Source of the DNA: an uncultured Candidatus Saccharibacteria bacterium
Lineage (GTDB): Bacteria; Patescibacteriota; Minisyncoccia; CAIUEV01; JAHKAQ01
DNA length: 64,000 nt
Direction of reading: 5' to 3'
NCBI GenBank assembly: GCA_964598205.1
Contig: CAZRBB010000001.1
Coordinates: 156,199 to 220,198, forward strand
In this document: positions 1 to 64,000 of the stretch, piece by piece
Position numbering within the stretch: position 1 is the stretch's first letter
How the letters are laid out: every line of letters starts with the position of its first letter
Position numbers and translations under genes: made by a program
The notes under the pieces: generated by a model
What the model was told of the DNA's origin: nothing
Seen by the model: the letters and a program-made list of their open reading frames with translations, nothing else
Databases searched by the model: none

Positions 1-1433
1 TGAAACTTAGTAGCCAAAAGAGCTAATTCTTGTTTTATTAATGGGTTTTCTTTCAAAGAAATATAGCGAAAAAGCAGGACTAAAGAAGGAATAAGAATAA
101 TTGTTGCCACAAACAGAGACAGTGATCCTAGCTTTTTAGCACTTTTATGAATTAGAAAAATAGTACCAAGTGCTAGGAATGGAAGAACGGCAAACAAATA
201 TCGTCGCAGAATCCAAGGGTGGTCTAGAGAAATGTTTGGTTTTAAAAAATAAATTAAGAAAGGACCAAGAAAGAGCAAGAGTAGAAGCTCTATTTGGGAA
301 AGCTTTCTCCTAAAAATTCCGCCAAAAATGATAATCAAAATATAAACAATTCCCAAAATCAACAAAGGAAAGAGTTGGTAATTTAAAAAAACTTTTAGCA
401 CATAAAGAGTTTTGGGAAGCAAATATCCAAAAGGGGAAAAGCCCAAAAAGGAAGGATTAATAGGGGAATATCCCAAAACATCTTTAATCATTTTTTTATA
501 GAAGGGGAGAATACTAAGAGAGTAAGCAAGGAAGATTAAAAAGGAGCCAACAAGAAGTGCCTGAAATTTTTTAGATCGAAAGAGAGGGAAGCCAACTTTT
601 TTATCTTGGAAAAATAGATAAATCAAAAGAATTGCCATTAAGAAAACTCCTTCAATTCTTACAAGACAAAAAACCAAAAGAGAAAAAAAAGCACTAAAAA
701 GAAAACTAAAATTTTTCCCTTTGGTTTTTTGATAAAGAAATAGACTATAAATAAAAGTAAAAAGTAAACCAAAAGCGGTTGTTTCGGCTAGGTTTTGGCG
801 AGCATGCCAGAAGAAAGGAAATGTAAAAGCGATTAAAGGAAGGGAAGCAAGACCCCAAACAGAGCTTTTTGTTTGGGCTTTTGTTAAATAGAAAATTGCC
901 AAAAGACCAATAAAAATTCCTGGGATATTAGCAAATTTTAATCCCCAGTCTCCCAAAAAAGAAAACCAAAAAGCTAGGTAAGAAATATATCCTAAGTTAA
1001 ACTGGGTCTTTAATTGATTATCTTCGGTAATAATAAAACCAGGGAAGTTTAATGCCATGTGATTGGAGTTTTGGCTATTCAAGAACTCCAAGGCAGCCGG
1101 ACGAAAAGTGATTTTTTGGTTTTGAGAAAGCATTACGGCCGCTTCTACCATGGCACCAGGATCTCTTCCTCCTAGGTAGCTAATATTGAAATTCAAAAAA
1201 ACAATCAATGACCAAAAAGTAGCAAAAAGAAAAGCCAAAAGCTCCCAGCGGTCCAGGGTTTTTTCAAAAGAAAAAAGCTTGGTTTTTTTAGCCAAAAAAA
1301 GACAGACAATTAGAAGGGAAAGGCTGATTAACAGAGGATGGAAAAATTTTAAAAAAGCAAAAAACACGCAAAGAAAAACAGAAAGAGTAAAAACAAAAGA
1401 GAGCGCCAAAAAAAAGCGACCTGATTTTAACAT
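1..1433 (-). CDS. Polytopic membrane protein, 5' part only (gene continues off the left edge); possibly a GT-C/ArnT-PMT-like glycosyltransferase
   Basis: Minus-strand frame open from ATG at 1433-1431 down to position 1. Translation is F/L/I-rich with many predicted TM helices (e.g. ...ISYLAFWFSFLGDWGLKFANIPGIFIGLLAIFYL...). Not in the ORF track because no stop falls inside the window. Family assignment is weak. Confidence 0.5.
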   Translation of the reverse strand, partial: MLKSGRFFLALSFVFTLSVFLCVFFAFLKFFHPLLISLSLLIVCLFLAKKTKLFSFEKTLDRWELLAFLFATFWSLIVFLNFNISYLGGRDPGAMVEAAVMLSQNQKITFRPAALEFLNSQNSNHMALNFPGFIITEDNQLKTQFNLGYISYLAFWFSFLGDWGLKFANIPGIFIGLLAIFYLTKAQTKSSVWGLASLPLIAFTFPFFWHARQNLAETTAFGLLFTFIYSLFLYQKTKGKNFSFLFSAFFSLLVFCLVRIEGVFLMAILLIYLFFQDKKVGFPLFRSKKFQALLVGSFLIFLAYSLSILPFYKKMIKDVLGYSPINPSFLGFSPFGYLLPKTLYVLKVFLNYQLFPLLILGIVYILIIIFGGIFRRKLSQIELLLLLFLGPFLIYFLKPNISLDHPWILRRYLFAVLPFLALGTIFLIHKSAKKLGSLSLFVATIILIPSLVLLFRYISLKENPLIKQELALLATKF

Positions 1434-1451
1434 TCTTTTTTTTAAGACTTA

Positions 1452-2609
1452 CTACCCTAACCGTTTAACAATAAGAGGCTTAGCTAGGGCTCCTTCTAAG
1501 GAAGAGATCTTTTGGGTTAACTTTTTTAAATTGCCTTCGTCTATCTCTGCTGCCAAAATAATAAGAGTAGAGCATCTTTCCACACATTTTCTGGTAAGAG
1601 GAAGGCCAATGCGACCTAAAAAGAAACTTCCAAAGTCGGTTAAGATTTCGTTTACTTTGCCCGCGTTTTCGGTCCGATTAGAAAGAAAAATAGAAATTGT
1701 GGCTAAGTAGAGAGGTGGAGCGGAGGGGGCTTCGCCCTTTGCCTTATTAACGGTTGGAGGAGTTTTTTTCGGTTCTTTTTTTTTCTGCTCAGACCCTGTC
1801 TTGCTATTAGTATTTGAAAATTTTTGACCTTGGTTCAAGCGATCAGCATTGACACTATTATTCTGAACACTACTCGACTTATTAATAGGCTTGCTTTTTA
1901 GATCAACTTTCACTGCCTCAACATCTTTATTGGGCTTATTTTCCAGATTACTTTCCTTGACTGGTTCTTTGGTGGGTTCTTTACTAGGAACAACTTCTTT
2001 TCCTTTTGTTGTGATTTCTTCTTGGGAAAAAACAAAATCTATTCTTTTTTCTGGATAAACTGTTGGCGGCATCTGAGTTTCTTGCCCTTGATTATTCTCT
2101 ATTACTTCCTTTTGGATTTGGTCTTGTTGTGGGTTAAAATTTTGATTTTCTAAGAGTGGTTTTTTTAGTTTTGGTTGCTCTGAGTTTTGTCTAGAAGAGT
2201 GGGAATCAATTTGTTCTGAAAAATTAAAAGGGCTGGGGCTTTCTTGTTCGGAAACAATTGGTCCCGAATTACCAGTTTCCAAACTACTACTTAAGCTTTC
2301 CAGGTTTCCACCGCCACTCGGTTTATAAGCTGTTGGAGAAGTTATAGGGGGAACGCTAGGGGGAGTAGTTGGAGGGGAAAACGATAGAAAGGGAGAAGGA
2401 GCAGGAGCAGGAATGGGAGAAGGAGCAGGAGCAGGAATGGGAGCAGGAGAAGGAGAAGGAGCAGGAGTAGGAGCGGGATTAGGAGTGTTAAAGCTGGGAG
2501 TGGCGGTTGGTTGAGAAATGGGAGAAGAATTAACTTCCGAATCCGAAGAAGGAATTCCAGACAAAAAAGAAAGCACATCATCATCTCTCCGATTGTTTAG
2601 GGGTGACAT
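1452..2609 (-). CDS. TM1266-like ACT-domain protein (putative iron-only hydrogenase system regulator) with a long Pro/Ser/Ala-rich low-complexity N-terminal region
   Basis: C-terminal ~85 aa (LYLATISIFLSNRTENAGKVNEILTDFG...RIGLP...LIILAAEIDEGNLKKLTQKISSLEGA...PLIV) matches the TM1266/TIGR03959-type ACT fold as I recall it. N-terminal 300 aa is P/S/A/Q/N-rich, including tandem PAPAPSPIPAP repeats. ATG at 2609. Divergently oriented to the hydrogenase operon. Confidence 0.5.
   Translation of the reverse strand: MSPLNNRRDDDVLSFLSGIPSSDSEVNSSPISQPTATPSFNTPNPAPTPAPSPSPAPIPAPAPSPIPAPAPSPFLSFSPPTTPPSVPPITSPTAYKPSGGGNLESLSSSLETGNSGPIVSEQESPSPFNFSEQIDSHSSRQNSEQPKLKKPLLENQNFNPQQDQIQKEVIENNQGQETQMPPTVYPEKRIDFVFSQEEITTKGKEVVPSKEPTKEPVKESNLENKPNKDVEAVKVDLKSKPINKSSSVQNNSVNADRLNQGQKFSNTNSKTGSEQKKKEPKKTPPTVNKAKGEAPSAPPLYLATISIFLSNRTENAGKVNEILTDFGSFFLGRIGLPLTRKCVERCSTLIILAAEIDEGNLKKLTQKISSLEGALAKPLIVKRLG
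2389..2500. repeat. Tandem short GC-rich repeats (ggagcaggagcaggaatggga...) encoding a (P-A-P-S/I)n low-complexity tract inside the 1452..2609 CDS
   Basis: Visible direct repeats of ~30 nt units. The alternate frame gives a poly-Leu artefact ORF (2342..2584). Confidence 0.7.
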
Positions 2610-2700
2610 TTTTGTTTTTTATTTTATTGCTTGATTTTTGATTGCTAAAAAAAATATAACAAGATCAGTATAAAACATTGCACGATAGTTATCAATCTTT

Positions 2701-2800
2701 AAGAATTTCTAATTTCTAATTTTGAATTTCGATTAAAACTTGAACTTTTAATTTTAAAATTTAATCAAAATTCAAAATTCAAGATTAAAAATTTACTACC
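2701..2800. promoter_or_regulatory. AT-rich repeated motif family (AATTTTGAATTTCGA and its complement) upstream of the hydrogenase operon
   Basis: taattttgaatttcga ... caaaattcaaaattcaag dyad. Related copies at 30668-30805 and 63700-63790. Confidence 0.4.
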
Positions 2801-2838
2801 AGATGGAACGATAAATTGGTTTATGCTAAAATCGCGTT

Positions 2839-3279
2839 ATGACTATTCAGAAAATTTTATTAGATTTTGAACCGCAAAAAAAAAATCTATTACCCCTTTT
2901 GAACAGGGTTAGTACCTGTTTTGGCTTTATTTCCAAAGAGCAACTTTACTTGATTGCCGATTACTTTGGAATGGCGCCAGCAAAAGTTTTTTCTGTAATT
3001 ACAGCTTCCGAAGTTCTAAAATACGAAAAGCCCAAGTTTTTAGAAGTTAAAATTTGCATGGGTCCTCATTGTCGGATCAAAGGAGCAAAAAGAGTCTTGG
3101 AAGAAGCCCAAAAAGTTATAGGGGTTCGTGCTGACAAAAAATCAGCGGGGAAATTTGATCTTCAAACTACCAGCTGTATTGGGCATTGTCTTTCTGGTCC
3201 TGTGGTGAAAATAAATGGAACCGTTTTTAATGGTGTTCGTTCCTTTGAAGTTGACGATTTGTTAAAAAATTACCTTTAA
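2839..3279 (+). CDS. NADH-dependent hydrogenase small diaphorase subunit, NuoE/HoxE-like thioredoxin-fold [2Fe-2S] protein (HydC/HndA-type)
   Basis: Cys pattern CMGPHC ... CIGHC typical of NuoE-type 2Fe-2S. Lies immediately upstream of NuoF-like and HydA genes. Confidence 0.8.
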   Translation: MTIQKILLDFEPQKKNLLPLLNRVSTCFGFISKEQLYLIADYFGMAPAKVFSVITASEVLKYEKPKFLEVKICMGPHCRIKGAKRVLEEAQKVIGVRADKKSAGKFDLQTTSCIGHCLSGPVVKINGTVFNGVRSFEVDDLLKNYL

Positions 3280-3303
3280 GCAAACCACTGCTGAATTTTT
3301 TAG

Positions 3304-4581
3304 TTGATTTTTCTAAAAATAATGAAAGAAACAAAAATAATTACTAGATTGTGGGGCAAGATTAATCCTTGCCTTATTGACTCTTACATAAATGAAGGGG
3401 GCTATGTTTGCTTTGGAAAATGTCTTTCTGGAAAATTATCGCCAGAAAAAGTAAGAAAAATAATTATTGATTCCGGTCTTAGGGGAAGAGGCGGGGCAGG
3501 CTTTAAAACAGGAGAGAAGTGGGAACTTGCGACCTCTACGGCCAGAAGATCTAAAAAGAATCCTATCCTAATAATTAATGCCGACGAATCACAACCAGGA
3601 ACCTTTAAGGACCGGCTAATGCTAGAAAAAAATCCTCAGCTAGTAATAGAAGGAGCACTGATTGCCGCCTACGCTCTTTCGGCCAAGAAAGTTCTATTCT
3701 ATATCAATGGTAATTATCGGGAACAGTTTAAAATAGTAGAAGAAGCCATTAAACAAGCCGAAGCCAAATGTTTTCTAAGCACCACTCAAGAATCCGGGAA
3801 AAAAATAATTGTTCAGCCGATTCGTGGTGCTGGTGGCTATATTTACGGAGAAGAAACGGCTCAAATTAATTCTCTAGAAGGTCAACGGGGAGAGCCAAGA
3901 GTAAAACCGCCATATCCGGTAGTAAAGGGATTGTTTGGCCGGCCAACGGTGGTTAATAATGTGGAAACGATTGCCAACATTGTTCCTATTTTAGAATTAG
4001 GTGTTAGCGAATTTAAAAAATTTGGAGTGCCGGGTTCTTGGGGAACTAAATTGTTTTCTGTTTCGGGAACGGTTAAGAATCCAGGAGTTTTTGAACTCCC
4101 CCTGGGATCTTCATTGGGAAATGTCCTAAAAGATTGCTGTGGATGGATGGCTAATCAAAAGCAATTTTCTTTTGCAAGAATTGGTGGAACGGGAAAATTT
4201 TTAGGAAAAGAGGCTCTTTCGTATCCCTTAATTTACGGAGATGCTCCCGGAGAAATAAATGTTGGCTTGGGAGATATTCTGGTGGTAGATAAAAATGTTT
4301 CCTTAAAAGATTTAATGGAAGCTTGGTCTTCTTTCTATCGGCGAGAGTCTTGCGGACAGTGTACTCCTTGCCGGGAAGGAACTTTTATTCTGGCTCAAAT
4401 GGCAGAAAGAATGAAAGAGAATGATCTAAAAGAAAATGACTGGCTTAATTTAGAAAATCTTTTAGAAGCTTTAGAAAAAACGGCCCTTTGCCCCTTGGGT
4501 GGATTTGCTACCAAGCATTGGCGAGAATTTTTAAGGATTAAAAAGGAAAGTCGTTTAAAAAAAGAAAAAAATAAAAAATGA
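3304..4581 (+). CDS. NAD(P)H-binding FMN/[4Fe-4S] subunit of hydrogenase, NuoF-like (HydB/HndC-type)
   Basis: GLRGRGGAGFKTGEKW (NuoF NADH/FMN motif) and ESCGQCTPCREG (4Fe-4S). Overlaps the downstream hydA by 4 nt (ATGA). Confidence 0.9.
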   Translation: MIFLKIMKETKIITRLWGKINPCLIDSYINEGGYVCFGKCLSGKLSPEKVRKIIIDSGLRGRGGAGFKTGEKWELATSTARRSKKNPILIINADESQPGTFKDRLMLEKNPQLVIEGALIAAYALSAKKVLFYINGNYREQFKIVEEAIKQAEAKCFLSTTQESGKKIIVQPIRGAGGYIYGEETAQINSLEGQRGEPRVKPPYPVVKGLFGRPTVVNNVETIANIVPILELGVSEFKKFGVPGSWGTKLFSVSGTVKNPGVFELPLGSSLGNVLKDCCGWMANQKQFSFARIGGTGKFLGKEALSYPLIYGDAPGEINVGLGDILVVDKNVSLKDLMEAWSSFYRRESCGQCTPCREGTFILAQMAERMKENDLKENDWLNLENLLEALEKTALCPLGGFATKHWREFLRIKKESRLKKEKNKK

Positions 4582-6404
4582 AAGAATTCTTTATAGAAAT
4601 TAATCAAAAAAAAGTACCAGTAAAAGAAGGAGAGTCTGTTTTAGATGTTTGCCGAAGAGAAAATATAGAACTGGCCTCTCTTTGTAGCCATCCTAATTTT
4701 AGCGACTGTCGACCGTCTGATTCTCTAACCTACAAAAGCCACTCTTCTTGTCGGCTTTGTCTAGTCAAAGTTCTTTTTAGTGGAGAAAAAAAGGAACGGT
4801 TGTTGCCAGCCTGCGATCTTAAAGTAGCACCGGGGGAGAAAGTAACAACGGAAGATAAGGAAATTATTAGAACCAGAAAAATCAATTTAGAACTTTTATT
4901 CGCCAGCCACGCCGGTCTTTGTGCTCATTGCTATCGCAACGGTGATTGTGAATTGCAAGAACTAGCTTCGCGCTACGATATAGACGAATACCGCTTTGCG
5001 CCACGATTTAGAGGAATTTCTCATCAAGAAGAAATGGCTCTTTTGTTCGAAAAGATGGTTAATCGCAAAGTAGATCTAAACAATCCATCTGTGGCAAGAG
5101 ATTCGGAGAAGTGCATTAAATGTCGTCGCTGTATTAAAGTTTGTCGTGACACGCAAACAGTCGAAGCTTATGCTTTTGTTGGCAAAAGCATAGAGGCGTC
5201 CGTGGGTACAGAATTTAATACTCCCTTGGAGTGTACTTATTGTGGGCAATGTACAGCGGTTTGTCCTACTGCCGCTCTAACGGAAAAAAGTCAGATTAAA
5301 AACTTCTTAGAAGCCATAAATGATCCCCAAAAAAAGGTGGCAGTCCAAATTGCTCCTTCAGTACCTTTTTCGTTAGGAGAAGAATTCGGAATGCCAGCGG
5401 GGTCTGTGGTAACAGAAGAAATGGTGACGGCATTAAAAAAAATTGGTGCAGATTTAGTCTTTAATACTAATCTAGGCGCCGATCTAACAATCATGGAAGA
5501 AGCCCATGAATTAATAGAAAGAATTAAATATCCCAAAAAAGACAAGCCATTGCCACTCTTTACCAGTTGTTGTCCATCTTGGGTGCTTTTTATGGAGCAG
5601 AATTATCCGCAACTTTTAGGCAATCTTTCTTCTTGTAGTTCTCCTCACATAATGCTGGGTTCGTTGATTAAGAATTATTACGCTTCCAAAAATAAACTAG
5701 AAAAAGAAAAAATATTTACTGTTTCCATTATGCCTTGTTTGTCCAAAAAATATGAAGCCGCAAGGCCGGAATTTTCTAAAAACGGAATAAAAGAAGTGGA
5801 CTGTGTATTAACTACCAGAGAATTGGGCAAACTTTTAAGGGAAAAGAAGATTGAACTTTCAGAACTAGAAGGTACGCCTTTTGATTCTGCGCTAGGAACG
5901 GGAACTAGTGCTGGTGCTATTTTCGGCGCTTCTGGAGGAGTGGCAGAAGCGGCATTGCGTACTGCTGTTTTTTTCTTAACCGGTAATAATCCGGCCATTA
6001 TTGATTTCAAAGAAGTCCGTGGAGATTTAGGCATTAAAATTGCCACAGTGAAAATTGCTGATCTGGAATTAAGAGTGGGGGTGGTTAATGGACTAGGTAA
6101 TGCTCGTCAAGTTTTAAAGGACTTAGGTTCCGGTGAGTTAAAATTAGATTTACTAGAAGTAATGGCTTGTCCTGGAGGTTGTATTGGAGGTGGTGGCCAA
6201 CCAATTCCTACTAGTCCAGAAATAAGGAAAAGACGAGCCGCTTCTATTTACAATCAAGATAAAAATTCTGTCTTAAGATTGGCTCATGAAAATCCGTTAA
6301 TAGAAAAAATATACAAAGATTTCTTATTTTCTCCGGGAAGTAAGAAAGCCCAAAAATATTTGCATACCAAGTACTATCCCTACCAATATCGCTATCGGCA
6401 ATAA
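4578..6404 (+). CDS. hydA: [FeFe]-hydrogenase catalytic subunit HydA with N-terminal ferredoxin-like domains
   Basis: H-cluster signature motifs present: L1 TSCCPSWV, L2 MPCLSKKYEA, L3 EVMACPGGCIGGGGQP. Upstream CIKCRRCIKVC and CTYCGQCTAVCP 4Fe-4S ferredoxin motifs. Confidence 0.9.
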   Translation: MKEFFIEINQKKVPVKEGESVLDVCRRENIELASLCSHPNFSDCRPSDSLTYKSHSSCRLCLVKVLFSGEKKERLLPACDLKVAPGEKVTTEDKEIIRTRKINLELLFASHAGLCAHCYRNGDCELQELASRYDIDEYRFAPRFRGISHQEEMALLFEKMVNRKVDLNNPSVARDSEKCIKCRRCIKVCRDTQTVEAYAFVGKSIEASVGTEFNTPLECTYCGQCTAVCPTAALTEKSQIKNFLEAINDPQKKVAVQIAPSVPFSLGEEFGMPAGSVVTEEMVTALKKIGADLVFNTNLGADLTIMEEAHELIERIKYPKKDKPLPLFTSCCPSWVLFMEQNYPQLLGNLSSCSSPHIMLGSLIKNYYASKNKLEKEKIFTVSIMPCLSKKYEAARPEFSKNGIKEVDCVLTTRELGKLLREKKIELSELEGTPFDSALGTGTSAGAIFGASGGVAEAALRTAVFFLTGNNPAIIDFKEVRGDLGIKIATVKIADLELRVGVVNGLGNARQVLKDLGSGELKLDLLEVMACPGGCIGGGGQPIPTSPEIRKRRAASIYNQDKNSVLRLAHENPLIEKIYKDFLFSPGSKKAQKYLHTKYYPYQYRYRQ

Positions 6405-6448
6405 ACAATTTGCGCGTTTAATACATTAATTAATTTAATTTTAAGAAA

Positions 6449-7453
6449 ATGCTAAACATTGCAATCAACGGATTTGGAAGAATTGGTCGTGCCGCACTAA
6501 AAATTATTCAGGAAAGAAAAGGAGTTAAAGTAATAGCAATCAATGATCTTTCTGGAGTAAAAATGGGTGCCTATCTTTTAGCTTACGATTCAGTTTTTGG
6601 CCGCTATTCCCAAAAAGTGAGCGTTAAAAAAAATTCCCTAGAAGTTGGAGAAGATTCTATTGCTTTTCTTTCCGAACCAGACCCAGCTAAATTACCTTGG
6701 AAGGAAATGGGAATAGATTTAGTTTTGGAATGTACCGGTGTTTTCGAAACCAAAGAAAAAAATCAGGGACATTTAGATGCGGGAGCCAAGAAAGTAATTA
6801 TTTCTTCTCCGCCTAAAGATGAAACACCGATTTTTTGCATGGGTTGTAATGAAAAAAAATATCGTCCCGAAAAAGACCATATTGTTTCTAACGGATCCTG
6901 CACTACCAATTGTTTAGCACCGATTGCCAAAGTATTGAACGACGAAATTGGGATTGATAAAGCTCTAATGACCACTATTCACAGCTACACGGCTAGCCAA
7001 AGCCTAGTAGACGCTTCCGTAGGAGACGAACGCCGTTCTCGCGCAGCAGCATTAAATTTATCTCCTTCTACTACCGGGGCGGCAATTGCGGTGACTCGAG
7101 TATTGCCAGAACTTGCCGGAAAATTCGACGGGATGGCTGTTCGAGTTCCTACTCCTTGCGTTTCTTTGGTGGACTTGGTTGCGAAATTAAGAAGGAATGT
7201 TACCATAGAAAAAATAGCCAATCTTTTTATTGGTGCTTCTCGGGGGGAAATGAAAGGGATTTTAGCGGTAGAAAGCCTGCCTTTGGTTTCTTCTGATTTT
7301 ATTGGCAACAAGCATTCGGCAATTGTTGATTTGGAAGAGATCATGGTTTTAAAGGGCGACATGGTAAAGGTTATTGCTTGGTACGACAACGAGTGGGGCT
7401 ATTCAGAACGACTCGTTGATTTGGCTGTTTATTTGGGTAAATTTCTAAAGTAG
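6449..7453 (+). CDS. gap: Glyceraldehyde-3-phosphate dehydrogenase
   Basis: NGFGRIGR Rossmann motif and SCTTNCLAP active-site Cys motif. 334 aa. Confidence 0.95.
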   Translation: MLNIAINGFGRIGRAALKIIQERKGVKVIAINDLSGVKMGAYLLAYDSVFGRYSQKVSVKKNSLEVGEDSIAFLSEPDPAKLPWKEMGIDLVLECTGVFETKEKNQGHLDAGAKKVIISSPPKDETPIFCMGCNEKKYRPEKDHIVSNGSCTTNCLAPIAKVLNDEIGIDKALMTTIHSYTASQSLVDASVGDERRSRAAALNLSPSTTGAAIAVTRVLPELAGKFDGMAVRVPTPCVSLVDLVAKLRRNVTIEKIANLFIGASRGEMKGILAVESLPLVSSDFIGNKHSAIVDLEEIMVLKGDMVKVIAWYDNEWGYSERLVDLAVYLGKFLK

Positions 7454-7465
7454 TTAAAAAACAAA

Positions 7466-7873
7466 ATGTCTAAAAAAAAATATTCCAAGAAACGTGGCTT
7501 CTCTTTAGTAGAGATGTTGGTGGTGGTAGCAATTATTGGAATGCTCGCCACTATCCTTTTGATCAATTATACTGGCCAATTAAAAAAGAGCCGTGACCAA
7601 AAAAGACGCACCGACGCCGAATCTATTAAATTGGCTTGCAATATGTACGCCAACCAGAACCAAAAATTCCCGGTGCAAACCGTGAACTCTACTGCTTGGG
7701 GGGCCCTGGTTACAGATCTTGATCCATATATTTCTCTTAGTTCCATTACGGATCCGCAGCAAGCAGGAGGAGGGGCTCATATTTATACTTATGTTGGGGC
7801 TGTGAATAATTGCACAATTACTTTTTATTCAGAAGTAAGTGGAGCCAATCAAACTATTCATTGTATAGATTAA
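7466..7873 (+). CDS. Type IV pilin-like / pseudopilin (prepilin-type N-terminal cleavage/methylation domain)
   Basis: KRGFSLVEMLVVVAIIGMLATILL: class III signal peptide with G-F-S-L-V-E motif followed by a hydrophobic helix. Confidence 0.7.
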   Translation: MSKKKYSKKRGFSLVEMLVVVAIIGMLATILLINYTGQLKKSRDQKRRTDAESIKLACNMYANQNQKFPVQTVNSTAWGALVTDLDPYISLSSITDPQQAGGGAHIYTYVGAVNNCTITFYSEVSGANQTIHCID

Positions 7874-9450
7874 TGGGAATGAATTATCTTATTAAAAACG
7901 GAACTATTGTTGATGGCACAGGAAAAATCCCTTATGAGGGAGATCTTTTGGTTGAGAACGGAAAGATTGCCGACCTTGGCGACCTAAAAGAGCAAGGTGA
8001 TTTTAAAGTAATTGATGGCGAAAATTTAGTAGTTTGCCCGGGATTTATAGATGTTAGTAATCATTCCGATGTTTACTGGACTCTCTTTGATTATCCTGTT
8101 CAAGAAAGTTTAATTACTCAGGGAATAACCACGATTATTGGGGGGAATTGTGGCACTTCTTTGGCTCCGCTTTTAAATGAAGAAGCGCTAAATTCTCTTC
8201 AAAAATATACCGAAATTAACAAGTCTCAAGTCCGTTGGGACTCTTTTGGTAGCCTAATGGAGTTTCTTTCCACTAGGAAATTTAATCCCAATTTTGCCAG
8301 CTTAGTAGGGCACTTAACGCTAAGACGGGCGATTGTGGGCGATGAAATGCGGCAACTTAGAAGTGATGAATTACAAATAATGGCCGAAGCCCTGGAAAGA
8401 TCCCTAGAAGAAGGAGCTTTAGGATTTTCTAGCGGATTGGTTTATAGCCATACCAGAATTGCTTCTGGAGAAGAAATAATTAAGATGGCAGAAATCACGG
8501 CAAAAGCTGGCAAAGTTTTTTCGATTCATCTAAGAGAAGAAGGAAGAGAAATTTTAAGCTCAGTAAGAGAAGCGCTGGCCATTGCCGAAGCCACCCAGGT
8601 TAAATTGCAAATTGCTCATTTAAAGGTTTGTGGTAGAAAAAATTGGCGACTACAAAAAGAAGTTCTGACTATTATCAATGAAGCTCGGAATTGGGGATTA
8701 GATGTTAGTTATGATGCTTATCCATACGCTTGGTCTGGGCCGGTTCTCTACACTCTTCTGCCTAAATGGGTTTCAGAGGGAGGTAAAGGACCACTTCTTT
8801 CCCGGATTAAAGATCCCCAAGAAAGGCATAGAGTTATTCAATCAATGCAAGAAAGTGGCTTTGACTATGGCGGTGTAATTGTGGCGACTTCTAATGTAGG
8901 GAAAAGTTTAGCCAATCACCGAGTAGCGGTTATTGCCAAAAATCAGGAAAGATCAATAGAAGAAGTATTTTTGGATTTGGTTTCTGTTTCCGAAAATCGG
9001 ATTACGGGATTGGTAGAAAATATTAATCAAAAGAATATAAAACAGTTGATTGCCGAAGAAGGTTCTTTTGTTTCTACTAATGGTGCTGGATACTCTTCTC
9101 GGCATTTAAAAGAAGGAGAGTTGGTTCATCCGCGTTGCTTTGGTGCTATGCCTTATTTTTTAAGAAGCTTTGTTTTTTCAGAAAAGATTCTTTCCCTAGA
9201 AGATGCTATTGCTAAAATAACCAGCGGTCCAGCCACTAAATATGGTCTTCTTCGTCATAAGGGGACCCTTGAAAAAGGCAAAGATGCTGATATAGTTGTT
9301 TTTGATCCTCGAAAAATTAAAGGCAAGGCGACCATTGATTCCCCTTTTGTTTATTCAGAGGGAATTAAAGAACTGTTCATTGGGGGGAATCAAGCAATAT
9401 CCAATTATAAAATTACTCAAGATAAATTAGGTCGTCCGCTTACTATTTAG
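7873..9450 (+). CDS. Amidohydrolase, N-acyl-D-amino-acid deacylase (D-aminoacylase) family
   Basis: NGTIVDGTG...LLVENGKIADLG...PGFIDVSNHSD metal-dependent amidohydrolase N-terminus. Start moved to ATG 7873 (TAATG overlap with the pilin stop) rather than the track start 7810, which overlaps the pilin gene. Confidence 0.7.
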   Translation: MGMNYLIKNGTIVDGTGKIPYEGDLLVENGKIADLGDLKEQGDFKVIDGENLVVCPGFIDVSNHSDVYWTLFDYPVQESLITQGITTIIGGNCGTSLAPLLNEEALNSLQKYTEINKSQVRWDSFGSLMEFLSTRKFNPNFASLVGHLTLRRAIVGDEMRQLRSDELQIMAEALERSLEEGALGFSSGLVYSHTRIASGEEIIKMAEITAKAGKVFSIHLREEGREILSSVREALAIAEATQVKLQIAHLKVCGRKNWRLQKEVLTIINEARNWGLDVSYDAYPYAWSGPVLYTLLPKWVSEGGKGPLLSRIKDPQERHRVIQSMQESGFDYGGVIVATSNVGKSLANHRVAVIAKNQERSIEEVFLDLVSVSENRITGLVENINQKNIKQLIAEEGSFVSTNGAGYSSRHLKEGELVHPRCFGAMPYFLRSFVFSEKILSLEDAIAKITSGPATKYGLLRHKGTLEKGKDADIVVFDPRKIKGKATIDSPFVYSEGIKELFIGGNQAISNYKITQDKLGRPLTI

Positions 9451-9464
9451 AAAACCGTAAAGCT

Positions 9465-10874
9465 ATGCAAAAGAATTTTAAAGGAAAAAGAGTAACGATA
9501 ATGGGCCTGGGATTACAGGGAAGCGGAATAGCAGCGGTCAAGTTCTTTCACCGAGAAGGAGCCAAGATTACGGTCACCGATATCAAGACAAAAGAAAAAC
9601 TCAGTCCTTCTTTAGAAAAATTAAAGGATTTAAAAAATATTGAATATGTTTTAGGCCAGCACCGGCAGGAAGATTTTAGTCGTGCCGATTTAATAATTAA
9701 AGGTCCAGGCATTCCTTTTGATTCTAAATATCTAAAAATTGCCAGAAAAAATAAAGTTCCAATAGAAACAGAAGCCGGTGTTTTTTTTGATTTACTCTCC
9801 AATCCTTTAATTGGAATCACAGGGACTAGGGGGAAATCCACAACCTCGCAATTAATTTACGAAATTATAAAGCTTTCTGGTAGAAAAGTTTCCTTAGGAG
9901 GAAACATAAAAGATAAGCCCCTTTTAGCTCTTCTGGAGAATATTAAGAAAGATTCTTGGTTGGTAGCCGAACTTTCTAGTTTTCAATTAGAGAGTTTGGG
10001 TCCCAAAAGTCAAAGCCCTCACATTGCAGTCATGACCAATCTCTTGGAAGATCATTTAAATCGTTATGAAAACTTAGAAGCCTATCATGCCGCTAAAGAA
10101 GCAATTATTAGAAATCAAACAGAAGATGATTTTGCCGTTTTAAACTATAATGACAAGCGGGTACGAGTCTTGTCTGCTAAAACCAAAGCCCAAATTTGTT
10201 TTTTTTCACAGAACAGAATTACCGGTGGCCGCCGGGTTTTTGTTTCCGACCGTAAAATTTTTACAGCCAAAGGCCTAGAAGAAGAATTAGTTTTAGATTT
10301 AGACAGACTAAGTTTAATCGGTGGTCATCGAGTAGAAAGTGTTTTAGCGGCAGTAGCAGTTGCGGTGATTATGAAGATTGATTTTTCTGTTATAAAAAAA
10401 GCTGTTTACGGCTTTAAAGGGCTAGAGCACCGGTTAGAAGCAGTAAAAGAAGTGGCTGGTGTTCTTTATATTAACGACACAACAGCGACCACGCCTCAGG
10501 CGGCCGCTAAGGCGATCGCTTCTTTTGGGGAGCCAACTATTCTAATTGCCGGCGGTGCAGATAAAGGCTTGGATTTTAGCCCCCTGGTTGATTCAATAAT
10601 TGGCTCGTCCAATCTAAAAAAAATAATCTTGTTAAAAGGAGATGGAACTATACGATTAGAAAATATGTTTAAAAAAATGGCACCAGCTGATTTCCTCCTC
10701 TCATTATTTTTAAAAAGGGATTGTGATTCATTAGAAGAAGCTTTAATCCTGGCTCAAAAGGTTGCCGTGGCTGGAGATGTAGTGCTTCTTTCGCCGGGGT
10801 GCTCCAGTTTTGGAATGTTCGAAAATGAGTTTGCCCGAGGGGATATTTTTAAAGAGTTAGTTAATTCTTTTTAA
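9465..10874 (+). CDS. murD: UDP-N-acetylmuramoylalanine--D-glutamate ligase
   Basis: KRVTIMGLGLQGSGIAAVKFF Rossmann N-terminus and GITGTRGKSTT Mur-ligase P-loop. 469 aa. Confidence 0.9.
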   Translation: MQKNFKGKRVTIMGLGLQGSGIAAVKFFHREGAKITVTDIKTKEKLSPSLEKLKDLKNIEYVLGQHRQEDFSRADLIIKGPGIPFDSKYLKIARKNKVPIETEAGVFFDLLSNPLIGITGTRGKSTTSQLIYEIIKLSGRKVSLGGNIKDKPLLALLENIKKDSWLVAELSSFQLESLGPKSQSPHIAVMTNLLEDHLNRYENLEAYHAAKEAIIRNQTEDDFAVLNYNDKRVRVLSAKTKAQICFFSQNRITGGRRVFVSDRKIFTAKGLEEELVLDLDRLSLIGGHRVESVLAAVAVAVIMKIDFSVIKKAVYGFKGLEHRLEAVKEVAGVLYINDTTATTPQAAAKAIASFGEPTILIAGGADKGLDFSPLVDSIIGSSNLKKIILLKGDGTIRLENMFKKMAPADFLLSLFLKRDCDSLEEALILAQKVAVAGDVVLLSPGCSSFGMFENEFARGDIFKELVNSF

Positions 10875-10918
10875 TTTTATTTGGTTCTCTTTTAATAATT
10901 TTTCTCCAAAATAAGTTT

Positions 10919-12457
10919 ATGTTTTGGAGAAATTTTTTTATTATAGCCAACTCGGCTTTTTTAGTCGGTCTTCTGAGTTGTTTTTTAATTGGCGGGGAAT
11001 TAGGTTTAAAAAAAGAAACTCTTTTTCTTTGGGCTGTTCTTTTGGTTTTTGTTTTTCTTTTTTTTAAAAAAAGAAAAAAAGTAAGAGTCATTATTTTTTT
11101 CTTGTTCTTTTTTGTAGTAGGTTTTAGTCGCTTGTTTTGGGCGGAATCTTTTTTTAATCAAGGCGAATTACTGAATTTTAACAATCAGGAAGTTATTGGT
11201 TTTGGTTCCCTAGGAGAATGCCAAAGAAAAGCTCCAGGAATGGAAGAATGTTTTCTTTCTGATCTGGAAATAAACAAAATTGGTCAAAAAGAAAACATTG
11301 ACCTGGGGAGAAACAAACATTTATTGGTTCTTTTTTACAACAGAGAAAAAGAAATCGGCGAAGATGAATTTTTTAGAGTGGGTTTTCGTGGGCAGTTGGT
11401 GATTCCAGAGGATTTTGGTCGCTCTCTTTCTGGTGCCGAGCGAACCAGTTTATTCAAAAGACAAGCAGTAGGTATTCTAAAAAATCATCGTTTTGATTTT
11501 TTATATCCCGAAAAAAAAGAATTCAGCCTTAATCATTTCTTTTCAATCCTAAGAGAGAAGGTTTTTAATTCTTCTCGCCAATTTTGGGAAGATGATAATT
11601 TAGGATTGGCCTTGGCTTTTTTAACTGGAGACAAAAGCCAGCTTTCCTTGGAGCTTAAAAAAATAATTAATTGTCTAGGATTAGCTCATTTAATTGCAGT
11701 TTCGGGAATGCAATTTACATCTCTTGGCTTTCTGTTAGAAGCTGGGCTTTTTTTTCTTAATTTTCCTCACAAAGTGCGTTTCTACTTAATAATGGCTGTC
11801 CTTTTATTTTTTCTTCTTTTTATTGGTGCACCAGCCGCTGCCAGCCGTGCTTTTTTAATGGATTTTTTAAATAGATTGGCGGTGCGTTGTGGTAGAAAAA
11901 TTACTTTTTGGGCTTCTTTTCTGTTCTCTGCCAGCCTTCTCTTGTTATTTAATCCTTGGAGTCTATTTTATGATCTGGGATTTTTGTTTTCTTTTTTTGC
12001 TATTTGGGGTTTATATTTTTTTGGCGATTTTTTTAGAATCCAATCTTTACCAACGGCCTTACAAGAAAGTTTGGCTCTTAATTTGGCCGCTCAAACAGCG
12101 ACCGCCCCATTGGCTCTTTTCTATTTTCCTTACTTTTCTCCGTTGAGCGTGGTTGTTAATCTCCTGGTCGGTTGGTTGGCAATTCCCCTGATCGTTCTTT
12201 CTTTTGGCGCTCTTCTTTTAGCTCCTTTATTTCTCCCTTTAGCAGAACTGCTTTCTTCTTGTGCTACCTGTTTAGTTTTTTATTTTGTTTTGATTTTAGA
12301 AAAAATAAAATCAATTTCTTGGTCCTGTCTTTCCCTAGAAAATAACATGTTTTGGGCTGGAGTGTTTTTTGCGGTAGTAGCACTCCTAGCCTTTGGTTTA
12401 AAAATTTTTAATTTAAAAGAAAAAAATGAAAAAGATCGGTTTTTTAGTGTTGGCTAA
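10919..12457 (+). CDS. comEC: ComEC/Rec2 DNA-uptake channel, N-terminal and competence (TM) domains
   Basis: Polytopic membrane protein with GLAHLIAVSGMQFTSLGFLL competence-domain motif. Ends 32 nt after the next ORF begins. Confidence 0.7.
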   Translation: MFWRNFFIIANSAFLVGLLSCFLIGGELGLKKETLFLWAVLLVFVFLFFKKRKKVRVIIFFLFFFVVGFSRLFWAESFFNQGELLNFNNQEVIGFGSLGECQRKAPGMEECFLSDLEINKIGQKENIDLGRNKHLLVLFYNREKEIGEDEFFRVGFRGQLVIPEDFGRSLSGAERTSLFKRQAVGILKNHRFDFLYPEKKEFSLNHFFSILREKVFNSSRQFWEDDNLGLALAFLTGDKSQLSLELKKIINCLGLAHLIAVSGMQFTSLGFLLEAGLFFLNFPHKVRFYLIMAVLLFFLLFIGAPAAASRAFLMDFLNRLAVRCGRKITFWASFLFSASLLLLFNPWSLFYDLGFLFSFFAIWGLYFFGDFFRIQSLPTALQESLALNLAAQTATAPLALFYFPYFSPLSVVVNLLVGWLAIPLIVLSFGALLLAPLFLPLAELLSSCATCLVFYFVLILEKIKSISWSCLSLENNMFWAGVFFAVVALLAFGLKIFNLKEKNEKDRFFSVG

Positions 12458-13292
12458 TTTATTTTTAGCTTTTTATTCTTCTTATTATTTTTATTGGGGA
12501 AGCCATCTTAATGTTCTTCCAATAGAACCAACAATCACTGCGTTTAATATTGGCCAAGGCGATGCGCTTTTTGTTCCTATTCCCAAAACTTCTATTCAGA
12601 TATTAATAGATGGTGGTCCTCCCAACAAAAATCTAATCGAAAAAATAAAAAAGGAAATGCCAAGAGGGGATAAAACCATTGATTTAGTTTTTCTTACTCA
12701 TTGTCATGAAGATCATTTAGGAGGATTGGGAGAAGTTTTAGATAATTTTAAAGTTGGTCTTTGGGTAGAAACGGGGGCAGTCTGTGAAAATAATCTTTAT
12801 AAAGACTTGGAATCAAAAATTAATTCCCAAAAAATACCTCGTCTTTACTCGGCGCGTGGGCAAAAAATAAAAATTGGCAACTTCTTTTTGGCAGAAGTTG
12901 TACATCCTTTCTTTTCGGTTGGAGCAGAGTATAAAAACGAAAATGAAGCTTCGCTGTCCCTGCTTTTGGATTACGCCGGGAAAGTGGTTTTTTTGTCGGG
13001 TGATTTAGAAAACAAAGGCGAACAAGTACTTTTAAACTATTTAGAAAGCAAACCAGAAATCAAAGAAAAATTAAAAAATACTTCCATGCTAAAAGCTAAT
13101 CACCATGGAAGTAGCGGTTCTAACTCCAAAGAATTTTTTTCTTTATTTCCTAGTGGAACTAACATTCTAATTTCTTCTGGAAAGGAAAATAAATTTGGTC
13201 ACCCCGGAGAAGAGGCGATTAAAAGAATGAAAGACAAAGAGTTTAAAATTAAGCGTACAGACCAAGACGGAGAAATAACCTTACTTTTTTAG
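12426..13292 (+). CDS. ComEC C-terminal metallo-beta-lactamase domain, encoded as a separate overlapping ORF
   Basis: N-terminal TM helix, then FNIGQGDALFV ... THCHEDHLGGL ... ANHHGS MBL motifs. Confidence 0.75.
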   Translation: MKKIGFLVLANLFLAFYSSYYFYWGSHLNVLPIEPTITAFNIGQGDALFVPIPKTSIQILIDGGPPNKNLIEKIKKEMPRGDKTIDLVFLTHCHEDHLGGLGEVLDNFKVGLWVETGAVCENNLYKDLESKINSQKIPRLYSARGQKIKIGNFFLAEVVHPFFSVGAEYKNENEASLSLLLDYAGKVVFLSGDLENKGEQVLLNYLESKPEIKEKLKNTSMLKANHHGSSGSNSKEFFSLFPSGTNILISSGKENKFGHPGEEAIKRMKDKEFKIKRTDQDGEITLLF

Positions 13293-13300
13293 TAAAAAAT

Positions 13301-13567
13301 TTAATGAAAAAGTTTCCCCCAAAAAGAACCACCACCGCTAGAGCGGTCGATTCTCTTTAATTCGCTGGAATTCATCTGTAAAAGATCTCTAGAAGAAACA
13401 GGTTTTTGATCTTCTTGCTGAACTTTTTTTTCATAACTAGAATATTCTCTAGCTGCTTCTCTGGCTTTGCTATTTATTTCTCCCAAGGACATTCTTTGTT
13501 CGGGATCCAAGTTCCGATTTTCTTGACTAAATTTTCTTCTAAAATCTGATTCTGCTCCAGAAGCCAT
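13301..13567 (-). CDS. Hypothetical small charged protein
   Basis: 88-aa ORF. No recognisable motif. Confidence 0.3.
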   Translation of the reverse strand: MASGAESDFRRKFSQENRNLDPEQRMSLGEINSKAREAAREYSSYEKKVQQEDQKPVSSRDLLQMNSSELKRIDRSSGGGSFWGKLFH

Positions 13568-13654
13568 TTTTTTATTTTAATAATAAATTAAGTAACCGTA
13601 ATTATATTATATTTTTAGGTTTTTAAAAACGCTGGTCAAAGGTTACAAGCTGGT

Positions 13655-15025
13655 TTACTTCTTTTGATTCAAGGCTTCCTTAAAAATAGTAACTACTTCC
13701 CTAAATCCTTCCTTGTCTTCACTGCCAGCGGCAATTCGGAATAATTTTTCTCCCAATGGTAAGATCCAAGTTTCCGGATGACCAAAGCTTCCGCCAATTT
13801 TAATTTTTCCTTGACCTTTTTCATAGACTCTCCGGACCAATTCTTCGCTAGTCATTTCTTTTAGCTCAGCATAAAATAAAGACACAATTCCTTGAGGAGA
13901 AAATTTATCTGCCAATTCCTTATCGGGATGACCAGGGAGGTTGGGATGGTAGACTCCTTCCATTTGCTCTGATGCAACTAGTTCTGTTGCCAATACTAGA
14001 GCGTTCTCGGCGTGGCGAGTCATTTTTTCTTTCATTTGCGCCAAAGAAGATTCAGGGACTTTTTTAAGACTAGAAGGTTGTAGGTAAGCACCAATCAGCG
14101 TTCTTGTTTTTCTTATCGCTTCTATTTTTTTAGGGTTATTAGAATAAGCAACTCCTAGGGTAACTTTGTCTTCTCCTTGTTGGTAATGCTTGGTTCCGCT
14201 TTCCACAACTACAACATCTGTGGCGGAATCCTGAGGGATATTTTTAAATATATTTAAAAGTTCAGGAGAGGGGAGAGTGTTGTCTATAATTAAGCTTAGC
14301 TTTTTTCGCGCGGCGCCGTTGATATACCCAACAATATCGACTAGGTCACCAATAATTTCTTTTCGGTCCAAACTGGATCCTTTCTTCATTTCTCTAACCG
14401 CCTCCCTAAAGCAGAAATAATTATTTGTTTTATTAAAGGTGGTAATGGAACTTAAAATTTCTTGTTTTGCTTCTTCATCTAAACTTGAATATCTTTCCCT
14501 AAATCTAGTAGCAATTCTTTTGTCTAAAAGTTTTGCCGGGGTTCTTTCCTGGTATTGTTCGTTGATTTGGTCAGTGAATTTAATAACCGATTCTATGTCT
14601 GTCACTCTCATTTCTGGACTGTTTGCCACGCTTTCAAAAAAAATAGAACGGGGAGAATTTTGTTGGGCCAATTCTTCTAAAGCCTTGGTATTTCCAGGTT
14701 TAAAAGTAACAACCTTTATTCCTCTTTTTTTTAAATCCAAAAACAAGTCACCTGTGCAATCGTAAACACCAGTACTTACCAAGATTGTTTCTCCGGGTCT
14801 TAATCCTTCAGCTTCCGTGGCGGTGTGAATTGCGGCCATCCCAGAGTTGGTAACTGCTACTTCTGGTACGCCTATTTTTTCGGCTAGCTGACCTTCCCAG
14901 GCTCGTTCTTCTTGGTAGCCGTATCTAGCATAAGCATCGGTTTCGCGGAGTTTGCCGGCCATAAAAAGAGCTCCCTGATCCTTGATTGATTCCGGAGTGT
15001 GCGGGGTAGTTATTTTTTCGTACAT
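13655..15025 (-). CDS. PLP-dependent enzyme of the Cys/Met-metabolism family (cystathionine gamma-synthase / O-acetylhomoserine sulfhydrylase-like) with a ~100-aa insertion
   Basis: VTNSGMAAIH..., ESVANSPEMRVTDI and VVVVESGTKHY (putative PLP-lysine) motifs. 456 aa is longer than typical family members. Confidence 0.55.
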   Translation of the reverse strand: MYEKITTPHTPESIKDQGALFMAGKLRETDAYARYGYQEERAWEGQLAEKIGVPEVAVTNSGMAAIHTATEAEGLRPGETILVSTGVYDCTGDLFLDLKKRGIKVVTFKPGNTKALEELAQQNSPRSIFFESVANSPEMRVTDIESVIKFTDQINEQYQERTPAKLLDKRIATRFRERYSSLDEEAKQEILSSITTFNKTNNYFCFREAVREMKKGSSLDRKEIIGDLVDIVGYINGAARKKLSLIIDNTLPSPELLNIFKNIPQDSATDVVVVESGTKHYQQGEDKVTLGVAYSNNPKKIEAIRKTRTLIGAYLQPSSLKKVPESSLAQMKEKMTRHAENALVLATELVASEQMEGVYHPNLPGHPDKELADKFSPQGIVSLFYAELKEMTSEELVRRVYEKGQGKIKIGGSFGHPETWILPLGEKLFRIAAGSEDKEGFREVVTIFKEALNQKK

Positions 15026-15070
15026 AAAAAAAGTCTATTTATTTTTAATTTTTAAAAACGATTCTTGTAG

Positions 15071-15307
15071 TTATTCTACGCTAAACACCTTGTTCCGAGA
15101 AGTAGCACCAGCCAAAATACTGATTCTTCCAGGAGCAATTCCTAAGTGATTGGCCAAAAGGGTAATTGCTTTTTGATTAGCCTTGCCTTTTTCTGGTGGT
15201 ATCGAGACTCGGATTTCGTAATGGCCAGGGGTAATTTCTTTAATAGAATTTTCTTTGGCTTTGATTTTTATTTTGGCAAAAATTTGCATATTAAAAAATT
15301 GAATCAA
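15071..15307 (-). CDS. DUF167 / YggU (UPF0235) family protein
   Basis: IRVSIPPEKGKANQKAITLLANHLGIAPGRISILAGATSRNKVF matches the YggU consensus pattern. Confidence 0.65.
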   Translation of the reverse strand: MIQFFNMQIFAKIKIKAKENSIKEITPGHYEIRVSIPPEKGKANQKAITLLANHLGIAPGRISILAGATSRNKVFSVE

Positions 15308-15369
15308 TTGTGTTAATTTCTTGGCAATAAATTTATTTTAAAATTCCGTAATTACAAAAATAATCTTAA

Positions 15370-15407
15370 TTTAGACGAGCGAAATTGGGAAATAACGCTC
15401 GTCTAAA
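15370..15407 (-). terminator. Rho-independent terminator-like hairpin downstream of the kinase-like gene
   Basis: 11-bp perfect inverted repeat ttagacgagcg/cgctcgtctaa with a T-rich tract after it on the minus strand. Confidence 0.5.
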
Positions 15408-15417
15408 TATAAGCCAG

Positions 15418-16029
15418 TCACGGCCTACCTTTTTGGTAAGTCGCTCTAAATCTTTCCAGTCGCCGGCAGAATTTTTTCTGCTGCTCTTTTTGGCTAAAAA
15501 GTAACGGCTGAAAGGGGTAGGTGGAACGGCCCATCCGCTTTACATCGGTCAGGACTGGTCGCCACTCTTGAGGGGAAATTTTGCGAACTAGAATATTGTT
15601 CCCCCGATAAAAAACATCCAGTAAAAACAATTGCCGCACCAAAAGGATCTCCACGATTTTATTAACATGGATCCAAAAAGCAACATTAGAGACACTGCCC
15701 ATTTCTCCTACTGTCTGAGAATAGGCACCGTCATAATCGCGTGGTCGCTCCATTATTAATAAATCTTCTTTCATCTGGAGATTTCTAGGAAAATAATCAT
15801 GAAGCTCTTTAGGTAGGCTTTTAAAAATCTTGTATTCCCATTGGTTGAAATCGCAAATTCCAAATTTTAACCGAGTATAGAGAGTTGATGAAAAGTAAAT
15901 GTTAATCTTTCCCCAATAACTCTTAGTTATTTTTTTCTTAAGACTTTTAGCACAGAGATTAGTATTTAATACTTCCCAGCATTCTCTGTAGCCGCCCTCG
16001 CCAATTTTTTCCCCAATATTTAAAGCCAT
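15418..16029 (-). CDS. Atypical protein-kinase-like fold protein (YrbL/PhoP-network-like)
   Basis: Gly-rich loop IGEGGYRECW, a following AK Lys, a D-x4-N catalytic-loop-like DVFYRGNN and a TDVK motif. Confidence 0.35.
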   Translation of the reverse strand: MALNIGEKIGEGGYRECWEVLNTNLCAKSLKKKITKSYWGKINIYFSSTLYTRLKFGICDFNQWEYKIFKSLPKELHDYFPRNLQMKEDLLIMERPRDYDGAYSQTVGEMGSVSNVAFWIHVNKIVEILLVRQLFLLDVFYRGNNILVRKISPQEWRPVLTDVKRMGRSTYPFQPLLFSQKEQQKKFCRRLERFRATYQKGRP

Positions 16030-16213
16030 TTTACCTTCCTCCGATTTAAGTAGACTTGGCTGTTTTGTTGTAAAATGATAAGGAGCTAGCGAACGGGTAA
16101 TTCTAATCCAGCTATAAAAAAAAGAGAAGAGGAGATTCTTAAATATTCAGATTAGATCACGCTTTTAATGTTATAATCGATCAAATAAGGTTCGCTAATT
16201 TGGTCTAAAAAAA

Positions 16214-16528
16214 ATGGATAACAAATTAAAAATTTCCGATTTTCAAAAAATGGTTTACGCAGCTACTCAAAAAATTCCCAAAGGAAAAGTGGCAACTTAT
16301 GGCTGGGTGGCGCGGGCTATCGGATTTCCGAACGCAACGCGTGCGATCGGAAACGCCTTAAACAAAAATCCTTTTGCGCCCCGAGTGCCTTGCCATCGGG
16401 TAATAAAAAGTAATGGATCGGTCGGTGGTTTTGCCGATGGCACCAGAAAGAAAATCGAATTACTAAAGAAAGAGGGGATAGTGATTAAAGACGGAAGGGT
16501 ATCTAACGGGAAATATTTTTTAATGTAA
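16214..16528 (+). CDS. Methylated-DNA--protein-cysteine methyltransferase DNA-binding/active-site domain protein (MGMT/Ogt family, stand-alone C-terminal domain)
   Basis: VPCHRVIKSNGSVGGFADG contains the PCHR active-site Cys motif. Only ~104 aa, as in YbaZ-like short forms. Confidence 0.8.
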   Translation: MDNKLKISDFQKMVYAATQKIPKGKVATYGWVARAIGFPNATRAIGNALNKNPFAPRVPCHRVIKSNGSVGGFADGTRKKIELLKKEGIVIKDGRVSNGKYFLM

Positions 16529-16603
16529 TAAATTATTAAGTAATGTTTTTCTTGCTAGGGTTTTAAAATGGATAAACCAACAGACAAATCTTTTCCTCTT
16601 CTC

Positions 16604-17221
16604 TTATTTCTTTCCAATCTTAAATCTTGGCTTTCTTAAAACAAAAAATAAACTAACCGCCGAAAGCGCCCCCAAGGTGTCGGCTAGCATGTCTTTTTGA
16701 GCGTCCCAAATATCACCCTGACTGCCTAGATAGGCAATTCCTGCTTCTGGATTAGCCACTGCCGCGTAAATCCATTCAATTAATTCATAGGTCATAGCAA
16801 CGGTAGCAATTACAAAAACCGGATAAGTAAAAAGCAAAAAACGATTGCCAACTAATCTTCCTCGCCAAATCCATTCAGCAATTAAGAAAGCATAAAAACC
16901 CACAGAAAAATGGGCCAGTCGGTCAAAATGATTCCGGCTAAAACCAAAAAAATCAGTTATCCAGCTAAAGGGCACCAAGGCAAAGGTATAATGACCGCCA
17001 ATGGTATGGAGATAAATTAAAACGCTCGCCAAAATATAAGCCGTGTTAGAAAATCTAATTCCTTTTAAATAAAAACCAATAATCACTGCCAATATAATCC
17101 AAACAGTCAGGTTTTCTACAAACCAAGTTGGTCGATCAATGGGATTAAAAGCTAAAATAGTAAACAAAAACAAATAGCCAAGGAGCAAATAAATTGGCAA
17201 CTTTTCTTTTGGTTTTTCCAT
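16604..17221 (-). CDS. Integral membrane protein, possibly YjdF/DUF2238 family
   Basis: 5-6 TM helices. Assignment by weak pattern resemblance only. Confidence 0.4.
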   Translation of the reverse strand: MEKPKEKLPIYLLLGYLFLFTILAFNPIDRPTWFVENLTVWIILAVIIGFYLKGIRFSNTAYILASVLIYLHTIGGHYTFALVPFSWITDFFGFSRNHFDRLAHFSVGFYAFLIAEWIWRGRLVGNRFLLFTYPVFVIATVAMTYELIEWIYAAVANPEAGIAYLGSQGDIWDAQKDMLADTLGALSAVSLFFVLRKPRFKIGKK

Positions 17222-17263
17222 TTGGTTTTTTATTATTTAGGCGAATTGATTATTTCAATAAAT

Positions 17264-17845
17264 TTATTTCCCAATATAAACTTCAATTTCTGATTTTATT
17301 TTTAGAAATAACTTAACATGTCCTTGGGTATTGGGGTGTAGTCCGTCATCCAAGTCTTCATCTCCTAAAAGACTATTTACGGAAATGAATTTTAATTTTT
17401 TTTCTAAGCAGAAAATTTCAATGATTTGTTCTAACCGTTTTATATTTTTATTGAAATAACTTTTATCTGGGCTCCAAGGAATCGGCTTTGTCTTTGATTC
17501 ATTGACCATGGTTGGTCCTACAAAAATTATTTTGGGAGTAAATTTTTTAGCGACCGTGTAAATTCTTTTTAAGTTTTTCTTAAAATCATCGTCCGAAATT
17601 CTATTACTGTTGGTTGAATGAATAAATTGGGCGTCGTTTATTCCAATTGCCAAAACAATAATTTCTGGTTCTCTAGCCCTGGCTTCAACTTCTAGGTGGT
17701 CGAGTAATCCAACGGTATCGTCACCAGGAATTCCCAAGTTGTAAATTTCAGAATCCCTATCTTTTTCTTCAAAATAATTTCGCAGACGGTTAGCCCAGCC
17801 ACCGACTCCGGGATCATAAAATCCCCAAGCAATGCTGTCGCCCAA
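17264..17845 (-). CDS. SGNH/GDSL hydrolase family protein
   Basis: Block I MGDSIAWGF (catalytic Ser), GINDAQF, and DGLHPNTQGH (catalytic His block). Confidence 0.8.
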   Translation of the reverse strand: MGDSIAWGFYDPGVGGWANRLRNYFEEKDRDSEIYNLGIPGDDTVGLLDHLEVEARAREPEIIVLAIGINDAQFIHSTNSNRISDDDFKKNLKRIYTVAKKFTPKIIFVGPTMVNESKTKPIPWSPDKSYFNKNIKRLEQIIEIFCLEKKLKFISVNSLLGDEDLDDGLHPNTQGHVKLFLKIKSEIEVYIGK

Positions 17846-17886
17846 AAATACAGATATTCATCAGTTTAAAATTATTATCTCTAACC

Positions 17887-18453
17887 TTACTTCATTGTGA
17901 AAAATTTAAAAAGAATATGGTGCCGTTTTTGAATCATCTTTTTGGCAAAATCAAAAAATATTTTTTTATTATAATCTCTGTCTAATTTCTCTAATGCCCA
18001 CTTTCTAAAGCTCCCCAAGTCTTGATCTCTGGTAATAAGAATATGCAGATAAAAGTCATTGATGTAATGAGACATTGCGTCTGCCGAGGCAAGAATTTTT
18101 CCTTCTATGATTTTCGGAACCAAATGATTATCTTCGCAAGTATGGGTTAGAATTATTTCTTTAACGTGCTCTATTGTTTTTTCTGAATATCCAAATTGCT
18201 TCATTACTTTTTCTGCTTCCATGGCTCCCACTTTTGCATGATCACCTTTCAATCCCCTTATTCTTTGTAAATCGTGCAACCAAACACCAAGCAAAACAAT
18301 CTCTCCATTAGCCTTAGGTAATTTTTTTAAAATTTCTTTTGCAAACTTCTCAACACCCAATAGATGAACGCTATAAAACCATTTCCTAACAAATCCCAAA
18401 TTAAGACATTCGTCTTTTACTAGGCTTTTTATTTGGTTTATTTTATTGTTCAT
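17887..18453 (-). CDS. HD-domain phosphohydrolase
   Basis: GVWLHDLQR contains the H...HD metal-binding signature. 188 aa. Confidence 0.65.
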   Translation of the reverse strand: MNNKINQIKSLVKDECLNLGFVRKWFYSVHLLGVEKFAKEILKKLPKANGEIVLLGVWLHDLQRIRGLKGDHAKVGAMEAEKVMKQFGYSEKTIEHVKEIILTHTCEDNHLVPKIIEGKILASADAMSHYINDFYLHILITRDQDLGSFRKWALEKLDRDYNKKIFFDFAKKMIQKRHHILFKFFTMK

Positions 18454-18458
18454 GGTTT

Positions 18459-19298
18459 TTAACGCAAATATTCTTTATTCCTTAATTTTGGAAAAAAACT
18501 ATTACCAGTCACCACTTTCTTGCCGGTTTTTTCTTCCAGTTCTAGCCGTGCATTTTTAGCTATCTGTCCGCCTCTTTTTGCTGGAACCTTGTTTTCTTTT
18601 AATCCCTTAGCCTTTATTGTTTCTGCTATTTGCCGTGTAGATAATTCAGCGAGAGCGGTAAATACCAGCTCTGCATCCGTTAAATGATCACGCAAATTTC
18701 CCCGTTTTATGTTTTTCAGGGCTTTGTGCTTCTTAATTGTTAAATCGCTCCACTCCTGATGGATAATATTTGTCAAAATAGCGTACTCGTCTTTTTCTTT
18801 GACTTTATTACTTTTCCAATAATCAGTTAACTTATTTCTGATTTCCTGACCCATCATTCGTTGCTGGATCCATTTTTGACTTCGGCCCATCTTTTGCCAA
18901 TAATTGCGCGAACGATTCAGTGCTTTTTCTGGATTGGATATTTCTTGGATTCTTTCATAGCCAACCCTAGCCAACCAAATTTTAATTGGTTCCGCTTTTG
19001 AACTTGGTACGGATTGAATAAGGCGCAATAAATGCTCTGGGCTTCCGGCTAGAATTTTTCTTTTTTTACCATTTTCCCCGATCATTTCTACCTGGGGACA
19101 ATTTGTCCCTAGGTAATTGGCGAGTAGATGATCTCTTTTCCTTAATTTTTTTAAATAATCCGTTGGATTGACGCTGTTAGTAAGCACTTTAATAACATCC
19201 ACAACTGAAAAATACCATTTTTCTTGTTTTTCATTCCAAGCTCGGCGGATTTTTTTACCTTCAAAAATAGCTAATTTTTTTTTATCTTTTTTCATCAC
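18459..19298 (-). CDS. Bro-N domain protein (phage antirepressor-like)
   Basis: N-terminal FEGKKIRRAWNEKQEKWYFSVVDVIKVLTNSVNPTDY fits the Bro-N pattern. Adjacent to tRNA-Ser. Confidence 0.55.
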   Translation of the reverse strand: MMKKDKKKLAIFEGKKIRRAWNEKQEKWYFSVVDVIKVLTNSVNPTDYLKKLRKRDHLLANYLGTNCPQVEMIGENGKKRKILAGSPEHLLRLIQSVPSSKAEPIKIWLARVGYERIQEISNPEKALNRSRNYWQKMGRSQKWIQQRMMGQEIRNKLTDYWKSNKVKEKDEYAILTNIIHQEWSDLTIKKHKALKNIKRGNLRDHLTDAELVFTALAELSTRQIAETIKAKGLKENKVPAKRGGQIAKNARLELEEKTGKKVVTGNSFFPKLRNKEYLR

Positions 19299-19371
19299 GA
19301 TTCAAAATTTAAAACTCTTAAAATCCTATCACACAAATAATAAAAAAGTTTTAAATAAAAAAAGTAAAACT

Positions 19372-19461
19372 TGGCGGAGAGGCAGGGATTTGAACCCTGG
19401 GTACTCTTGCGAGTACACTTGATTTCGAGTCAAGCCCATTCGACCACTCTGGCACCTCTCC
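19372..19461 (-). tRNA. tRNA-Ser (anticodon CGA), long variable arm, CCA encoded
   Basis: Reverse complement folds as GGAGAGG acceptor, anticodon stem-loop CTTGA-CTCGAAA-TCAAG, long variable arm GTACTCGCAAGAGTAC, T-arm CCAGGGTTCAAATCCCTG, and ends CCA. Confidence 0.85.
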
Positions 19462-19552
19462 AAGAAATATTCAACAGATTTAATCTAGCACTATAAAAAT
19501 TAATCGATAAGCATTTAAGAGGAATATCTCGTGTTTTTTAAAGCCAATGTTT

Positions 19553-19675
19553 TTTAAGGAGGCCCCTTGTTCTCTCCTACTAAAGTTTAAGCTTTTTAGG
19601 CAAAAGAGAAAAAGAACAAGGTGGAGCGAGGCCCGGTCGAGCGCGAGCGTACTCCGAAAAAAATATTGGCTTTAA
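19553..19675. repeat. GC-rich palindromic intergenic repeat, family 'GGAGGCYCCTTGTTC...GAACAAGGYGGAGCGAG...CGAGCGTACTCCGAAAAA' (copy A)
   Basis: ~80% identical over ~115 nt to 22268..22376. Contains internal inverted repeats. The 69-aa minus-strand ORF here is a translation artefact. Confidence 0.7.
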
Positions 19676-19757
19676 AAAAGAAACATAGATTTTTAAAAGA
19701 AAAAGCCGAGCGTCTCTTAGAGAGACAATTTGAATAGTTATTGGCCAGTTTCCAAAT

Positions 19758-19831
19758 GCGCGCCCGAGAGGATTTGAACCTCTGATCTCTGGCTTCGGAG
19801 GCCAACGCTCTATCCAGCTGAGCTACGGGCG
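19758..19831 (-). tRNA. tRNA-Arg (anticodon CCG)
   Basis: Reverse complement GCGCCCGTAGCTCAGCTGGATAGAGCG-TTGGC-CTCCGAA-GCCAG...GGTTCAAATCCTCTCGGGCGCG gives a cloverleaf with anticodon loop CTCCGAA. Confidence 0.85.
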
Positions 19832-19922
19832 CAATTGATTATTGTAATCCCTAATCCTAATAAACTGCCATCTATTTTTACCGCTATTTTTTGTTTTTGC
19901 CTAGCTGTTTTAGAAATCAACA

Positions 19923-20040
19923 GGACTTCTCCATTTGGTGTAGTTCAAGGCAAAACCGAGTAAGCGAGCGACGCGTAATTATGTTACGAAGAGCGAGCGA
20001 CGGAGGTTTTAACGAAGAAATGCACCAAATGGAGAAGTCC
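19923..20040 (+). repeat. Structured repeat element copy 1: 18-bp perfect terminal inverted repeats enclosing a conserved 81-nt GC-rich core
   Basis: ggacttctccatttggtg (19923-19940) is the exact reverse complement of caccaaatggagaagtcc (20023-20040). The core is identical to 21515-21596. Overlaps the rlmN stop and its last ~10 codons. Confidence 0.8.
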
Positions 20041-21037
20041 TATTTCCCGCTAATTGACCACAAGCCGCATTAATACTAGTTCCGCGGCTTTTCCGTACAA
20101 CTACCTCTATCTGCAACTTTTCTAATTCTTTCCTAAAAGCCATCACTGTTTCCTTGGAAGCTGGCTTAAAATCACCGACTGGGTTGCCACTTAAAAGATT
20201 GACCATAAACAAGCCACCCAAGCCCTTTTTTAAAAGTCTCCCCAATTCTTGGGCATCGGCAGGGGAGTCGTTTATTCCCAAAAACAAGGCGTATTCAATC
20301 ATTATTTTACGACGCCTGATTTTTAAATAATCGCGCAAAGCTCCTAGAACCTCTCTTGTCGGATTAGTTATTTCTACCGGCATATATCTTTGTCTTTCCG
20401 CACTATTAGAAAAATGCAGGGAGAAAGCTAAATTTACCTGCCAGTCTTCTTGGGTAAAGGCGCGAATTCCTTCTGTAATACCGGCAGTAGAAACGGAAAT
20501 TTTCCTAGCACCAATATTCAAACCCTCTGGATCATTAATTGCTAGAATCGCTTTTTTTACTTCTTCATAATTCAAAAACGGTTCGCCCATTCCCATAAAA
20601 ACCACGCTCGTTATTTTTTGGTTCTCCTTTTTTAATTCGCGCGCCCAAAAAATAAGTTGCAAAAGAATTTCCCAATTAGTTAGGTTTCTTTTGAATCCGG
20701 CCTGACCAGTAGCACAAAAAGTGCAAGCCAATTGGCAACCAGCCGCCACCGAAACACAAACCGAATTGTTGCCTTCACTGCCTTTAATTAAAACTGTTTC
20801 TACTCGTACTCCGTCAAAGGTTAAGACCGCTTTTTGAGTCTGGTTATCCGTATCCGCTTTTTTTTCAACATCAATACTCAATGGCAGATCTTTTCCTAAT
20901 TCTTCTTTTAGTTCCTTGGGCAATACGGAAACTTGTTCCCAAGAATCAAAAAGGGAAACAAAAATAGCGCGCTTAATCTGTGCCACACGGAAGCGGGGAA
21001 GTCGGCTTAAAATATTAACTAGCTTTTCTTGGTACAT
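20009..21037 (-). CDS. rlmN: 23S rRNA (adenine2503-C2)-methyltransferase, radical SAM
   Basis: CQLACTFCATGQ radical-SAM CxxxCxxC, GMGEP, and C-terminal AACGQL motif. 342 aa. Confidence 0.9.
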   Translation of the reverse strand: MYQEKLVNILSRLPRFRVAQIKRAIFVSLFDSWEQVSVLPKELKEELGKDLPLSIDVEKKADTDNQTQKAVLTFDGVRVETVLIKGSEGNNSVCVSVAAGCQLACTFCATGQAGFKRNLTNWEILLQLIFWARELKKENQKITSVVFMGMGEPFLNYEEVKKAILAINDPEGLNIGARKISVSTAGITEGIRAFTQEDWQVNLAFSLHFSNSAERQRYMPVEITNPTREVLGALRDYLKIRRRKIMIEYALFLGINDSPADAQELGRLLKKGLGGLFMVNLLSGNPVGDFKPASKETVMAFRKELEKLQIEVVVRKSRGTSINAACGQLAGNRTSPFGAFLR

Positions 21038-21122
21038 TTTTTAAAAATCAATCAAACAATCAACCTCACCGCAAATCAGAGCTCGGCCTTGCTCTAATAA
21101 ATTCGTGTCGTGTAATTTTAGC

Positions 21123-21458
21123 TTAGGTTAAACGGTAAAGTAGAGAGATAGAAACAACGGCCAGGAATAGCCCCAAAATCTCTATTGGTAAAAGTTGCTC
21201 TTTAAAGTAAAAAACGCTGATTAAGGCAGAAGAAATTATAAAAGTGAGAGTAAAAATAATTCCAGCGTTTAAGAATTCCATTTTTTTAAAAACAAAGAAC
21301 CAACCAAAAACTGAGAAAAAGTAAATTAAACCGGCCACTCCCAGAAAGATCGGTACGGAAAAAACTTGTTTTAACGCCGCTTTCTTTATTAAGAGGTCCG
21401 CAATAACAATCAAGAAGCTAAAAGATAAAATGACCGGTAGGATACTAAATTTTCCCAT
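21123..21458 (-). CDS. Small 4-TM membrane protein (DMT/EamA-like half-transporter?)
   Basis: 111 aa with four hydrophobic helices. Confidence 0.4.
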   Translation of the reverse strand: MGKFSILPVILSFSFLIVIADLLIKKAALKQVFSVPIFLGVAGLIYFFSVFGWFFVFKKMEFLNAGIIFTLTFIISSALISVFYFKEQLLPIEILGLFLAVVSISLLYRLT

Positions 21459-21496
21459 GGCGATTTTTTACTTTTTATGGAACTGTTTGGCTGGGA

Positions 21497-21613
21497 CTTT
21501 GTGTATTTGAATGCAGTTCAAGGCAAAACCGAGTAAGCGAGCGACGCGTAATTATGTTACGAAGAGCGAGCGACGGAGGTTTTAACGAAGAAATGCATTC
21601 AAATACACAAAGT
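21497..21613 (+). repeat. Structured repeat element copy 2: 19-bp perfect terminal inverted repeats enclosing the same 81-nt core as copy 1
   Basis: ctttgtgtatttgaatgca (21497-21515) is the reverse complement of tgcattcaaatacacaaag (21595-21613). Sits immediately 3' of the clpP stop (21618-21620). Confidence 0.8.
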
Positions 21614-21617
21614 TCAT

Positions 21618-22193
21618 TTATTTAATAATTTTATCTATTACGCCATACTTCTTGGCTTCTTCCGCGCTCATGTAGAAATCACGATCAGTGTCTTTTTCTA
21701 ACTGTAATATTTTTTGACCGGTAGTTTGCGCTAAAATTTTATTTAATTTTTCTTTGGTTTTTAAAATGTGCCTAGCAGAAATTTCTACATCAGAAGCTTG
21801 ACCTTCGGCACCACCCATTACCTGATGAAGCAGGACTTCTGAATTAGGAAGAGCCAGTCTTTTTCCTTTGCAACCAGCAGAAAGCAGTACCGCCGCCATG
21901 CTAGCAGCAATACCCACGCAAATTGTGGATACATCACATTTTACATAATTCATGGTATCAAAAATTGCCAAACCAGCAGTAACGCTTCCGCCAGGAGAAT
22001 TAATGTAAAGCTTAATATCTTGTTCCTTGTTTTGGCTTTCCAAGAAAAGAAGTTGGGCAATAATAGTATTGGCAGTAGGGTCGTCAATAGCACCAGAAAG
22101 AAAAACAATTCTTTCTTTTAAGAGGCGAGAATAAATATCGTAAGCTCGCTCTCCGTATTGTGATTTTTCAATAACAGTAGGTATAAGATTCAT
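21618..22193 (-). CDS. clpP: ATP-dependent Clp protease proteolytic subunit
   Basis: [32 protein letters not shown] (catalytic Ser) and HQVMGG (His) motifs. Confidence 0.95.
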
Positions 22194-22267
22194 AAAATTA
22201 AATTAAAATATTATTCGATAAGTTTAGTATATCCTCTTGACTGGCATCATTTCCAAGCAGATGTCTT

Positions 22268-22376
22268 TAGAGGAGGCTCCTTGTTCCCGCCCATTAAGCT
22301 CCAAGCTTTTTAGAGAGAACAAAACAGGAACAAGGCGGAGCGAGACCCGGTCGAGGTCGAGCGTACTCCGAAAAAG
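22268..22376. repeat. GC-rich palindromic intergenic repeat (copy B of the family at 19553..19675)
   Basis: gaggaggctccttgttcccgcc ... ggaacaaggcggagcgagacccggtcgaggtcgagcgtactccgaaaaag. The ORF 22310..22495 is an artefact. Confidence 0.7.
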
Positions 22377-22425
22377 AATATCGTCTTAGGGAAGGCTCTC
22401 TGTGTTAACTTGTGGTCGCATTGCT

Positions 22426-22493
22426 GATTCTTGGGAAGACTCGCGTAGGCAGACTCAGAGCCTTGTCTGCCCAAGCGAGTCTTCCCAAGAATC
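22426..22493. repeat. Nested perfect hairpin immediately 3' of tig
   Basis: 19-bp perfect inverted repeat gattcttgggaagactcgc/gcgagtcttcccaagaatc with an inner 7-bp inverted repeat ggcagac/gtctgcc. Confidence 0.7.
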
Positions 22494-22501
22494 AAGCGCT
22501 T

Positions 22502-23797
22502 TTAAACCTCCAAGAATTCTTTCTTTAACCAAGCAATCACCTTCTGTTTACTCAAAAAGTTTTCGGCATAGGCTTTGACTCGCTCTGGATCTATATCTTT
22601 AGTTTCGGCCCCGCTTTGACGGAATTCGTTGAGCAATTTTTCTGTTTCTTTTTCTATTTCTTCTTTTGTGGCGCTGATTTCTTTTTCTTTGCCGATGGTC
22701 ATTAATGCTAGTTCGGTCTTAACTCTTTTTTTGGCATCATCGTGCCAATCACCTAAAAGAGCCTTTTTGGTTGTTTTTACTTTTTCCAAATAAGTTTCCA
22801 AGGAAAGTCCCATATGGGTAAGCTGGTTTTCTAGTTCCGAAAGCATTTTATTTTTTTCTTCTTCCACAAAAACATTGGGAATTTCCGTCTTGGTTTCTTC
22901 GGCAATCGTCTTTATTAAATCCTCTAATGATTCATGAATCATTTTTGCTTCCTTTTCGTTTCTTAGATTATTTCTTAGGCTTTCTCTTAAATTTTCTGCA
23001 CTGGTAAAACGACCCAGTCCCTTAGCAAAGTCATCGGTTACTTCTGGTAGCTCTTGTTCCTGTACTAATTTCATTAAAATCTCGAACTCTCCTTTTTTAC
23101 CTTTTAGATTGTCGTCGTAATAATCTTTAGGAAAATCAAGAGAAAAATTTTTCTTTTCTTCGGCTTTTAATCCAATTAGTTGATCTTCAAAGCCGGGAAT
23201 AAATTTTTCTTCGCCAATAACCAGCGGATGATTCATGCTAGAACCACCCTCCACCGGCACTCCAGAGAAAGAAAGCTTAAAGTTTATTTCTACCAAGTCA
23301 CCCTTCTTAGCTTCACGATTCACAGTAACTGTTTTGGCTCGTGATTTTCGCAGATGGTCTAAGACTTTAGTTGTTTCTTCTTCTGTAATTTTAATTTCTT
23401 CTAAATTTGGTTTTTTAAATTTTAATTTTTTAAGATCTGGTAGTGTTATTTCGGGGAAAACACTTATTCGGGCTTCGTAAATCAAACCGGTTTCTGGGGA
23501 ATTTTCTTTAACATCTATTTTAGGGGAACCAAAAATATCTAGCTTTTTCTCCAAAAGAGCTGCTAAAAATGTTTTATTGATTGCTGTTTCTAAGACTTCT
23601 TTTTTAAAACCTTCTTCTCCGGCCACTTTTTTCACTGCTTCTACGGTAGCCTTGCCAGGGCGGAAACCAGGGAGAGGGTTTTTCTTGGAATAAATCAACG
23701 CCGCTTTTTTGGCAAAAGAAGCTAGTTCCTGTTTAGAAATGTTTATTTCTAAAATAATTTCTGATTGAGGTAAATCTTTTAGGGTAACTTTTGGCAT
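22502..23797 (-). CDS. tig: Trigger factor
   Basis: N-terminal ribosome-binding region with GFRPGKA motif. FKBP-like middle and C-terminal chaperone arm domains. 431 aa. Confidence 0.85.
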   Translation of the reverse strand: MPKVTLKDLPQSEIILEINISKQELASFAKKAALIYSKKNPLPGFRPGKATVEAVKKVAGEEGFKKEVLETAINKTFLAALLEKKLDIFGSPKIDVKENSPETGLIYEARISVFPEITLPDLKKLKFKKPNLEEIKITEEETTKVLDHLRKSRAKTVTVNREAKKGDLVEINFKLSFSGVPVEGGSSMNHPLVIGEEKFIPGFEDQLIGLKAEEKKNFSLDFPKDYYDDNLKGKKGEFEILMKLVQEQELPEVTDDFAKGLGRFTSAENLRESLRNNLRNEKEAKMIHESLEDLIKTIAEETKTEIPNVFVEEEKNKMLSELENQLTHMGLSLETYLEKVKTTKKALLGDWHDDAKKRVKTELALMTIGKEKEISATKEEIEKETEKLLNEFRQSGAETKDIDPERVKAYAENFLSKQKVIAWLKKEFLEV

Positions 23798-23801
23798 AGG
23801 G

Positions 23802-24734
23802 TTATTTTAATTTCTTTTCGAATTCGGGAACAATCTGTTTTTTACGGGAAACTACTCCGGGCAGCCGAAGCATTCCTTCTTCTAATTTGGCATTAGGAAA
23901 AACTTTTCTGGCCGCTTCTTCTTCCTCTCTGCCAATCAACAAAAGATCAGTGTGACTTTTTAAAATATCTACAATCCCCAAAAATATTAAGTCCAACTTT
24001 TCTTTCTTCTTATGCTCAGAAAGCGCTTTTCTTAATTTCCTCTCCAATAACAAGGCCCCTTGGGAATCAACTGTTTCTAAAACCCCGATTCCGGTTTTAA
24101 ATTGACCAAACCGAAATTTTTTGTAATCGGTGGTAATAATTTTCTTAGGCGGAATACCAGACAAGTCCGATTTGGCTTGAAACATTTCTTTGGCTAGTTG
24201 GTCAATATTAACACCAGAAACGACAGCTAATTCTTGAGCTATTTGTTTATCTTCTGTGGTTGTAGTGGGAGAGGAAAAATTCAGAGTGTCGGAAACAATA
24301 CCGGCTAAAAGCAGACCAGCTGTTTTTTTGTCTAAAGTTATTCGCCAATCGCAAGACATCTTGTAAACAATAGAAGAAGAACTTCCCAGTGGCTCCACTC
24401 TAAAAAAAATCGGATATTCCTTTTTAAAATTAATAGAAAGCTTGTGATGATCTATTAAGCCTTCAACGATTACCTTAGAAAAAAGAGCGGGAGATTGTTC
24501 CTCCTCGTTAAAATCTACTAAAAAAACTTTTTCCCCTTTTACCAGTGCACGCTTTTGTGGTTTTTTAAAATCAAATTTTTTTAAAACCAATTCAGTTTCC
24601 CTGTTTGGCTGATCAGAAATAATGGCCTTGGCGTGGTAACGACCGGCCTTGGTTAAAATTTTTGCCAAGACCAAAGAGGCGACCGTGGCATCGGTATCTT
24701 GGTTGGTGTGCCCTAAAACGGTAATTTTTTCCAT
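23802..24734 (-). CDS. DHH/DHHA1 phosphoesterase (NrnA-like nanoRNase/pAp phosphatase)
   Basis: LGHTNQDTDATVAS (DHH motif I), LIDHH (motif III), and a GG-containing DHHA1 C-terminus. Confidence 0.8.
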   Translation of the reverse strand: MEKITVLGHTNQDTDATVASLVLAKILTKAGRYHAKAIISDQPNRETELVLKKFDFKKPQKRALVKGEKVFLVDFNEEEQSPALFSKVIVEGLIDHHKLSINFKKEYPIFFRVEPLGSSSSIVYKMSCDWRITLDKKTAGLLLAGIVSDTLNFSSPTTTTEDKQIAQELAVVSGVNIDQLAKEMFQAKSDLSGIPPKKIITTDYKKFRFGQFKTGIGVLETVDSQGALLLERKLRKALSEHKKKEKLDLIFLGIVDILKSHTDLLLIGREEEEAARKVFPNAKLEEGMLRLPGVVSRKKQIVPEFEKKLK

Positions 24735-24744
24735 TTTTCTTGAC

Positions 24745-26049
24745 TTACTTCTTAGGTTTTTCTTCTTCTTTTTTCCCCTTGGTCTTTTTCTTTGCTTTCT
24801 TTTTAGGTTTTTCTTCTGCCGGAACTTCTTTTTCTATTTCTTCTGCCGTTGCTTTTGGATTTGTTGCGACTTCTTCATTCTCCACTTCCAAAAGATCAAC
24901 ATCTTCTGAATTAACAATATCAACCTTCCAATCGGTTAAGCGAGCGGCTAATCGAACATTCTGACCGCGTTTACCAATGGCCAAACTTAATTGATCGGGA
25001 TCAACTACTACGGTTGCCGTTTTTTCGGCTTCCTTTATTTCCACGAACTTTACTTTAGCTGGAGACAGGGCATGACTAATAAAAATTTCTGGATCTTCAT
25101 TGTATTCAATGATGTCTATTTTTTCTCCACCAAGCTCGTCTATCACTGATTGGACTCTGATTCCCTTTTGACCAACACAAGACCCAATCGGGTCAACGCC
25201 TTCTTCTTTAGATCTTACGGCGATTTTTGAGCGAGAACCAGCTTCTCTGGCAATAGAAAAAATTTCCACCGCTCCAGAAAAAATTTCTGGCACTTCTAGA
25301 GAAAACAGCTTGGCTACTAGCTTAGGATTGGAACGAGACAAAACCACGGTGGTATCTCTAAGGTCTTTATTCACTCTTTCCACATAGACCTTGATTCTTT
25401 GACCGGCGCGATAGTTTTCTTGACTAACTTGTTCTTGTGGTAAAAGGACACCAATCATTTTGCCAAGATCCAAAAATACATTGCGGTTTTCTACCCGCTG
25501 AACAGTAGCGGTTACCACTTCTCCTTCTTTGTTTTTGAACTCGGTATAAAGATTTTCTCTTTCCGCTTCTCGTAATCGCTGAATAATAACCTGCTTGGCG
25601 TTTTGGGCGGCCACGCGACCAAATTGGTTCTGAGTTTCTAGTTCTATTTCTAATTCTTCCCCTAGTTCTATTTCGGAATTTGTTTTTTTAGCCTCTTCCA
25701 AAAGAATGTCTCTTTCCTTATTAAACCGTGGAGTTTTTTCTGTTTCGTCTTCTCTTTCTTCTCTAAATTCAGATTCGTTTTCCGTTTCTTCTTCTGGAAT
25801 CTCTTCCATATTACGAGTAGTTTCGTCTACTACTTCCTTGATTTGAAAAAAAGCGGCAGTTTGTTTTTCGGGATCAAATTTGGAACGAATAATCTGACCT
25901 TTCTTGCCGTAATCTTTTTTGTAAGCGGCGGCTAAAGATTCTTCCACAATTTCCATTACTTTTTCTTTGGCTAGACCCTTTTCATCACAGACTAAGGAGA
26001 TGGCGGCGGAAAGCTCTTTTAGGTTAATGTTTCCAATAGCTTCATTCAT
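24745..26049 (-). CDS. nusA: Transcription termination/antitermination factor NusA with acidic insertion and Lys-rich C-terminal tail
   Basis: NusA N-terminal domain, S1 and KH domains (GSCVGQKGIRVQSVIDELGGEKIDII). A 4-nt gap separates it from the DHH gene. Confidence 0.85.
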   Translation of the reverse strand: MNEAIGNINLKELSAAISLVCDEKGLAKEKVMEIVEESLAAAYKKDYGKKGQIIRSKFDPEKQTAAFFQIKEVVDETTRNMEEIPEEETENESEFREEREDETEKTPRFNKERDILLEEAKKTNSEIELGEELEIELETQNQFGRVAAQNAKQVIIQRLREAERENLYTEFKNKEGEVVTATVQRVENRNVFLDLGKMIGVLLPQEQVSQENYRAGQRIKVYVERVNKDLRDTTVVLSRSNPKLVAKLFSLEVPEIFSGAVEIFSIAREAGSRSKIAVRSKEEGVDPIGSCVGQKGIRVQSVIDELGGEKIDIIEYNEDPEIFISHALSPAKVKFVEIKEAEKTATVVVDPDQLSLAIGKRGQNVRLAARLTDWKVDIVNSEDVDLLEVENEEVATNPKATAEEIEKEVPAEEKPKKKAKKKTKGKKEEEKPKK

Positions 26050-26119
26050 CTGATTTTAGTTTTAAAATTTATGGTTAAATAAGGAAGTGCACCAAACACA
26101 TAAGCTCTTGCTTTAAAAA

Positions 26120-26165
26120 AAAGAATCCGGTCCCAGCCGGATTAATAATCTTTCTTCACTTCTTC
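26120..26165 (-). terminator. Rho-independent terminator (minus-strand orientation) downstream of the ArsP-like gene
   Basis: aatccggtcccagccggatt hairpin followed by a T-run on the minus strand. Confidence 0.55.
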
Positions 26166-26231
26166 CTTGAGTTTAATGGGAAAGGGGGTGACTGTCAATA
26201 AAGCTAGGAATTTTTTAATAAAAATTGAAAA

Positions 26232-26289
26232 ATAACCCAATAACTATTTTAAACAGAATTGAGTTGCTTCTGTTTAAAATAGTTATTGG
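26232..26289. repeat. 23-bp perfect inverted repeat (hairpin/operator-like) just 3' of the ArsP-like gene
   Basis: cccaataactattttaaacagaa - ttgagttgc - ttctgtttaaaatagttattggg. Confidence 0.7.
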
Positions 26290-26318
26290 GTTATTTCCTC
26301 TTCTACATAAAAATGCTC

Positions 26319-27287
26319 TTACAAAATCCAATTAAACAAATATCCCGTAAAAATTATGCCGATTCCCACAACGCCAGCAAAAATAAAGATCAATTTGATT
26401 TTCATCACCTTTTTTAAAATCATAAACTCCGGCAAAGACAATGCCGTTACGGCCATCATAAACGCCAGTGTTGTTCCTAGGGCAACGCCTTTTTCCACCA
26501 AGGCACTAACCAGTGGAATAATTCCAGCCACATTAGAATAAAGCGGAATGCCGATTAAAACTGCTAGTGGCACGGCATACCATTTATCTGCTCCGGCGTA
26601 CTTTGCCAAAAAATCAGTCGGCACATAACCATGAATCCAAGCACCTAAGCCAACCCCGATAATAATATATGGCCAAACTTTTTTAATAATATCGATAGTA
26701 TAACTTTTTGCGTAACTAATTCTTTGCTCCCATGTCATTTCCGGTAATTTCAGTTGGTCATTGAATTTTATTTTGTACACAAATTCTTCTACCAAGCTTT
26801 CTACCCTAAGATGCCCAATCACAATTCCCGAAAGAATAGCAATCACTAGTCCGCTTGTAATGTAGAGTAGGGCAATCTTCCAGCCGAATAATCCAAAAAG
26901 CAAAACCAACGCCACCTCGTTGATCATTGGTGAAGCGATTAGAAAGGAAAAGGTTGTTCCCAATGGCACGCCGGCTTCTAAGAAACCTAAAAACAGTGGA
27001 ATTGCCGAGCAGGTGCAAAATGGAGTGATTATCCCTAAGAGTGCCGCTAGGATATTACCAAAATATTTCTTGTCTTTGGCTAAAATTTTTCTAATTCTTT
27101 CTGGCGGAAGGAATGATCTAATAATCGAAACTGTAAAAATAATAACAATGAGCAAAAGAAAAATCTTGATCGTATCGAAGATAAAAAAATTGACAGCACC
27201 AGCCAGGAGCGTTCCAGGAGCAATATTAAAAATGGAGTAAGTTAGCCAGTCGGCAAATAATTGAACAGGATAAAATATATTAGTCAT
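26319..27287 (-). CDS. arsP: UPF0718/PF03773-family permease, ArsP-like (organoarsenical efflux permease family)
   Basis: Polytopic membrane protein with the ITPFCTCSAIPLF motif (TPFcSCS-type Cys pair characteristic of ArsP-like permeases). Confidence 0.7.
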   Translation of the reverse strand: MTNIFYPVQLFADWLTYSIFNIAPGTLLAGAVNFFIFDTIKIFLLLIVIIFTVSIIRSFLPPERIRKILAKDKKYFGNILAALLGIITPFCTCSAIPLFLGFLEAGVPLGTTFSFLIASPMINEVALVLLFGLFGWKIALLYITSGLVIAILSGIVIGHLRVESLVEEFVYKIKFNDQLKLPEMTWEQRISYAKSYTIDIIKKVWPYIIIGVGLGAWIHGYVPTDFLAKYAGADKWYAVPLAVLIGIPLYSNVAGIIPLVSALVEKGVALGTTLAFMMAVTALSLPEFMILKKVMKIKLIFIFAGVVGIGIIFTGYLFNWIL

Positions 27288-27386
27288 AAGTTTTAATCAA
27301 AAACAAACAATAACAACATTAATGCCGATTGACCAAATGAGATTTTTAAAAGCGGTAGGATGATTATGATTTTGTTCAGGCATATT

Positions 27387-27839
27387 TTATAAATTGATCA
27401 AATATTTTACCAAAAATTGTAAATAATAGATCCCGGCCAAAAGAAAAACCGTGGCTACACCATAACGCATTACTTTTTCAATCTTCATCATTGCATTATA
27501 CATTTTGCTGATTTTCCCAACGCTAAAAGCCAAAATAAAAGAAAAAAAGATTACCGGCAAACCGGTTCCTAAAATTTTGATGTTCATTTTATTTATTTTA
27601 AAAAGTTTTTTGTATTTTTTGACTGCTTCTTTATTTAAGCGATAGCGAATGAAATTACCTTCGCGTTTTTCGCTTAACAATCCTATATTCTTTAATTGCT
27701 TAAGATGATGAGATGCTAATTTATTAGAAATTCCTATTTCATGAACGATTTCGCAAACGCATTTAGCGCCACAGTCAAGGGCACAAATTATCCCTAAGCG
27801 ATTCGGATCCGCTACCGCCCTGAGAAATTTGTATACTTC
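27387..27839 (-). CDS. arsR: ArsR/SmtB-family wHTH regulator fused to a C-terminal 2-TM segment; no canonical start codon in frame (possible frameshift or non-canonical initiation)
   Basis: Frame open from the stop at 27842-27840 gives EVYKFLRAVADPNRLGIICALDCGAKCVCEIVHEIGISNKLASHHLKQLKNIGLLSEKREGNFIRYRL (CVC metal site, SHHLK recognition helix), then TM helices. The only in-frame start is the TTG at 27680 used by the ORF track. An ATG at 27846-27844 is in a different frame. Confidence 0.55.
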   Translation of the reverse strand, partial: EVYKFLRAVADPNRLGIICALDCGAKCVCEIVHEIGISNKLASHHLKQLKNIGLLSEKREGNFIRYRLNKEAVKKYKKLFKINKMNIKILGTGLPVIFFSFILAFSVGKISKMYNAMMKIEKVMRYGVATVFLLAGIYYLQFLVKYLINL

Positions 27840-27847
27840 TTATCATG

Positions 27848-30613
27848 TCAACGACTTAATTTTTTTCTTGCCTCTTCAAACAAGAACACTCCCAAGAAGG
27901 AAACCCCTACCATCAACCAGTCCCAGCTATCGATTGGTGACATTCGCAAATATTTTTGGAAAAAAGGAGCGTACATAAAAATCAATAGAATTCCCAAGGA
28001 AATAAAGGCCGAGCCAATAGTGTATTTATTTTTGAAAAATCCCAAGGCAAAAGGGGAGAGAGTTTCGCTTCGGGATTGAAACAAATTGGCCATTTGCGAC
28101 ATTGCTAGAACGGCATAAGTGGCGGTAGTGGATTTAATATAGAGCGCGGAATCGCTGGACATTAATTCTCCAAATTGCCACCCACCCCTAATCATTGACC
28201 ACAAAAAAGTGATTGTTCCGGCCATGGCCACTACAATTCCAATCATTATAATTCTCTTAAAACAGGCAAAATCAATTATTTCTTTTTGTTGATTGCTTCT
28301 GTTTCTACTTTTGGAATTTATTTCTGGTGGCTCAAGTCCTAATGAAAAAGAAGGAAAAACATCGGTTGCTAAATCAATAGAGAGGATTTGAATCGCTGTA
28401 ATGGGAAAGGGAATGTGAAGTAGAACACCAAAAACAGTGGTAAACAGTTCGCTGGAATTAGAAGAAAAGACATAGTAAACAAACTTTTTTAAATTGGTAA
28501 AAAGAGTTCGTCCTTCTCTAATTCCATTAACAATCGAAGCAAAGTTATCGTCTAAGAGAATCATGTCGGCAGCTTCTTTGGAAACATCTGTTCCCATAAT
28601 TCCCATAGCTATCCCAATATCTGCCTTCTTTAGGGCTGGAGCATCGTTCACACCATCTCCAGTCATGGCGATTGTTTGTTTATTTTTAATCAAAACAGAA
28701 GCAATCCTTAATTTTTGAAGTGGACTAATCCTGGCAAAAACACAAGTCCCTTTTTTTATTCTTTGGTAAAGCTCCTGATCTCCTAGGATTTCTAATTCTT
28801 TACCGCTAATCACTTGATTCTTTTGGGAATTTTGTGGCAATAAACCGATTTTTTTGGCGATTGCCTTGGCTGTAATTTCATAATCGCCGGTAATCATTAT
28901 TGTTTTAATACCTAACTCATGGCATTCGCTAAGGGCTACTGTTACTTCCTTTCTGGGAGGATCGGTCATGGCCATCATTCCTACCCATACTAAATCTTTT
29001 TCTGCTTCCTTTTTTATAAAACCTGTATTTTTTAGTTTTTCTTCTTTTATTTTACTTAAATCACGATAAGCCAAGGCTAATACGCGCAATGCTTCTTGAG
29101 ATAATCGATTGTATTGTTCTTTGATTTTTTCTTTTTCTTTCTGGGAAAATGAAATTAGCCGATCACCGATTTTTATTTGATTGCAAAGATCTATTAATAC
29201 ATCTGGAGAACCTTTTACGAAAGAAATTACTCGGCTATTTTGATAAATTACGCTCATCCGCATTCGGTCGGAAGAAAAAGGATTTTCGCCGATTTTCTTT
29301 TCTCCTTTTTCAAAAAAACCTTCTTCGCTATTGAATTTTTTTCCGGCTACAATCATGGCACCTTCTGTTGGATCGCCGATTATTTTATACCCTTTTTCTT
29401 CTTGGATTAAACTGGCATCATTGCACAGCGTTCCGATTCTAAAAAGTTCTTCTAGATTTTCTACTTCCAAAGGATCAACCCGCTGTCCTTCTAAGAAAAA
29501 TTCACCATTCGGTTCATAGCCATTACCAGTTAAATCAAGTTCTTGGTTAGGTAGGATTACCTTTGTAACGGTTAGTTCGTTTTTGGTGATGGTTCCAGTT
29601 TTGTCCGTGCAGATTATAGATACTGATCCCAAGGTTTCTACGGCACTGAGTTTTTTAGCTAAAACATTCTTTTTTAAAAGCTTTTTCATTCCTACGGATA
29701 GGGCTACAGAAATAGCCGCCGGCAGACCCTCTGGAACCACGGAAACAGCCAACGCTAAAGCAAAAAGAAAACTTTCGTAAGCGTTAATCTTAAAAAAATA
29801 ACCGACCATCATTACTACTACTCCAATAATTAAAGAAATCACGGTAATTTTTTTGCCCAGAATTTTCATTTTTCGCTGAAGAGGGGTGGGATTTTCTTGG
29901 ATCAGTTGAGCCATGGTGGCAATTCTTCCCAGTTCCGTTTCCATTCCAGTGGCTGTTACTACAAATTTTCCTTCCCCATTAGTCACTGATTCTCCAAGAA
30001 AAACCATGTTGGAAATATCGGACAAAATAACTTTTTCTTTTTTCATTGCTCCGGTTCTTCTAAACTCATCTTTTGATTCCCCCGAAAAAACAAACCCGTT
30101 AATTTTTAATTCGTAAGCTTCAAAAAGATAACCATCGGCTGGGACAGCATTGCCTGCCGATAAAAAAATAACATCTCCTAAAACCACTTCTGTTACTTTG
30201 ATTTCTTTTTTTTGGCCATTTCGAATAACCAATGTTTTGTCTGTAATTAAATTTTTTAATTTGTTTATGATTTGCTCCGCTTTGAATTCTTGAAAAAACC
30301 CCACCAAGGAATTAATTAAAACAATTATTAAAATAATTACTACATCACGAATCTCTCCAAAGAAAAAAGCCAATCCGGCTGCAACCAGTAGGATCCAAAT
30401 CAGAGCATCTTTAAATTGATCACCAAATATTCTTAATTTTTGCCAGCCAACCCGTTCCTTTATTTTATTTTCTCCGTATAATCGCAGTCTTTCTTCCGCT
30501 TCTTTATCTAGAAGACCTTTTTCATTGGAACTAAAAAATTCCAAAACTTCTTGGGGAGTGGCATTGTAAATTTCGCTACTAAATTCTTTTCCCATGGAGG
30601 ATTGATCTGCCAT
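27848..30613 (-). CDS. Cation-transporting P-type ATPase (P2-type, Ca2+/Mg2+-like)
   Basis: ICTDKTGTIT (phosphorylation site), TGD, MITGDYEITAKAIA and AMTGDGVNDAPALKKADIGIAMG motifs. ~10 TM helices, 921 aa. Confidence 0.9.
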   Translation of the reverse strand: MADQSSMGKEFSSEIYNATPQEVLEFFSSNEKGLLDKEAEERLRLYGENKIKERVGWQKLRIFGDQFKDALIWILLVAAGLAFFFGEIRDVVIILIIVLINSLVGFFQEFKAEQIINKLKNLITDKTLVIRNGQKKEIKVTEVVLGDVIFLSAGNAVPADGYLFEAYELKINGFVFSGESKDEFRRTGAMKKEKVILSDISNMVFLGESVTNGEGKFVVTATGMETELGRIATMAQLIQENPTPLQRKMKILGKKITVISLIIGVVVMMVGYFFKINAYESFLFALALAVSVVPEGLPAAISVALSVGMKKLLKKNVLAKKLSAVETLGSVSIICTDKTGTITKNELTVTKVILPNQELDLTGNGYEPNGEFFLEGQRVDPLEVENLEELFRIGTLCNDASLIQEEKGYKIIGDPTEGAMIVAGKKFNSEEGFFEKGEKKIGENPFSSDRMRMSVIYQNSRVISFVKGSPDVLIDLCNQIKIGDRLISFSQKEKEKIKEQYNRLSQEALRVLALAYRDLSKIKEEKLKNTGFIKKEAEKDLVWVGMMAMTDPPRKEVTVALSECHELGIKTIMITGDYEITAKAIAKKIGLLPQNSQKNQVISGKELEILGDQELYQRIKKGTCVFARISPLQKLRIASVLIKNKQTIAMTGDGVNDAPALKKADIGIAMGIMGTDVSKEAADMILLDDNFASIVNGIREGRTLFTNLKKFVYYVFSSNSSELFTTVFGVLLHIPFPITAIQILSIDLATDVFPSFSLGLEPPEINSKSRNRSNQQKEIIDFACFKRIIMIGIVVAMAGTITFLWSMIRGGWQFGELMSSDSALYIKSTTATYAVLAMSQMANLFQSRSETLSPFALGFFKNKYTIGSAFISLGILLIFMYAPFFQKYLRMSPIDSWDWLMVGVSFLGVFLFEEARKKLSR

Positions 30614-30866
30614 CTATTTTTTTTAATTTTGACTCATTTTCTCACAAATTTTAAGATTTGTCTTTTATTTAATCCCAGGAGATAAATTTTTAATTACGAA
30701 TTTTGAGTTTTGATTAAAATTCTAATTTTGAATTTTAAAACAATTTAGAATTTTGAGTTTCCAATTTTATTCAAAATTAAAAACTCAAAATTAAAAATTA
30801 AGGGTAGCGTTTTCAATTCTGATTGGATTCGCTACAATTAAAAAATAACAGTAAGTATTCAAAATC

Positions 30867-32090
30867 ATGAGCGTAGCCAATGTTCCAGTATTAAAGGACC
30901 AAAAACTAATCGATCTTTTTTTAGAGAGGGGAACAGACAAAATCTATCCTTCTCCTTCCGCTCTAAAAAAGAAATTACTTTCTGGAGAAAGAATTAAAGT
31001 TTATCAGGGCTTTGACCCCTCCGGTCCGCACCTGCATGTTGGCCATGCAATAGGCATTAGGGCTTTAAGGATTTTGCAACAGTTGGGCCACGAAGTGATT
31101 TTTTTAGTAGGGGACTATACTGCCAAAGTAGGAGATCCAGACAAAGAAACAACCAGAAAAATGTTAACCGACGAAGAAATAGAAAAAAATATGGCTGGTT
31201 GGAAAACTCAGGCGGCGCAGTTGATTGATTTTTCTGGCAAAAATCCAGTAAGTTTTGAAAGAAATTACCATTGGCTTAGTCATTTAAAAATGGAAGACAC
31301 AATCAAATTAATGTCTAATATTACCGTTCAGCGAATGTTAGAGCGGGATCTTTTTGAAAAGCGAATCAAAAACAATGAACCTCTTTATCTCCACGAATTT
31401 ATCTACCCTCTTTTGCAGGGATACGATGGTGTGGCCATGAAAGTAGATTTAGAAATTGGTGGCAGCGATCAAACTTTTAACATGCTAGTGGGGCGGGAAT
31501 TAGTAAAAAGTTATTTAGGAAAAGAAAAGTTTGTGCGCACTAATCGCATGATGGAAGCAGCCGACGGCCGAACCATGAGTAAAACCAAGGGTAACGGAAT
31601 TAATTTGGCCGATTCGCCAAAAGAAATGTACGGCAAGGCTATGGCCTATCCTGATAGTTTGATTATTACTGGGTTAGAATTATTAACGGAACTAACCCCC
31701 GCCGAAATTAAAGAATGCGAACAGGCCATAAAGAATGGTACCAATCCAATGGAAATCAAAAAAAAGTTAGCCTTTGAAATTGTCCGATTGATTAAGGGGA
31801 GTACAGAAGCCACAGAAGCCGAGCAAGCTTTTATAAAAACTTTTTCCTTACGAGAAACACCAACCGACATTCCTAAAATTAAAGCGGGTAACGAGATGGT
31901 GATTTTAGAAATTCTAAAAACCTGCCTTAAAAATGAATATTCCGGCAGTCAATTAAGAAAACTAATTACAGAAGGAGCGGTGCGCTTGGATGGCGAAAAA
32001 ATTCAAGACTTAAATCAAAAAATCACAGTCAAAAAAGGAGGGGCTGAGTTGAAGGTAGGGAAAAGAAAGTGGTTTCGACTGGTAAATTAG
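30867..32090 (+). CDS. tyrS: Tyrosyl-tRNA synthetase
   Basis: HVGH (HIGH) motif, KMSKT-like TMSKTKG, and a C-terminal S4-like domain. Confidence 0.85.
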   Translation: MSVANVPVLKDQKLIDLFLERGTDKIYPSPSALKKKLLSGERIKVYQGFDPSGPHLHVGHAIGIRALRILQQLGHEVIFLVGDYTAKVGDPDKETTRKMLTDEEIEKNMAGWKTQAAQLIDFSGKNPVSFERNYHWLSHLKMEDTIKLMSNITVQRMLERDLFEKRIKNNEPLYLHEFIYPLLQGYDGVAMKVDLEIGGSDQTFNMLVGRELVKSYLGKEKFVRTNRMMEAADGRTMSKTKGNGINLADSPKEMYGKAMAYPDSLIITGLELLTELTPAEIKECEQAIKNGTNPMEIKKKLAFEIVRLIKGSTEATEAEQAFIKTFSLRETPTDIPKIKAGNEMVILEILKTCLKNEYSGSQLRKLITEGAVRLDGEKIQDLNQKITVKKGGAELKVGKRKWFRLVN

Positions 32091-32280
32091 TTTTAGAAGA
32101 AATTTTCCTATTTTTTTCTTTTTTTTAATAATTTGTTTTTTATAATAAAGGAAATAAACTTTATTCAATCATTCATGGCAGGGGATTGGAAAGTTTTTTT
32201 CTACTTCGCTATAAAAATAATTTTCATTTACAAATTAAATTAAGAGAAATGTATAACTAATTTCTTTAATCTCGGAAAAT

Positions 32281-33060
32281 ATGACAGCAATAGATACAAA
32301 ATACTTTAAAGAATATAGAGAGAAACTTGGCTTTACTAATCAGTGCGAAGTAAAAGCATTTTGGGCTGCAAAAGATATTACCCCCACGGTTGATTATGCT
32401 TATATCAACTTACTAAATAAAAGATTGTTCGAAATTGTTGAGAAAATAAACAATCTGGTTGTTGATGAAATTAAGGTTGAAAATCTAAATGGTTTTTGTG
32501 TTGAAAACATAAAATCAGTTTTTAAAAAATTAAAAACCCACAACATTATTTCGAAACTAAACAATCAGGGGAGAAGACCCGAGGAAGTCTATTTTTCATG
32601 GATGAGAGGCTTTATAATCTCATCCTATTTCTTAAGTGCTTTAAGCAGGGTCTTTGAGGTCAATATTGAAAATATTGAATTGATTGGTGATGATGATTTG
32701 ATAAATATTGAAACTTTCAAAAGAACACCAAAGGCAGATTTACAAATCAATTTAAGAAATGGTGAGAAAGTTAGGATTGAAGTTCAGTCTGGATTTCAAG
32801 GAATAAACGACATTAAACAGCACAAGGTTTTAGAAGCTAAAAGAATAAAAAGAGAAAAAAGTGTTTCTTCATTAGTAATTCATTTCGACTTATTTAATGG
32901 CCAAGTTTCTTTTATTAAAATAGATGAGATTGAAGATGACAGTATAAATTGGATAACAAGACAACAAATGGAGGGACAAACTGTATTTAACATAGATCAA
33001 AACTATTTTGTTTGGAAATTAACTGAAAATCCTCCTAAGTTTACAGATCTATCTTTCTAA
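32281..33060 (+). CDS. Hypothetical protein, probable type II restriction endonuclease partner of the downstream C5-methyltransferase
   Basis: 259-aa ORF with no recognisable motif. It ends 3 nt before the methyltransferase start and has the same orientation and local AT-richness. The REase call is by position only. Confidence 0.4.
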   Translation: MTAIDTKYFKEYREKLGFTNQCEVKAFWAAKDITPTVDYAYINLLNKRLFEIVEKINNLVVDEIKVENLNGFCVENIKSVFKKLKTHNIISKLNNQGRRPEEVYFSWMRGFIISSYFLSALSRVFEVNIENIELIGDDDLINIETFKRTPKADLQINLRNGEKVRIEVQSGFQGINDIKQHKVLEAKRIKREKSVSSLVIHFDLFNGQVSFIKIDEIEDDSINWITRQQMEGQTVFNIDQNYFVWKLTENPPKFTDLSF

Positions 33061-33063
33061 ATC

Positions 33064-34188
33064 ATGGGAATAGTTAAAAAAATCAAAATAATAGATTTAT
33101 TTGCGGGTGTTGGAGGGTTAAGCTATGGATTCGCCCATGATAATAATTTCAAAATTGTTACTGCAAATGAAATTTTGCCCAATATGGCGAAAGCTTACAA
33201 GTTAAACCACCCTACCGTAAAAGTTTATTGCAAGGATATTAAAGAATTCGGTATTAATGATTTAGAACGGGATCTTAATATTAAAAAAGGTAATATTGAT
33301 CTAGTTATTGGCGGTCCTCCTTGTCAGGCATATTCGACAGTAGGAAAGAGATTAATTGATGATCCAAAAGGCAGATTATTCCAAGAATATTATAGAATTT
33401 TAAAAGAAATAGAACCTAAAGTTTTTCTTTTTGAAAATGTAAAAGGTCTTTTATCTATGCAAGGAGGTAAATTATTAAAGACGATCATTTCATTATTTGA
33501 ATCATTAAAATACAAAGTTGTTTATAGAGTTCTAAACTCAGCAGATTATGGGGTTCCGCAAATCAGGGAGAGAGTTATTGTAATAGGGACAAAATTAAAT
33601 TCAAAGTTTGATTATCCAGAACCGACTCATTACAATTCAGAAAATGGACAAACGGCTTTGACCCAAGAATTACTACCATATCTAACATTATCAGATGCAA
33701 TAAGCGATTTACCTTTTATTAAAAGTGGAGAAGAAAGTTTTAATTATGCGGATGAACCAAGAAATGAATTTCAAAAATTAATGAGAAATAATTCTCCTAA
33801 AAAATTAATGGATCATAACGCTCCAAACAATAATAAAAATTTGGTAAAAATTATGGAAAGTTTACCTGACGGTGGGACTCCTGAGGATTTGCCAGAAAAA
33901 CTAAGACCCAAAAGCGGTTTTGCCAATACTTATTGTAGATTATGGTGGAACAGACCAAGTACAACTATTACAAGAAACTTAAGCACTCCTTCTTCATCGA
34001 GATGTATTCATCCAAAAGCACCAAGACCATTGACCACAAGAGAAGGAGCGAGAATACAATGTTTTCCTGATAATTATTTCTTTTATGGTTCAAGGAGCGA
34101 TAAAAATTTACAAATTGGAAATGCCGTACCTACGCTTCTGTCAGTTGCATTAAAAGAATCTATTAGAAAACATTTTTTAGGAAAATAA
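33064..34188 (+). CDS. dcm: DNA (cytosine-5)-methyltransferase
   Basis: Motif I LFAGVGGLSYGF, motif IV GGPPCQAYS, motif VI ENVKGL, motif VIII QIRERVIVIG, motif X GNAVP. Confidence 0.9.
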   Translation: MGIVKKIKIIDLFAGVGGLSYGFAHDNNFKIVTANEILPNMAKAYKLNHPTVKVYCKDIKEFGINDLERDLNIKKGNIDLVIGGPPCQAYSTVGKRLIDDPKGRLFQEYYRILKEIEPKVFLFENVKGLLSMQGGKLLKTIISLFESLKYKVVYRVLNSADYGVPQIRERVIVIGTKLNSKFDYPEPTHYNSENGQTALTQELLPYLTLSDAISDLPFIKSGEESFNYADEPRNEFQKLMRNNSPKKLMDHNAPNNNKNLVKIMESLPDGGTPEDLPEKLRPKSGFANTYCRLWWNRPSTTITRNLSTPSSSRCIHPKAPRPLTTREGARIQCFPDNYFFYGSRSDKNLQIGNAVPTLLSVALKESIRKHFLGK

Positions 34189-34200
34189 TAATTTTTATCA

Positions 34201-34228
34201 AAAAACTCCCCTTTCGGGGAGTTTTAAC
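34201..34228 (+). terminator. Rho-independent terminator after the methyltransferase gene
   Basis: aaaactcccc-tttc-ggggagtttt perfect hairpin followed by T residues. Confidence 0.6.
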
Positions 34229-34231
34229 TTG

Positions 34232-34304
34232 TTGCGGGGGGCGGACTCGAACCGCCAACCTTGAGGTTATGGGCCTCACGAGCTGCCAATTGCTCCACCC
34301 CGCG
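34232..34304 (-). tRNA. tRNA-Met (anticodon CAT), initiator-like (apparent C1:A72 mismatch)
   Basis: Reverse complement CGCGGGG-TG-GAGC-AATTGGCA-GCTC-G-TGAGG-CCCATAA-CCTCA-AGGTT-GGCGG-TTCGAGT-CCGCC-CCCCGCA-A. The 7-bp acceptor stem has an unpaired first position. Anticodon loop has C at position 33. Confidence 0.75.
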
Positions 34305-34399
34305 ATGCCTCTATTTATAGTTGTTCAGTTAGATAAGGTCAAGCTTTATATAAGAGATTTTCCTGTTTGAGTATATTTCATTGTTAAAGCCTTGCCGTT

Positions 34400-36622
34400 T
34401 CAACTATTATCCGGAGTTCTTTTTTCTAAATCTACGCTTAAAAGTTGAGAGGTGCCGTCTTTTCTTAAGGTAACTCCATAAAGTAAGCGGACTTCTTTCA
34501 TTATTTCTCGGTTGTGAGTGATTACAATAAATTGAGAATGGCGGGCCATATTTTTTACCACTTTGGTAAAGTTGGCAGAATTGGTTTCGTCCAAGGAAGC
34601 GTCTACTTCGTCTAATAAAACAAAAGGAGGCGGGTTGCTGCTAATAATTGCAAATAAAAGCGCCAAAGAAGTTAATGTTTTTTCGCCACCAGAAAGCATG
34701 CTGGTGCTTTTGATTCTTTTTCTAGGAAGACTCATTTTTATTTCTATTCCTTGAGGCATATTTTGTTCTTCGGTTGAATATTCTGTTTTTTCCGTTTCTT
34801 CTTTTTCTTCCAAAACTAAAACAAGTTCGGCCTGCCCACCTCCAAAAATAATTTCAAAATATTTCTGGAATTTTCCATTGACCTTTTCTAAGGTTAAAGA
34901 AAAACGGGTATTAATCTCCTTGTCTAATTCTTTGATCATTTTTCTGAGCGTTTTTTCTGTTTCTTTAATGTCTTTTGTTTCTTCCTTTAAAAATATAAAT
35001 CGTTCTTTTGTTTCTTGGTACTCTTTTAATACTTCTTCTCCAATGGAATCACAAACCTCTAGCTGTCTTTTAAGCATTTCTAGTTGTGAATCGGCGACTA
35101 GAATCTCTTTTCTTTCTAGCTCTTCTTCCTTTTTTAGATCCAAAAAATCTGGCAGCTTTCCTAAAAGTCGCTGTGCTTTTTCGTTTTGCCGTTCTTCTGT
35201 CATTGCTAAGCGGGAAAATTCTATTTTTAACGAATTGATTCGGTCCTTGATCGTCTCTTTGAAACGATTTCTTTGTTCCGCTTCTTCGGCTAATTGATAA
35301 AACCGTCTCTTTTTTTCTGTTTCTTTCTTATCCAAAAAAGCAATCTCGCTTCTAATCGCCACATCCTTACTGCTCAAAACACTTATTTCTTTTTCTTGAT
35401 TTTTTATTTCTAAAACTTCTTTTTCCAATGCTTTTTTAAGTTCAATTACTTTTTCTTCTCCGCCAGTTCGGATAACACCTTTTTGCAAGGCAGATTTTAA
35501 ATTCAGGATTTCTGTTTTAGTTTTTTCCAAGATCTCTTTAATAGAGGAATCTTTTTTCTCCCAAAGGGTGATTTTATCTAAAATTGTTTCTAGCTTTTGT
35601 TCCACAAAGGGAAGATCCACCTTCTTTACCAAGAGCGATTCTTCTAGCTTTATTTTTTCTTTAATAATTTCTATTCGGCCATCACTAATAGCGCGTTGTC
35701 TTTCGGATTCGTTTTTTTGGATCCTTATTTTTTCTAATTGTTTTTCCAATTCTTCTGTTTTTGGTTCGGTGCAAGTACTTTCTTTAGCGGTCGCTTCTAG
35801 CTCTTGGTTTATTTGAGTAGTTTCTTGATTTTTTTGATCTAGAATTTTCTGCTCCTTTTCTAGCTTTAAAGAAATAGCTTCTTTTTTATCTTGGTGTTCT
35901 TTTTTTAGTGTTCCAAAATAGCGCCTAGCCAATTCGTTAAAAGCCGATTGTAACGCTTTCTCTTCGGTTTTTTTTTCGGCGGTTGCCTCCAAGCTTTCTA
36001 CTCGGGGTTTTATTTCTAAAAGAGAGGCTTCTGTTTTGGCCAAGTTAAAAAGTGTTTCTTCTAGATTTTTTCTTGAGTCTTCCTTTTTTATTTCCAAATG
36101 TTTAACGCAGGCGGCTTCTTCCAAAATTTTTCTTCTTTCCAATGGGGAAGCGGCCAACAATCGGTCGGCCATTCCTTGATTCACAATGGAATAGCTTTCC
36201 CTGCCAATACCGGCTTCTCCTAAAAGACTAACGATTTCTTTTAGGGAGGCGCGACTGTTATTTAGAAAATATTCATTTTCACCGCTTCTATAGATTTTTC
36301 TAGAAATAGTGATTTCGGAAAATTCTACCGGAATTTTTTTTCCGCTGTTGTCAAAAAAAAGCGTTACTCTGGCAGCAGAAAGAGGTTTTTTAAGTGGGCT
36401 ACCGGCAAAAATAACATCTAAGTTTTTTTTACCGCGAAAACTTTTCTTACTTCCTCCGCCTAGCCCCCATTTAATAGCGTCGGCAATATTGCTTTTGCCG
36501 GAACCATTTGGCCCTACAATGGCCGTTATTTCTGGGTTTCCTTCCAAGGAATCGGGAAAAACAAGAGTTGTTTTGTGGTAGAAAGACTTAAAACCGGCGA
36601 GCTCTATTTTCTTTAAGCGCAT
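34400..36622 (-). CDS. smc: SMC-family chromosome condensation ATPase, unusually short (740 aa)
   Basis: N-terminal MRLKKIELAGFKSF...IVGPNGSGKSNIADAIKWGLG...DVIFAG, long coiled coil, C-terminal LSGGEKTLTSLALLFAI ... LLDEVDASLD signature/Walker B motifs. Confidence 0.8.
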   Translation of the reverse strand: MRLKKIELAGFKSFYHKTTLVFPDSLEGNPEITAIVGPNGSGKSNIADAIKWGLGGGSKKSFRGKKNLDVIFAGSPLKKPLSAARVTLFFDNSGKKIPVEFSEITISRKIYRSGENEYFLNNSRASLKEIVSLLGEAGIGRESYSIVNQGMADRLLAASPLERRKILEEAACVKHLEIKKEDSRKNLEETLFNLAKTEASLLEIKPRVESLEATAEKKTEEKALQSAFNELARRYFGTLKKEHQDKKEAISLKLEKEQKILDQKNQETTQINQELEATAKESTCTEPKTEELEKQLEKIRIQKNESERQRAISDGRIEIIKEKIKLEESLLVKKVDLPFVEQKLETILDKITLWEKKDSSIKEILEKTKTEILNLKSALQKGVIRTGGEEKVIELKKALEKEVLEIKNQEKEISVLSSKDVAIRSEIAFLDKKETEKKRRFYQLAEEAEQRNRFKETIKDRINSLKIEFSRLAMTEERQNEKAQRLLGKLPDFLDLKKEEELERKEILVADSQLEMLKRQLEVCDSIGEEVLKEYQETKERFIFLKEETKDIKETEKTLRKMIKELDKEINTRFSLTLEKVNGKFQKYFEIIFGGGQAELVLVLEEKEETEKTEYSTEEQNMPQGIEIKMSLPRKRIKSTSMLSGGEKTLTSLALLFAIISSNPPPFVLLDEVDASLDETNSANFTKVVKNMARHSQFIVITHNREIMKEVRLLYGVTLRKDGTSQLLSVDLEKRTPDNS

Positions 36623-36870
36623 TTTAGATTCTTTTTATTTTCTCTTTCGTTTCTTTTTAAACACTTTTGTCTAAGCTGAGCCTAGTTCTTTTTCATTAAC
36701 AGGAACAATCATAGCATATTTAAAAATCAGTCTAAAGTCGGCTAATTACGAATTATGTTCCGTTTTTTCTCGGAAGCAATGTTCCCAGAGGAAGCTTCTT
36801 GTTCCCATGAAAGAGACCAGAGGAGTATCCATTGGGTAGACTAACGAGGAGGCTCCTTATTCCCACGAAA

Positions 36871-36938
36871 GAGAGTAGAGGAGTATCCATTGGGTAGACT
36901 AAGAGCCATGTCTACCCAATGGATACTCCTCTACTCTC
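36871..36938. repeat. 29-bp perfect inverted repeat (10-nt loop) in the smc/response-regulator divergent intergenic region, preceded by two ~57-bp direct repeat units
   Basis: gagagtagaggagtatccattgggtagac (36871-36899) is the reverse complement of 36910-36938. The upstream units at ~36786-36900 share GGAGGCTCCTT(G/A)TTCCC with repeats A and B. Confidence 0.8.
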
Positions 36939-37001
36939 TAAGCCAGACCCTTGACCTAGAAAAATAAAAATGCCAGCTTTACCCGTTAATTATTTTTTTC
37001 T

Positions 37002-37706
37002 ATGAAAATCCTAGTTATTGAAGATCAAAAAGAAAGTGCCAATTATTTAGTTAAAGGGCTAACAGACAACGGCATGGTAGTGGACTGGGAAGAAGACGGG
37101 GAGAAAGGCTTTTGGCGAGCCTGTTATACGCGTTACGATGTTATACTTTGCGATTTTCATCTTCCCAATAAAAATGGTCAAAAGATTTTGGAAGATTTAA
37201 GGGAAAAAAAGAACGAAACCCCCTTTATCATGGTAACGGTGGAGCGGGAAGTGGAAGAAAAAATAAAATCACTAGACATTGGGGCCGACGATTACATCAC
37301 CAAGCCTTTTCCCATTGGAGAGCTCTTGGCAAGGATCAGGGCAGTGTTGCGGCGGAAAATGGGAAAAAGTCCAGAAAAAAAGCTAATCTTAAAAGATATT
37401 TCTTTAGATTTAGAGAATTACAAAGCGGAATATAAAAACAAAAAACTTTCCCTAAGAAGAAAAGAATTCGATCTCCTTTATTGTTTTATGCTTAATCCTG
37501 GCCGGGTTCTTCCCCGAACTCTTTTATTAGAAAAGGTTTGGGATATGAATGCCGATCCCTTTACTAACACGGTAGATGTCCATGTTCAGAGCCTAAGAAG
37601 GAAATTGAAAGACAAAAAAGGGAAAGTTATTAGGACTATTTATGGAAGAGGCTATGAATTTTTATTAAAAAAAGATGACCGAAAGAGTTTTTTCCCAGAG
37701 AATTAA
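37002..37706 (+). CDS. OmpR-family response regulator
   Basis: Receiver domain (MKILVIEDQ..., DVILCDFHLPNKNG, KP motif) plus a winged-helix C-terminus (TVDVHVQSLRRKL...YGRGYEF). Confidence 0.9.
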   Translation: MKILVIEDQKESANYLVKGLTDNGMVVDWEEDGEKGFWRACYTRYDVILCDFHLPNKNGQKILEDLREKKNETPFIMVTVEREVEEKIKSLDIGADDYITKPFPIGELLARIRAVLRRKMGKSPEKKLILKDISLDLENYKAEYKNKKLSLRRKEFDLLYCFMLNPGRVLPRTLLLEKVWDMNADPFTNTVDVHVQSLRRKLKDKKGKVIRTIYGRGYEFLLKKDDRKSFFPEN

Positions 37707-38886
37707 TTTTCTTAAAATTGGCCTTCCTGGTTTCTTAAATTCAAAATGGAATTACTTTTTTGGTTTACAAACGCCAGCCTTAAAAGAGGTGCAATTTAAA
37801 AACAAGCTCTTAGACATCTTTTCGGGAGAGTATCAGCCTTCTCTTGGTTTATCTTCTTTTTTTAATTTGCTCCTTTCTTTCTTAAAAGTAGAAGAATTAT
37901 TTTTTTCTTTAGAGATTCCCAAAAAAGACACGGTTTTGTCTTTTAAAAAAACTAAGCATGGTCAATTAAAAACCGCGGTTCTAAAAAACAGTTCAAAAAA
38001 ACCAACCATTCCTTTTCTTTTCTTTATTTTTCCAAATTCCCAATCTAGGATTGCTTTTTACGCTACAGGGAGAAAGGTTATTGAAAAAAGTAATTTAAGA
38101 TTTATTCAAAAATCACTTACTCCCTTTTCTTTAAAGCTAGAAAACTATCTTTTATGGTTCTATTTAGAACAGGAGATTGTTTTTCAAAAAAAGAAACTTC
38201 CCCAAGATTCACTTTCTAAAAACTCTGCCACCACCTTTCTCCGTTTTAGTCATGAATTAAAAACACCACTCGCCATTGCCAAAAACTTGGTTTGGCAAGA
38301 ATTAGCCAACAGTACCGATTGTTTCTGTGAAAAGATTTCTCTTTCCTTAGAAAAGATAGCTCAATTGGCAGAAGATTTCTCGTTCTTTCTAAAACTCAAT
38401 CATGAACCAGTATTAATCAGTGATTCTTTTAGGCTCAATCTTTCAGAATCTTTAGACGAAATTTTTTGCGACTTGGAACTTTTGGCGGAAGGAAAAAAAA
38501 TAATTTTTAAAAACTATTGTTCCAAAAATATTTTTGTAATGAGTGCTAAAAAGGGAATAGAAAAAGCCTTACGCAATCTAATTTTCAACGCCTTTATTTA
38601 TAATCACTCCGGTGGAGTGGTAGAGGTTTGTTCTTCTTTGAATAAGGGAACTGTGCGCTTGGTTATTTTAGACACAGGAAAAGGCATTGCCCAAAAAGAT
38701 CTAAGCTTTATTTTTGATTTATTTTACCGTTCGCCATTAGCCAAAGAGATTTATCCAGAAGGTAGCGGCTTGGGACTCCCAATAGCTAAAAAAATAATAG
38801 AAAAACACAACGGTACTCTGGCCGCCGAAAGCGAAGAAGGTAATGGTTCAATTTTTGTAATTACTTTACCGGCCTCTTCTAATTAA
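37675..38886 (+). CDS. Sensor histidine kinase (HisKA + HATPase_c)
   Basis: H-box FSHELKTPLAIAKN, N-box LRNLIFNAFIYN, G-box GSGLGLPIAKKIIEKHNG. N-terminus overlaps the response-regulator 3' end, so the true start may lie downstream. Confidence 0.8.
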   Translation: MTERVFSQRINFLKIGLPGFLNSKWNYFFGLQTPALKEVQFKNKLLDIFSGEYQPSLGLSSFFNLLLSFLKVEELFFSLEIPKKDTVLSFKKTKHGQLKTAVLKNSSKKPTIPFLFFIFPNSQSRIAFYATGRKVIEKSNLRFIQKSLTPFSLKLENYLLWFYLEQEIVFQKKKLPQDSLSKNSATTFLRFSHELKTPLAIAKNLVWQELANSTDCFCEKISLSLEKIAQLAEDFSFFLKLNHEPVLISDSFRLNLSESLDEIFCDLELLAEGKKIIFKNYCSKNIFVMSAKKGIEKALRNLIFNAFIYNHSGGVVEVCSSLNKGTVRLVILDTGKGIAQKDLSFIFDLFYRSPLAKEIYPEGSGLGLPIAKKIIEKHNGTLAAESEEGNGSIFVITLPASSN

Positions 38887-38951
38887 AAAAAATCAAACAA
38901 TATTATCAAAACTTTCGTGTTTCACCTTGAACTATGCCAGGCGTGCTAGTC

Positions 38952-41273
38952 TTAATTAACTTCAATTATCTTTTCCAAAAAAGCTAAAGGAAGAATTGCT
39001 GGTTTTTCGGCGGCAGCTTGATGATAAATTACAGTAGAAGGAGTAAGTGCTGGAAGAGTATTGGCTTCTATTAAAATTACTTCTTTTGTTTGGAGATTAA
39101 AAAAAAGATCCAAGCGAGCATAACCAGAAATACCCAAGGCCGAAGCCGCTTTTTGGGTAAGGTCTTGAACAATTTTTAAATCACGAGAAGAAAACCATTC
39201 CTCTGGTGGTGGGGTAAAATTAATACCAGTTCCACCTTGAAATTTTTCTTCTAAAGAAAGAATTTTACCAGAGGCGATTGTTTGGCTAGGAGTTAAAGAT
39301 TTTAATTGATTACCTTGGCCCAAAACTCCTACCGAAAGCTCAATCCAGCCATGAATCTTTTTTCGGTGAAGTTTCTTTCCTAAAATAGCAACCGAATCGG
39401 TTAGAATAAATTTTTCGGCTATTGCTTCAGAGCAAAAACTTTTAGGCAACTCTACGGCTGCGGGATGATCCTTGAGTAGCCCACCAGGGATACAGATTTT
39501 ATTGCTAAGAAGATGATCAAGATAAATTTTTAATTCAGCAGCACTGTTGATTTTAGCAACACCAGCAGAACAGCCATCAGACCGTGGTTTTAAGACTAAT
39601 TCTTTTGCATTAAGTTGGCTGGTAATTTTTTTCCAAAGGGCCTGGGAATCATTTTTTCCACCGAGCTTTATTAAGAACTTGGGGAGACTTTTAAGTTTTG
39701 GGTGGTTTAATTCAGTAATAACTCGCCCGGTTTCCCATTTATCCATTCCTAGTTGAGAAGCCTTAGCACCAGATCCATTAAAGGGAACTTTTAATTGAGC
39801 AAGCTCCGACTGAAAAGTACCATCTTCTCCAGTGCCACCATGGAGCGCTAAAAAAATAAAATCAAATTCTTTTGCCAGTTTTTCTAAAGTAGTTTTTTGA
39901 GGTAGAAAAAGTGATTCGCTTTTAAAATCAGCAGGGATGCCAAGTTCCCAAAGAGTCTTTACTCCCATTTCTTGGAATTTCTTTATTTTTTTGCTGTTAG
40001 TTTTGCAAATCAAATAATCGATTTCTTCTACTGTATGGTGTAGAGCAAAAAAATAAGGGATTCGCCAAAACTCTCCTTTTGGTGAAAGAAAAATAGGCTC
40101 CGGCTTAAACTTGGAAGAAGATTTTAATTTAATAAAAACATTAGTTCCCGAAAGAAGCGAGATTTGCCGCTCTGCTGTTTCTCCTCCAAAAATTACCGCT
40201 ACTTTCTTTTTCTTTATAGGCTCTCCCTTCTTTGAACTACCATTTTTAATGGTTCGCTCCGCCGCTCTTTGGGCTAAATAGTTCAAAAGCTCAGCGTGAT
40301 TTAATCCCAAAAAAGCGGCTTGTCTAAAAATAAAACTATTTTGCTCCATGCCGGTAATCGGATTTATGTCGCTAAACCAAATTTTATTATCTTCCAAAAG
40401 CCAGCCATCAAACCGTGCGTAATCTCGTAAGTTAAACAGTGAGAAAATTTTTTTAGCTTCTTCTTGGATTTTTTGAATAACCGAATCGGAAAATCGGGGA
40501 GGAGTAAAAAAATGAATATGATCGCTGGCTAAATATTTTTTTCTAAAACTAAAGAAAGAATCACTTCCCTTTTTAAAACCGATTTCGGTGGGGATAAGCG
40601 GGATTGGTTCTCCGTTTTTATTTTCTAAAATAAGGATTGTAAATTCTTTTCCTGGGCAAAATTTTTCCAAGACGGCTTCGTCCCCATAATTAAAAACATT
40701 CACTAACTTTGACTTTAATTCAGAAGGAGAATCTAAAAACTCTACTCCCAAAGAAGAGCCGGACCGATTGGGTTTTAAAACATAACGACCCTTTTTAATT
40801 TTTGGTAGGACTCCTCCTTTTTTTATTAATTCCGTGCCCCAAGTATAAAAACCGTTTGCTTTTAATTTTTTTTGGGCTAGGTGTTTATCAATAGTTTCCT
40901 GGGCCCCTTTTTCTTTTACACCAACAAAATTTACCTTGGCATTAGTCAGTATCTTTTGGATTTCTCCATCTTCACCAAACTCGCCGTGCATAATTGGCCA
41001 AACCAAGTCTTGAGATCCTAAATATTTTTTAAACTGGGAAGTGGTTAATTTTTGGCCAATCTTTTTGATTTTGAATTCAAAATCAAAAACGGTATTGGAA
41101 TAAAGCTGGAAAGAGGGGATAAGGTAAGGAGTCTTTTGGGAATCAAAATAAACAATAGAAATTAAAAAGTGTTCTTTGTCTAAATTATCTAAAACCGAAC
41201 GAGTAGAATTTAGAGAAATGCTTTTTTCTGGTGATGGCCCTCCACAAAGTAGGGCAGTTTTTATTTTAGGCAT
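38952..41273 (-). CDS. ddl: Fused tandem D-alanine--D-alanine ligase (two complete Ddl-like ATP-grasp modules in one 773-aa protein)
   Basis: Module 1: ALLCGGPSPEKSISL, HGEFGEDGEIQ, KPNRSGSSLGV, ARFDG...INPITG. Module 2: VAVIFGGETAERQISL, HGGTGEDGTFQ, KPRSDGCSAGV, ARLDLFF...EANTLPA. Confidence 0.8.
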   Translation of the reverse strand: MPKIKTALLCGGPSPEKSISLNSTRSVLDNLDKEHFLISIVYFDSQKTPYLIPSFQLYSNTVFDFEFKIKKIGQKLTTSQFKKYLGSQDLVWPIMHGEFGEDGEIQKILTNAKVNFVGVKEKGAQETIDKHLAQKKLKANGFYTWGTELIKKGGVLPKIKKGRYVLKPNRSGSSLGVEFLDSPSELKSKLVNVFNYGDEAVLEKFCPGKEFTILILENKNGEPIPLIPTEIGFKKGSDSFFSFRKKYLASDHIHFFTPPRFSDSVIQKIQEEAKKIFSLFNLRDYARFDGWLLEDNKIWFSDINPITGMEQNSFIFRQAAFLGLNHAELLNYLAQRAAERTIKNGSSKKGEPIKKKKVAVIFGGETAERQISLLSGTNVFIKLKSSSKFKPEPIFLSPKGEFWRIPYFFALHHTVEEIDYLICKTNSKKIKKFQEMGVKTLWELGIPADFKSESLFLPQKTTLEKLAKEFDFIFLALHGGTGEDGTFQSELAQLKVPFNGSGAKASQLGMDKWETGRVITELNHPKLKSLPKFLIKLGGKNDSQALWKKITSQLNAKELVLKPRSDGCSAGVAKINSAAELKIYLDHLLSNKICIPGGLLKDHPAAVELPKSFCSEAIAEKFILTDSVAILGKKLHRKKIHGWIELSVGVLGQGNQLKSLTPSQTIASGKILSLEEKFQGGTGINFTPPPEEWFSSRDLKIVQDLTQKAASALGISGYARLDLFFNLQTKEVILIEANTLPALTPSTVIYHQAAAEKPAILPLAFLEKIIEVN

Positions 41274-41470
41274 CTTTTATCTTGTTGATTCTTAGAATTT
41301 TTAGAATAGTATTTTAGATTAAACAAAACAAGCTCCCCTAAGCAATTAATGGGGATTTTATTCTTTTTTCTTTTGCTTTTTTAATCACTTTTTGCTACAA
41401 TTTTCCGAGACAAGGAAAATATTAAACAACTTTCTGTGTATATATAATAGAAGACATTTTTAGAAGATAT

Positions 41471-41818
41471 TTGGTCTGTATGCAAAAAAATCTTAGTAAA
41501 ATCTTAATATTTATTATCAACGGTCTTTTAATGGCGATTACTTTTTTGGTAATTAAAGACCAGGATCGGAAAAATTTAGCAATTAAAACGGACACTAACT
41601 CAACCATTAATTCAATTAATTCCAATATCTTAGATTCGCAAAACGCTATTTCTACTAATCGAGAAAATAAATTGCGCGAACTAAACAACACTCCTCAAGA
41701 ACAAAAAAATCAACAAACCATAACAACAAAGACAATAACTGACACAGCCCCAACAATTACTGTCACCCCTGCTCCTCCCAAAATAAAAAAAGCCAGCCGA
41801 ACAACAAAAAGCTCTTAA
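41471..41818 (+). CDS. Hypothetical membrane-anchored protein with Thr/Pro-rich tail
   Basis: N-terminal TM helix, then low-complexity sequence. Confidence 0.3.
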   Translation: MVCMQKNLSKILIFIINGLLMAITFLVIKDQDRKNLAIKTDTNSTINSINSNILDSQNAISTNRENKLRELNNTPQEQKNQQTITTKTITDTAPTITVTPAPPKIKKASRTTKSS

Positions 41819-41822
41819 AAAT

Positions 41823-42140
41823 ATGCAAAAAATAACTGGAATTAAATTTTATCTACTAGCTCTACTACTTTTGGTTTTTTGTTTAACCTCTTTGGGTTTT
41901 GCTCTAGCCAAAGATGAAGACTCCCCAACAAATAATTCAACCAGCAGTTCGGATGTTATTATTGGACCAGAAGGGAACGAAATAAAAACAACAACCGACA
42001 TAAGCACAGAAACAGTTATTCAAAAGGACAGCGACGGCGATGGACTCCTAGACGAACAAGATCCTCACCCCAATATTCCGGAAATATATATTGTGACCGA
42101 TGATAACAGAAATGGCATTGTTGATCAGTTCGAGAAATAA
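41823..42140 (+). CDS. Secreted protein with calcium-binding-like DxDxDG repeats (thrombospondin type 3-like)
   Basis: Signal peptide plus DSDGDGLLDEQDPHPN. Confidence 0.4.
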   Translation: MQKITGIKFYLLALLLLVFCLTSLGFALAKDEDSPTNNSTSSSDVIIGPEGNEIKTTTDISTETVIQKDSDGDGLLDEQDPHPNIPEIYIVTDDNRNGIVDQFEK

Positions 42141-42143
42141 AAA

Positions 42144-43073
42144 ATGAAGAAATCAGACATAGTAGAAAAAGAATTTAAGGCGCTAGGAACAGACATCTAT
42201 TTACAACTAGTTTGCAGTAGTAACTCAAAAAAAAGAGCAAGCAAAGATTTGAGTGTCGTAGCCGATTTCTATTTGGCTACAGAAAATATTTTTAGTCGCT
42301 TTAAAAAAGACAGTGAGCTTAATTTTTTTAATCAAAATTTAGGAAATTTTTTTAAAGCTTCGCCACATTTTCTGTTAGTAGCGAAAGAAATTCTACGCTA
42401 CCATGCATTAAGCAAGGGGATGTTTGATCCGCGGGTAATTGAAGTCTTAGAATGGGTTGGCTACAAGGAAGATTTTAAAAAAAACCAGCCATTGCCTGCA
42501 GCTGGGAAATCTTTTCCAAAAATAAATATTAAAAATCTCAAAAAAGATTTGGTAATTCGGGGCAAGGAAGTCTTGTTCAATCATCGGATGGATTTTGCGG
42601 GGATCACTAAGGGGCACATTACAGATACAGCGGGGGAAATGTTAAAATCTTTTGGTTGGGAAAATTTCTTAATAGATTCTGGTGGTGACATGTGCGCTTT
42701 TGGGAAGGATCAAAAACAGGAAAGTTGGAAAGTTGATATAGAAGGAATTACAGAAGAAAAAATATTACTTACGCTAAACAACGAAGCGATCGCTACTTCG
42801 GGGATTGGTAGGCGAAAATGGGAAAGCAAGGGAAAAAAATTTCATCATTTAATTAATCCTAAGAACCCAGAAAAATTTTCTTTTGATTTAAAATCGGTTA
42901 CGGTTATTTCTCCGACAGCCATTGAAGCGGATTTTTGGGCAAAAGTTTTGTTTTTATTAGGCAAAGAGGATGGAAGAGAGTTTTCTCTGAACAACAAAAT
43001 TAAAAGCATCTTTTTAGATTATCGTGGCGATGCCTTTCTTTCCCTAGAAATGAAAAAAAATCACAACCAATGA
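42144..43073 (+). CDS. apbE: FAD:protein FMN transferase (ApbE family)
   Basis: FKALGTDIYLQLV start and GITKGHITDTAGEMLKSFG...LIDSGGDM match ApbE conserved blocks. Confidence 0.65.
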   Translation: MKKSDIVEKEFKALGTDIYLQLVCSSNSKKRASKDLSVVADFYLATENIFSRFKKDSELNFFNQNLGNFFKASPHFLLVAKEILRYHALSKGMFDPRVIEVLEWVGYKEDFKKNQPLPAAGKSFPKINIKNLKKDLVIRGKEVLFNHRMDFAGITKGHITDTAGEMLKSFGWENFLIDSGGDMCAFGKDQKQESWKVDIEGITEEKILLTLNNEAIATSGIGRRKWESKGKKFHHLINPKNPEKFSFDLKSVTVISPTAIEADFWAKVLFLLGKEDGREFSLNNKIKSIFLDYRGDAFLSLEMKKNHNQ

Positions 43074-43912
43074 AAAAGTTATTATTCATTATCGCAATAA
43101 TTATTACAGGAGCAAGCTTTAGCGTGGCATTGGCAGAAGAACAAAAAGTGGATTATAAAAATAATCCAGTCCTAGATAGTGATTTAGACGGACTAACAGA
43201 CGAAGGAGAAAAACAGATTTACAATACCGATCCTAATATTGCCGACACAGACGGGGACGGTATTTTTGACGGGGCAGAAGTGCTTACCAACACCAATCCA
43301 AAAGACAATACTAGCCCAAGCGCTATCCAAGAAACCACTATTTATAAATATCCAGAAGAAGAAAGAATTCTCTGGTCTTGGTATTTATCTAGGTCGGGGG
43401 GCTTGATTTCTTTTCTTCTCCTTTATTTATCTATTTTTTTCGGCGTAGCCATCCGTTTGCCGTTTTTAAAAAAGATTACCAAACCAATCTACTCCTTTAG
43501 TATTCATCGCTGGCTTTCGGTCCAGGCGCTTATTTTTGCTCTTATCCATTCCCTTGTTTTACTGACGGATAAATATCTTAAATTTAGTTTTAAAGATATT
43601 TTTGTACCTTTTGCTTCCACTTACAAGCCAGAAATGATTACGCTCGGTGTTTTAGGGATGTATTCCATGATCGCTCTTCTTCTTACTTCTTATTTTCGTA
43701 AGTTTATTTCTTATCGTATTTGGCGGCTTGCCCACTTTTTAAACATTGTTCTCTATGCAGTTGCTTTTACTCATGCTTTCTATTTAGGAACAGATTTAAA
43801 GGCTGGTTTAATGCGGGAAATTTTTATTGGGTTAAATATTTTATTAGCTGGATTATTTTTATTAAATCTCTTGTTGAAAATAAAAAAGCCGCCCCAAGAG
43901 GGGCGGCTTTAG
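43070..43912 (+). CDS. Ferric-reductase-like (bis-haem b) transmembrane domain protein with N-terminal extracytoplasmic Ca-binding-like repeats
   Basis: DSDLDGLTDEGE...DTDGDGIFDG repeats. TM helices carry paired His residues 13 apart (HRWLSVQALIFALIHS and AHFLNIVLYAVAFTHA), typical of FRD/YedZ-type haem ligation. Confidence 0.55.
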   Translation: MKKLLFIIAIIITGASFSVALAEEQKVDYKNNPVLDSDLDGLTDEGEKQIYNTDPNIADTDGDGIFDGAEVLTNTNPKDNTSPSAIQETTIYKYPEEERILWSWYLSRSGGLISFLLLYLSIFFGVAIRLPFLKKITKPIYSFSIHRWLSVQALIFALIHSLVLLTDKYLKFSFKDIFVPFASTYKPEMITLGVLGMYSMIALLLTSYFRKFISYRIWRLAHFLNIVLYAVAFTHAFYLGTDLKAGLMREIFIGLNILLAGLFLLNLLLKIKKPPQEGRL

Positions 43913-43927
43913 AATTCTTTCTGAAAA

Positions 43928-44260
43928 TTAGATTTTAAGATCATCTACAACATCGGCAATGTCTTTTCTTTCCTTCTCTCTTTCTTCTCTGTGGCCACGG
44001 CGAGATCCTTCTGGCTCGTTTATTTTAAGATTGACTCGAGCATTGTTTCTGGCGCCAACAACTCGTAAAAGAGTGCGTAGTGATTTGGCAGTGGCTCCTT
44101 CTCGGCCAATAACCATTCCCATGTCTTCTGAATGGACATTGAGGGTGATTAATACGCCCATTTCATCTACTGTTCGTTCGGTCTTAACATCTTCTGGATG
44201 ATCAACCAAAGCGCGGACAACATACTCCACAAACGTTTGATCTTGGATTTCTTCTGTCAT
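43928..44260 (-). CDS. khpA: KH-domain RNA-binding protein KhpA (YlqC/UPF0109) with basic C-terminal extension
   Basis: VLITLNVHSEDMGMVIGREGATAKSLRTLLRVVG KH motif. Confidence 0.8.
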   Translation of the reverse strand: MTEEIQDQTFVEYVVRALVDHPEDVKTERTVDEMGVLITLNVHSEDMGMVIGREGATAKSLRTLLRVVGARNNARVNLKINEPEGSRRGHREEREKERKDIADVVDDLKI

Positions 44261-44521
44261 GTTTTAGCCTTACTTGATTAGCATGGCTCTTTCGGAGCCC
44301 AAACAAGGAAACCAGATGAATAAACAGCCAGCATCCTTACGCTTGATTGTAAATAAGATTCGCTTTATAGTCAATAAGCCATTAGTTGAAAATTATGGTA
44401 ATAACTGATGGTTTTTGCCAATTTAAGCGGTAATCAGCGGTGTGGTTTTAGTAAGAAATACGCCAATCATCTGAATCTTAAAAAAATAGGGCAAAAGATC
44501 TTAATTAATCGCACAAGAATC

Positions 44522-45193
44522 ATGAATTTTGACATTTTAACTATTTTTCCTGCCATTCTGGACTCTTATTTTAAAGAGGGAGTAGTTGGTCGGGCAGTGA
44601 AGAATAAAAAAATCAATATTCAAACTCACAATTTGCGAGATTGGACCAAAGACAAACACCGAACGGTAGACGATACTCCTTATGGTGGTGGCGCCGGCAT
44701 GGTCTTAAAGATAGAGCCGATCGCCTTAGCGCTTAAAGATTTAAAAAAGAAAGATTCTAAACGAACACGGACTATTCTTTTTTCGGCTAAGGGCACTTTA
44801 TTTAACCAAAAAAAAGCACAGGATCTTTCTAGTTATGAGCGATTAATTTTTGTTTGCGGTCGCTATGAAGGGGTAGATGAAAGAGTTGTTAAGCACTTAG
44901 TCGATGAAGAAATTTCCATTGGAGAGTTTGTTCTTTCTGGTGGAGAACTTGCCGCCGCCGTTCTGATTGATTCAGTTTCGCGGCTCCTACCTGGAGTCTT
45001 GGGGAATGAGGAATCTTTAATTGAAGAGTCGTTTCAAAAAAAAGGAATGGCTGAATATCCACAGTACACTAAGCCAGAAGATTATAAAGGCTGGAAGGTG
45101 CCTCCAGTGCTTCTTTCTGGCAATCATTCATTAATACGGGTTTGGCGAGAAAAACAAAACAAGAAAAATAATGGAAAAAAAACCAGCCGATAA
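44522..45193 (+). CDS. trmD: tRNA (guanine37-N1)-methyltransferase
   Basis: MNFDILTIFPAILDSYF...PYGGGAGMVLK... TrmD SPOUT motifs. Start set at the internal ATG (44522) rather than track start 44408. Confidence 0.9.
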   Translation: MNFDILTIFPAILDSYFKEGVVGRAVKNKKINIQTHNLRDWTKDKHRTVDDTPYGGGAGMVLKIEPIALALKDLKKKDSKRTRTILFSAKGTLFNQKKAQDLSSYERLIFVCGRYEGVDERVVKHLVDEEISIGEFVLSGGELAAAVLIDSVSRLLPGVLGNEESLIEESFQKKGMAEYPQYTKPEDYKGWKVPPVLLSGNHSLIRVWREKQNKKNNGKKTSR

Positions 45194-46268
45194 AATTCTC
45201 TTAATCGCTATCTTCTCTTTGGTGATTTTTGGATTGATTATGATTTTCTCCGCAAGCGTAGTGCTTTCTTTGGACAATTTTGGTGTTCCTTATTACTATT
45301 TTTATCATCAACTTTTTTACGGAATTATTCCTGGATTAATACTGTGGGGGATTATTCAGCATATTGATTATCGGCGTTGGGAAAAATTTGCACCAATTAT
45401 TTTTTTAATTGCCCTCTTACTTTTATTCGCTGTATTAATCCCCGGTATTGGTCAAACCCAAAAGGGTGCGGCTCGCTGGATTTATATTGGCTCTTTCAAT
45501 TTTCAGCCGGCAGAAATAGCAAAATTGGCCCTAGCACTTTATCTTGCTGCTTGGCTAGCTTCTAAGGGCGAAAAAATAAAAAGTTTTTCGGAAGGATTTG
45601 TCCCTTTTGTGGCTATTGTGGGTATGTTGGCTTTCTTGATTATTAATCAACCAGACATTGGTACATTAGGAGTGATTTCTTTAATGGCGCTAACCATCTT
45701 TTTCTTGGCTCGTTGTCGTTTAAGTCACTTTTTTCTTTTGATTGTTTCTGGCATTTCTTTTTTGTTTATTATGATAAAGATTGCCCCTTATCGTTTAGCA
45801 CGCCTAACTGTCTTTCTTAATCCTGGTGCCGATCCGCAGGGGATTGGCTACCAGATCAATCAGGCGCTTTTGGCAATTGGCTCAGGAGGATTATGGGGAG
45901 CGGGGTTAGGACACAGCAAGCAAAAATTTCTTTACTTACCGGAACCTATTGGAGACTCAATTTATGCTATAATAGCCGAAGAACTTGGTCTTTTGGGGAG
46001 TGTTTTTCTTTTAGCTCTTTTTTTAACAGTGGGAATAAGAGGAATGCTTATTGCCAAAAGAACCCCGGATCTTTTTGGAAAACTTTTGGCTGGGGGAATT
46101 ACTGCTTGGATTGTTTTTCAGGCGTTAATCAATATGGCGGCAATCACTTCCTTAATTCCTTTAACGGGAGTTCCGTTACCATTTATTTCTTACGGCAGTA
46201 CGGCTCTAGTAGTGGTTCTTTCGGCTTCGGGGATCCTTTTAAATATCTCTAAAAAAACAGATCCATGA
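45171..46268 (+). CDS. ftsW: SEDS-family peptidoglycan glycosyltransferase FtsW/RodA
   Basis: 10-TM protein, LIAIFSLVIFGLIMIFSAS N-terminus. Sits upstream of murG-murC-murB. Confidence 0.85.
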   Translation: MEKKPADKILLIAIFSLVIFGLIMIFSASVVLSLDNFGVPYYYFYHQLFYGIIPGLILWGIIQHIDYRRWEKFAPIIFLIALLLLFAVLIPGIGQTQKGAARWIYIGSFNFQPAEIAKLALALYLAAWLASKGEKIKSFSEGFVPFVAIVGMLAFLIINQPDIGTLGVISLMALTIFFLARCRLSHFFLLIVSGISFLFIMIKIAPYRLARLTVFLNPGADPQGIGYQINQALLAIGSGGLWGAGLGHSKQKFLYLPEPIGDSIYAIIAEELGLLGSVFLLALFLTVGIRGMLIAKRTPDLFGKLLAGGITAWIVFQALINMAAITSLIPLTGVPLPFISYGSTALVVVLSASGILLNISKKTDP

Positions 46269-47413
46269 AAATTATTCTAACAGGTGGTGGAACTGGCGGT
46301 CATCTTTTCCCCCTTTTAGCAGTCGCCCGAGAATTAAAAAGAATTAAAGGCCCAGAACTGGAACTTCTTTTTTTGGGGCCGATTAATCGTTTTTCTAAAA
46401 TAATTTTGGAAGAAAATGGGATTAAGACTTCTGGAATAATGGCCGGAAAATGGCGTCGCTATTCATCTTTTCAAAATATTGTGGATATTTTTAAATTTCC
46501 CATTGGCTTGGTCCAAAGTCTTTATAATGTTTGGAAGTTTATGCCAGATGCAGTGCTAGCTAAAGGCGGCTATGGTAGCGTTCCCCCAACAATCGCTGCC
46601 AGAATTTATCTTATTCCAATCTTAACCCACGAATCAGACGCCGTTCCCGGATATGCTAATCGTTTTTTAGCCAAAATTTCGGACAAAATTGCCGTTTCTT
46701 TTCCGTCTGCCGAAAAATATTTTAAGGCGGATAAAACAGTGCTTGTTGGAAATCCTATCCGCTCGGAAATTACTGCCGGTAACTTGGAAGAGGCACAGCG
46801 GATCTTTGGACTAAAAATAGATAAGCCAGTGCTTTTGGTATTAGGAGGGAGTCAGGGATCAAAACTAATCAACGAAAGAATTATAGAAATTCTTCCTCAA
46901 ATTTTGGAATTTTCCCAGGTGATTCACCAAATAGGGGAAGGTAATTTAGAGGCAGTAAAAAAACAAGTAGCTACTTGGGGGATTAAAATAGGTTATGCCG
47001 ATTATCATCCCTACGAATTCATTGGGCCGGAATTGATTCATGCTTACAGGGCTGCGGAATTAGTTATTTCTCGAGCGGGCGCTTCTACCGTTACAGAAAT
47101 TGCGGCAACAAAAAAACCTTCTATCCTTGTTCCTCTAGGAACAAGCGCGAATAATCATCAGCTTTTTAATGCCTATGCGGCAGCCAGTGTTGGTGGTGCT
47201 CTAGTAATTAAAGAAGAAAATTTTAAAGGCAATATTTTAATTAGTAAAATAGAAGAACTGATCAACAATCAAAGAGAACGAGAAGAAATGGGGCAAAAGA
47301 TTTTTGGGTTTTACAATCCAAAAGCCGCCACCGCATTAGCCGAAAGCTTAATCGGACTTTCTGAGGCGGGGAAGGTAGAGGGGGAGGGACTTTTTGACAA
47401 AAAAGTTATTTAA
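46265..47413 (+). CDS. murG: UDP-N-acetylglucosamine--N-acetylmuramyl-(pentapeptide) pyrophosphoryl-undecaprenol GlcNAc transferase
   Basis: ILTGGGTGGHLFPLLAVA N-terminal motif. 382 aa. Confidence 0.9.
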   Translation: MKIILTGGGTGGHLFPLLAVARELKRIKGPELELLFLGPINRFSKIILEENGIKTSGIMAGKWRRYSSFQNIVDIFKFPIGLVQSLYNVWKFMPDAVLAKGGYGSVPPTIAARIYLIPILTHESDAVPGYANRFLAKISDKIAVSFPSAEKYFKADKTVLVGNPIRSEITAGNLEEAQRIFGLKIDKPVLLVLGGSQGSKLINERIIEILPQILEFSQVIHQIGEGNLEAVKKQVATWGIKIGYADYHPYEFIGPELIHAYRAAELVISRAGASTVTEIAATKKPSILVPLGTSANNHQLFNAYAAASVGGALVIKEENFKGNILISKIEELINNQREREEMGQKIFGFYNPKAATALAESLIGLSEAGKVEGEGLFDKKVI

Positions 47414-48848
47414 TTTAAATAAATCAATGGATTCTGAGCTAATAATCGATTTTTCTAAAATAAAAAAAGTGCATCTTATTGGAATCAAAGGAGTGGCAAT
47501 GACTTCTTTGGCCGAAATATTAGCCGGTCACGGAATTAAAATTAGTGGTTCGGATACGGAAGAAATTTTTTTCACCGATGCCCTGCTTAAAAAGATTAAT
47601 GCACGACTCTTTGTGGGATTCAAGAAAGAAAATTTGTTGTCTGCCAATGCGGATTTAATTATTTATTCTACTGCTTATAATCCCAAGGCTAATCCAGAAC
47701 TAGCCGCCGCCTTAAAAAGTGAACCACCAGTTTTGAGCTATCCAGAAGCCTTGGGTCTTCTTTTTAATCAAAGCATTGGAGTGGCAGTTTCGGGAACGCA
47801 TGGCAAAACCACCACCACAGCCATGCTGGGGGAGATTCTTCAAAAGAACAAAAAAGAACCAACAGTTTTGGTGGGGAGTAAAATTATTAATTGGGATTCC
47901 GCTTCCTTGATTGGTAACGGTCCACACTTTATTGCCGAAGCAGATGAATACCAAAACAAGTTGCGATTTTTAAATCCCAAGGGAGCAATCACTACTAACA
48001 TTGATTTTGACCATCCCGACTTTTTTTTAAATCCAGAAGAATACCAAAAAGTTTTTCGGGATTTTTTTTGTCGTCTTCCCCGAAACGGATTTTTAGTTTT
48101 TAACGCCGATGATTCGGAAAGCCAAAGGGCAGTAAAAGGACTTGCAACTAAAATGATTTCTTTTGGTAAAAATCAAGCGGCTGATTTTCGATTAGAAAAA
48201 AGAGAAGTAGGTAACGCCGGGTTTCAAACGGTGTCGTTTACTTTTTCCGAGCATCTATTTTCTTTTAAACTTTTTCTAACTGGTGAACATAATGCTCTAA
48301 ACGCTTTGGCGGCGATTGCGGCGGCCCAAGAATTAGGAGTGTCAATAGAAGAATCATTGCTGGCATTAGAAGGTTTTTTAGGGAGTGAACGGCGATTCCA
48401 AAAAATGGGAGAGAAAGAAGGGGTGTTATTTTATGATGATTATGCGCATCATCCTGCAGAAATAGAAGCCACACTTTTAGGGGCGAAAGAATTTTTCCCC
48501 GGCAAAAAAATAATCGTTGCCTTTCATCCTCATACTTTTACCAGAACTAAAAGATTACTTCCGGAATTTGCGCTTGCGCTTACCATGGCCGACGAGTGTT
48601 TTATCTTGGATATTTACGCCTCAGCGAGAGAAGAAGCTGGAAAAATCAAAGTTCATGCTCGCGATTTAGTTTCCCTAATTAATAAAGAGGGAGGCCGCGC
48701 TTTTTACGCTCCTCAAATTAAAGACTTAACTAAGGCGGTGATAGATAAATTAAAACCCAATACTCTTTTTTTAACCATGGGCGCGGGTGATATTTGGAAG
48801 GCGCATGATCAGCTTTTAAAAAATAATCTTTTAACTTCTCCATGCTAA
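47394..48848 (+). CDS. murC: UDP-N-acetylmuramate--L-alanine ligase
   Basis: GIKGVAMTSLAEILAGHG and VSGTHGKTTTTAML Mur-ligase P-loop. Confidence 0.9.
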   Translation: MTKKLFNLNKSMDSELIIDFSKIKKVHLIGIKGVAMTSLAEILAGHGIKISGSDTEEIFFTDALLKKINARLFVGFKKENLLSANADLIIYSTAYNPKANPELAAALKSEPPVLSYPEALGLLFNQSIGVAVSGTHGKTTTTAMLGEILQKNKKEPTVLVGSKIINWDSASLIGNGPHFIAEADEYQNKLRFLNPKGAITTNIDFDHPDFFLNPEEYQKVFRDFFCRLPRNGFLVFNADDSESQRAVKGLATKMISFGKNQAADFRLEKREVGNAGFQTVSFTFSEHLFSFKLFLTGEHNALNALAAIAAAQELGVSIEESLLALEGFLGSERRFQKMGEKEGVLFYDDYAHHPAEIEATLLGAKEFFPGKKIIVAFHPHTFTRTKRLLPEFALALTMADECFILDIYASAREEAGKIKVHARDLVSLINKEGGRAFYAPQIKDLTKAVIDKLKPNTLFLTMGAGDIWKAHDQLLKNNLLTSPC

Positions 48849-49834
48849 CCATTAAAAAAGATTTTAACATCAATGGCCTAGGGTCTTTTAAAATTGGTGG
48901 CACGGCTGATTTTTACGCGGAGGTAGGCGCCAAAGAAGACTTAGAACCACTTTTTGCCGAAATCAAGAAAAGCAACAAGCCCTACTTTATTATTGGCGGG
49001 GCAACTAATGTTCTTTTCCCCACCAAGAACTATCCCGGTTGGATCGTAAAAATTAATCTTTGGAAACTAGAAGCTACTCCGCCAACTTACATAGCAGATG
49101 CCGGTATCCCCTTGGCAGTTCTGGTCCAAAAAACCAATCAAGATGGTTCTTCTGGGTTACAAAAGTTGGCTGGGATTCCCGGAACGCTTGGCGGGGCTAT
49201 TCGTGGCAATGCTGGGGCGTTTGGTGTTTCGATTGGAGAAAAAATTCAAAAAGTAGAGATTTTTCGCCCAGCTACCAGTACCTTTGAAACTTTTTCTTCT
49301 GGGGAATGTGCTTTTAGTTATCGCTCTAGTGTTTTTTCCCAAAAAAACGCTTTATCCCAAAACAATAATCTAGTAATTGTTTCGGCAGAAATTTTATTAG
49401 AAGAAGGAGACGCCACAGAACTAGAAAAAGAATCGGCCTTGATTTTGGATTCTAGGAAAAACCAACCTTACGCCAAGCATCCTTCCGTGGGAAGCGTTTT
49501 TAAAAATGTGGTAATTTCGGAAATAGAAAATAAGACGGCGCGTGAACGACTTTTATTTAATTACACAAAAGATAGAGAGAACAAAAACAAACCAACAGCT
49601 GGTTCTAAAAAAGATCCTCCACTATCCATTCCGGCCGGTTATTTAGTTGAAGAGGCAGGATTAAAAGGAAAAAGAATTGGTGGCGCGGAAGTTTCCCCGG
49701 AACACGGCAATATTATTGTAAACCTAGGCAACGCAACCGCCGAAGATGTGGTGATGTTGGTGGGCATAATCAAAACCAAGGTCAGAGATGATCTAGGTAT
49801 TCAGCTAAAAGAGGAAATGACTTATGTTGGCTAA
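48842..49834 (+). CDS. murB: UDP-N-acetylenolpyruvoylglucosamine reductase
   Basis: FAD-binding N-terminus (FKIGGTADFY, IIGGATNVLF) and a C-terminal MurB domain. Confidence 0.85.
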   Translation: MLTIKKDFNINGLGSFKIGGTADFYAEVGAKEDLEPLFAEIKKSNKPYFIIGGATNVLFPTKNYPGWIVKINLWKLEATPPTYIADAGIPLAVLVQKTNQDGSSGLQKLAGIPGTLGGAIRGNAGAFGVSIGEKIQKVEIFRPATSTFETFSSGECAFSYRSSVFSQKNALSQNNNLVIVSAEILLEEGDATELEKESALILDSRKNQPYAKHPSVGSVFKNVVISEIENKTARERLLFNYTKDRENKNKPTAGSKKDPPLSIPAGYLVEEAGLKGKRIGGAEVSPEHGNIIVNLGNATAEDVVMLVGIIKTKVRDDLGIQLKEEMTYVG

Positions 49835-49943
49835 TTTTGACTTTTACTTGTTCCCCGTTATGATGAAATTTGAGGTGTCAGTTATTATTTGCTAACAACG
49901 GCACAAGATTTTTAAATTTTTAAATAAATAATAAATATTTTTT

Positions 49944-51200
49944 ATGCTTTTTTCTAAATCTTTTTCCAAAACTAAAAAAGAAATAGGCAAGGAAGAGACC
50001 AGTCTTAACGCCCAGCTCTTACTGCGAGGTGGTTTTGCATCCAAGCTAATGGCAGGGGTTTATCATTTGCTACCGTTAGGATGGCGAGTAACAAGAAAGC
50101 TAGAGCAAATTATTAGAGAAGAAATGGACGCCATTGGCGGACAAGAAATGTTTATGCCGGCTTTGCAACCCGAAGAAAATTGGAAAAAAACCGGCCGTCG
50201 AGAATCAATTGGCGACGGGCTTTTTCTGTCTCAATCCCAAAGCGGTAAAGGTTTAGTTTTAGGGCCAACGCACGAAGAAGTGCTAGCGCCTTTGGCGGTG
50301 AACATAATTAATTCCTATAAAGATTTACCTTTTTCTGTTTATCAGTTTCAAAATAAATTCAGAAACGAAAAACGCGCCAAATCGGGATTATTACGCGGTC
50401 GGGAGTTTATTATGAAAGATCTTTATTCTTTTCATGCCGACGAAAAAGATCTAGATGCTTTTTATGAATTAGCCAAGGCGGCGTACCAAAGAGTCTTTGA
50501 GCGGTGCGGTATTTGGGACAAAACTTACCTAACTTACGCTTCTGGCGGTACCTTTGCCAAATATTCACACGAATTCCAAACCCTAACCGAATCTGGAGAA
50601 GACCTAATTTACATTTGCGACAATTGCCGAATAGCGGTGAATAAGGAAATAATCGCTGATCAAAAAAACGCTTGCCCAGAATGCGGAAACAAAAAGCTTA
50701 GAAAAGAAAAGGCGGTAGAAGTAGGCAATATTTTTAAACTGCGCACCAAATTTTCTGAACCGTTTAATCTTTTTTACTTAAACGAAAAAGGAGAAAAGTG
50801 TTTAGTAGAAATGGGTTGTTACGGCATTGGCTTGCAACGCTTAATGGGCATTATTTCCGAAATAAGCCACGATGAAAAAGGAATTATTTGGCCCCAAACA
50901 GTAGCGCCATTTAAGATTCATTTGGTGGGGCTAGATTTAGACAATCCAGAAATAGCCAAGCAGGCAGATGACTTATATCAATCGTTCCAAAAGGCTAGAA
51001 TAGAAGTATTGTACGATGATCGCCCAGACAAACAGGCAGGGGAAAAGTTTGCCGATGCCGATTTAATTGGGATTCCGTATCGGGTAGTGGTTAGCAAAAG
51101 GACAATGGCCAAGGACGGTTTTGAATTAAAGAAAAGGGAAGAAGCGGGTGATAAGGCTCAAATACAAAGCAAAGAACAATTGCTTAAGATATTGGGCTAA
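49944..51200 (+). CDS. proS: Prolyl-tRNA synthetase (short form lacking editing domain)
   Basis: Class II aaRS motifs and a ProRS-type N-terminus (LLLRGGFASKLMAGVYHLLPLGWRV). 418 aa. Confidence 0.85.
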   Translation: MLFSKSFSKTKKEIGKEETSLNAQLLLRGGFASKLMAGVYHLLPLGWRVTRKLEQIIREEMDAIGGQEMFMPALQPEENWKKTGRRESIGDGLFLSQSQSGKGLVLGPTHEEVLAPLAVNIINSYKDLPFSVYQFQNKFRNEKRAKSGLLRGREFIMKDLYSFHADEKDLDAFYELAKAAYQRVFERCGIWDKTYLTYASGGTFAKYSHEFQTLTESGEDLIYICDNCRIAVNKEIIADQKNACPECGNKKLRKEKAVEVGNIFKLRTKFSEPFNLFYLNEKGEKCLVEMGCYGIGLQRLMGIISEISHDEKGIIWPQTVAPFKIHLVGLDLDNPEIAKQADDLYQSFQKARIEVLYDDRPDKQAGEKFADADLIGIPYRVVVSKRTMAKDGFELKKREEAGDKAQIQSKEQLLKILG

Positions 51201-51233
51201 AACAAAAACAAAATCGCTAAATAATCGGTTTGT

Positions 51234-52298
51234 TTGTTTTTTATGTTGGATAAAATTTTTGGCCATTTTTCTCACGACATTGGCATTGACCTTGGTACGG
51301 CCAATACTTTGGTTTATGTTAAAGGCAAGGGGATTGTGATTAACGAACCTTCTGTAGTAGCGATTAACACTAAGACCAATCAAATTTTGGCAATTGGGAG
51401 TGAAGCCAAAAAAATGGTGGGCAAAACTCCCGGTCATATTATGGCCAAGCGACCATTAGCCGACGGCGTAATTTCTGACTTTGAAGTGACCGAGCAAATG
51501 CTGAAATATTTTATTAACAAAGTCCACAAGGAAAGTTTTACCCTTTTGCCTAGACCACGAGTAATTGTGGGGATCCCTTCTGGTGTAACCGATGTAGAAA
51601 GGCGCGCGGTGCAAGAGGCAGCCAAAAATGCTGGTGCTCGCGAAGCCTTTTTAATAGATGAACCAATGGCAGCGGCGATTGGCGCGCGACTACCGGTTCA
51701 GGAAGCGGCCGGCAATATGATTGTAGACATTGGTGGAGGCACTACGGAAATTGCGGTAATTTCTTTGGGTGGCGTGGTGGTTTCTCGGAGCTTGCGAGTG
51801 GCCGGAGACGAATTAAACGAAGATATTGTACGCTACGCTAGAGAAAGATTTAATTTACTTTTAGGAGAAAAAACGGCCGAAGATGTAAAGATTGCTATTG
51901 GTTCGGCCTACGAAATGCCCGAAGAAGTAGAAATGATTATCCGTGGTCGGGATTTGGTAACGGGGCTTCCCAAAGAAGTAATGATTACCGATGTCCATAT
52001 CCGCGAAGCCATGAGTCGTTCGGTGCGCATTTTAGTTTCCAATGTTAAGGCCATGATTGAAGAAACTCCACCCGAACTGGTTGCCGAAATTATGCAAAGA
52101 GGTATTATCTTGGCAGGCGGTGGAGGATTGTTGCGCGGTTTGGATCGCTTGATTTCCGAGCAGGTAGAAACACCAGTTAAAGTAATGGAAGATCCATTAA
52201 CAGCGGTGGTGCGGGGAGTAGGAATTGTGCTAGAAGATTTAGACAACCTTAGGAGCGTTTTAATAGAAGGTGAAAACGAAAAAGCGCCTAAGTGGTAG
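51234..52298 (+). CDS. mreB: Rod-shape determining actin homologue MreB
   Basis: IGIDLGTANTLVYVKGKGIVINEPSVVA phosphate-1 motif. 354 aa. True start may be the internal ATG at 51243. Confidence 0.9.
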   Translation: MFFMLDKIFGHFSHDIGIDLGTANTLVYVKGKGIVINEPSVVAINTKTNQILAIGSEAKKMVGKTPGHIMAKRPLADGVISDFEVTEQMLKYFINKVHKESFTLLPRPRVIVGIPSGVTDVERRAVQEAAKNAGAREAFLIDEPMAAAIGARLPVQEAAGNMIVDIGGGTTEIAVISLGGVVVSRSLRVAGDELNEDIVRYARERFNLLLGEKTAEDVKIAIGSAYEMPEEVEMIIRGRDLVTGLPKEVMITDVHIREAMSRSVRILVSNVKAMIEETPPELVAEIMQRGIILAGGGGLLRGLDRLISEQVETPVKVMEDPLTAVVRGVGIVLEDLDNLRSVLIEGENEKAPKW

Positions 52299-52319
52299 AA
52301 TAGAGTAAAAATAATTTTT

Positions 52320-52392
52320 GTCCCGGTAGCTCAGTGGATAGAGCAACAGCCTTCTAAGCTGTGGGCCGCAGGTTCAAGTCCTGCCCGGGACG
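52320..52392 (+). tRNA. tRNA-Arg (anticodon TCT)
   Basis: GTCCCGG-TA-GCTC-AGTGGATA-GAGC-A-ACAGC-CTTCTAA-GCTGT-GGGCC-GCAGG-TTCAAGT-CCTGC-CCGGGAC-G. Confidence 0.85.
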
Positions 52393-52396
52393 CAAG

Positions 52397-52433
52397 TAAA
52401 AAAAGAATGACCAATTTGGTCATTCTTTTTTTA
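52397..52433 (+). terminator. Rho-independent terminator after tRNA-Arg
   Basis: aagaatgacc-aattt-ggtcattctt hairpin flanked by A-run and T-run (bidirectional-looking). Confidence 0.7.
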
Positions 52434-52444
52434 CTTTTGACTAG

Positions 52445-52720
52445 CGCAGGACTTGAACACGAAGGGGGTCGGGGAAACTGTAGTTTCCCCGTTGGGGGTG
52501 ACAGCGAGTCCCGTTGAAAACGGGACGAGCGCCAGAGGGCGGAAGCCCTATGGAGAGCGAGCAAAGCGAGCGAGTGAAAGTCCTGCCATTAATATCTTGA
52601 ACGGGGATGGGGTCGGGAAACCGGGAGGTTTCCCGTGGCGGAGGAATCGGAACCGATGGGTTCCGAAGCGGAGCGAACCGCAGCGGAGCGGAGGTGAGTG
52701 AGCAGTGAAATTCCTGCCCG
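52445..52720 (+). ncRNA. GC-rich structured tandem element (two ~135-nt units), candidate structured RNA or tRNA-derived repeat; identity unknown
   Basis: Both units run from 'cttgaac' to 'gtgaaa(g/t)tcctgcc'. Each carries two strong hairpins at equivalent positions with different sequences (ggggaaactgtagtttcccc vs gggaaaccgggaggtttccc; cccgttgaaaacggg vs ggaaccgatgggttcc). All six reading frames are open, which is typical of non-coding GC-rich DNA. Confidence 0.4.
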
Positions 52721-52893
52721 AGGATATTCAAAATATTTAATATACTATAAAAATCTTCGAATCAATCATTGAATAATTTGTTATTGATCTTTTACAAAAT
52801 AAAGACCGCCAGTATTTGCCACTGGAAAGCAATGAATCATAAAGTTCCTAGTACACTAGGAACTAGGAACTTTTTTTGTTATGATATAAGCAC

Positions 52894-53887
52894 TATGAAA
52901 ACATCTAAGAAAATACTTGAATATATAGCGAAGAATGGTCACGCAAGCGGAAAGGAGCTTGTTGATAGTCTTGGTGATATTACCCCGAGAGCCGTGCGTA
53001 AGCAGTTAAAAAATCTTTTAGATGCTGGCGAGCTAAAAAAGATTGGGCGTCCGCCAAAGGTTTTCTATTCTTTAGTTCCCAAGATAGTAATGAGCACGCT
53101 TACGCTCCGAAGAGATTTTTTAAATGTGGATTTGAAAACACGCAATAGTATTGATAGTCAATATCTCTACATTACGCCTGCCGGTGAGATGAAGCTAGGC
53201 TGGGATGGATTTGTGGCATGGTGCGAAAAGACGAAACAGAATCCGGAAAAGACAGCGAAGGAATACTTATCAACTCTTCGGAAGTGTGATGTTTTTTTTA
53301 GAAATGGACTGATTGATGGGATGGGAAAAATCCAAAGCACATTCAAAGATGTATACCTTGACCAACTTTTCTATCTTGATTTTTATAGTATTGAGCGATT
53401 TGGAAAGACAAAAATCGGTCAGTTGCTTTTGCATGCCAAAAACAGTCAGGATCGGAAACTGATGAAACCATTGATTGATGATATCCGACCAAGGGTTGTG
53501 GCGTTGATAAAAAAGTATTCAATCGAAGGCGTTTTGTTTGTTCCTCCAACCGTGAGGCGTGAAATTCAGATTATGAAAGAAATCGAAAGAAACCTAAAAC
53601 TTCCCATAAGCACACTTGTTGTTGCAAAAGTGAAAACACAAATTGCAGTTGCGCAGAAAACGCTTTTAAAACTTGAGGATCGAATAGAAAATGCAAAGAA
53701 AACGATTGTTGTTGAGGATACTAGGACGTATGGCAATATTCTTCTAATAGATGATGCTGTTGGATCAGGATCGACTCTAAACGAGACCGCCGCTCAGATT
53801 CGAAAAAAGGGTTTGTGTCGTGGGAAGATTATTGGATTAGCGATTGTGGGAAGTTTCAAAGGATTTGATGTTATTAGTGAGATATAA
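52894..53887 (+). CDS. Winged-helix DNA-binding domain fused to a C-terminal type I phosphoribosyltransferase (PRTase) domain
   Basis: N-terminus KKILEYIAKNGHASGKELVDSLGDITPRAVRKQLKNLLDAGELKKIGRPPKVFYSL (wHTH). C-terminus VVEDTRTYGNILLIDDAVGSGSTLNETAAQI (PRPP-binding loop). Start set at ATG 52894, preceded by tatgatataa. Confidence 0.6.
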
Positions 53888-53950
53888 CCAAAATCTCTGA
53901 TCGCAATTATGCTATCTTATAATTAATTTTTAGAGTGCTAATCCTCACTA

Positions 53951-55069
53951 ATGTATTACAAAAACCATTTAGCCGAATCTAATCTAAAGAATACATTACA
54001 AGAAGAACTAGCAAAAAAAGACAAAGAACTAGCTGAGTTAAAAGCTGAAAAAGATCGTAATTTTGCAGAGCAATTAGCAAAAAAGGAATCCGAGATTGCT
54101 GAAATGAAATCAAAAATCACCAATGCTGAAACGGAGAAAAAATTAGCTGTCACACAAGCAGTCAATTCCGTAGAAAAAGAAAGGGATGATTTTAAAATCA
54201 AACTGCAAAGCAAAGAACATGAAATGCAACTCTGTGAAGTTTCATTAAAAGACAAATATGAAAATGAATTGAAATTAAAGGACGAAATGATTGAACGATA
54301 CAAAGACATGAAATTAAAACTCAGCACGAAAATGATCGGTGAGACACTTGAGCAACACTGTGAAACTGAGTTTAACAAAATTCGTGCCACGGCTTTTCCA
54401 AAAGCCTATTTTGAAAAAGATAATGATCCCAAAACTGGCAGCAAGGGTGATTTTATCTATCGCGAAACTGATGAAGACAAAAACGAAATCATTTCTATAA
54501 TGTTTGAAATGAAAAATGAAAGTGATGAAACCGCCACTAAAAAAAGAAATGAAGATTTTTTGCACGAGCTTGATAAGGACCGTACCGAGAAAAAATGCGA
54601 GTATGCTGTTCTTGTTACGTTCTTGGAAGCCGAAAATGAATTATATAACACCAGCATTGTTGATGTCTCTCATAAATACCCCAAAATGTATGTAGTTCGA
54701 CCACAATTTTTTATCCTAATCATTACACTACTCCGCAACGCAGCCATGAATTCTCTAAAATACAAAGCCGAACTGGCATTGATGCGAACACAGAATATTG
54801 ATGTTACTACTTTTGAAGGCCAATTAAATGATTTTCGCGAATCATTTGGCAGAAATTTCAGATTGGCATCCGAAAAGTTTAAAAACGCCATTGGTAGTAT
54901 TGATAAATCGATTGAGCAACTTCAAAAGACCAAAGAGAGTCTTTTGCGATCTGAAGATAATCTGCGCCTGGCTAATAATAAAGCTGATGATTTGACAATA
55001 AAGAAGTTGACACGTGGGAATTCTACGATGAAGGCAAAGTTCGAAGAGCTTCCCGATAAAAAGGAGTAA
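53951..55069 (+). CDS. DUF2130-family protein (coiled-coil N-terminus plus predicted PD-(D/E)xK-like C-terminal core)
   Basis: [62 protein letters not shown]...EYAVLVTF matches the DUF2130 conserved block as I recall it. The D...E.K spacing is suggestive of a nuclease fold. Confidence 0.6.
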
Positions 55070-55306
55070 GCCACTTGAACTCGGAACATAATTCACCCCT
55101 AACCATCCTCCCATCTCTCCAAACCCCAAAATAAATTTAATTTAGACGCTTGCCCACCATAGCTTTAGCGAAGGAGGGATAGCTCGTCAAAAAAAAGAAT
55201 ATCTCCGTTAATTCCATAATGAGTCTTATTATGGAATTAACATTTCCAATATTGGAATCATAATATCTACTTCAAACCTTCCCATCTTTTGACCTAATCT
55301 CTCCAA

Positions 55307-55489
55307 ATGCTAACCAAAATTTTAAAAAAATTAACTCTAAGGAAAGAACAGAAAGAATCTCCCCGCAAATCTTTTTTAGAGATGCCCATAAGAGACCAAA
55401 GGAAAATCATCAAAAAAGCGGTAGAAGAATCCAACAAGGAACAACGCAAACTCGTAGAAAGATACGAAAATAAATTTGGCCACGCTTAG
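55307..55489 (+). CDS. Hypothetical small basic protein (possible regulator of the downstream Fic gene)
   Basis: 60-aa K/R/E-rich ORF with no motif. Confidence 0.2.
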   Translation: MLTKILKKLTLRKEQKESPRKSFLEMPIRDQRKIIKKAVEESNKEQRKLVERYENKFGHA

Positions 55490-55564
55490 GGAAAAAGTTG
55501 CAAAGCACAGAGCTAGGGGAGTAGAAAAGAGATTTCAATGCTATGCACAAGCAGTGTGCAGACA

Positions 55565-55594
55565 TTGACAAATATGCACAAAAAACAGTAAAAT
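55565..55594 (+). promoter_or_regulatory. Sigma70-like promoter (TTGACA-18-TAAAAT) with overlapping TGCACA/TGTGCA palindromes upstream of the Fic gene
   Basis: ttgacaaatatgcacaaaaaacagtaaaat, with inverted repeats gcacaagcagtgtgc and atgcacaaa...tttgtgcat around it. Confidence 0.5.
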
Positions 55595-55625
55595 TTGTGC
55601 ATAACAAAAATAATCCAAAAACACT

Positions 55626-56714
55626 GTGTTTAATCGCAATATTCCCCACAATCAACTGCCATTACTTCCACCCGATTTTAATTTCAACGATGTGGATCTT
55701 TTAAAGTTGGTGAACAAAGCCAATAACTCTTTGTTCGAACTAAAAGGAATGGCTAATGTTTTGCCCAACAGCGGAATTTTAGTTTCCCCATTGACGATTC
55801 GTGAAGCGGTTGCCAGTAGTGGAATTGAAAATATTAACACAACTGTGGCGGAAGCCCTTAAAGCAGATGTTATTTATGAAAAGTCAGAACTCTCCGGAGC
55901 CGAAAAAGAAATCCTAAGGTATCGGGACGCTCTTCGTGAGGGATATAAAATGCTTAAGAAGAATGAGTTTTTAAACACGAATAGTTTTGTTGAAATTCAA
56001 TCAGTATTGGAGCCGAATAAAAAAGGTATTAGGAAAATTCCCGGAGTTGCAATTAGGAATTCAAAAACCGGCGAAGCCATTTATACCCCGCCGGAAGGAC
56101 ACGATGTTATATTAAAAAAACTCAAAAATTTTGAAGATTATTTTAATGATCAAAAAAACTTTGATGACATTGATCCACTAGTACGCATGGCGGTGATGCA
56201 TTATCAATTTGAGTCCATTCATCCATTTTTAGATGGTAATGGAAGAACTGGTAGAATAATTATGATTCTCTATTTGGTGCTAACAAAGCGTTTGGAATTG
56301 CCAATTTTATTCTTAAGCAAATATATCCTAGAAAACCGAGATGAATATTATAAAAAACTACGCGGAGTTACGGAAAACAAAGAATGGCTAAATTGGGTTT
56401 TTTATATCCTTCGGGGTATTGATATGCAAGCGCAGGAAACAAGAAAAAATATTTCACAGATCAAAAAATTAATGGAAGAATACAAAGAAATTTCTCTAAA
56501 AGAGGGCGTTCATATGACATCTCGCATGCTGGATTATCTTTTTTCAAATCCGTTTTATTCGCAAAAAAAGATGGCGGAGAGTCTCAGTATCCATAGGAAT
56601 ACTGCTGCAAAATATTTTCAAGAGCTAGAAAAATCAAAAATTGTACAGAAATTCAAGCACAAGCAAGGGTATATTTATTATAATCAAGCATTTCTTAATA
56701 TCATGAGCTATTAG
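55626..56714 (+). CDS. fic: Fic-family protein (class II: N-terminal inhibitory motif plus Fic core), C-terminal wHTH
   Basis: HPFLDGNGRTGR Fic active-site motif. N-terminal SSGIEN fits the (S/T)xxxE(G/N) auto-inhibition motif. Confidence 0.85.
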   Translation: MFNRNIPHNQLPLLPPDFNFNDVDLLKLVNKANNSLFELKGMANVLPNSGILVSPLTIREAVASSGIENINTTVAEALKADVIYEKSELSGAEKEILRYRDALREGYKMLKKNEFLNTNSFVEIQSVLEPNKKGIRKIPGVAIRNSKTGEAIYTPPEGHDVILKKLKNFEDYFNDQKNFDDIDPLVRMAVMHYQFESIHPFLDGNGRTGRIIMILYLVLTKRLELPILFLSKYILENRDEYYKKLRGVTENKEWLNWVFYILRGIDMQAQETRKNISQIKKLMEEYKEISLKEGVHMTSRMLDYLFSNPFYSQKKMAESLSIHRNTAAKYFQELEKSKIVQKFKHKQGYIYYNQAFLNIMSY

Positions 56715-56961
56715 AGTTTTCGATGTAACTTTAAGAATGAATTCTTAAAAATTGTTTTTGGTATAAATAAAACATTCAATCTTGAAAGGGAAAGAGGTGT
56801 GCGATTCCCCAAAGCCATCTTAACTTGGCTGGGGTAAAGTATGCTGTGCAAACCCTCTCAAAACCCCTTATAATTCGGTACAATTACCGTATTAAGTTCA
56901 GACAAACCCTTATTTTGGGATGCTGATCCCGCCAAAATTAATCTCAATAAGAACAATCAAA

Positions 56962-57933
56962 ATGGCCAAAAAAGAAATTATTATCTATCAATCAAAAAAC
57001 GGTGCTCTTAGGTTTAGGGGAGATTTTAAAAAGGAGACTATTTGGGCGAGCTTGCAACAAATTGCCAATCTTTTTGAAACCGACAAATCCGGTATCTCTC
57101 GCCATATTCAAAATATTTATCAAACTGGTGAATTGGAACCAAAGGCAACTGTTGCAAAAATTGCAACAGTTCAAACCGAGGGGAATCGAACAGTAAAAAG
57201 GGAAATTGAGTATTACAATTTGGATCTGATTCTTTCTGTAGGATATCGTGTCAATTCCAAAACAGCCACGAAGTTTCGCCAGTGGGCAACCAAGACACTG
57301 CGCGAGCATATTGTTACGGGCTACACCATCAACAAAAAGCAAATCGCTAAAAATTACGCTCAATTTTTACAAGCAGTTGAATCGGTAAAAAAGCTGTTGC
57401 CGGCCGGCGGGCAAATCGAGGTAGGAGACACGCTGGAGCTGGTTAAAATGTTTGCCAATACTTGGATGTCTTTGGATGCGTACGATAAGTCTTCCCTGCC
57501 CAAATCCGGCTCAACCAAAAAACAAGCCAAAATAACGGCGGAAGAATTAACGGAAGCAATCGCGGAATTAAAGAGGGACTTACAAAAGAAAAAGGAAGCT
57601 ACGGAACTTTTTGCCCAAGAACGCCAAAAAGAAGCGATTGCCGGTATTGTGGGGAATGTATTTCAATCGGTTTTTAGTCGCGACGCTTACGAAACGCTGG
57701 AAGAAAAATCGGCGCATCTGCTTTACTTTTTTGTAAAAAATCATCCGTTCGTTGACGGCAACAAAAGAAGCGGAGCGTTTGCGTTTGTATGGTTTTTAAA
57801 TAAAGCTGGGCTTTTACAAAAAGACAGAATGTCTCCCGAAGCGCTGACTGCGCTTACGCTTTTAGTAGCTGAAAGCAATCCTAAAGACAAAGACAAAATG
57901 ATCGGCCTAGTGTTGCAACTGCTTAAGAGGTAA
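56962..57933 (+). CDS. RhuM-family N-terminal domain fused to a Doc/Fic-fold domain (death-on-curing-like)
   Basis: N-terminus IIIYQSKNGALRFRGDFKKETIWASLQQIANLFETDKSGISRHI (RhuM). C-terminus NHPFVDGNKRSGAF (Doc-type HxFx(D/N)GNKR). Start at ATG 56962. Confidence 0.8.
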   Translation: MAKKEIIIYQSKNGALRFRGDFKKETIWASLQQIANLFETDKSGISRHIQNIYQTGELEPKATVAKIATVQTEGNRTVKREIEYYNLDLILSVGYRVNSKTATKFRQWATKTLREHIVTGYTINKKQIAKNYAQFLQAVESVKKLLPAGGQIEVGDTLELVKMFANTWMSLDAYDKSSLPKSGSTKKQAKITAEELTEAIAELKRDLQKKKEATELFAQERQKEAIAGIVGNVFQSVFSRDAYETLEEKSAHLLYFFVKNHPFVDGNKRSGAFAFVWFLNKAGLLQKDRMSPEALTALTLLVAESNPKDKDKMIGLVLQLLKR

Positions 57934-58109
57934 AGATAACAAAAGCGATTAGCTACATTCTCTTTCCCCTAAATGTCGGCCAGAGAAAAGTTTTCACTGT
58001 CAATGAAAACAATCCCAGAATAGTTTTCAATATAAATGAAAACATTTGCTTTAAAAAAGTCATCAGGAAAAAGCACCATGGTTGATAGTTGACTGTAAAC
58101 TGTAAACTA

Positions 58110-58604
58110 ATGAAAAATAAATTAAGAAAATCAGTTATTGTGACTTTTTTCCTCCTGATGTTATTAAGCGTTTCCGTATCTTTATTTAATTTTTGGCAAA
58201 TAAAAAATCTAAAGAGAACTAGCAACGCAAGGATAGAAGAGCTGGAATACTTCTACAATGATTTTAGGGAGATTTCTAGAAAAGAACCAAAGAAGAATAT
58301 ACCGGAAGAAATTTCTCCGGAAAACACAGAAAAAGCCTGGGCAATTCATGAGCAGGATAACGAAAACTTAAAAGAAAGATCGCTGAAACTTTCTCCAGAC
58401 GGAACAAAGAAGGCTTATTTTCAGGAAAAGTTTATCTCAGATATTAAAGATATTGGGAATACCGATTATATTTCTTTAATCGTAGAGAAAAAAAACGGGG
58501 ATAATGAAATCTATTTCAAATTCCACCGCCCAAACCCTATCAAAACCCCATATAATTTGGTACAATTACCACATCAAGCAAGAGTAAAACTGCAAAATAC
58601 TTAA
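58110..58604 (+). CDS. Hypothetical signal-anchored protein
   Basis: N-terminal TM helix. The 3' end overlaps a conserved 40-nt intergenic motif, so the real stop may be earlier. Confidence 0.35.
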   Translation: MKNKLRKSVIVTFFLLMLLSVSVSLFNFWQIKNLKRTSNARIEELEYFYNDFREISRKEPKKNIPEEISPENTEKAWAIHEQDNENLKERSLKLSPDGTKKAYFQEKFISDIKDIGNTDYISLIVEKKNGDNEIYFKFHRPNPIKTPYNLVQLPHQARVKLQNT

Positions 58605-58622
58605 TATTTTAGCGTTCAGAAA

Positions 58623-58874
58623 ATGACCCAAGACGATCTAGGAAAATATTTCTGGGATGTTGATGTTAAAGAGATTGATTTTGGCAAACATGCCCGTTTT
58701 GTTATTGAAAGAATCCTAAATTTTGGTAACGAAGAATCTGTTAGATGGCTACGAAAGCGCTATTCCGACAATGAAATAAAAGAGGTCGTTTTAAAGAGTA
58801 GAAATTTAAATAAAAAAGCTCGTAATTTTTGGAACATCATTTTTCAAATTAATTTTTCTAAGAACAATGGATAA
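58623..58874 (+). CDS. Small protein upstream of, and overlapping, the AbiEii-like nucleotidyltransferase; putative cognate antitoxin
   Basis: 83 aa. 8-nt overlap with the downstream gene, typical of TA pairs. Family not recognised. Confidence 0.4.
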   Translation: MTQDDLGKYFWDVDVKEIDFGKHARFVIERILNFGNEESVRWLRKRYSDNEIKEVVLKSRNLNKKARNFWNIIFQINFSKNNG

Positions 58875-59511
58875 TAATCTTCATTTGGAAGTTTTGCCGG
58901 AAGATCAGAGGCTATTATTACAAAAATTAGCAAAGGAAGACTGGCTTGGGGATTTTTATTTGGCCGGAGGAACGGCCTTGGCCTTGCAAATAGGACACCG
59001 CGAATCTATTGATTTTGATTTCTTTTCTAAAAAAGAATTTGGGCATCAAGAGATTATTCAAAAGCTGGAGAGAATCGGTTCCTTTGAATTGTTTCAGGGA
59101 GATGAGGGCACTATCAATGGTCGGCTTTCAGAAATTCGGATTTCTTTTTTTTACTACAAGTACAAAATCGTAGAAGATCCAATAGTTTATGAAAAATTAA
59201 ACATTGCCAATAAGCTTGATATTGCTCTTATGAAATTAGAAGCCATCTCGGGCCGTGGTAGTCGTAAGGATTTTATTGACCTTTATTTTCTCTTAAGAGA
59301 GTTTTCCTTAGAAAGACTATATTCTGATTATCCTCTAAAATACGGCCAAGGATTGGATAATAAATATCACTTATTAAAATCTCTAGCCTATTTTGAAGAC
59401 GCGGAAAAAGAACCTATGCCAAAAATGCTCATTTCTATTGATTGGGAAAAAATAAAATCGGCAATCTTAAAAGAGGTTGGCACAATTGAACAAAACATTT
59501 TAAAAGAATAA
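58867..59511 (+). CDS. Nucleotidyltransferase, AbiEii/DUF1814-like toxin family
   Basis: FYLAGGTALALQIGHRESIDFDFF matches the GGTAL...HR.S.DiDf motif of PF08843-type nucleotidyltransferases. Confidence 0.65.
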   Translation: MDNNLHLEVLPEDQRLLLQKLAKEDWLGDFYLAGGTALALQIGHRESIDFDFFSKKEFGHQEIIQKLERIGSFELFQGDEGTINGRLSEIRISFFYYKYKIVEDPIVYEKLNIANKLDIALMKLEAISGRGSRKDFIDLYFLLREFSLERLYSDYPLKYGQGLDNKYHLLKSLAYFEDAEKEPMPKMLISIDWEKIKSAILKEVGTIEQNILKE

Positions 59512-59584
59512 ATTTTCACCCCCGCACTCTAATAAAAGAGATACGAGGGTGAGTTGTTTTGTTCGGCTGGGTTTTGTTGCAATG

Positions 59585-59938
59585 TTAATCCATTACAATA
59601 ATAATTGTTCGCTCGGTCCGACCAAAGCGAACAATCTGTCCTGCTAGTCTTTCTATAATTCCCCTAATTCCTTGGCGCTCCTTGCCAAGGGTGGTACCAA
59701 AAACATTTTTTCCTTCTACCACCACCACCAGCTGGTCAAATCCCTTGTCAGGACAGCTATAGCTGGCGTTGCCGGTAAAGGAATGAAAGGTTATTCCGTA
59801 CCCTCCTTGAATCGTCTCATAAGTTTCTACGTAACCCAAGGGAAGTACTGCCTCTGCCTCTGCCTTTGCCGGATCGTTTATGAGCATTAATCCCAAAAAA
59901 AATAATCCAACAAATAAATTTTTTAAAAATTTCTTCAT
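59585..59938 (-). CDS. Hypothetical secreted protein
   Basis: Signal peptide (MKKFLKNLFVGLFFLGLMLINDPAKA). 117 aa. Confidence 0.4.
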   Translation of the reverse strand: MKKFLKNLFVGLFFLGLMLINDPAKAEAEAVLPLGYVETYETIQGGYGITFHSFTGNASYSCPDKGFDQLVVVVEGKNVFGTTLGKERQGIRGIIERLAGQIVRFGRTERTIIIVMD

Positions 59939-60131
59939 AAGGTTCTCCTTTTTTTGTTCCCACCCATCCGAACACCTGATTCTAGTCCATACAATTTTTG
60001 TTTACAAGGTTATTATAATTAAGTGACCAAGTATTTCTTTTTTGTTAAAATGATTTAGAAGTGTAGCAATTGTATTTTTTAAAGGTTGTTAAAACATTTT
60101 GAATAATTCTATTAACTAAATTTAATCAATT

Positions 60132-60956
60132 ATGCAATCCAAAAGATTTTTTTTCGCAACGGTTTTTTCCTTCTTTGTCTTGGTTCTTGCCGGCTGTTCG
60201 GCAGAGTCCGAAGCCACCAATCCTCTAGATCCAGAAGTCTTAAGAAAGGCAGGAAGTTCTGTGAACCAGGATAATAATTTGGAAAATAAAAGAGATCAAA
60301 GAAAAGAGCTGAGCATTGCCGGAGGGGATCTTCCTGCTCCTGATTCGGCAAAAGAACCCGACTCAGCCCAAAAACCAACGACTACCGAACAAAAAACCCT
60401 AAATAATAAAAATTCACCAACAAATATGGACAATCAAAAACCAGTTCCCCAAAATTCCGACTATGCTTCTAAGTATAAATCGGCAGTGATCAAAACTAAT
60501 TTAGGAGAAATTAAAGTTTCCTTTTTCGGCGCCGATTCACCAAAAACGGTCAATAACTTTTTAAAACTAGCTAACGAAGGCTTTTACAACAAAACAACTT
60601 TTCACAGGGTGATTAAGGATTTTATGATTCAAGGCGGTGATCCGCTATCTAAAGACGACGACTGGTCCAATGACGGCACCGGTGGTCCTGGGTACAGCTT
60701 TGCCGATGAGTTTAACGATCATAAGCTAGTGCGTGGTTCCTTAGCCATGGCCAATTCCGGCCCCAATACTAATGGCTCGCAATTCTTTATTGTTACCGCC
60801 GAACAAACACCTCATTTAGACGGCAAGCACACTAATTTTGGAGAAGTCACCGAAGGAATGGCAGTTTTAGATAAAATAGAAAATCAAAAGACTAACAACA
60901 ACGATCATCCCTTGGTAAATGTGGTAATCGAGGGGATTGAGCTATTAGAAAAATAA
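60132..60956 (+). CDS. ppiB: Peptidyl-prolyl cis-trans isomerase, cyclophilin type, lipoprotein with disordered linker
   Basis: Lipobox VLAGCS. FHRVIKDFMIQGGDP and SLAMANSGPNTNGSQFFI cyclophilin motifs. Confidence 0.85.
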   Translation: MQSKRFFFATVFSFFVLVLAGCSAESEATNPLDPEVLRKAGSSVNQDNNLENKRDQRKELSIAGGDLPAPDSAKEPDSAQKPTTTEQKTLNNKNSPTNMDNQKPVPQNSDYASKYKSAVIKTNLGEIKVSFFGADSPKTVNNFLKLANEGFYNKTTFHRVIKDFMIQGGDPLSKDDDWSNDGTGGPGYSFADEFNDHKLVRGSLAMANSGPNTNGSQFFIVTAEQTPHLDGKHTNFGEVTEGMAVLDKIENQKTNNNDHPLVNVVIEGIELLEK

Positions 60957-60966
60957 AAATAATTTT

Positions 60967-62709
60967 TTATTCCCCGCATTCTTGATAAAGCGCCCTAGTA
61001 CAACCACGGCACTTCTCTTTTTCAATGTATCTTTTAAAGGCCATCTTAATTGCTGCGGTAGTGTCTACTGCGATTCTTTTTTGAACTCGTCGAATAACTC
61101 CACTAGTCAAAAGAACTTCTCTGACCGCCGGTTTTATATTGGTAAAAATGACTTTTACTTTCTTTTCTTCTATTTTTTCTAAGAATTTTTCTAAAGCATG
61201 AACGCCACTGGCATCGAGTATCTCTACGCCTTTCATGCGGATAATAATTACTCTTTCGTTTCCGTTATGAATATCTCTTAATTTGTCTTCTAATTCTGCC
61301 ATTGCTCCAAAAAATAATGGGCCGTCTATTTGATAAACAGAAAGTTGAGGGCACCCTTCTTCATTGTTTTGGCATTCGTAAAGTTTTCGGCAAGGGCCCT
61401 TAGGAATAACTTTAGTGACTTGAGGATGGGAAACTTTTTTTAAAAACAGAGCTAAAGAAAAAAGAACACCAATATAAACTGCCATTTCTAATTCTAAAAG
61501 AAGAGTTGAAAGAAGAGTGGTTAAAAAAACAACTCGATCGGCGGTAGTGGCTTTCCAAGAAAGGGCGACTGCCTTTTTGTCTACCATGGAATAAGCAATC
61601 ACAATAATAATTCCGGCCAAGCTAGCAATGGGAATATTTTTTGCAAAAGGAGCTAGCGCTAAGAGGATAAAGAGAATAAACAGGCCAGAACCAATGCCAG
61701 ACAAGCGAGTTTTGGCGCCGGACTGAAAATTGACTGCCGAGCGAGTAAAGGAGCCACTTCCAGGAATAGAAGATGAAAAGGCGGCTAACGCATTAGCCGA
61801 TCCCTGAGCAATTAATTCCCGATTACCGTTTATTTTTTCACCGCTGGCACTGGCGATTGATTTAGAAATAGAAAAAGCTTCTACGATTCCCAAGATTCCA
61901 ATTGCTAAAGCAGAAGGAAAAAGCACGCGGATATTTTCTGGATCAAGGGAAAAATGAGAAAAGGGTGGTGGTGTTTGCGGAATGGTGCCGATTATTTTCA
62001 CTCCATTTTTCTCTAATCCCAAAAACGCTGTTAAAGATCCGCAAATAATAAGCACCAAAAGTGCCCCCGGAATTTTCTTAGAAATCTTTTTTAAAATCAA
62101 AATAAAGAAAATACTAAAAACTCCCAGAAAAAGAGACCAATTGTTAGTTTCCCGAAGATGGGAAAAAGTATTTCCCAGGTTGTCTAAAAAATGAGGACTA
62201 GCGGCAAACTTTAATCCCAACAGATTCTTTAATTGATTAACGCTAATTAGTAAACCAGCGCCAAAAGTAAAACCAACAACCACTGAGTGAGAAACAAAAT
62301 TAACTAAGCTACCAAATTTTATTAATCCTAAAAAAATCTGAACAAGACCAACCAAGAAAGAGAGTAGAAAAACAATCTCTATTTTTTGTGCTTCTGGTAA
62401 TGAATTGGCAATCGTTCCAGCAATAACCGTACTGGCCATGGTAGAAGAAACTACCATGGAAATAGCATTGGTGGGCCCAGCAATCAAAAAACGAGAGCTA
62501 CCTAAAATAGAAGAAATAATTACCGGAAGAATACAGGAATAAAGGCCGTACTTAGGATGGACTCCTGCAATCAAGGCATAGGCCATGGATTGCGGTAAGG
62601 CAATAACGGCAACTGTTAGGGCAGAAACAATGTCTGCCTTGAGCTTAATAAAATTATAATCAATAAGATCCGGAAAAAATTGGCCAAAACTCACTACCTT
62701 TAATCTCAT
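60967..62709 (-). CDS. SulP-family anion permease with C-terminal STAS domain and Cys-rich tail
   Basis: ALTVAVIALPQSMAYALIAG SulP signature region, multiple TM helices, STAS domain, C-terminal CRGCTRALYQECGE. Confidence 0.85.
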   Translation of the reverse strand: MRLKVVSFGQFFPDLIDYNFIKLKADIVSALTVAVIALPQSMAYALIAGVHPKYGLYSCILPVIISSILGSSRFLIAGPTNAISMVVSSTMASTVIAGTIANSLPEAQKIEIVFLLSFLVGLVQIFLGLIKFGSLVNFVSHSVVVGFTFGAGLLISVNQLKNLLGLKFAASPHFLDNLGNTFSHLRETNNWSLFLGVFSIFFILILKKISKKIPGALLVLIICGSLTAFLGLEKNGVKIIGTIPQTPPPFSHFSLDPENIRVLFPSALAIGILGIVEAFSISKSIASASGEKINGNRELIAQGSANALAAFSSSIPGSGSFTRSAVNFQSGAKTRLSGIGSGLFILFILLALAPFAKNIPIASLAGIIIVIAYSMVDKKAVALSWKATTADRVVFLTTLLSTLLLELEMAVYIGVLFSLALFLKKVSHPQVTKVIPKGPCRKLYECQNNEEGCPQLSVYQIDGPLFFGAMAELEDKLRDIHNGNERVIIIRMKGVEILDASGVHALEKFLEKIEEKKVKVIFTNIKPAVREVLLTSGVIRRVQKRIAVDTTAAIKMAFKRYIEKEKCRGCTRALYQECGE

Positions 62710-62830
62710 TTTGATTTTTATTAGGAAAGTTTATTAAGAAACAAAAAACTTCTCCCCCAAAAAGGAAGAAGGTTTTAAAATGTTGCTTTTAATACTACTT
62801 AAGTAGGTTGTGGTCGTCAAACCAAGCAAA

Positions 62831-63646
62831 CTATTCTATTTTTCCTAAAAGCTTAATTTGGACTTTTATTTTTTTACCCAGAATAGCTTGAACTAATTTT
62901 GGAGAATTAGAACTCCAATCAGAAAACCAATACTCATCTTCTGGGGTTTCTTTTTTGTGCGAGTGATCGGGGTTTTGGATAGATAGTTCTTCAGCCAGAG
63001 CCATTGACCCTTCTAAAAGAGAGACATTTTTTCCTAGAACTTTTTTAATAATCGGTTTTAAAAGAGGGTAGTGAGTGCAGCCCAAAACCAAGGCATTGAT
63101 TTTCTTTTTTTTGAGAGGAGTAAGGTATTTTATTGCCGCATCTAGAGAGATCTTATTTTTGAATAGACCTTCTTCTACAATCGGCACAAAAAGCGGACAG
63201 GCCACAGAGAAAGCCGTTACTCTTGGGCAGGCTATTTTAATTTCTTTAGGATAGGCCCGACTCTTAATTGTTCCATTGGTGCCTATTATTCCTAAGCGAT
63301 ATTTTTTTTGGGGAGATTTTAAGAAAAACAAAGAAGCTTCTTTTTCTATCTTTCTTACTGCCGGAGAAATAACATCGTAAAAACAAATAGTGGGAAATTT
63401 TTTGCAAAGATGATCATAGGCTAGCGCCGAAGCAGTATTACAAGCAATAACTATTTTCTTTGCTCCTCGGCTAATTAAAAAATCAGCCACTTCTTCGGCA
63501 TATTTACAAACTGTTGCCGGACTTTTATCTCCCCAAGGAACTCTGGCGGTGTCGCCGAAATAAATTATTTTTTCGTTTCCTAATTTTTTCTTAATTTCTT
63601 TTAGAACAGTTAGGCCACCAAGGCCACTATCAAAAACACCAAGCAT
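62831..63646 (-). CDS. murI: Glutamate racemase
   Basis: LGVFDSGLGGLTV, CNTASA and LGCTHYPLL (two catalytic Cys motifs). Confidence 0.9.
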   Translation of the reverse strand: MLGVFDSGLGGLTVLKEIKKKLGNEKIIYFGDTARVPWGDKSPATVCKYAEEVADFLISRGAKKIVIACNTASALAYDHLCKKFPTICFYDVISPAVRKIEKEASLFFLKSPQKKYRLGIIGTNGTIKSRAYPKEIKIACPRVTAFSVACPLFVPIVEEGLFKNKISLDAAIKYLTPLKKKKINALVLGCTHYPLLKPIIKKVLGKNVSLLEGSMALAEELSIQNPDHSHKKETPEDEYWFSDWSSNSPKLVQAILGKKIKVQIKLLGKIE

Positions 63647-64000
63647 TTTTTTTAAATAAAAATCATGTTCACTTTTTATAGCACATCTTTATTCAATTAT
63701 GAATTACGAATTTTGAATTTCGAAATAATTTAGAATTTAAAATTCGTAGTTCAATCGAAATTTCTAATTAACCACCAGCATAATTTAAATTCAAGAGGAG
63801 ACGCTCAATTTTTTCCGGCGAAAAATTTCGCTAGAATATTGGAAAAATTTTCGGAACCGAAAATATTTTCAAAGAGCATGCTCAACGGTTAATTCAAAAC
63901 AGACAAAATTTCACCTAGAGTCTTATTGAGGTTGTATTTAGAATTGGTAAATTTTTTTGAAGAAAATGAAATTCATAATAGTGACGAGGGTGAAAATATT

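Follow-up and report, generated by a model that had tools for sequence, protein, structure and literature searches.

A perfect 30-bp palindrome between divergent smc and response-regulator promoters in a Patescibacteria genome is most likely a locally amplified intergenic repeat

The 379-bp spacer that separates smc from a two-component system in a Patescibacteria genome contains a 169-bp, GC-rich cluster of tandem and inverted repeats ending in a perfect palindrome with 30-bp arms. We analysed this cluster in its 64,000-nt context (hereafter, the window; coordinates refer to the window unless another contig is named). In the reading that we favour, to which we assign a probability of roughly 0.6, the cluster is a lineage-specific, MITE- or REP-like palindromic repeat that has been locally amplified between divergent promoters and is probably without a dedicated function. 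Patescibacteria have small, densely packed genomes whose intergenic repeats are, to our knowledge, poorly described; a full-text search of the literature on intergenic repeats of Patescibacteria found no description of such a repeat family.

RESULTS

Architecture of the repeat cluster

The spacer (36623-37001) lies between divergently transcribed genes for a short SMC protein and for an OmpR-type response regulator followed by a histidine kinase, which is the setting that the initial annotation of this DNA had given. Two relatives served for comparison: L088 (a 1.2-Mb ENA contig) and L089 (GCA_034716235.1). The features of the locus are as follows:

34400-36622, minus strand: short SMC, 740 aa, left neighbour
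36708-36736, minus strand: smc promoter-like site TTTAGA-17-TATGAT with TG; −10 block TATGCTA common to L089; outside the element
36771-36787, no strand: partial head copy CGGAAGCAATGTTCCCA, read from the sequence; resembles the head of units 1 and 2 (GAGGAAGCTTCTTGTTCCCA) and opens the cluster
36788-36845, no strand: tandem unit 1, 58 bp; ~32-nt 5′ head module followed by the 3′ module GAGGAGTATCCATTGGGTAGACTAA
36812-36841, no strand: second possible left arm, within unit 1; pairs with the right arm at 93% complementarity across 68 nt
36846-36903, no strand: tandem unit 2, 58 bp; its 3′ part is the left arm of the hairpin
36870-36899, no strand: left arm of the perfect 30-bp inverted repeat, 100% complementary
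36900-36909, no strand: 10-nt loop TAAGAGCCAT; loop and seven closing pairs make up the apex, which is conserved in the hairpin at 22425-22494
36910-36939, no strand: right arm; inverted third copy of the 3′ module of the unit
36946-37001, plus strand: response-regulator-proximal block, CCTTGACC (−35-like), ..TGCCAGCTTTACCCGTTAATTA..; conserved with L089; outside the element
37002-38886, plus strand: OmpR-type response regulator and histidine kinase, right neighbours

A repeat search recovered the inverted repeat as two 30-nt arms (36870-36899 and 36910-36939) that are 100% complementary across a 10-nt gap. The palindrome had been annotated with 29-bp arms; it is perfect and has the 10-nt loop described, and its arms are one pair longer. 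The same search returned a direct repeat (36788-36844 and 36846-36902; 57 nt, 89% identity, spacing 58), and TRF gave a period of 58, 2.0 copies, and a score of 188. The two tandem units of about 57 bp that had been noted upstream of the hairpin are therefore present as 58-bp units, 89% identical over 58 bp. Each consists of a head module, GAGGAGGCTCCTTATTCCCACGAAAGAGAGTA, and the 3′ module GAGGAGTATCCATTGGGTAGACTAA. All six differences between the units fall within the first 31 nt, and the last 26 nt are identical. With the inverted copy in the right arm included, the three 3′ modules are identical, whereas the 5′ head modules differ at 6/31 positions (19%), a pattern of concerted evolution.

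The core of the arm, the 22-mer GAGGAGTATCCATTGGGTAGAC, occurs three times in the 64-kb window (two direct copies and one inverted copy), always within the cluster, against an expectation from shuffles of 0.00 (zero in 100 shuffles). No copy was found in 9 kb of extra sequence of the same genome. The search for further copies of the 29-mer that the initial annotation had proposed likewise returned only the locus at 36771-36939 in the readable part of the host genome (~73 kb), on which copy number and mobility are judged here.

Predicted folds are strong for both nucleic acids, with −85.3 kcal/mol (z = −7.2) for the RNA fold of the stretch and −34.4 kcal/mol (z = −11.6) for the DNA fold of the hairpin. 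The cluster has a GC content of 48%, as compared to 28% and 34% in its flanks and 37% in the whole window; across the elements of the family described below the value is 46-51%, a foreign composition. Open reading frames in the spacer are limited to 21-45 aa and are made of repeat sequence, and leader-peptide and small-ORF readings were rejected on this basis.

A family of palindromic elements in the window

The initial annotation had related the tandem units to a repeat family, A/B, elsewhere in the window, and this kinship holds. The following members were delimited:

19534-19681, no strand: member A, between tRNA-Ser and tRNA-Arg; homologous to B-left; 24-bp outer stem
22250-22384, no strand: member B-left; head motif GAGGAGGCTCCTTGTTCCC at 22270
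22391-22494, no strand: sister element B-right, in the tig-clpP spacer; degenerate head and 30-bp hairpin with matching apex

The head motif (GAGGAGGCTCCTTRTTCCC / GAGGAGGCTCCTTGTTCCC) has four matches in the window (19556, 22270, 36788, and 36846), where 0.01 would be expected. In particular, the head of unit 2, GAGGAGGCTCCTTATTCCC, is identical to the head at 22270 at 18/19 positions. Five family modules align with one another, and member A and B-left share the head and are both enclosed by outer stems. The hairpin apex occurs twice, in the smc-locus cluster and at 22451, within the B-right hairpin (22425-22454 / 22465-22494; 28/30 paired, 10-nt loop). Specifically, the apex is GGCAGAC-TCAGAGCCTT-GTCTGCC in the tig-clpP spacer and GGTAGAC-TAAGAGCCAT-GTCTACC at the smc locus, giving the 24-nt consensus GGYAGAC-TMAGAGCCWT-GTCTRCC. 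Between loci, the head is conserved at 18/19 sites and the apex at 14/17 independent sites, whereas outer stem pairs differ at 13/23. The better conservation of apex and head than of the outer stem hints at a sequence-specific constraint and so, possibly, at function. The tig-clpP spacer is 308 bp in the window but 7, 75, and 43 bp in three relatives, from which it follows that the sister element is also an insertion.

Searches beyond these loci were negative. In 171 kb of sequence (~60 kb of it from relatives), a covariance model built on the head and hairpin recovered the two hairpin loci and nothing else. A scan of metagenome contigs for the apex GGNAGACTNAGAGCCNTGTCTNCC gave one chance match with no stem; this is a weak negative, as the scan did not return the motif-bearing contigs L097 and L098. 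Scans of viral sequence with the apex and with two family cores returned nothing or, at most, eight chance matches with 4-bp stems, and blastn against phages and plasmids gave no matches.

Other palindromic elements are present in the window. Four palindromic elements in 19534-22494 fill successive spacers in one co-directional string of genes (tig, clpP, EamA-like, rlmN, tRNA-Arg, tRNA-Ser), and the remaining ~60 kb of the window contains only one such element. Two elements, at 19919-20044 and 21490-21615, have a common 83-nt core that is 100% identical (19942-20024 = 21515-21597), contains two copies of the direct repeat AGCGAGCGACG around a small hairpin, and is enclosed at the two loci by different, near-perfect 22-bp inverted repeats. 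The last 11 codons and stop codon of rlmN, which come after the conserved ACGQLA motif, are made up of the right arm and core of the element at 19919-20044. For a derivation of hairpin arms from flanking coding sequence, the rlmN 3′ end in this element is not decisive.

An AT-rich, partly palindromic family with AATTTTGAATTT-type units, unrelated to the GC-rich family, occupies three intergenic regions (2704-2800, 30685-30800, and 63690-63763), at least two of which lie between divergent genes. An AT-rich hairpin (26230-26296; perfect 29-bp stem, 9-nt loop) is found 23 nt downstream of an ArsP-type permease gene; a T-rich run follows it on the minus strand, and it looks like an unusually long intrinsic terminator. 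At 52320-52461, a 23-bp hairpin comes after tRNA-Arg(TCT), and beyond it the 3′ end of the tRNA is repeated in inverted orientation (GTTCAAGTCCTGC / GCAGGACTTGAAC). Downstream is an island at 52.7-59.5 kb encoding HTH, DUF2130, Fic, RhuM-Fic, DUF6922, and AbiEii proteins, and the region from 52320 to 59.5 kb may be the remnant of a tRNA-integrated element.

Position between promoter blocks, and absence from relatives

A promoter scan of 36623-37001 found no promoter-like site inside the cluster. The blocks on either side of it are conserved with L089. In the smc promoter, the extended −10 element (TGnTA..AT) is TATGCTATGAT in the window and TATGCTAATAT in L089. The response-regulator-proximal block starts 7 nt past the end of the hairpin and comprises, in both genomes, CCTTGAC, then ..TG(C/G)CA..TT(T/A)ACC(C/T)GTTAA.., then ATG. 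The two blocks are ~237 bp apart in the window and ~39 bp apart in L089, and the 169-bp cluster accounts for most of this difference. Because the cluster lies between the predicted core promoters, it is probably outside both mRNAs, to the extent that these promoter-like motifs mark the starts of transcription.

To judge by the names of its homologues, the host belongs to Patescibacteria, close to Moranbacteria. Identity to the best non-self homologues reaches only 45% for SMC and 48% for trigger factor, and the host is therefore an isolated lineage. A scan of genome contigs with low-complexity SMC coiled-coil peptides returned only distant SMCs from Bacilli. The divergent response-regulator|SMC synteny is kept in L088 and L089, with AT-rich spacers of 298 and 165 bp, respectively. 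Neither spacer contains a long hairpin or GAGGAG repeats, and the conservation check that had been suggested for this locus thus finds the region absent from the orthologous spacers. Together with the uniqueness of the 29-mer, this absence covers half of the refuting condition named in the initial annotation. Presence in one genome and absence at the orthologous intergenic site is the pattern expected of a MITE, and the simplest reading would be an insertion between two back-to-back core promoters, one that the comparison leaves undated because the relatives are very distant (45-48% identity).

The relatives carry palindromic spacer elements of their own, unrelated to the family in the window. 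In L088, a 39-bp perfect outer stem surrounds two inner hairpins between murG and ftsW (1365-1588), and one of these inner hairpins is repeated after smc (12185-12219). In L089, a GC-rich element, TCATTCCCG...CGGGAATGA, follows clpP (16761-17114) and caused a scaffold gap. The presence of such elements in both relatives indicates that insertions of this kind are common in the clade.

In the wider neighbourhood, a 259-aa protein with no family match is encoded directly upstream of a C-5 cytosine methyltransferase, beside tRNA-Met (32281-34188), and the two probably form a restriction-modification pair. In relatives, nusA is next to smc; in the window, this pair, tyrS, an ATPase, and a permease sit between the two genes. 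On the other side, at 38952-41273, a 773-aa protein contains two complete tandem D-Ala-D-Ala ligase units; the same fusion, at 840 aa, is present in L088.

A cruciform or protein-binding role at the DNA level is possible for the hairpin locus. The 26-bp modules would be bound by a protein (the adjacent OmpR-type regulator or another), or the palindrome, extruded as a cruciform by the negative supercoiling that divergent transcription generates, would couple or insulate the two promoters. The complete identity of the three 3′ modules, set against 19% divergence of the intervening modules, is a pattern of sites plus spacers; the element sits exactly between the two divergent promoters; extrusion is favoured by the perfect Watson-Crick pairing and the short loop of the palindrome; and the apex is conserved with the hairpin at 22451. 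We nevertheless consider a regulatory site of this kind unlikely. The relatives lack the element although they have the same response regulator, SMC genes, and promoter blocks, and the proposal of a cruciform-forming operator made in the initial annotation thereby gains no positive support. The conserved GTTAA-type block by the response-regulator start, outside the element, is a better candidate for an autoregulatory box. OmpR-family sites are typically spaced 10-11 bp apart, as compared to 58 bp here. Finally, the sister hairpin is in an operon spacer, not a promoter, and no further copy of the module is present upstream of any gene in 73 kb.

Palindromes probably maintained at the DNA level

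Comparison of the smc-locus hairpin with the tig-clpP hairpin reveals 16/30 invariant pairs and 12/30 in which both partners have changed but still pair; no pair has changed on one side alone, and the other two pairs are unpaired in the sister copy. Across the six long hairpins of the window, which have stems of 22-30 bp, 151/157 pairs are Watson-Crick and 2 are G·T. Stems selected as RNA normally tolerate G·U pairs. The near-absence of G·T pairs, together with the lack of one-sided changes, points to palindromes whose formation and perfect pairing would be due to events at the DNA level, either inverted duplication or arm-to-arm conversion.

Searches for RNA signals were negative. No Rfam family matched at its gathering threshold; the only matches were to generic miRNA-hairpin models and to lysM-TM7, and the latter was rejected, as it scored 24.7 bits where the threshold is 61.5 and had broken or many non-canonical pairs. 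No intrinsic terminator was found in 36623-37001 on either strand, and there is no U/T tract: the sequence following the hairpin is AAGCCAGA on the plus strand and TTCGTGGG on the minus strand, and no gene ends there.

The hairpin could alternatively act as RNA, as a double-stranded substrate of RNase III, an mRNA-stabilising hairpin, or the end of a small RNA. Intergenic hairpins of the Neisseria Correia/NEMIS type and of T7 are RNase III substrates or mRNA-stabilising hairpins, and RNase III needs a stem of ~20-22 bp. All six long stems are at or above this length, the genome encodes RNase III (L094, 3429-4121), the predicted RNA folds are very stable, and four of the hairpins occupy spacers of the co-directional gene string that extends from tig to tRNA-Ser, where transcription is expected. 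However, the smc-locus copy is between predicted core promoters and so probably in neither mRNA, it has no U-tract on either strand and no Rfam match, and a G·U count of 2/157 with no one-sided changes is unlike RNA-selected stems. An RNA-level role is thus attractive for the operon-spacer copies and unlikely for the smc-locus copy, and as an account of the element as a whole we rate it as unlikely too. The regulatory RNA suggested in the initial annotation has no positive support, given the Rfam result and the position of the cluster between the promoters.

Comparison with known repeat classes

The element has much in common with hairpin MITEs such as Neisseria Correia/NEMIS, enterobacterial ERIC, and Rickettsia RPE. 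Like them, it is short, non-coding, palindromic, and intergenic; it is G+C-richer than its surroundings, of foreign composition, lineage-restricted, and absent from the orthologous spacers of relatives; and it would form a long hairpin once transcribed. Unlike MITEs, its copies are mosaic, with head and apex conserved and stems specific to each locus. Indeed, a conserved core or apex within locus-specific stems (unalignable or ~60% alike) is the reverse of a normal MITE.

The likeness to REPs and REPINs lies in the arrangement: two inverted modules of ~25-30 nt with a short spacer form one hairpin (here, 30-nt arms 10 nt apart), clusters mix direct and inverted copies, and the arm contains GTAG (GGGTAGAC). 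In REP-bearing genomes, the near-identical copies number in the tens to hundreds, and REPs flank a RAYT gene (PMC3116915, PMC3337134). The arm here, in contrast, is unique to its locus, and the sister hairpin shares 16/30 pairs with it and has GCAG instead of GTAG; no dispersed near-identical copies were found in the 64-kb window plus 9 kb of the same genome. The element thus resembles both MITEs and REPINs (PMC3116915) and qualifies as neither.

Several findings tell against a mobile repeat. Copies do not share terminal inverted repeats, with 12/30 stem pairs swapped between loci; no target-site duplication is evident, as there is no duplicated flank at 36770/36940; and no transposase or RAYT was found, with no RAYT/Y1 transposase among the scanned ORFs of the window or the precomputed Pfam calls. 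A purely mutational origin, by quasi-palindrome formation or template switching, would fit a perfect Watson-Crick inverted copy of adjacent sequence with a short loop beside a tandem duplication. As a mutational mechanism, it leaves unexplained the sharing of apex and head with a locus 14 kb away. More speculatively, the mosaic elements might be an undescribed mobile cassette, one that targets the tips of palindromes already present or makes inverted duplicates of its target, or RNA cassettes released by RNase III from stems of free sequence; we regard this as doubtful.

Two further candidates were tried. An origin of replication, prompted by the switch in gene orientation and the GC-skew minimum near 30-42 kb, was rejected, as there is no cluster of DnaA boxes: the window has 15 matches to TTATCCACA-like boxes with one mismatch, as compared to 14.65 expected, and the spacer has none; GTATCCATT agrees with the DnaA box TTATCCACA at 6/9 positions; and the GC skew near 30-42 kb follows the gene strand. 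An invertible promoter was rejected because the loop and segment have the same orientation in all assemblies and no recombinase gene is nearby. The uniform loop orientation, with no sign of inversion, also leaves the recombination site suggested earlier without positive support.

Support from independent assemblies

Five assemblies (L001, L002, L098, L099, and L101), which come from different runs or samples, one of them a JGI sample, carry the 379-bp spacer without a single difference, and all of them read through the hairpin into unique sequence on both sides. Four contigs (L003, L004, L005, and L100) end inside the hairpin, and L100 also begins inside the hairpin at 22425-22494. The tips of L003 and L004 have single mismatches in the right arm. 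One further contig, L097 (JGI 3300045131; 16024-16054), matches the window over 21,224 nt save for three substitutions (36890 T>A, 36904 A>T, and 36920 T>A), all of them non-compensatory A/T transversions within 31 nt of the hairpin apex. Unit 1 retains the state of the window at the position matching 36890, and the left-arm change therefore looks derived. The three substitutions are either hairpin-localised errors or the mark of a mutational hot spot. Elsewhere, the first 91 nt of a 130-kb JGI contig (L091, 1-91) are a perfect inverted copy of a segment 1.6 kb inward (1657-1747), which looks like a fold-back artefact at a contig end.

An artefact of this type at the smc locus, a fold-back or a chimeric join at a contig end, is very improbable. 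The several contigs that stop within the hairpin, and the L097 differences confined to it, might be taken to suggest one; however, a 30-bp palindrome is expected to break graph assemblers working with short k, and the five assemblies cross the hairpin at 100% identity with unique flanks on both sides. This exact reproduction in five assemblies means that the locus is not the chimeric join considered in the initial annotation.

The chance that the cluster is a guide-RNA array is negligible. A tandem, partly palindromic repeat in a CPR genome does recall TIGR stem-loop arrays, in which palindromic stems vary (PMC12045711) around interior motifs that are conserved, and which are likewise present in Patescibacteria. 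TIGR-Tas systems are, however, defined by an adjacent Nop-domain Tas, units of ~36 nt, two variable 8-12-nt spacers, and box C/D-like flanks (PMC12045711), whereas here the neighbourhood has no Nop-domain Tas gene, the units number only two and measure 58 nt instead of 36, motifs resembling box C/D are not evident, and the would-be spacers are homologous (89%), not variable. A CRISPR array was rejected for the same homology of the inter-repeat segments, and for having two to three repeats, one inverted, and no neighbouring cas genes.

DISCUSSION

Our results favour a palindromic intergenic repeat that was amplified in place. We propose that a GC-rich, non-coding palindromic repeat would have landed where an insertion could be tolerated, between the smc and response-regulator promoters that stand back to back. 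Its ~58-bp unit (head plus 3′ module) would then have been duplicated in tandem, probably by replication slippage, and a further copy of the 3′ module, this time inverted, would have been added, with template switching or hairpin-primed synthesis as the probable route. The inverted third 3′ module would have created the perfect 30-bp palindrome. The perfect pairing would have been kept at the DNA level, reflecting a recent event or gene conversion between the arms and not selection on RNA. If the cell is affected at all, this is probably incidental; for the neighbouring genes, the effect might, for example, consist of a cruciform absorbing negative supercoiling from divergent transcription, or of altered promoter spacing.

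The hairpin cluster holds up as a real feature, also in statistical terms, and is most likely of an ordinary type, a palindromic repeat of intergenic DNA, found in a host that is unusual. Its unusual aspect is the mosaic conservation, in which head and apex are retained and the outer stem is not, and which may reflect function, patchy gene conversion, or an odd mechanism of insertion. The two elements that have the 83-nt core in common show this pattern more strongly still.

For annotators, the locus implies that a perfect hairpin in a promoter region is not to be taken as a regulatory RNA, and long perfect palindromes of this kind break short-read assemblies. For the biology of the group, it indicates that a small Patescibacteria genome tolerates, and locally amplifies, a 169-bp GC-rich palindromic element between back-to-back promoters. 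If the mosaic pattern, with conserved apex or core and free stems, holds genome-wide, an unusual mode of spreading, or cassettes processed by RNase III, would be possible.

Follow-up and report, generated by a model that had tools for sequence, protein, structure and literature searches.

A 773-aa protein encoded in the window (the whole 64 kb stretch of DNA analysed here) contains two Ddl modules in one chain and is most likely the D-Ala-D-Ala ligase of the cell, of the same two-module type as the plant chloroplast DDL. The architecture itself is known already, as the family includes the plant chloroplast enzyme; the preliminary description had considered it unusual for peptidoglycan synthesis, a view which finds no support in a large, widespread family whose architecture had been described for plant DDL (PMC9954125). 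We think it probable, on a joint reading of the evidence below, that the protein is the cell's D-Ala-D-Ala ligase with both modules active, that the modules form a pseudo-dimer and that the second of them (module B) makes D-Ala-D-Ala. In the proposed pathway alanine racemase would supply D-alanine, the two-module enzyme would join two D-alanines, spending ATP, and MurF would attach the dipeptide to UDP-MurNAc-tripeptide. The gene and its parts are placed in the window as follows:

38952..41273, minus strand: two-module Ddl gene, one intact open-reading frame with Pfam Ddl_N twice and Ddl_C twice.
40239..41273, minus strand: module A (aa 1-345), a Ddl module of canonical size with a Glu16-Ser173-Tyr247 triad.
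40212..40238, minus strand: linker between modules A and B (aa 346-354, SSKKGEPIK), short and unconserved.
38955..40211, minus strand: module B (aa 355-773), a divergent Ddl module with insertions and a Glu368-Cys568-Phe678 triad.

The open-reading frame begins with ATG, contains zero ambiguous bases and has its sole stop codon at the end of the 773 codons. Each half was scanned on its own against the Pfam gathering scores (34.6 bits for PF01820, 24 bits for PF07478), and both exceeded both: half A with 72.3 and 93.9 bits, half B with 76.8 and 54.8 bits, respectively. The halves share 24% identity with one another (E 6e-15) and both match E. coli DdlB (half A E 9e-19, half B E 3e-13). The presence of two Ddl modules in one protein, first noted from the sequence alone, is thereby confirmed, and every motif quoted at that stage was located in the protein: ALLCGG (aa 7-12), HGEFGEDG (aa 96-103), KPNRSGSSLGV (aa 167-177) and ARFDGW (aa 286-291) in module A, and VAVIFGG (aa 358-364), HGGTGEDG (aa 478-485), KPRSDGCSAGV (aa 562-572) and ARLDLFF (aa 719-725) in module B. 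The modules had further been described as two complete ligases, which stands insofar as both are complete and Ddl-type, but half B, at 419 aa, is not of canonical size: it carries insertions at ca. aa 395-465 and 590-645, and Ddl models match it piecewise.

There is next to no chance that the fusion is an artefact in which errors of sequencing or assembly merged two adjacent ddl genes. Nine contigs carry the identical 773-aa product, three of which come from three different sequencing runs, and the best 120 homologues are 758-848 aa long with 97-100% query coverage; a frameshift or missed stop between the halves, for which we checked following the preliminary description, is excluded because of these nine identical copies and the full-length cover among the best 120 homologues. 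Over 100 distinct clusters of full-length proteins share the architecture, which recurs in 580 or more genome stretches, and plant genomes encode the same Ddl-Ddl fusion. Several matches of ~420 aa cover module B, and the one traced (P0132) was considered as a standalone module-B gene; its start, at nucleotide 20 in a contig of 1,994 bp, lies at the contig edge, and it is therefore a fragment and no evidence for an unfused module B.

Against the curated NCBIfam Ddl model (TIGR01205, cutoff 245.65 bits) the whole protein scores 299.2 bits, a score which is the sum of two modules; singly, module A reaches 170.7 and module B 134.1 bits, and because neither alone attains the cutoff, both modules are regarded as divergent. 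The single modules also stay below the cutoffs of the Van-type ligase models, the best score being 130.3 against 495 bits for VanG, with at most 75.8 against 775 bits for VanA, whilst module B scores 61.8 against 550 bits with the D-Ala-D-Lac model NF000206. The MurC-Ddl model NF011171 gives 130 against 1015 bits, and Pfam finds no Mur ligase domain in the 773-aa protein. AF2 models the protein with confidence (pLDDT 91.5, pTM 0.91), leaving only the linker and two lid loops as soft regions: the mean pLDDT is 64 at aa 341-350 (the linker region), 64-71 at aa 231-250 (the module A omega-loop), as expected of a mobile lid, and 55 at aa 671-680 (the module B omega-loop). Foldseek matched this model to Ddl, VanA and VanG chains in the PDB (E 1e-27, target TM-scores 0.75-0.88), and model and matches together display the three-domain Ddl fold. 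Dimers are a recurrent feature of Ddl (PMC6899670), and we infer that modules A and B pack together as the subunits of the Ddl homodimer do, only covalently joined.

A search pattern from the module B omega-loop, [LV]EEKF[QM]GG, picked out full-length relatives in no fewer than 580 species-representative genome stretches, and two-module relatives span Patescibacteria, Chlamydiae, Dependentiae, Bdellovibrionota, Proteobacteria, Actinomycetes, Clostridia and Bacteroidia. Plant and green-algal DDL belong to the same family: residues 94-962 of the date-palm DDL (P0286) align with residues 4-772 of the 773-aa protein at 34% identity (E 2.7e-160), with 26 of 26 tracked residues identical, and the date-palm protein shares 42-45% identity with other bacterial members. 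The order of the modules, Tyr-type first and Cys/Phe-type second, is common to the date-palm, grass and green-algal proteins. Three family motifs lie in the protein:

41070..41108, minus strand: QLYSNTxxDFxFK, family-specific insertion in the N-domain of module A (aa 56-68).
40020..40043, minus strand: LHHTVEEI, family-specific insertion in the N-domain of module B (aa 411-418).
39204..39260, minus strand: omega-loop motif LSLEEKFQGGTGINFTPPP of module B (aa 672-690), a family signature.

In the first of these Y58, D64 and F65 are invariant and S59, N60, T61, P62, D66, F67 and K68 at least 90% conserved; the motif is missing from E. coli DdlB and found in plant DDL. The second, with H413, T414 and E417 invariant, lies inside an insertion relative to DdlB and has the equivalent LRHTTEEV in plant DDL, whilst LSLEEKFQGGTGINFTPPP is almost invariant across the two-module family and present in the date-palm, grass and green-algal DDL. 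Across the family the columns of QLYSNTxxDFxFK, HTxEE and LSxEEKFQGGTGxNxTPPP are invariant or nearly so, and all three are visible in the plant sequences. The plastid enzymes of plants and green algae (Physcomitrium PpDDL, Arabidopsis AtDDL) share module order and family-specific motifs with the 773-aa protein, but are nuclear-encoded and longer (850-970 aa or more), with N-terminal extensions that are presumably transit peptides; the bacterial protein is the shorter. The Tetraselmis protein differs further in its extra SAP domains and in a Val that replaces the Phe of module B. Plant DDL has been described as a fused pair of DDL enzymes, the loss of which in moss halts D-alanine dimerisation and plastid division (PMC9954125); moss requires the enzyme for its plastid peptidoglycan. 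The two-module type is the sole DDL of moss, which makes an ordinary D-Ala-D-Ala pentapeptide and, when treated with D-cycloserine, builds up the tripeptide (PMC9434261).

Residue by residue, each module of the 773-aa protein has the ATP, Mg and catalytic positions of DdlB (E15, H63, E68, K97, K144, E180, E187, K215, R255, D257, E270 and N272), with Asp for E270 in module A, and the catalytic residues are retained in both modules across 121 and about 180 relatives. The module A equivalents of DdlB E15, H63, E68, K97, S150, E187, K215, Y216, R255, D257 and N272 recur unchanged in 175-181 of 181 relatives, the omega-loop pair being located as follows:

40533..40538, minus strand: Lys246-Tyr247 in the omega-loop of module A, equivalents of DdlB K215-Y216, each in 180 of 181 relatives.

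At the DdlB K144 position of module A, 178 of the 181 relatives have K and three have R; the lowest count falls on the E180 position (E in 156, Q in 25), whilst the E270 position is Asp in 177 and the L282 position Phe in 160. In module B, E368, H478 and E483, together with the ATP, Mg and transition-state residues K512, K562, E620, E645, K677, R720, D722, E736 and N738, are retained by 177-180 of the 180 relatives. The alignment checked whether one half lacked the catalytic residues and found the full set in both, so that neither module looks like a dead pseudo-enzyme; the regulatory pseudo-enzyme half offered in the preliminary description is at odds with this retention of all tracked residues in ~180 relatives and with the equal constraint on the two halves. 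We consider from these alignments that both modules are probably catalytically active.

It is very unlikely that module B is no ligase in vivo and serves as a structural dimer substitute, or as an ATP- or dipeptide-binding regulator, leaving the chemistry to module A. Module B is the more divergent of the two in its insertions, lower model scores and broken Glu-Ser-Tyr triad, and because Ddl normally acts as a dimer (PMC6899670), a fused partner could be kept for stability alone. However, its ATP, Mg and transition-state residues are kept, as would not be expected of a purely structural unit; positions that are at least 98% invariant are even slightly more numerous in module B (74 of 418) than in module A (62 of 345). 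In Arabidopsis with the first half disrupted, moreover, the second half is still expressed and plastid peptidoglycan still labelled, which its authors read as possible residual activity of the second half (PMC9954125).

The surroundings of the gene were read both in the window and around its relatives. The window has a cluster of peptidoglycan genes, annotated by Pfam on L001, a locus with the identical gene (window position = 51274 minus L001 position):

45171..49834, plus strand: ftsW-murG-murC-murB cluster (genomic context).

The murC of this cluster was confirmed at 47427-48845 of the window. There is no ddl after murB and no other Ddl-like sequence in the 64 kb window, and neither alr nor murF lies within it. 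An OmpR-type two-component pair adjoins the two-module gene in convergent orientation. Around the relatives, only two families recur among 117 flanking ORFs, alanine racemase (10 ORFs) and Mur ligase (6 ORFs); an initial neighbour clustering had pooled the two, because MurF-Alr fusion proteins bridged them, and Pfam separated them. In several loci alanine racemase follows the two-module gene on the same strand after 2-10 bp, in others a MurF-type ligase (TIGR01143 above cutoff) comes directly after it, and natural Ddl-Ddl-MurF and Ddl-Ddl-MurF-Alr fusions occur, all of which links the gene to the D-alanine branch. In some genomes the gene occupies the ddl slot, as in an alphaproteobacterial one where it immediately precedes ftsQ-ftsA; this and the lack of another ddl in a window with murC and murB speak for a housekeeping role. 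In Actinomycetes it looks accessory and not housekeeping; in the one locus examined in detail (L039) it has a separate alr beside it. A D-cycloserine-insensitive bypass through an Actinomycete Alr-MurF-Ddl-Ddl arrangement is unsupported, plastid division in moss being D-cycloserine-sensitive (PMC9434261). A Van-like operon was also looked for, but no VanH-, VanX- or VanY-type partner recurs in the 117 flanking ORFs.

The two modules differ at the residues of the DdlB Glu15-Ser150-Tyr216 triad, which are E16, S173 and Y247 in module A and E368, C568 and F678 in module B. This break of the Glu-Ser-Tyr triad in module B counts against the D-Ala-D-Ala reading: all characterised D-Ala-D-Ala ligases are reported with the triad, Y216-E15-S150 has been linked to whether a dipeptide or a depsipeptide is made, and a Tyr-to-Phe exchange at the triad site (Y216F) confers depsipeptide activity on E. 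coli DdlB (PMC3378904). The cysteine codon is located as follows:

39570..39572, minus strand: Cys568 codon of module B, at the DdlB Ser150 position, Cys in 174 of 180 relatives.

Ser takes this position in 6 of the 180, two of the six being from Clostridia genome loci, and the Cys is also found in the plant and algal proteins; Phe678, at the DdlB Tyr216 position, is present in 180 of 180 and Thr747, at the DdlB Ser281 position, in 177 of 180.

This signature could mean that the enzyme is bifunctional, with module A, which retains Tyr and Ser, making D-Ala-D-Ala and module B joining D-alanine to some other nucleophile (D-lactate, a further D-2-hydroxy acid or another amino acid, for instance), a possibility which we rate as rather unlikely. 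The cell would then carry two types of precursor end, or a second small peptide. The triad is tied to specificity, and natural Phe-type ligases of Lactobacillus and Leuconostoc make D-Ala-D-Lac (PMC3378904); the split between the A and B sites is kept from Patescibacteria to plants, implying that both sites are needed, and the retention of DDL without MurF in many angiosperms and some green algae hints at a further role (PMC4815162). It is similarly doubtful that this split reflects a division of labour fixed from Patescibacteria to land plants in which the Glu-Cys-Phe site of module B performs a different ligation. Among the 117 flanking ORFs, however, neither a VanH-type dehydrogenase nor a VanX/VanY peptidase recurs, and module B falls far short of the cutoffs of the curated models for D-Ala-D-Lac and D-Ala-D-Ser ligases, as with the 61.8 bits against 550 given above. 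The DdlB Y216F mutant reportedly retains D-Ala-D-Ala activity and, if so, Phe alone does not set the product. The standard D-Ala-D-Ala pentapeptide has, moreover, been reported among the peptidoglycan precursors of moss (PMC9434261). The early suggestion of two ligase specificities may hold in view of the two sites, invariant Glu-Cys-Phe in module B and Glu-Ser-Tyr in module A, whilst the lack of recurring Van partners and the ordinary moss pentapeptide speak against it. Returning to the D-Ala-D-Ala reading, we infer that the product of module B is still D-Ala-D-Ala and that it is the selectivity or kinetics that have changed.

Each module shares the Ddl fold and catalytic residues with canonical Ddl (E. 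coli DdlB, T. thermophilus Ddl); module A retains Glu-Ser-Tyr, and the two-module gene can fill the ddl slot before ftsQ-ftsA. Canonical Ddl is, in contrast, a homodimer of subunits of ~306-360 aa, whereas the 773-aa protein has two modules per chain, each alone below the NCBIfam Ddl cutoff. Its module A differs by an Asp at the Glu270 position and a Phe at that of Leu282, its module B by two insertions and by Cys, Phe and Thr in place of Ser150, Tyr216 and Ser281. With the Phe-type D-Ala-D-lactate ligases (LmDdl2, PDB 1EHI, which is among the Foldseek matches of the AF2 model) module B shares the Phe at the DdlB Tyr216 position, but it has Cys for the triad Ser, which the L. reuteri ligase keeps (F258-E17-S186; PMC3378904), and is fused to a Tyr-type module.

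As an antibiotic target, Ddl is inhibited by D-cycloserine and yields the product to which vancomycin binds. The two-module form seems to serve as the working Ddl in plant plastids and in many reduced or host-dependent bacteria, its carriers including Patescibacteria, environmental Chlamydiae, Dependentiae and Bdellovibrionota. The literature searched yielded enzyme assays for neither the bacterial members nor the separated halves of any member, no biochemical dissection of the two halves, and no mention of the conserved Cys/Phe/Thr signature of the second module at the dipeptide-versus-depsipeptide residues; what bears on D-Ala-D-Ala synthesis by the family is the genetic and metabolite evidence from moss. 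If module B did perform a second ligation, there would be an unrecognised second product of the D-alanine branch in many host-dependent bacteria, which could explain why DDL is kept in many plants without MurF. An answer from a tractable bacterial member such as the 773-aa protein would also bear on whether AtDDL works as a ligase, as a whole or through its C-terminal half alone.

Fusions within the peptidoglycan precursor pathway are known from MurC-Ddl of Chlamydia, MurE-MurF and MurF-alanine racemase, but Ddl-Ddl is unlike these, as the fused units are paralogues of one enzyme and not separate steps; a 2023 survey of Mur chimeras has MurE-MurF, MurC-Ddl, MurC-MurB, MurG-MurC and MurD-FtsW, and no Ddl-Ddl (PMC10214165). 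Duplicated ATP-grasp modules in one chain, both active and with diverged substrates, also occur in the large subunit of carbamoyl-phosphate synthetase, an analogy only; that enzyme belongs to a different ATP-grasp family with different chemistry.

The open-reading frame at 38952-41273 (-) comprises 773 codons with an ATG start, a lone terminal stop and no ambiguous bases, and its product contains two Ddl N-terminal and two Ddl C-terminal ATP-grasp domains (Pfam), which bears out the preliminary description of two Ddl modules in one protein; every motif quoted there lies at its expected place. Scanned separately, half A (module A, aa 1-345; 72.3 and 93.9 bits) and half B (module B, aa ~355-773; 76.8 and 54.8 bits) both exceed the Pfam gathering thresholds of 34.6 bits (N-terminal) and 24 bits (C-terminal ATP-grasp). 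Each half alone falls below the curated NCBIfam Ddl cutoff of 245.65 bits (A 170.7, B 134.1), the whole protein passing at 299.2 bits only by summing its two modules, and none of the curated Van-type and D-Ala-D-Lac models came near cutoff with it. The halves share 24% identity (E 6e-15) and E. coli DdlB matches them at 24-25% identity (E 9e-19 for A, 3e-13 for B); this mutual divergence and near-equal distance from DdlB point to an old duplication or fusion. Half B, at 419 aa, carries insertions relative to DdlB at about aa 395-465 and 590-645.

The observation stands and the gene is genuine: an artefactual frameshift or assembly join is ruled out by the identical protein on nine contigs (the three shown represent three different sequencing runs) and by widespread full-length relatives. 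The best 120 database matches are 758-848 aa long, with 41-58% identity at 97-100% query coverage, and in species-representative genomes relatives are encoded in at least 580 genome stretches among the 600 matches listed. The fusion had been thought unusual; the two-module architecture proved neither rare nor unknown. Among the matches listed, full-length proteins occur in Patescibacteria (Peregrini-, Gracili-, Sacchari-, Uhr- and Nomurabacteria; matches in Kaiser- and Berkelbacteria are partial and contig-truncated), Parachlamydiaceae, Bdellovibrionota, Dependentiae, Clostridia, Planctomycetota, Holophagae, Verrucomicrobia, Alphaproteobacteria (including Micavibrio), Gammaproteobacteria and Actinomycetes (including a cultured 11-Mb Dactylosporangium), Bacteroidia are the source of a ~900-aa subgroup, and the closest relatives are Moranbacteria-labelled proteins (57-58% identity). 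Module B alone, searched against 1.84 billion representatives, gave 274 matches at E ≤ 1e-30, nearly all of them 760-920 aa proteins aligned in their C-terminal half. Several matches of ~420 aa were candidates for standalone module-B genes, and the one traced (P0132) is a contig-edge fragment.

The window protein and plant DDL belong to the same two-module DDL family, which was already known and of which the former is a bacterial representative. It aligns over aa 4-772 with date-palm DDL (P0286, 968 aa; E 2.7e-160, 34% identity), and the two proteins agree at all 26 tracked residues of modules A and B; the date-palm protein shares 42-45% identity with other bacterial members (among them P0062, L045 and Peregrinibacteria proteins). 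One long representative, from the green alga Tetraselmis astigmatica (P0240, 1580 aa), differs in its N-terminal SAP domains, its large insertions and, in module B, a Val where the omega-loop Lys is otherwise followed by Phe; its Ddl-Ddl region as query retrieved date palm, a grass (P0287) and Pseudoscourfieldia (P0289), with Patescibacteria members ranking directly after the plant and algal proteins. Moss Ddl has been placed closest to the Fibrobacteres-Chlorobi-Bacteroidetes group, and D-cycloserine causes a tripeptide to accumulate in moss (PMC9434261). Plant DDL has been described as two DDL enzymes fused together; moss Ddl knockouts lose D-alanine dimerisation and form giant chloroplasts, and it "has yet to be shown" that AtDDL, or just the C-terminal half of it, works as a ligase (PMC9954125; see also PMC12681378, PMC7432710). 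The compact bacterial protein would be a convenient system for resolving the role of the second module.

Each half was aligned to DdlB over 121 relatives and then over ~180, down to ~28% identity. Module A retains E16, H96, E101, K130, K167, S173, S174, E203, E210, K246, Y247, R287, D289, N304, G308 and S313, mostly conserved in 175-181 of 181 relatives; E203 (DdlB E180) is Glu in 156 relatives, the other 25 having Gln, DdlB Glu270 is replaced by Asp and Leu282 usually by Phe. Module B keeps E368, H478, E483, K512, K562, S569, E620, E645, K677, R720, D722, E736 and N738 in 177-180 of 180 relatives, yet it differs from module A: the Ser150 position is Cys568 in 174 of 180, Ser281 is Thr747 in 177 and Tyr216 is Phe678 in every one. 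The six relatives with Ser at 568 (L035 and L069 from Clostridia, P0130, P0183, P0217 and P0263) retain Phe678. The N-domain insertions carry near-invariant, family-specific motifs, QLYSNTxxDFxFK in module A and HTVEE in module B. Positions at least 98% invariant number 62 of 345 in half A and 74 of 418 in half B, and because the halves are equally constrained a dead pseudo-enzyme half, a regulatory version of which had been proposed as one option, is unlikely; the modules differ but both look catalytically competent. Literature searches found nothing on the bacterial two-module proteins or on A/B asymmetry, and this universal, asymmetric second-module signature seems to be undescribed so far.

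The Tyr-to-Phe change in module B falls in the Glu15-Ser150-Tyr216 triad linked to dipeptide versus depsipeptide specificity, in which Y216F gains depsipeptide activity and Phe occurs naturally in the Lactobacillus ligase responsible for D-Ala-D-Lac ends and resistance to vancomycin (PMC3378904). Module B could therefore make a second, different product, which we consider improbable. Two findings speak against a D-lactate route: no VanH-, VanX- or VanY-type family recurs among 117 flanking ORFs of related loci, and the moss precursor is the standard D-Ala-D-Ala pentapeptide (PMC9434261).

An AF2 model (76-sequence family alignment) reached pLDDT 91.5 and pTM 0.91, with confidence dipping only at the linker (aa 341-350) and the omega/lid loops (aa 231-250 and 671-680); the high pTM suggests that the modules are held in a fixed mutual orientation. 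Foldseek against the PDB matched nothing but single-module chains, those of Ddl, VanA, VanG and LmDdl2 (target TM-score 0.75-0.88, query at most 0.38), and no solved structure spanning the tandem arrangement. As dimers are a recurrent feature of Ddl (PMC6899670), we infer that the two modules may pack as a covalent pseudo-dimer.

Neighbours and fusions in relatives link the family to peptidoglycan precursor synthesis, and within it to the D-alanine branch. The comparison of neighbours covered ~75 related loci, and a census of 117 flanking ORFs had alanine racemase (10 ORFs) and Mur ligase (6 ORFs) as its top families. An alanine racemase gene follows on the same strand after 2-10 bp in L006 and L017 (Pfam-checked) and in L019, L023 and L027 (assigned by similarity and size); a MurF-type ligase (TIGR01143, above cutoff) follows directly in an alphaproteobacterium and a Bdellovibrionales genome, and a fused MurF-alanine racemase adjoins the gene in Actinomycetes and a Holophagae genome (L037, L038, L039, L047, L053, L078). 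In an alphaproteobacterial genome the two-module ddl sits directly upstream of ftsQ-ftsA, the classical ddl slot. In a Mycobacteriales MAG (L039:2775-9465) the MurF-Alr and tandem-Ddl pair stands beside a separate alr-tsaE, and is thus a second, accessory D-alanine module. Natural fusions join Ddl-Ddl to MurF (P0150, 1262 aa) and to MurF-Alr (P0228, 1638 aa), the latter holding the whole D-alanine branch in one chain; Ddl-Ddl is absent from the Mur-pathway chimeras listed in a survey of 2023 (PMC10214165). The best-supported reading is that the window protein, as a two-module DDL, would serve the organism as its D-Ala-D-Ala ligase, with both modules probably active; alanine racemase would supply its substrate and it would in turn feed MurF.

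In two metagenomic proteins of ~1250 aa (P0221, P0232) a PASTA domain (about aa 1020-1080) comes after Ddl-Ddl, an odd combination since PASTA is normally extracellular, in penicillin-binding proteins and PknB-type kinases. Another (P0206, 1180 aa) has three Ddl N-terminal stretches by Pfam, which may reflect either a third module or an error in gene calling. In the 6.1-Mb genome carrying P0062, the two-module ddl is followed ~2 kb downstream by a gene of the FemAB family (L004:14460-15551), whose members take part in making peptidoglycan cross-bridges.

The 64-kb window holds no second Ddl-like sequence, alr or murF, and no ddl, ftsQ or ftsA was found after murB in its cell-wall cluster:

45171-49834 (+), ftsW-murG-murC-murB cluster, trmD before and tRNA synthetase after

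A 1.2-Mb relative is syntenic with the window. On the + strand, 37002-37706 encodes an OmpR-type response regulator and 37675-38886 a histidine kinase, tail to tail with the two-module ddl; the response regulator is found beside the ddl in the 1.2-Mb relative (L085) as well. The ORFs at 41823-42140 and 43070-43912 (+) encode aspartate-rich DxDxDG-type repeats with an ApbE-family gene between them, the second also having a weak Pfam TSP3_bac match and a Ferric_reduct domain. At 32001-34000 G+C falls to 0.30, against 0.35-0.42 in the rest of the window.

Follow-up and report, generated by a model that had tools for sequence, protein, structure and literature searches.

Copies of an apparently undescribed small hairpin-forming element behind Patescibacteria tRNA genes

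What is the GC-rich block behind the tRNA-Arg(TCT) gene of this contig? The richest 150-nt GC segment of the window, that is of the whole stretch of 64,000 nucleotides that was analysed, falls in the block at 52446-52719 (61% GC versus 37% overall), in agreement with the first-pass annotation, which had described a strikingly GC-rich region after the tRNA-Arg terminator. Both strands fold better than shuffled sequences (z = −4.6 for the plus strand and −6.4 for the minus strand). The block consists of two copies of an apparently undescribed small hairpin-forming element that is located behind tRNA genes of Patescibacteria and probably represents a selfish repeat of a new, tRNA-associated kind, less likely a tRNA-mimicking RNA. 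The features of the locus are the following.

52320..52393, plus strand: tRNA-Arg(TCT), called by ARAGORN and by Rfam's model for tRNA (73.5 bits); gene to which the elements are attached
52396..52434, no strand assigned: bidirectional terminator-like palindrome in the spacer between the tRNA and unit 1, with an A-run, a 10-bp stem (GAATGACCAA/TTGGTCATTC) and a T-run
52446..52458, plus strand: 5′ arm of unit 1, GCAGGACTTGAAC, exact antisense of tRNA-Arg positions 53-65 (T-loop and 3′ strand of the T-stem)
52459..52573, plus strand: core of unit 1, subfamily A, 53.6 bits against the family model R1
52574..52587, plus strand: 3′ arm of unit 1, GTGAAAG (T-loop look-alike) followed by TCCTGCC, shorter than in canonical copies
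52596..52602, plus strand: 5′ end of unit 2, of which only CTTGAAC (T-loop antisense) remains, the outer arm being gone
52603..52704, plus strand: core of unit 2, subfamily B, 83.6 bits against R1
52705..52719, plus strand: 3′ arm of unit 2, GTGAAAT followed by TCCTGCCC, diverging after the tRNA-matching part (decayed)
52737..52765, minus strand: possible sigma-70-like promoter aimed into unit 2, TTGATT-N17-TATTAA, by direct reading

The block at 52446-52719 comprises two units of ~130 nt with perfect hairpins and ends that resemble a tRNA T-arm. The two-unit layout proposed earlier was confirmed, with 74% identity between the 5′ parts (52452-52497 versus 52596-52641), and so were all four of the perfectly paired hairpins that had been noticed (52470-79/52482-91, 52614-22/52627-35, 52508-15/52519-26 and 52647-54/52659-66). 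Each unit is closed by AGTGAAA(G/T)TCCTGCC, at 52573 and at 52704, which resembles GGTTCAAGTCCTGCC of tRNA-Arg. In the numbering of this tRNA, G53 corresponds to 52372 and N73 to 52392; the distance from its end to the arm of unit 1 is 53 nt, and the palindrome in the spacer forms the centre of a 43-nt inverted repeat (I1). The start of unit 1 (GCAGGACTTGAAC, 52446-52458) had been described as the exact reverse complement of the T-arm, and this was verified for tRNA positions 53-65. The 3′ arm of unit 1 is a copy of tRNA-Arg positions 57-66 (AAGTCCTGCC, 10 nt) and that of unit 2 a copy of positions 60-68 (TCCTGCCCG, 9 nt), the family median being 16-17 nt. In the MFE fold the arms of unit 1 pair over 9 bp (GCAGGACTT/AAGTCCTGC); a terminal helix was looked for in unit 2 and none was found.

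The core of unit 1 contains the invariant GGGGTCGGG (52465-52473), the hairpin H1 (52470-52491), TTGGGGGTGAC, a hairpin at 52508-52526 and a GGAA-tetraloop hairpin with the AGCCCTATGGA motif (52532-52553); the subfamily-A module is also present in L012, L027, L028, L044, L097, L119 and L136. After the junction ATTAATAT (52588-52595), unit 2 shows GGGGTCGGG (52609-52617), H1 (52614-52635), GTGGCGGA, the hairpin H2 (TCGGAACC/GGTTCCGA, 52647-52666) and a variable GAGCG-rich tract, and its nearest relative in the alignment is L085. Both units fit the core pattern GAAC-N5-9-GGGGTCGGGRAA-N10-12-CCCG with a 9-bp hairpin H1 as well as model R1. Subfamilies A and B are represented by a single unit each in the window, both partly decayed, and the tandem pair is not a duplication, since the units represent different subfamilies of one dispersed family. 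The covariation that had been read from the two units stands for the H1 pair, which is homologous and whose differences match family-wide compensatory changes; it does not stand for the second hairpin pair (cccgttgaaaacggg versus ggaaccgatgggttcc), which alone is no evidence of covariation because its members derive from two different subfamily modules. Neither blastn nor model R1 revealed further copies of the element elsewhere in the 64-kb window. An independent contig (L006) begins exactly at 52720.

Members of the family were collected by motif scanning and with the covariance model R1. The pattern scan of genomes yielded at least 120 loci, and the true homologues L012 and L014 were recovered by pattern scans. 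Of the seven matches to the first metagenome pattern, five fell in coding DNA by chance, roughly a third of those in the genome scan represented a coding motif of high-GC Actinobacteria and were removed by requiring H1 pairing, and scans of viral contigs with two patterns gave chance matches only. Among the matches listed, model R1 recovered 116 copies in 98 sources, nearly all of them MAGs of Patescibacteria, with labels including Saccharibacteria, Paceibacterota, Jorgensen-, Yonath-, Moran-, Nomura- and Berkelbacteria. Several copies occur per genome at different tRNAs, and tandem arrays and truncated remnants are present within the family. The median element has 135 nt and a GC content of 55%, host genomes being at ~45% GC.

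A canonical copy is composed of a 5′ arm antisense to tRNA positions ~51-72, the completeness of which varies, a conserved core with GGGGTCGGG and two covarying hairpins, a T-loop-like GT(G/T)(A/C)(G/A)AT and, directly after this 3′ T-loop look-alike, an exact copy of tRNA positions ~61-74. The core lies between T-loop look-alikes in inverted orientation, (A/T)TYGAAC on one side and GT(G/T)(A/C)(G/A)AT on the other, and is ordered as GAAC-N5-9-GGGGTCGGGRAA..., H1, then H2 or the subfamily-A module, then a variable hairpin. Rfam searches of the window and of canonical members, in gathering and E-value modes, matched only tRNAs; the family is without an entry in Rfam 15, and no description of the element was found by full-text search of the literature. 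A paper on group I introns in Patescibacteria tRNAs deals with position 35/36 only.

The linkage to tRNA genes is tight. A tRNA or tmRNA gene on the same strand lies within 400 nt upstream of 98 of the 113 usable copies (background 5.5%), and nine of the 15 remaining copies are located at locus edges. The element typically follows a few tens of nt downstream, in the orientation of the tRNA; the tRNAs concerned belong to at least 18 amino-acid classes, and one copy lies behind tmRNA. The 3′ arm matches the 3′ end of the upstream tRNA exactly over a median of 16-17 nt, most commonly starting 13 nt before N73 and ending 1 nt after it, and the 5′ arm matches the adjacent tRNA in antisense over a median of 12 nt. 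The earlier impression of tRNA-derived unit ends is therefore borne out at the level of the family, with a 3′ arm that copies the adjacent tRNA and a 5′ arm that runs antisense to it; the possibility of a decayed tRNA duplicate, which had been considered as well, is not supported. At genes without CCA, this triplet follows the 3′ arm in only 6 of 44 cases, i.e. the arm copies the gene (N73-C-A...), and the 5′ arms are without TGG. An origin of the arms from mature tRNA, at the RNA level, was rejected, since CCA is not convincingly enriched and TGG is missing.

Pairing between the arms is variable. Full-length arms in L032, L116 and L042 begin opposite position 72 and leave N73 unpaired, and in L105 the arms match each other (AAGGA/TCCTT) and not the tRNA, an indication that pairing between the arms may be under selection. 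Strong outer helices of 12 bp (passing −12 kcal/mol) are formed by 37% of copies versus 15-17% of controls and by neither unit of the window, where the outer helices reach only −8.8 and −8.3 kcal/mol and are thus at control level. A hairpin with a T-run lies in the spacer between tRNA and element in 64 of 86 copies (74%) and after the 3′ arm in 61 copies; the idea that the mirrored trailer reflects an inverted duplication was rejected, as palindromic terminator hairpins explain it. Eight copies are followed by another same-strand tRNA within 60 nt. In L036 the start of the following tRNA is only 2 nt away from the element, and this and similar tRNA-embedded copies are therefore almost certainly transcribed. 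Some tRNA-element pairs recur across genomes, namely at tRNA-Ser(CGA) (L105/L118) and tRNA-Glu(CTC) (L028/L097), and each 3′ arm tracks its own tRNA.

Structure under selection, as proposed earlier from the two units, is borne out by the 116 homologues, across which H1 and H2 covary: 96.4% of their cells are paired versus 83.3% in shuffles, double-change cells number 248 versus 75, none of 500 shuffles reached the observed H1/H2 values, and slid controls were 25-64% paired. The RNA nature that had been assumed along with it did not stand equally well, given the near absence of G-U pairs and the terminator-like hairpins between tRNA and element. G-U pairs make up 0.3% of helix cells versus 4.0% in the acceptor and T stems of 194 tRNAs of the same loci and are thus 13-fold rarer. 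The structure is also specific for one strand. Four-nt H1 loops are of the GNRA type in 40 of 95 cases on the plus strand versus one on the minus strand, a tandem G.A/A.G forms on the plus strand where ATCGAAC faces GTGAGAT, the GC skew of the plus strand is positive in all 113 of 113 copies, and the linkers of the element are purine-rich. A pseudoknot between the GTGGNGGA linker and the H2 loop was rejected, as inspection of the alignment showed no consistent covariation.

Several observations resemble the behaviour of mobile DNA. In alignments read by eye, each of L138, L136 and L091 has cores that are 93-97% identical to one another behind different tRNAs, with arms specific to each tRNA, and in L138 and L091 similarity starts again past the 3′ arm. 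An empty site was found in L140, a relative with an 86% identical MreB that keeps ProRS-MreB-tRNA-Arg(TCT) and is without the element. Independent assemblies break at the element. The synteny part of the island-boundary hint also held: conserved synteny with relatives ends at tRNA-Arg(TCT), and accessory-looking genes lie downstream of the element (DUF2130, two Fic proteins and, at 6 kb, an AbiEii-family toxin). The downstream wHTH-PRTase gene was unusable for synteny, as it is not conserved in relatives. Near 95 copies no consistently adjacent protein family, recombinase or reverse transcriptase was found, and no HUH (Y1) transposase gene lies within 3.5 kb of them. An HTH-LAGLIDADG-like protein was rejected as the mobilising enzyme, as it occurs at only five loci and not in the window; its conserved member P0308 is located in a tRNA cluster without the element. 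A serial template-switch model was likewise discarded, since it predicts duplication of the whole spacer after the 3′ arm, which was not seen.

We favour, with moderate confidence, the explanation that 52446-52719 represents two decayed copies of a Patescibacteria-wide, non-autonomous and strand-specific hairpin repeat, i.e. mobile DNA that targets tRNA 3′ ends. Such a selfish repeat would be mobilised in trans and aimed at the T-arm/3′ end of tRNA genes, and its tRNA-matching arms would be re-templated at the DNA level from each new target gene. The conserved structure would be that of one single strand, the G-rich, tRNA-sense one. By analogy with REP/REPIN, IS200/IS605-derived elements and integron attC, this folded strand is more likely single-stranded DNA than RNA, because G-U pairs are scarce, terminator-like hairpins occupy the spacers and the 3′ arm copies the gene and not the CCA-tailed tRNA. 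The copies in the window would be old insertions, with unit 1 inserted later, between unit 2 and the tRNA; unit 2 appears to be the older one because its 5′ arm is lost and its 3′ arm has diverged.

This explanation has to be weighed against a number of observations. No transposase, recombinase or reverse transcriptase is linked to the element, and we know of no insertion chemistry that would copy the target both directly and in inverted form and leave direct repeats of 12-44 bp, the left one set apart from the element by a spacer. The strand-specific GNRA loops, the tandem G.A, the purine-rich linkers and the co-orientation with the tRNA are equally expected of a functional RNA, and the copies followed closely by same-strand tRNAs almost certainly reach the transcript. 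Recurring tRNA-element pairs could mean long-term retention and co-evolution instead of repeated insertion, G-U depletion could stem from a few inherited double changes that define subfamilies, and near-identical cores within a genome could arise by gene conversion.

The main alternative is that the element is a functional non-coding RNA gene of the plus strand, which is co-transcribed with the tRNA and acts as a tRNA-acceptor mimic; we consider this possible, but unlikely. The paired arms would rebuild the acceptor and T-stem of the neighbouring tRNA as a 'minihelix' with an N73 overhang, which RNase P, RNase Z and the CCA-adding enzyme may process like a tRNA and which could, for instance, engage enzymes or toxins directed at tRNA 3′ ends, as their decoy or their substrate. 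An orientation that always equals that of the tRNA, copies inside tRNA operons with spacers of 2-30 nt (L034, L036, L039, L042), covarying hairpins, GNRA loops (40 versus 1) and tandem G.A confined to the G-rich plus strand, the N73 left unpaired by full-length arms and the selection on pairing suggested by L105 are consistent with such an RNA. However, the strong outer helix is restricted to 37% of copies and absent from both units of the window, a hairpin and T-run separates most copies from the tRNA with no room for a promoter of their own, and G-U pairs are much scarcer than in the tRNA stems beside them. The sporadic occurrence over at least 18 tRNA classes, the empty site in a close relative and the decayed or truncated copies also argue against it.

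A small RNA of the minus strand, running from the promoter-like site at 52737-52765 to the terminator at 52396-52434 and serving as an antisense regulator or as a tRNA-primed primer-binding site, is very improbable. Its 5′ part would be complementary to the tRNA 3′ end. The block TTTTTATAGT..ATTAAAT..TTGAATAT at the candidate promoter recurs upstream of tRNA-Ser, a gene of the minus strand, most copies are bordered by bidirectional terminators, the minus strand has the lower fold z-score (−6.4), and the tRNA-matching 3′ arm, the would-be primer-binding site, is the best-conserved arm. On the other hand, GNRA loops favour the plus strand 40 to 1, the junction would hold U.C/C.U mismatches, and copies wedged between two plus-strand tRNAs leave no space for a minus-strand promoter. 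The complement of CCA is absent (CCA after only 6 of 44 arms at non-CCA genes), and mature tRNA could therefore not prime. The site at 52737-52765 was not called by the consensus promoter scan, and its assignment to the element is uncertain.

The first-pass annotation had also suggested an att-like origin. Accordingly, the units would be attL/attR scars of an integrase island in the tRNA-Arg 3′ end, with the GC-rich parts as arm-type recombinase-binding DNA. Direct repeats of the segment from the tRNA T-loop to the 3′ end are present, the classic footprint of the T-loop class of tRNA integrases, and the end of synteny at tRNA-Arg with accessory-looking genes downstream would fit. This interpretation is nevertheless largely refuted and scarcely credible: Pfam recognised no integrase or other recombinase among all the ORFs of 150 aa or more in the following 11 kb (52.7-64 kb), a search of the window with the 18-mer of the tRNA 3′ end gave no additional copy at up to 3 mismatches, the repeats enclose merely ~130 nt, the same core occurs with matching arms behind at least 18 tRNA classes and tmRNA, and no recombinase is enriched beside 95 copies.

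That the block is a diverged known RNA (RNase P RNA, tmRNA, SRP RNA, 6S RNA, part of a group II intron) or encodes a small protein can practically be dismissed, since GAAAGTCC, the word complementary to CUCCAUAGGG, a weak match to group-II D1-D4 (E = 0.57) and ORFs of 82 and 96 aa across the region are opposed by the lack of any family at gathering score and of anything relevant at E ≤ 10 (52300-52900) or E ≤ 1 (canonical member), by an ARAGORN result without tmRNA, by the position of the two RNase P-like words on opposite strands, and by ORFs that have no Pfam match and whose frames are not conserved between the units (indels). The judgement by eye that nothing here fits RNase P, tmRNA, SRP or 6S RNA agrees with the Rfam check, and the RNase P-like words seen in the first reading (GAAAGTCC, CCCTATGGAG) are explained by the tRNA-derived arm and the conserved subfamily-A motif AGCCCTAT[AG]GA.

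Patescibacteria have tiny genomes with little intergenic DNA, and yet many of their lineages hold several tRNA-attached copies of a structured element. In a tentative and rather doubtful extension, the family would be a new class of tRNA-gene-specific mobile element with programmable arms, or a set of expressed tRNA-acceptor mimics that are tailor-made for individual tRNAs. In the first case, the arm would be an internal segment flanked by conserved element sequence (L138, L091) that is rewritten for each tRNA target and may guide a trans-acting enzyme, by analogy with the guide sequences of IS200/IS605 or the bridge RNAs of IS110; in the second case, the mimics could for example be decoys against toxins attacking tRNA 3′ ends. 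If the element is mobile, its target-copying arms suggest an insertion mechanism that is unlike those of known MITEs, REPs and integrases and in which pairing with the tRNA gene may act as the guide; as an RNA, it would form a family of custom mimics of tRNA ends. The element accounts for otherwise puzzling GC-rich spacers, for the repetition of tRNA 3′ ends and for breaks in assemblies beside tRNA genes in Patescibacteria MAGs, in which model R1 can be used as a tool for its annotation.

Known systems resemble the element in part. Like tRNA-like structures and acceptor-TΨC minihelices (viral TLS, mascRNA, the tmRNA domain), about one third of the copies form a ~12-bp helix with an unpaired N73, but a ~100-nt structured core replaces the T-loop cap and the helix is absent from most copies. 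Rfam models of the tRNA clan did not match the element, and a minihelix of acceptor and T-stem was rejected for the units of the window, whose arms are at control level. Primer-binding sites of retroviruses and LTR elements share the exact match of ~15-18 nt to the part of the tRNA 3′ of position 58-60; in contrast to these, the arm is sense on the G-rich strand, copies the gene (N73-C-A) and has no reverse transcriptase nearby. A tRNA-primed retroelement was rejected on the basis of the rare CCA and the lack of a reverse transcriptase near the 95 copies, and group II introns are reported to be absent from Patescibacteria (PMC13011429).

A MITE, i.e. a non-autonomous DDE transposon, was rejected because only the T-loop-like ends of ~7-10 nt are common to the copies, with outer arms differing from copy to copy, and because the direct repeats of 12-44 nt, with a left copy 5-60 nt away from the element, are not a flanking TSD of fixed length. 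An integron attC (RYYYAAC ... GTTRRRY) was rejected as well, since the ends (A/T)TYGAAC and GT(G/T)(A/C)(G/A)AT do not fit at position 4 and cassette ORFs are lacking. Integrase att sites in tRNA genes (T-loop sublocation) likewise show a direct repeat from the T-loop/T-stem to the 3′ end, leave the tRNA intact and make use of tmRNA; unlike these, the repeats described here enclose ~130-200 nt, vary in length between 12 and 44 nt, are accompanied by an inverted copy of the target, and occur without an integrase at no fewer than 18 tRNA classes within this one family.

Rickettsia palindromic elements, Correia elements of Neisseria and the GC clusters of yeast mitochondria are likewise selfish small palindromes in reduced or AT-rich genomes, recognisable by their hairpins and GC content, dispersed as numerous copies and decaying in place. 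These elements insert at many kinds of sites, even in genes, and have fixed termini, without exclusive use of tRNA tails or target-derived arms. REP/BIME-REPIN (RAYT) and IS200/IS605 derivatives are also short, non-coding, GC-rich, hairpin-forming intergenic repeats of many copies, which are often arranged in tandem or near terminators, lack an internal enzyme gene, depend on a trans-acting enzyme and are strand-specific, with structure conserved over sequence. Target recognition in IS200/IS605 reportedly involves base pairing with an internal guide. Whereas the ends of REP and IS200/IS605 are identical genome-wide and include no copy of the flanking target, the arms of the tRNA-tail element comprise 14-20 nt specific to the neighbouring tRNA, and its site is always the 3′ end of a tRNA or tmRNA gene.

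The two GC-rich hairpin units downstream of tRNA-Arg(TCT) are decayed members of a new, phylum-wide family of Patescibacteria, the tRNA-tail hairpin element. The locus is organized as follows (window coordinates):

49944-51200: ProRS, preceding MreB and tRNA-Arg(TCT)
51234-52298: MreB, directly before tRNA-Arg(TCT)
52320-52393, + strand: tRNA-Arg(TCT), downstream of ProRS and MreB
52396-52434: palindromic hairpin, preceded by an A-run and trailed by a T-run, between tRNA-Arg(TCT) and the GC-rich block
52446-52719: GC-rich block with units 1 and 2
53951-55069: DUF2130
55626-56714: Fic
56920-57933: RhuM-Fic
58867-59511: AbiEii-family nucleotidyltransferase toxin

Repeat finding and composition analysis confirmed the two units, their layout and their hairpins as described in the first-pass annotation. 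The block is the highest-GC 150-nt stretch in the 64 kb (61% vs. 37% overall), and both of its strands fold far better than shuffled sequences. The repeat finder returned a 46-nt 5′ part common to both units (74% identity), four perfect hairpins of 8-10 bp and the common unit end AGTGAAA(G/T)TCCTGCC, which resembles GGTTCAAGTCCTGCC of tRNA-Arg(TCT); positions 53-65 of this tRNA recur, exactly reverse-complemented, as the 13-mer at 52446-52458. The earlier view that no known RNA fits was upheld, as the Rfam search of the region returned tRNA only, with no other match even at E ≤ 10, and canonical family members had no match in Rfam. ORFs crossing the block gave no family match, no further element copies were found in the 64-kb window, and literature searches turned up no description of the element.

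Homologues were searched for with two patterns and a covariance model. The first pattern, comprising motifs common to both units, identified L012 and L014 in metagenomes as true homologues, and a second, shorter one built on the conserved 5′ part matched at least 120 genome loci. The core hairpin H1 was paired in about two thirds of the matches listed from the latter scan; nearly all of these H1-paired loci belong to MAGs whose label is a Patescibacteria lineage or just 'bacterium', and six carry the label Bdellovibrionales, Gammaproteobacteria or WS2, while the other matches listed represent a coding motif of high-GC Actinobacteria outside the family. The covariance model R1, trained on 47 subfamily-B units and window unit 2, detected at least 116 copies in 98 sources and scored unit 2 with 83.6 bits and unit 1 with 53.6 bits, both on the + strand, and the membership of both units is held with very high confidence. 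Median element length is 135 nt and GC content 55% (45% in the surroundings), and the + strand of the element is G-rich in 113/113 copies. Read in the + orientation of the window, a canonical copy consists of the following parts:

Part 1: 5′ arm, ending in (A/T)TYGAAC
Part 2: 5-9 nt, then the invariant GGGGTCGGG
Part 3: H1, CGGGRAAAC-loop-GTTTYCCCG
Part 4: purine-rich linker GTGGNGGA
Part 5, subfamily B (window unit 2): H2, NNNAAACC-loop-GGTTTNNN
Part 5, subfamily A: module TTGGGGTGAC-hairpin-AGAGGGCGGAAGCCCTAT(A/G)GA
Part 6: further variable hairpin, often present
Part 7: GT(G/T)(A/C)(G/A)AT, then the 3′ arm

The subfamily-A module is carried by window unit 1 and by loci L012, L027, L028, L044, L097, L119 and L136. 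Since units 1 and 2 belong to different subfamilies, they are not the tandem duplication they had been taken for. H1 and H2 covary strongly across the family, with 96.4% of cells paired (83.3% in shuffles) and two-sided changes in 248 cells (75 in shuffles), values equalled by 0 of 500 shuffles, and slid controls were 25-64% paired; the proposed selection on structure is thereby substantiated. Of the compensatory changes reported between the two window units, those in the first hairpin pair are an instance of this family-wide covariation, whereas the second pair compares non-homologous subfamily modules. The mini-hairpin GCGAAGC (in GATAGCGAAGCGTC) is common: many copies in the family alignments A2/A3 (e.g. 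L032, L055, L065, L067, L111 and L137) carry it as an insertion that separates the T-loop look-alike from the tRNA-derived portion of the 3′ arm. The heptamer GCGAAGC is known to form an unusually stable DNA hairpin.

A same-strand tRNA gene was present within 400 nt upstream in 98 of the 113 usable copies (background expectation 5.5%), at a median distance of 42 nt, and 9 of the 15 remaining copies lie at the edge of the available sequence. The tRNAs represent 18 amino-acid classes, and one copy stands behind tmRNA. The 3′ arm exactly reproduces the 3′ end of its own upstream tRNA gene (median match 16-17 nt), most commonly starting 13 nt before N73 (~position 60/61) and ending one base past N73; CCA falls within the match only where the tRNA gene encodes it, and where repeats are longer (36-64 nt), whole units have been duplicated in tandem. 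The 5′ arm runs antisense to roughly positions 51-72 of that tRNA (median exact match 12 nt). Its T-loop/T-stem part is always present and its acceptor part often degenerate, so that just 37% of copies have a strong 12-bp outer helix (controls, 15-17%), and both window units lack it. The suspected tRNA origin of the unit ends thus holds throughout the family. Of its arms, unit 1 retains 13 nt of antisense and 10 nt of direct tRNA copy, and unit 2 has lost the 5′ arm and keeps 9 nt of direct copy; the better preservation of the unit nearest the tRNA fits two successive insertions. In the tmRNA-associated member (L030 7144-7290, - strand) the arms match the tmRNA T-arm and acceptor 3′ end, and CCA follows the 3′ arm despite the tmRNA gene encoding no more than C74.

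Several observations point to mobile or selfish behaviour of the family. Near-identical cores (93-97% identity in the alignments, from T-loop look-alike to T-loop look-alike) stand behind different tRNAs within single contigs, namely L138 (tRNA-Arg and tRNA-Gly), L136 (tRNA-Lys and tRNA-Arg) and L091, with arms specific to each tRNA. Similarity returns past the 3′ arm in L138 and L091, which marks this arm as an internal, rewritten segment. Copies at different tRNAs in several genomes, tandem arrays, truncated remnants and copies with a partly deleted tRNA were also observed, and no protein family was consistently adjacent among 95 copies examined.

In relatives with MreB 86-89% identical, the order ProRS-MreB-tRNA-Arg(TCT) is kept and the sequence beyond differs. 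The element is absent behind tRNA-Arg(TCT) in L140 (part of a 1.2-Mb contig), whereas L141 (3666-3760) carries there a different, ~50-nt GC-rich hairpin insert, CCTGCCTCGCCGCTTGCCTGCCGTGAGGCAGGCAGC.... An AT-rich spacer lies ahead of this insert, and behind it 11 nt of the tRNA 3′ end are directly repeated (CTCGGGACGCA). The layout of this insert is that of the family and its core is unrelated. L140 has a ~250-nt GC-rich, hairpin-rich non-coding stretch between MreB and tRNA-Arg(TCT) (3560-3800) without a match to R1. L142 (3602-3843) and L143 (3602-3804) contain a ~80-nt GC-rich insert in the D-loop of the tRNA-Arg(TCT) 5′ half, which is truncated after the anticodon and tandemly repeated; both contigs end within the repeat. 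This arrangement may have arisen in assembly, or it may be another, third type of small insert that targets tRNAs. Breaks in independent assemblies fall inside the tRNA or precisely where unit 2 ends on the right (52720). The accessory or defence-like gene run at 53951-59511 is replaced in relatives by other genes, e.g. DUF3800 in L140, so that tRNA-Arg(TCT) marks the edge of a variable region, with no integrase and no distal repeat.

The ~50 nt adjoining unit 2 on its right (52737-52790, - strand) contain an ordered block, TTTTTATAGT..ATTAAAT..TTGAATAT with a G-start 4-5 nt later, which recurs at 19462-19510 (- strand) immediately ahead of tRNA-Ser(CGA), a minus-strand gene. The block possibly represents a type of promoter or leader that this organism uses for stable RNAs. 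The spacer between the co-oriented tRNA-Arg(CCG) and tRNA-Ser(CGA) (19462-19758) is, at 297 nt, long for a tRNA pair, and R1 found no family member in it.

Structure resides on the + (tRNA-sense) strand. Of 95 four-base H1 loops, 40 are GNRA on this strand and 1 on the - strand, and ATCGAAC opposite GTGAGAT forms tandem G.A/A.G pairs on the + strand and U.C/C.U on the - strand. GNRA loops and G.A pairs stabilise RNA and single-stranded DNA alike. The main rival reading, an expressed tRNA mimic, draws on eight copies that are embedded in tRNA operons and hence almost certainly transcribed; in L036 the following tRNA begins 2 nt past the element. Three observations speak against a conventional RNA gene: the share of G-U pairs is 0.3% of cells in element helices (5/1709) but 4.0% in acceptor and T stems (93/2328) of 194 tRNAs from the same loci; a hairpin with T-run occurs in 64 of 86 tRNA-element spacers (62 of these on both strands) and right behind the 3′ arm in 61 copies, leaving no room for a promoter; and the sequence reproduced in the 3′ arm is that of the gene instead of the CCA-tailed tRNA. 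With moderate confidence, the family is considered a DNA-level selfish repeat. A minus-strand RNA product is unlikely for the family: in the window, the promoter-like block shared with the region upstream of tRNA-Ser suggests it, but the GNRA loops and tandem G.A pairs point to the + strand. An att scar of an integrase, the island origin initially suggested, was rejected (no integrase in 52.7-64 kb, no distal repeat, many different tRNAs used), as were a classical MITE (outer arms varying between copies, direct repeats of 12-44 nt, a spacer parting the left repeat from the element) and a tRNA-primed retroelement (CCA complement absent, no reverse transcriptase near the copies). The phylum is reported to lack group II introns (PMC13011429).

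As a selfish DNA repeat, the element would be inserted by an enzyme encoded elsewhere, with the T-arm/3′ end of tRNA genes as the site, and its arms would be rewritten by templating. The window + strand has a positive GC skew, and the structured strand would lie on the lagging-strand template if the tRNA is co-oriented with replication. On balance, our analysis favours a strand-specific single-stranded DNA structure, like that of REP/REPIN, IS200/IS605-type elements and attC sites.
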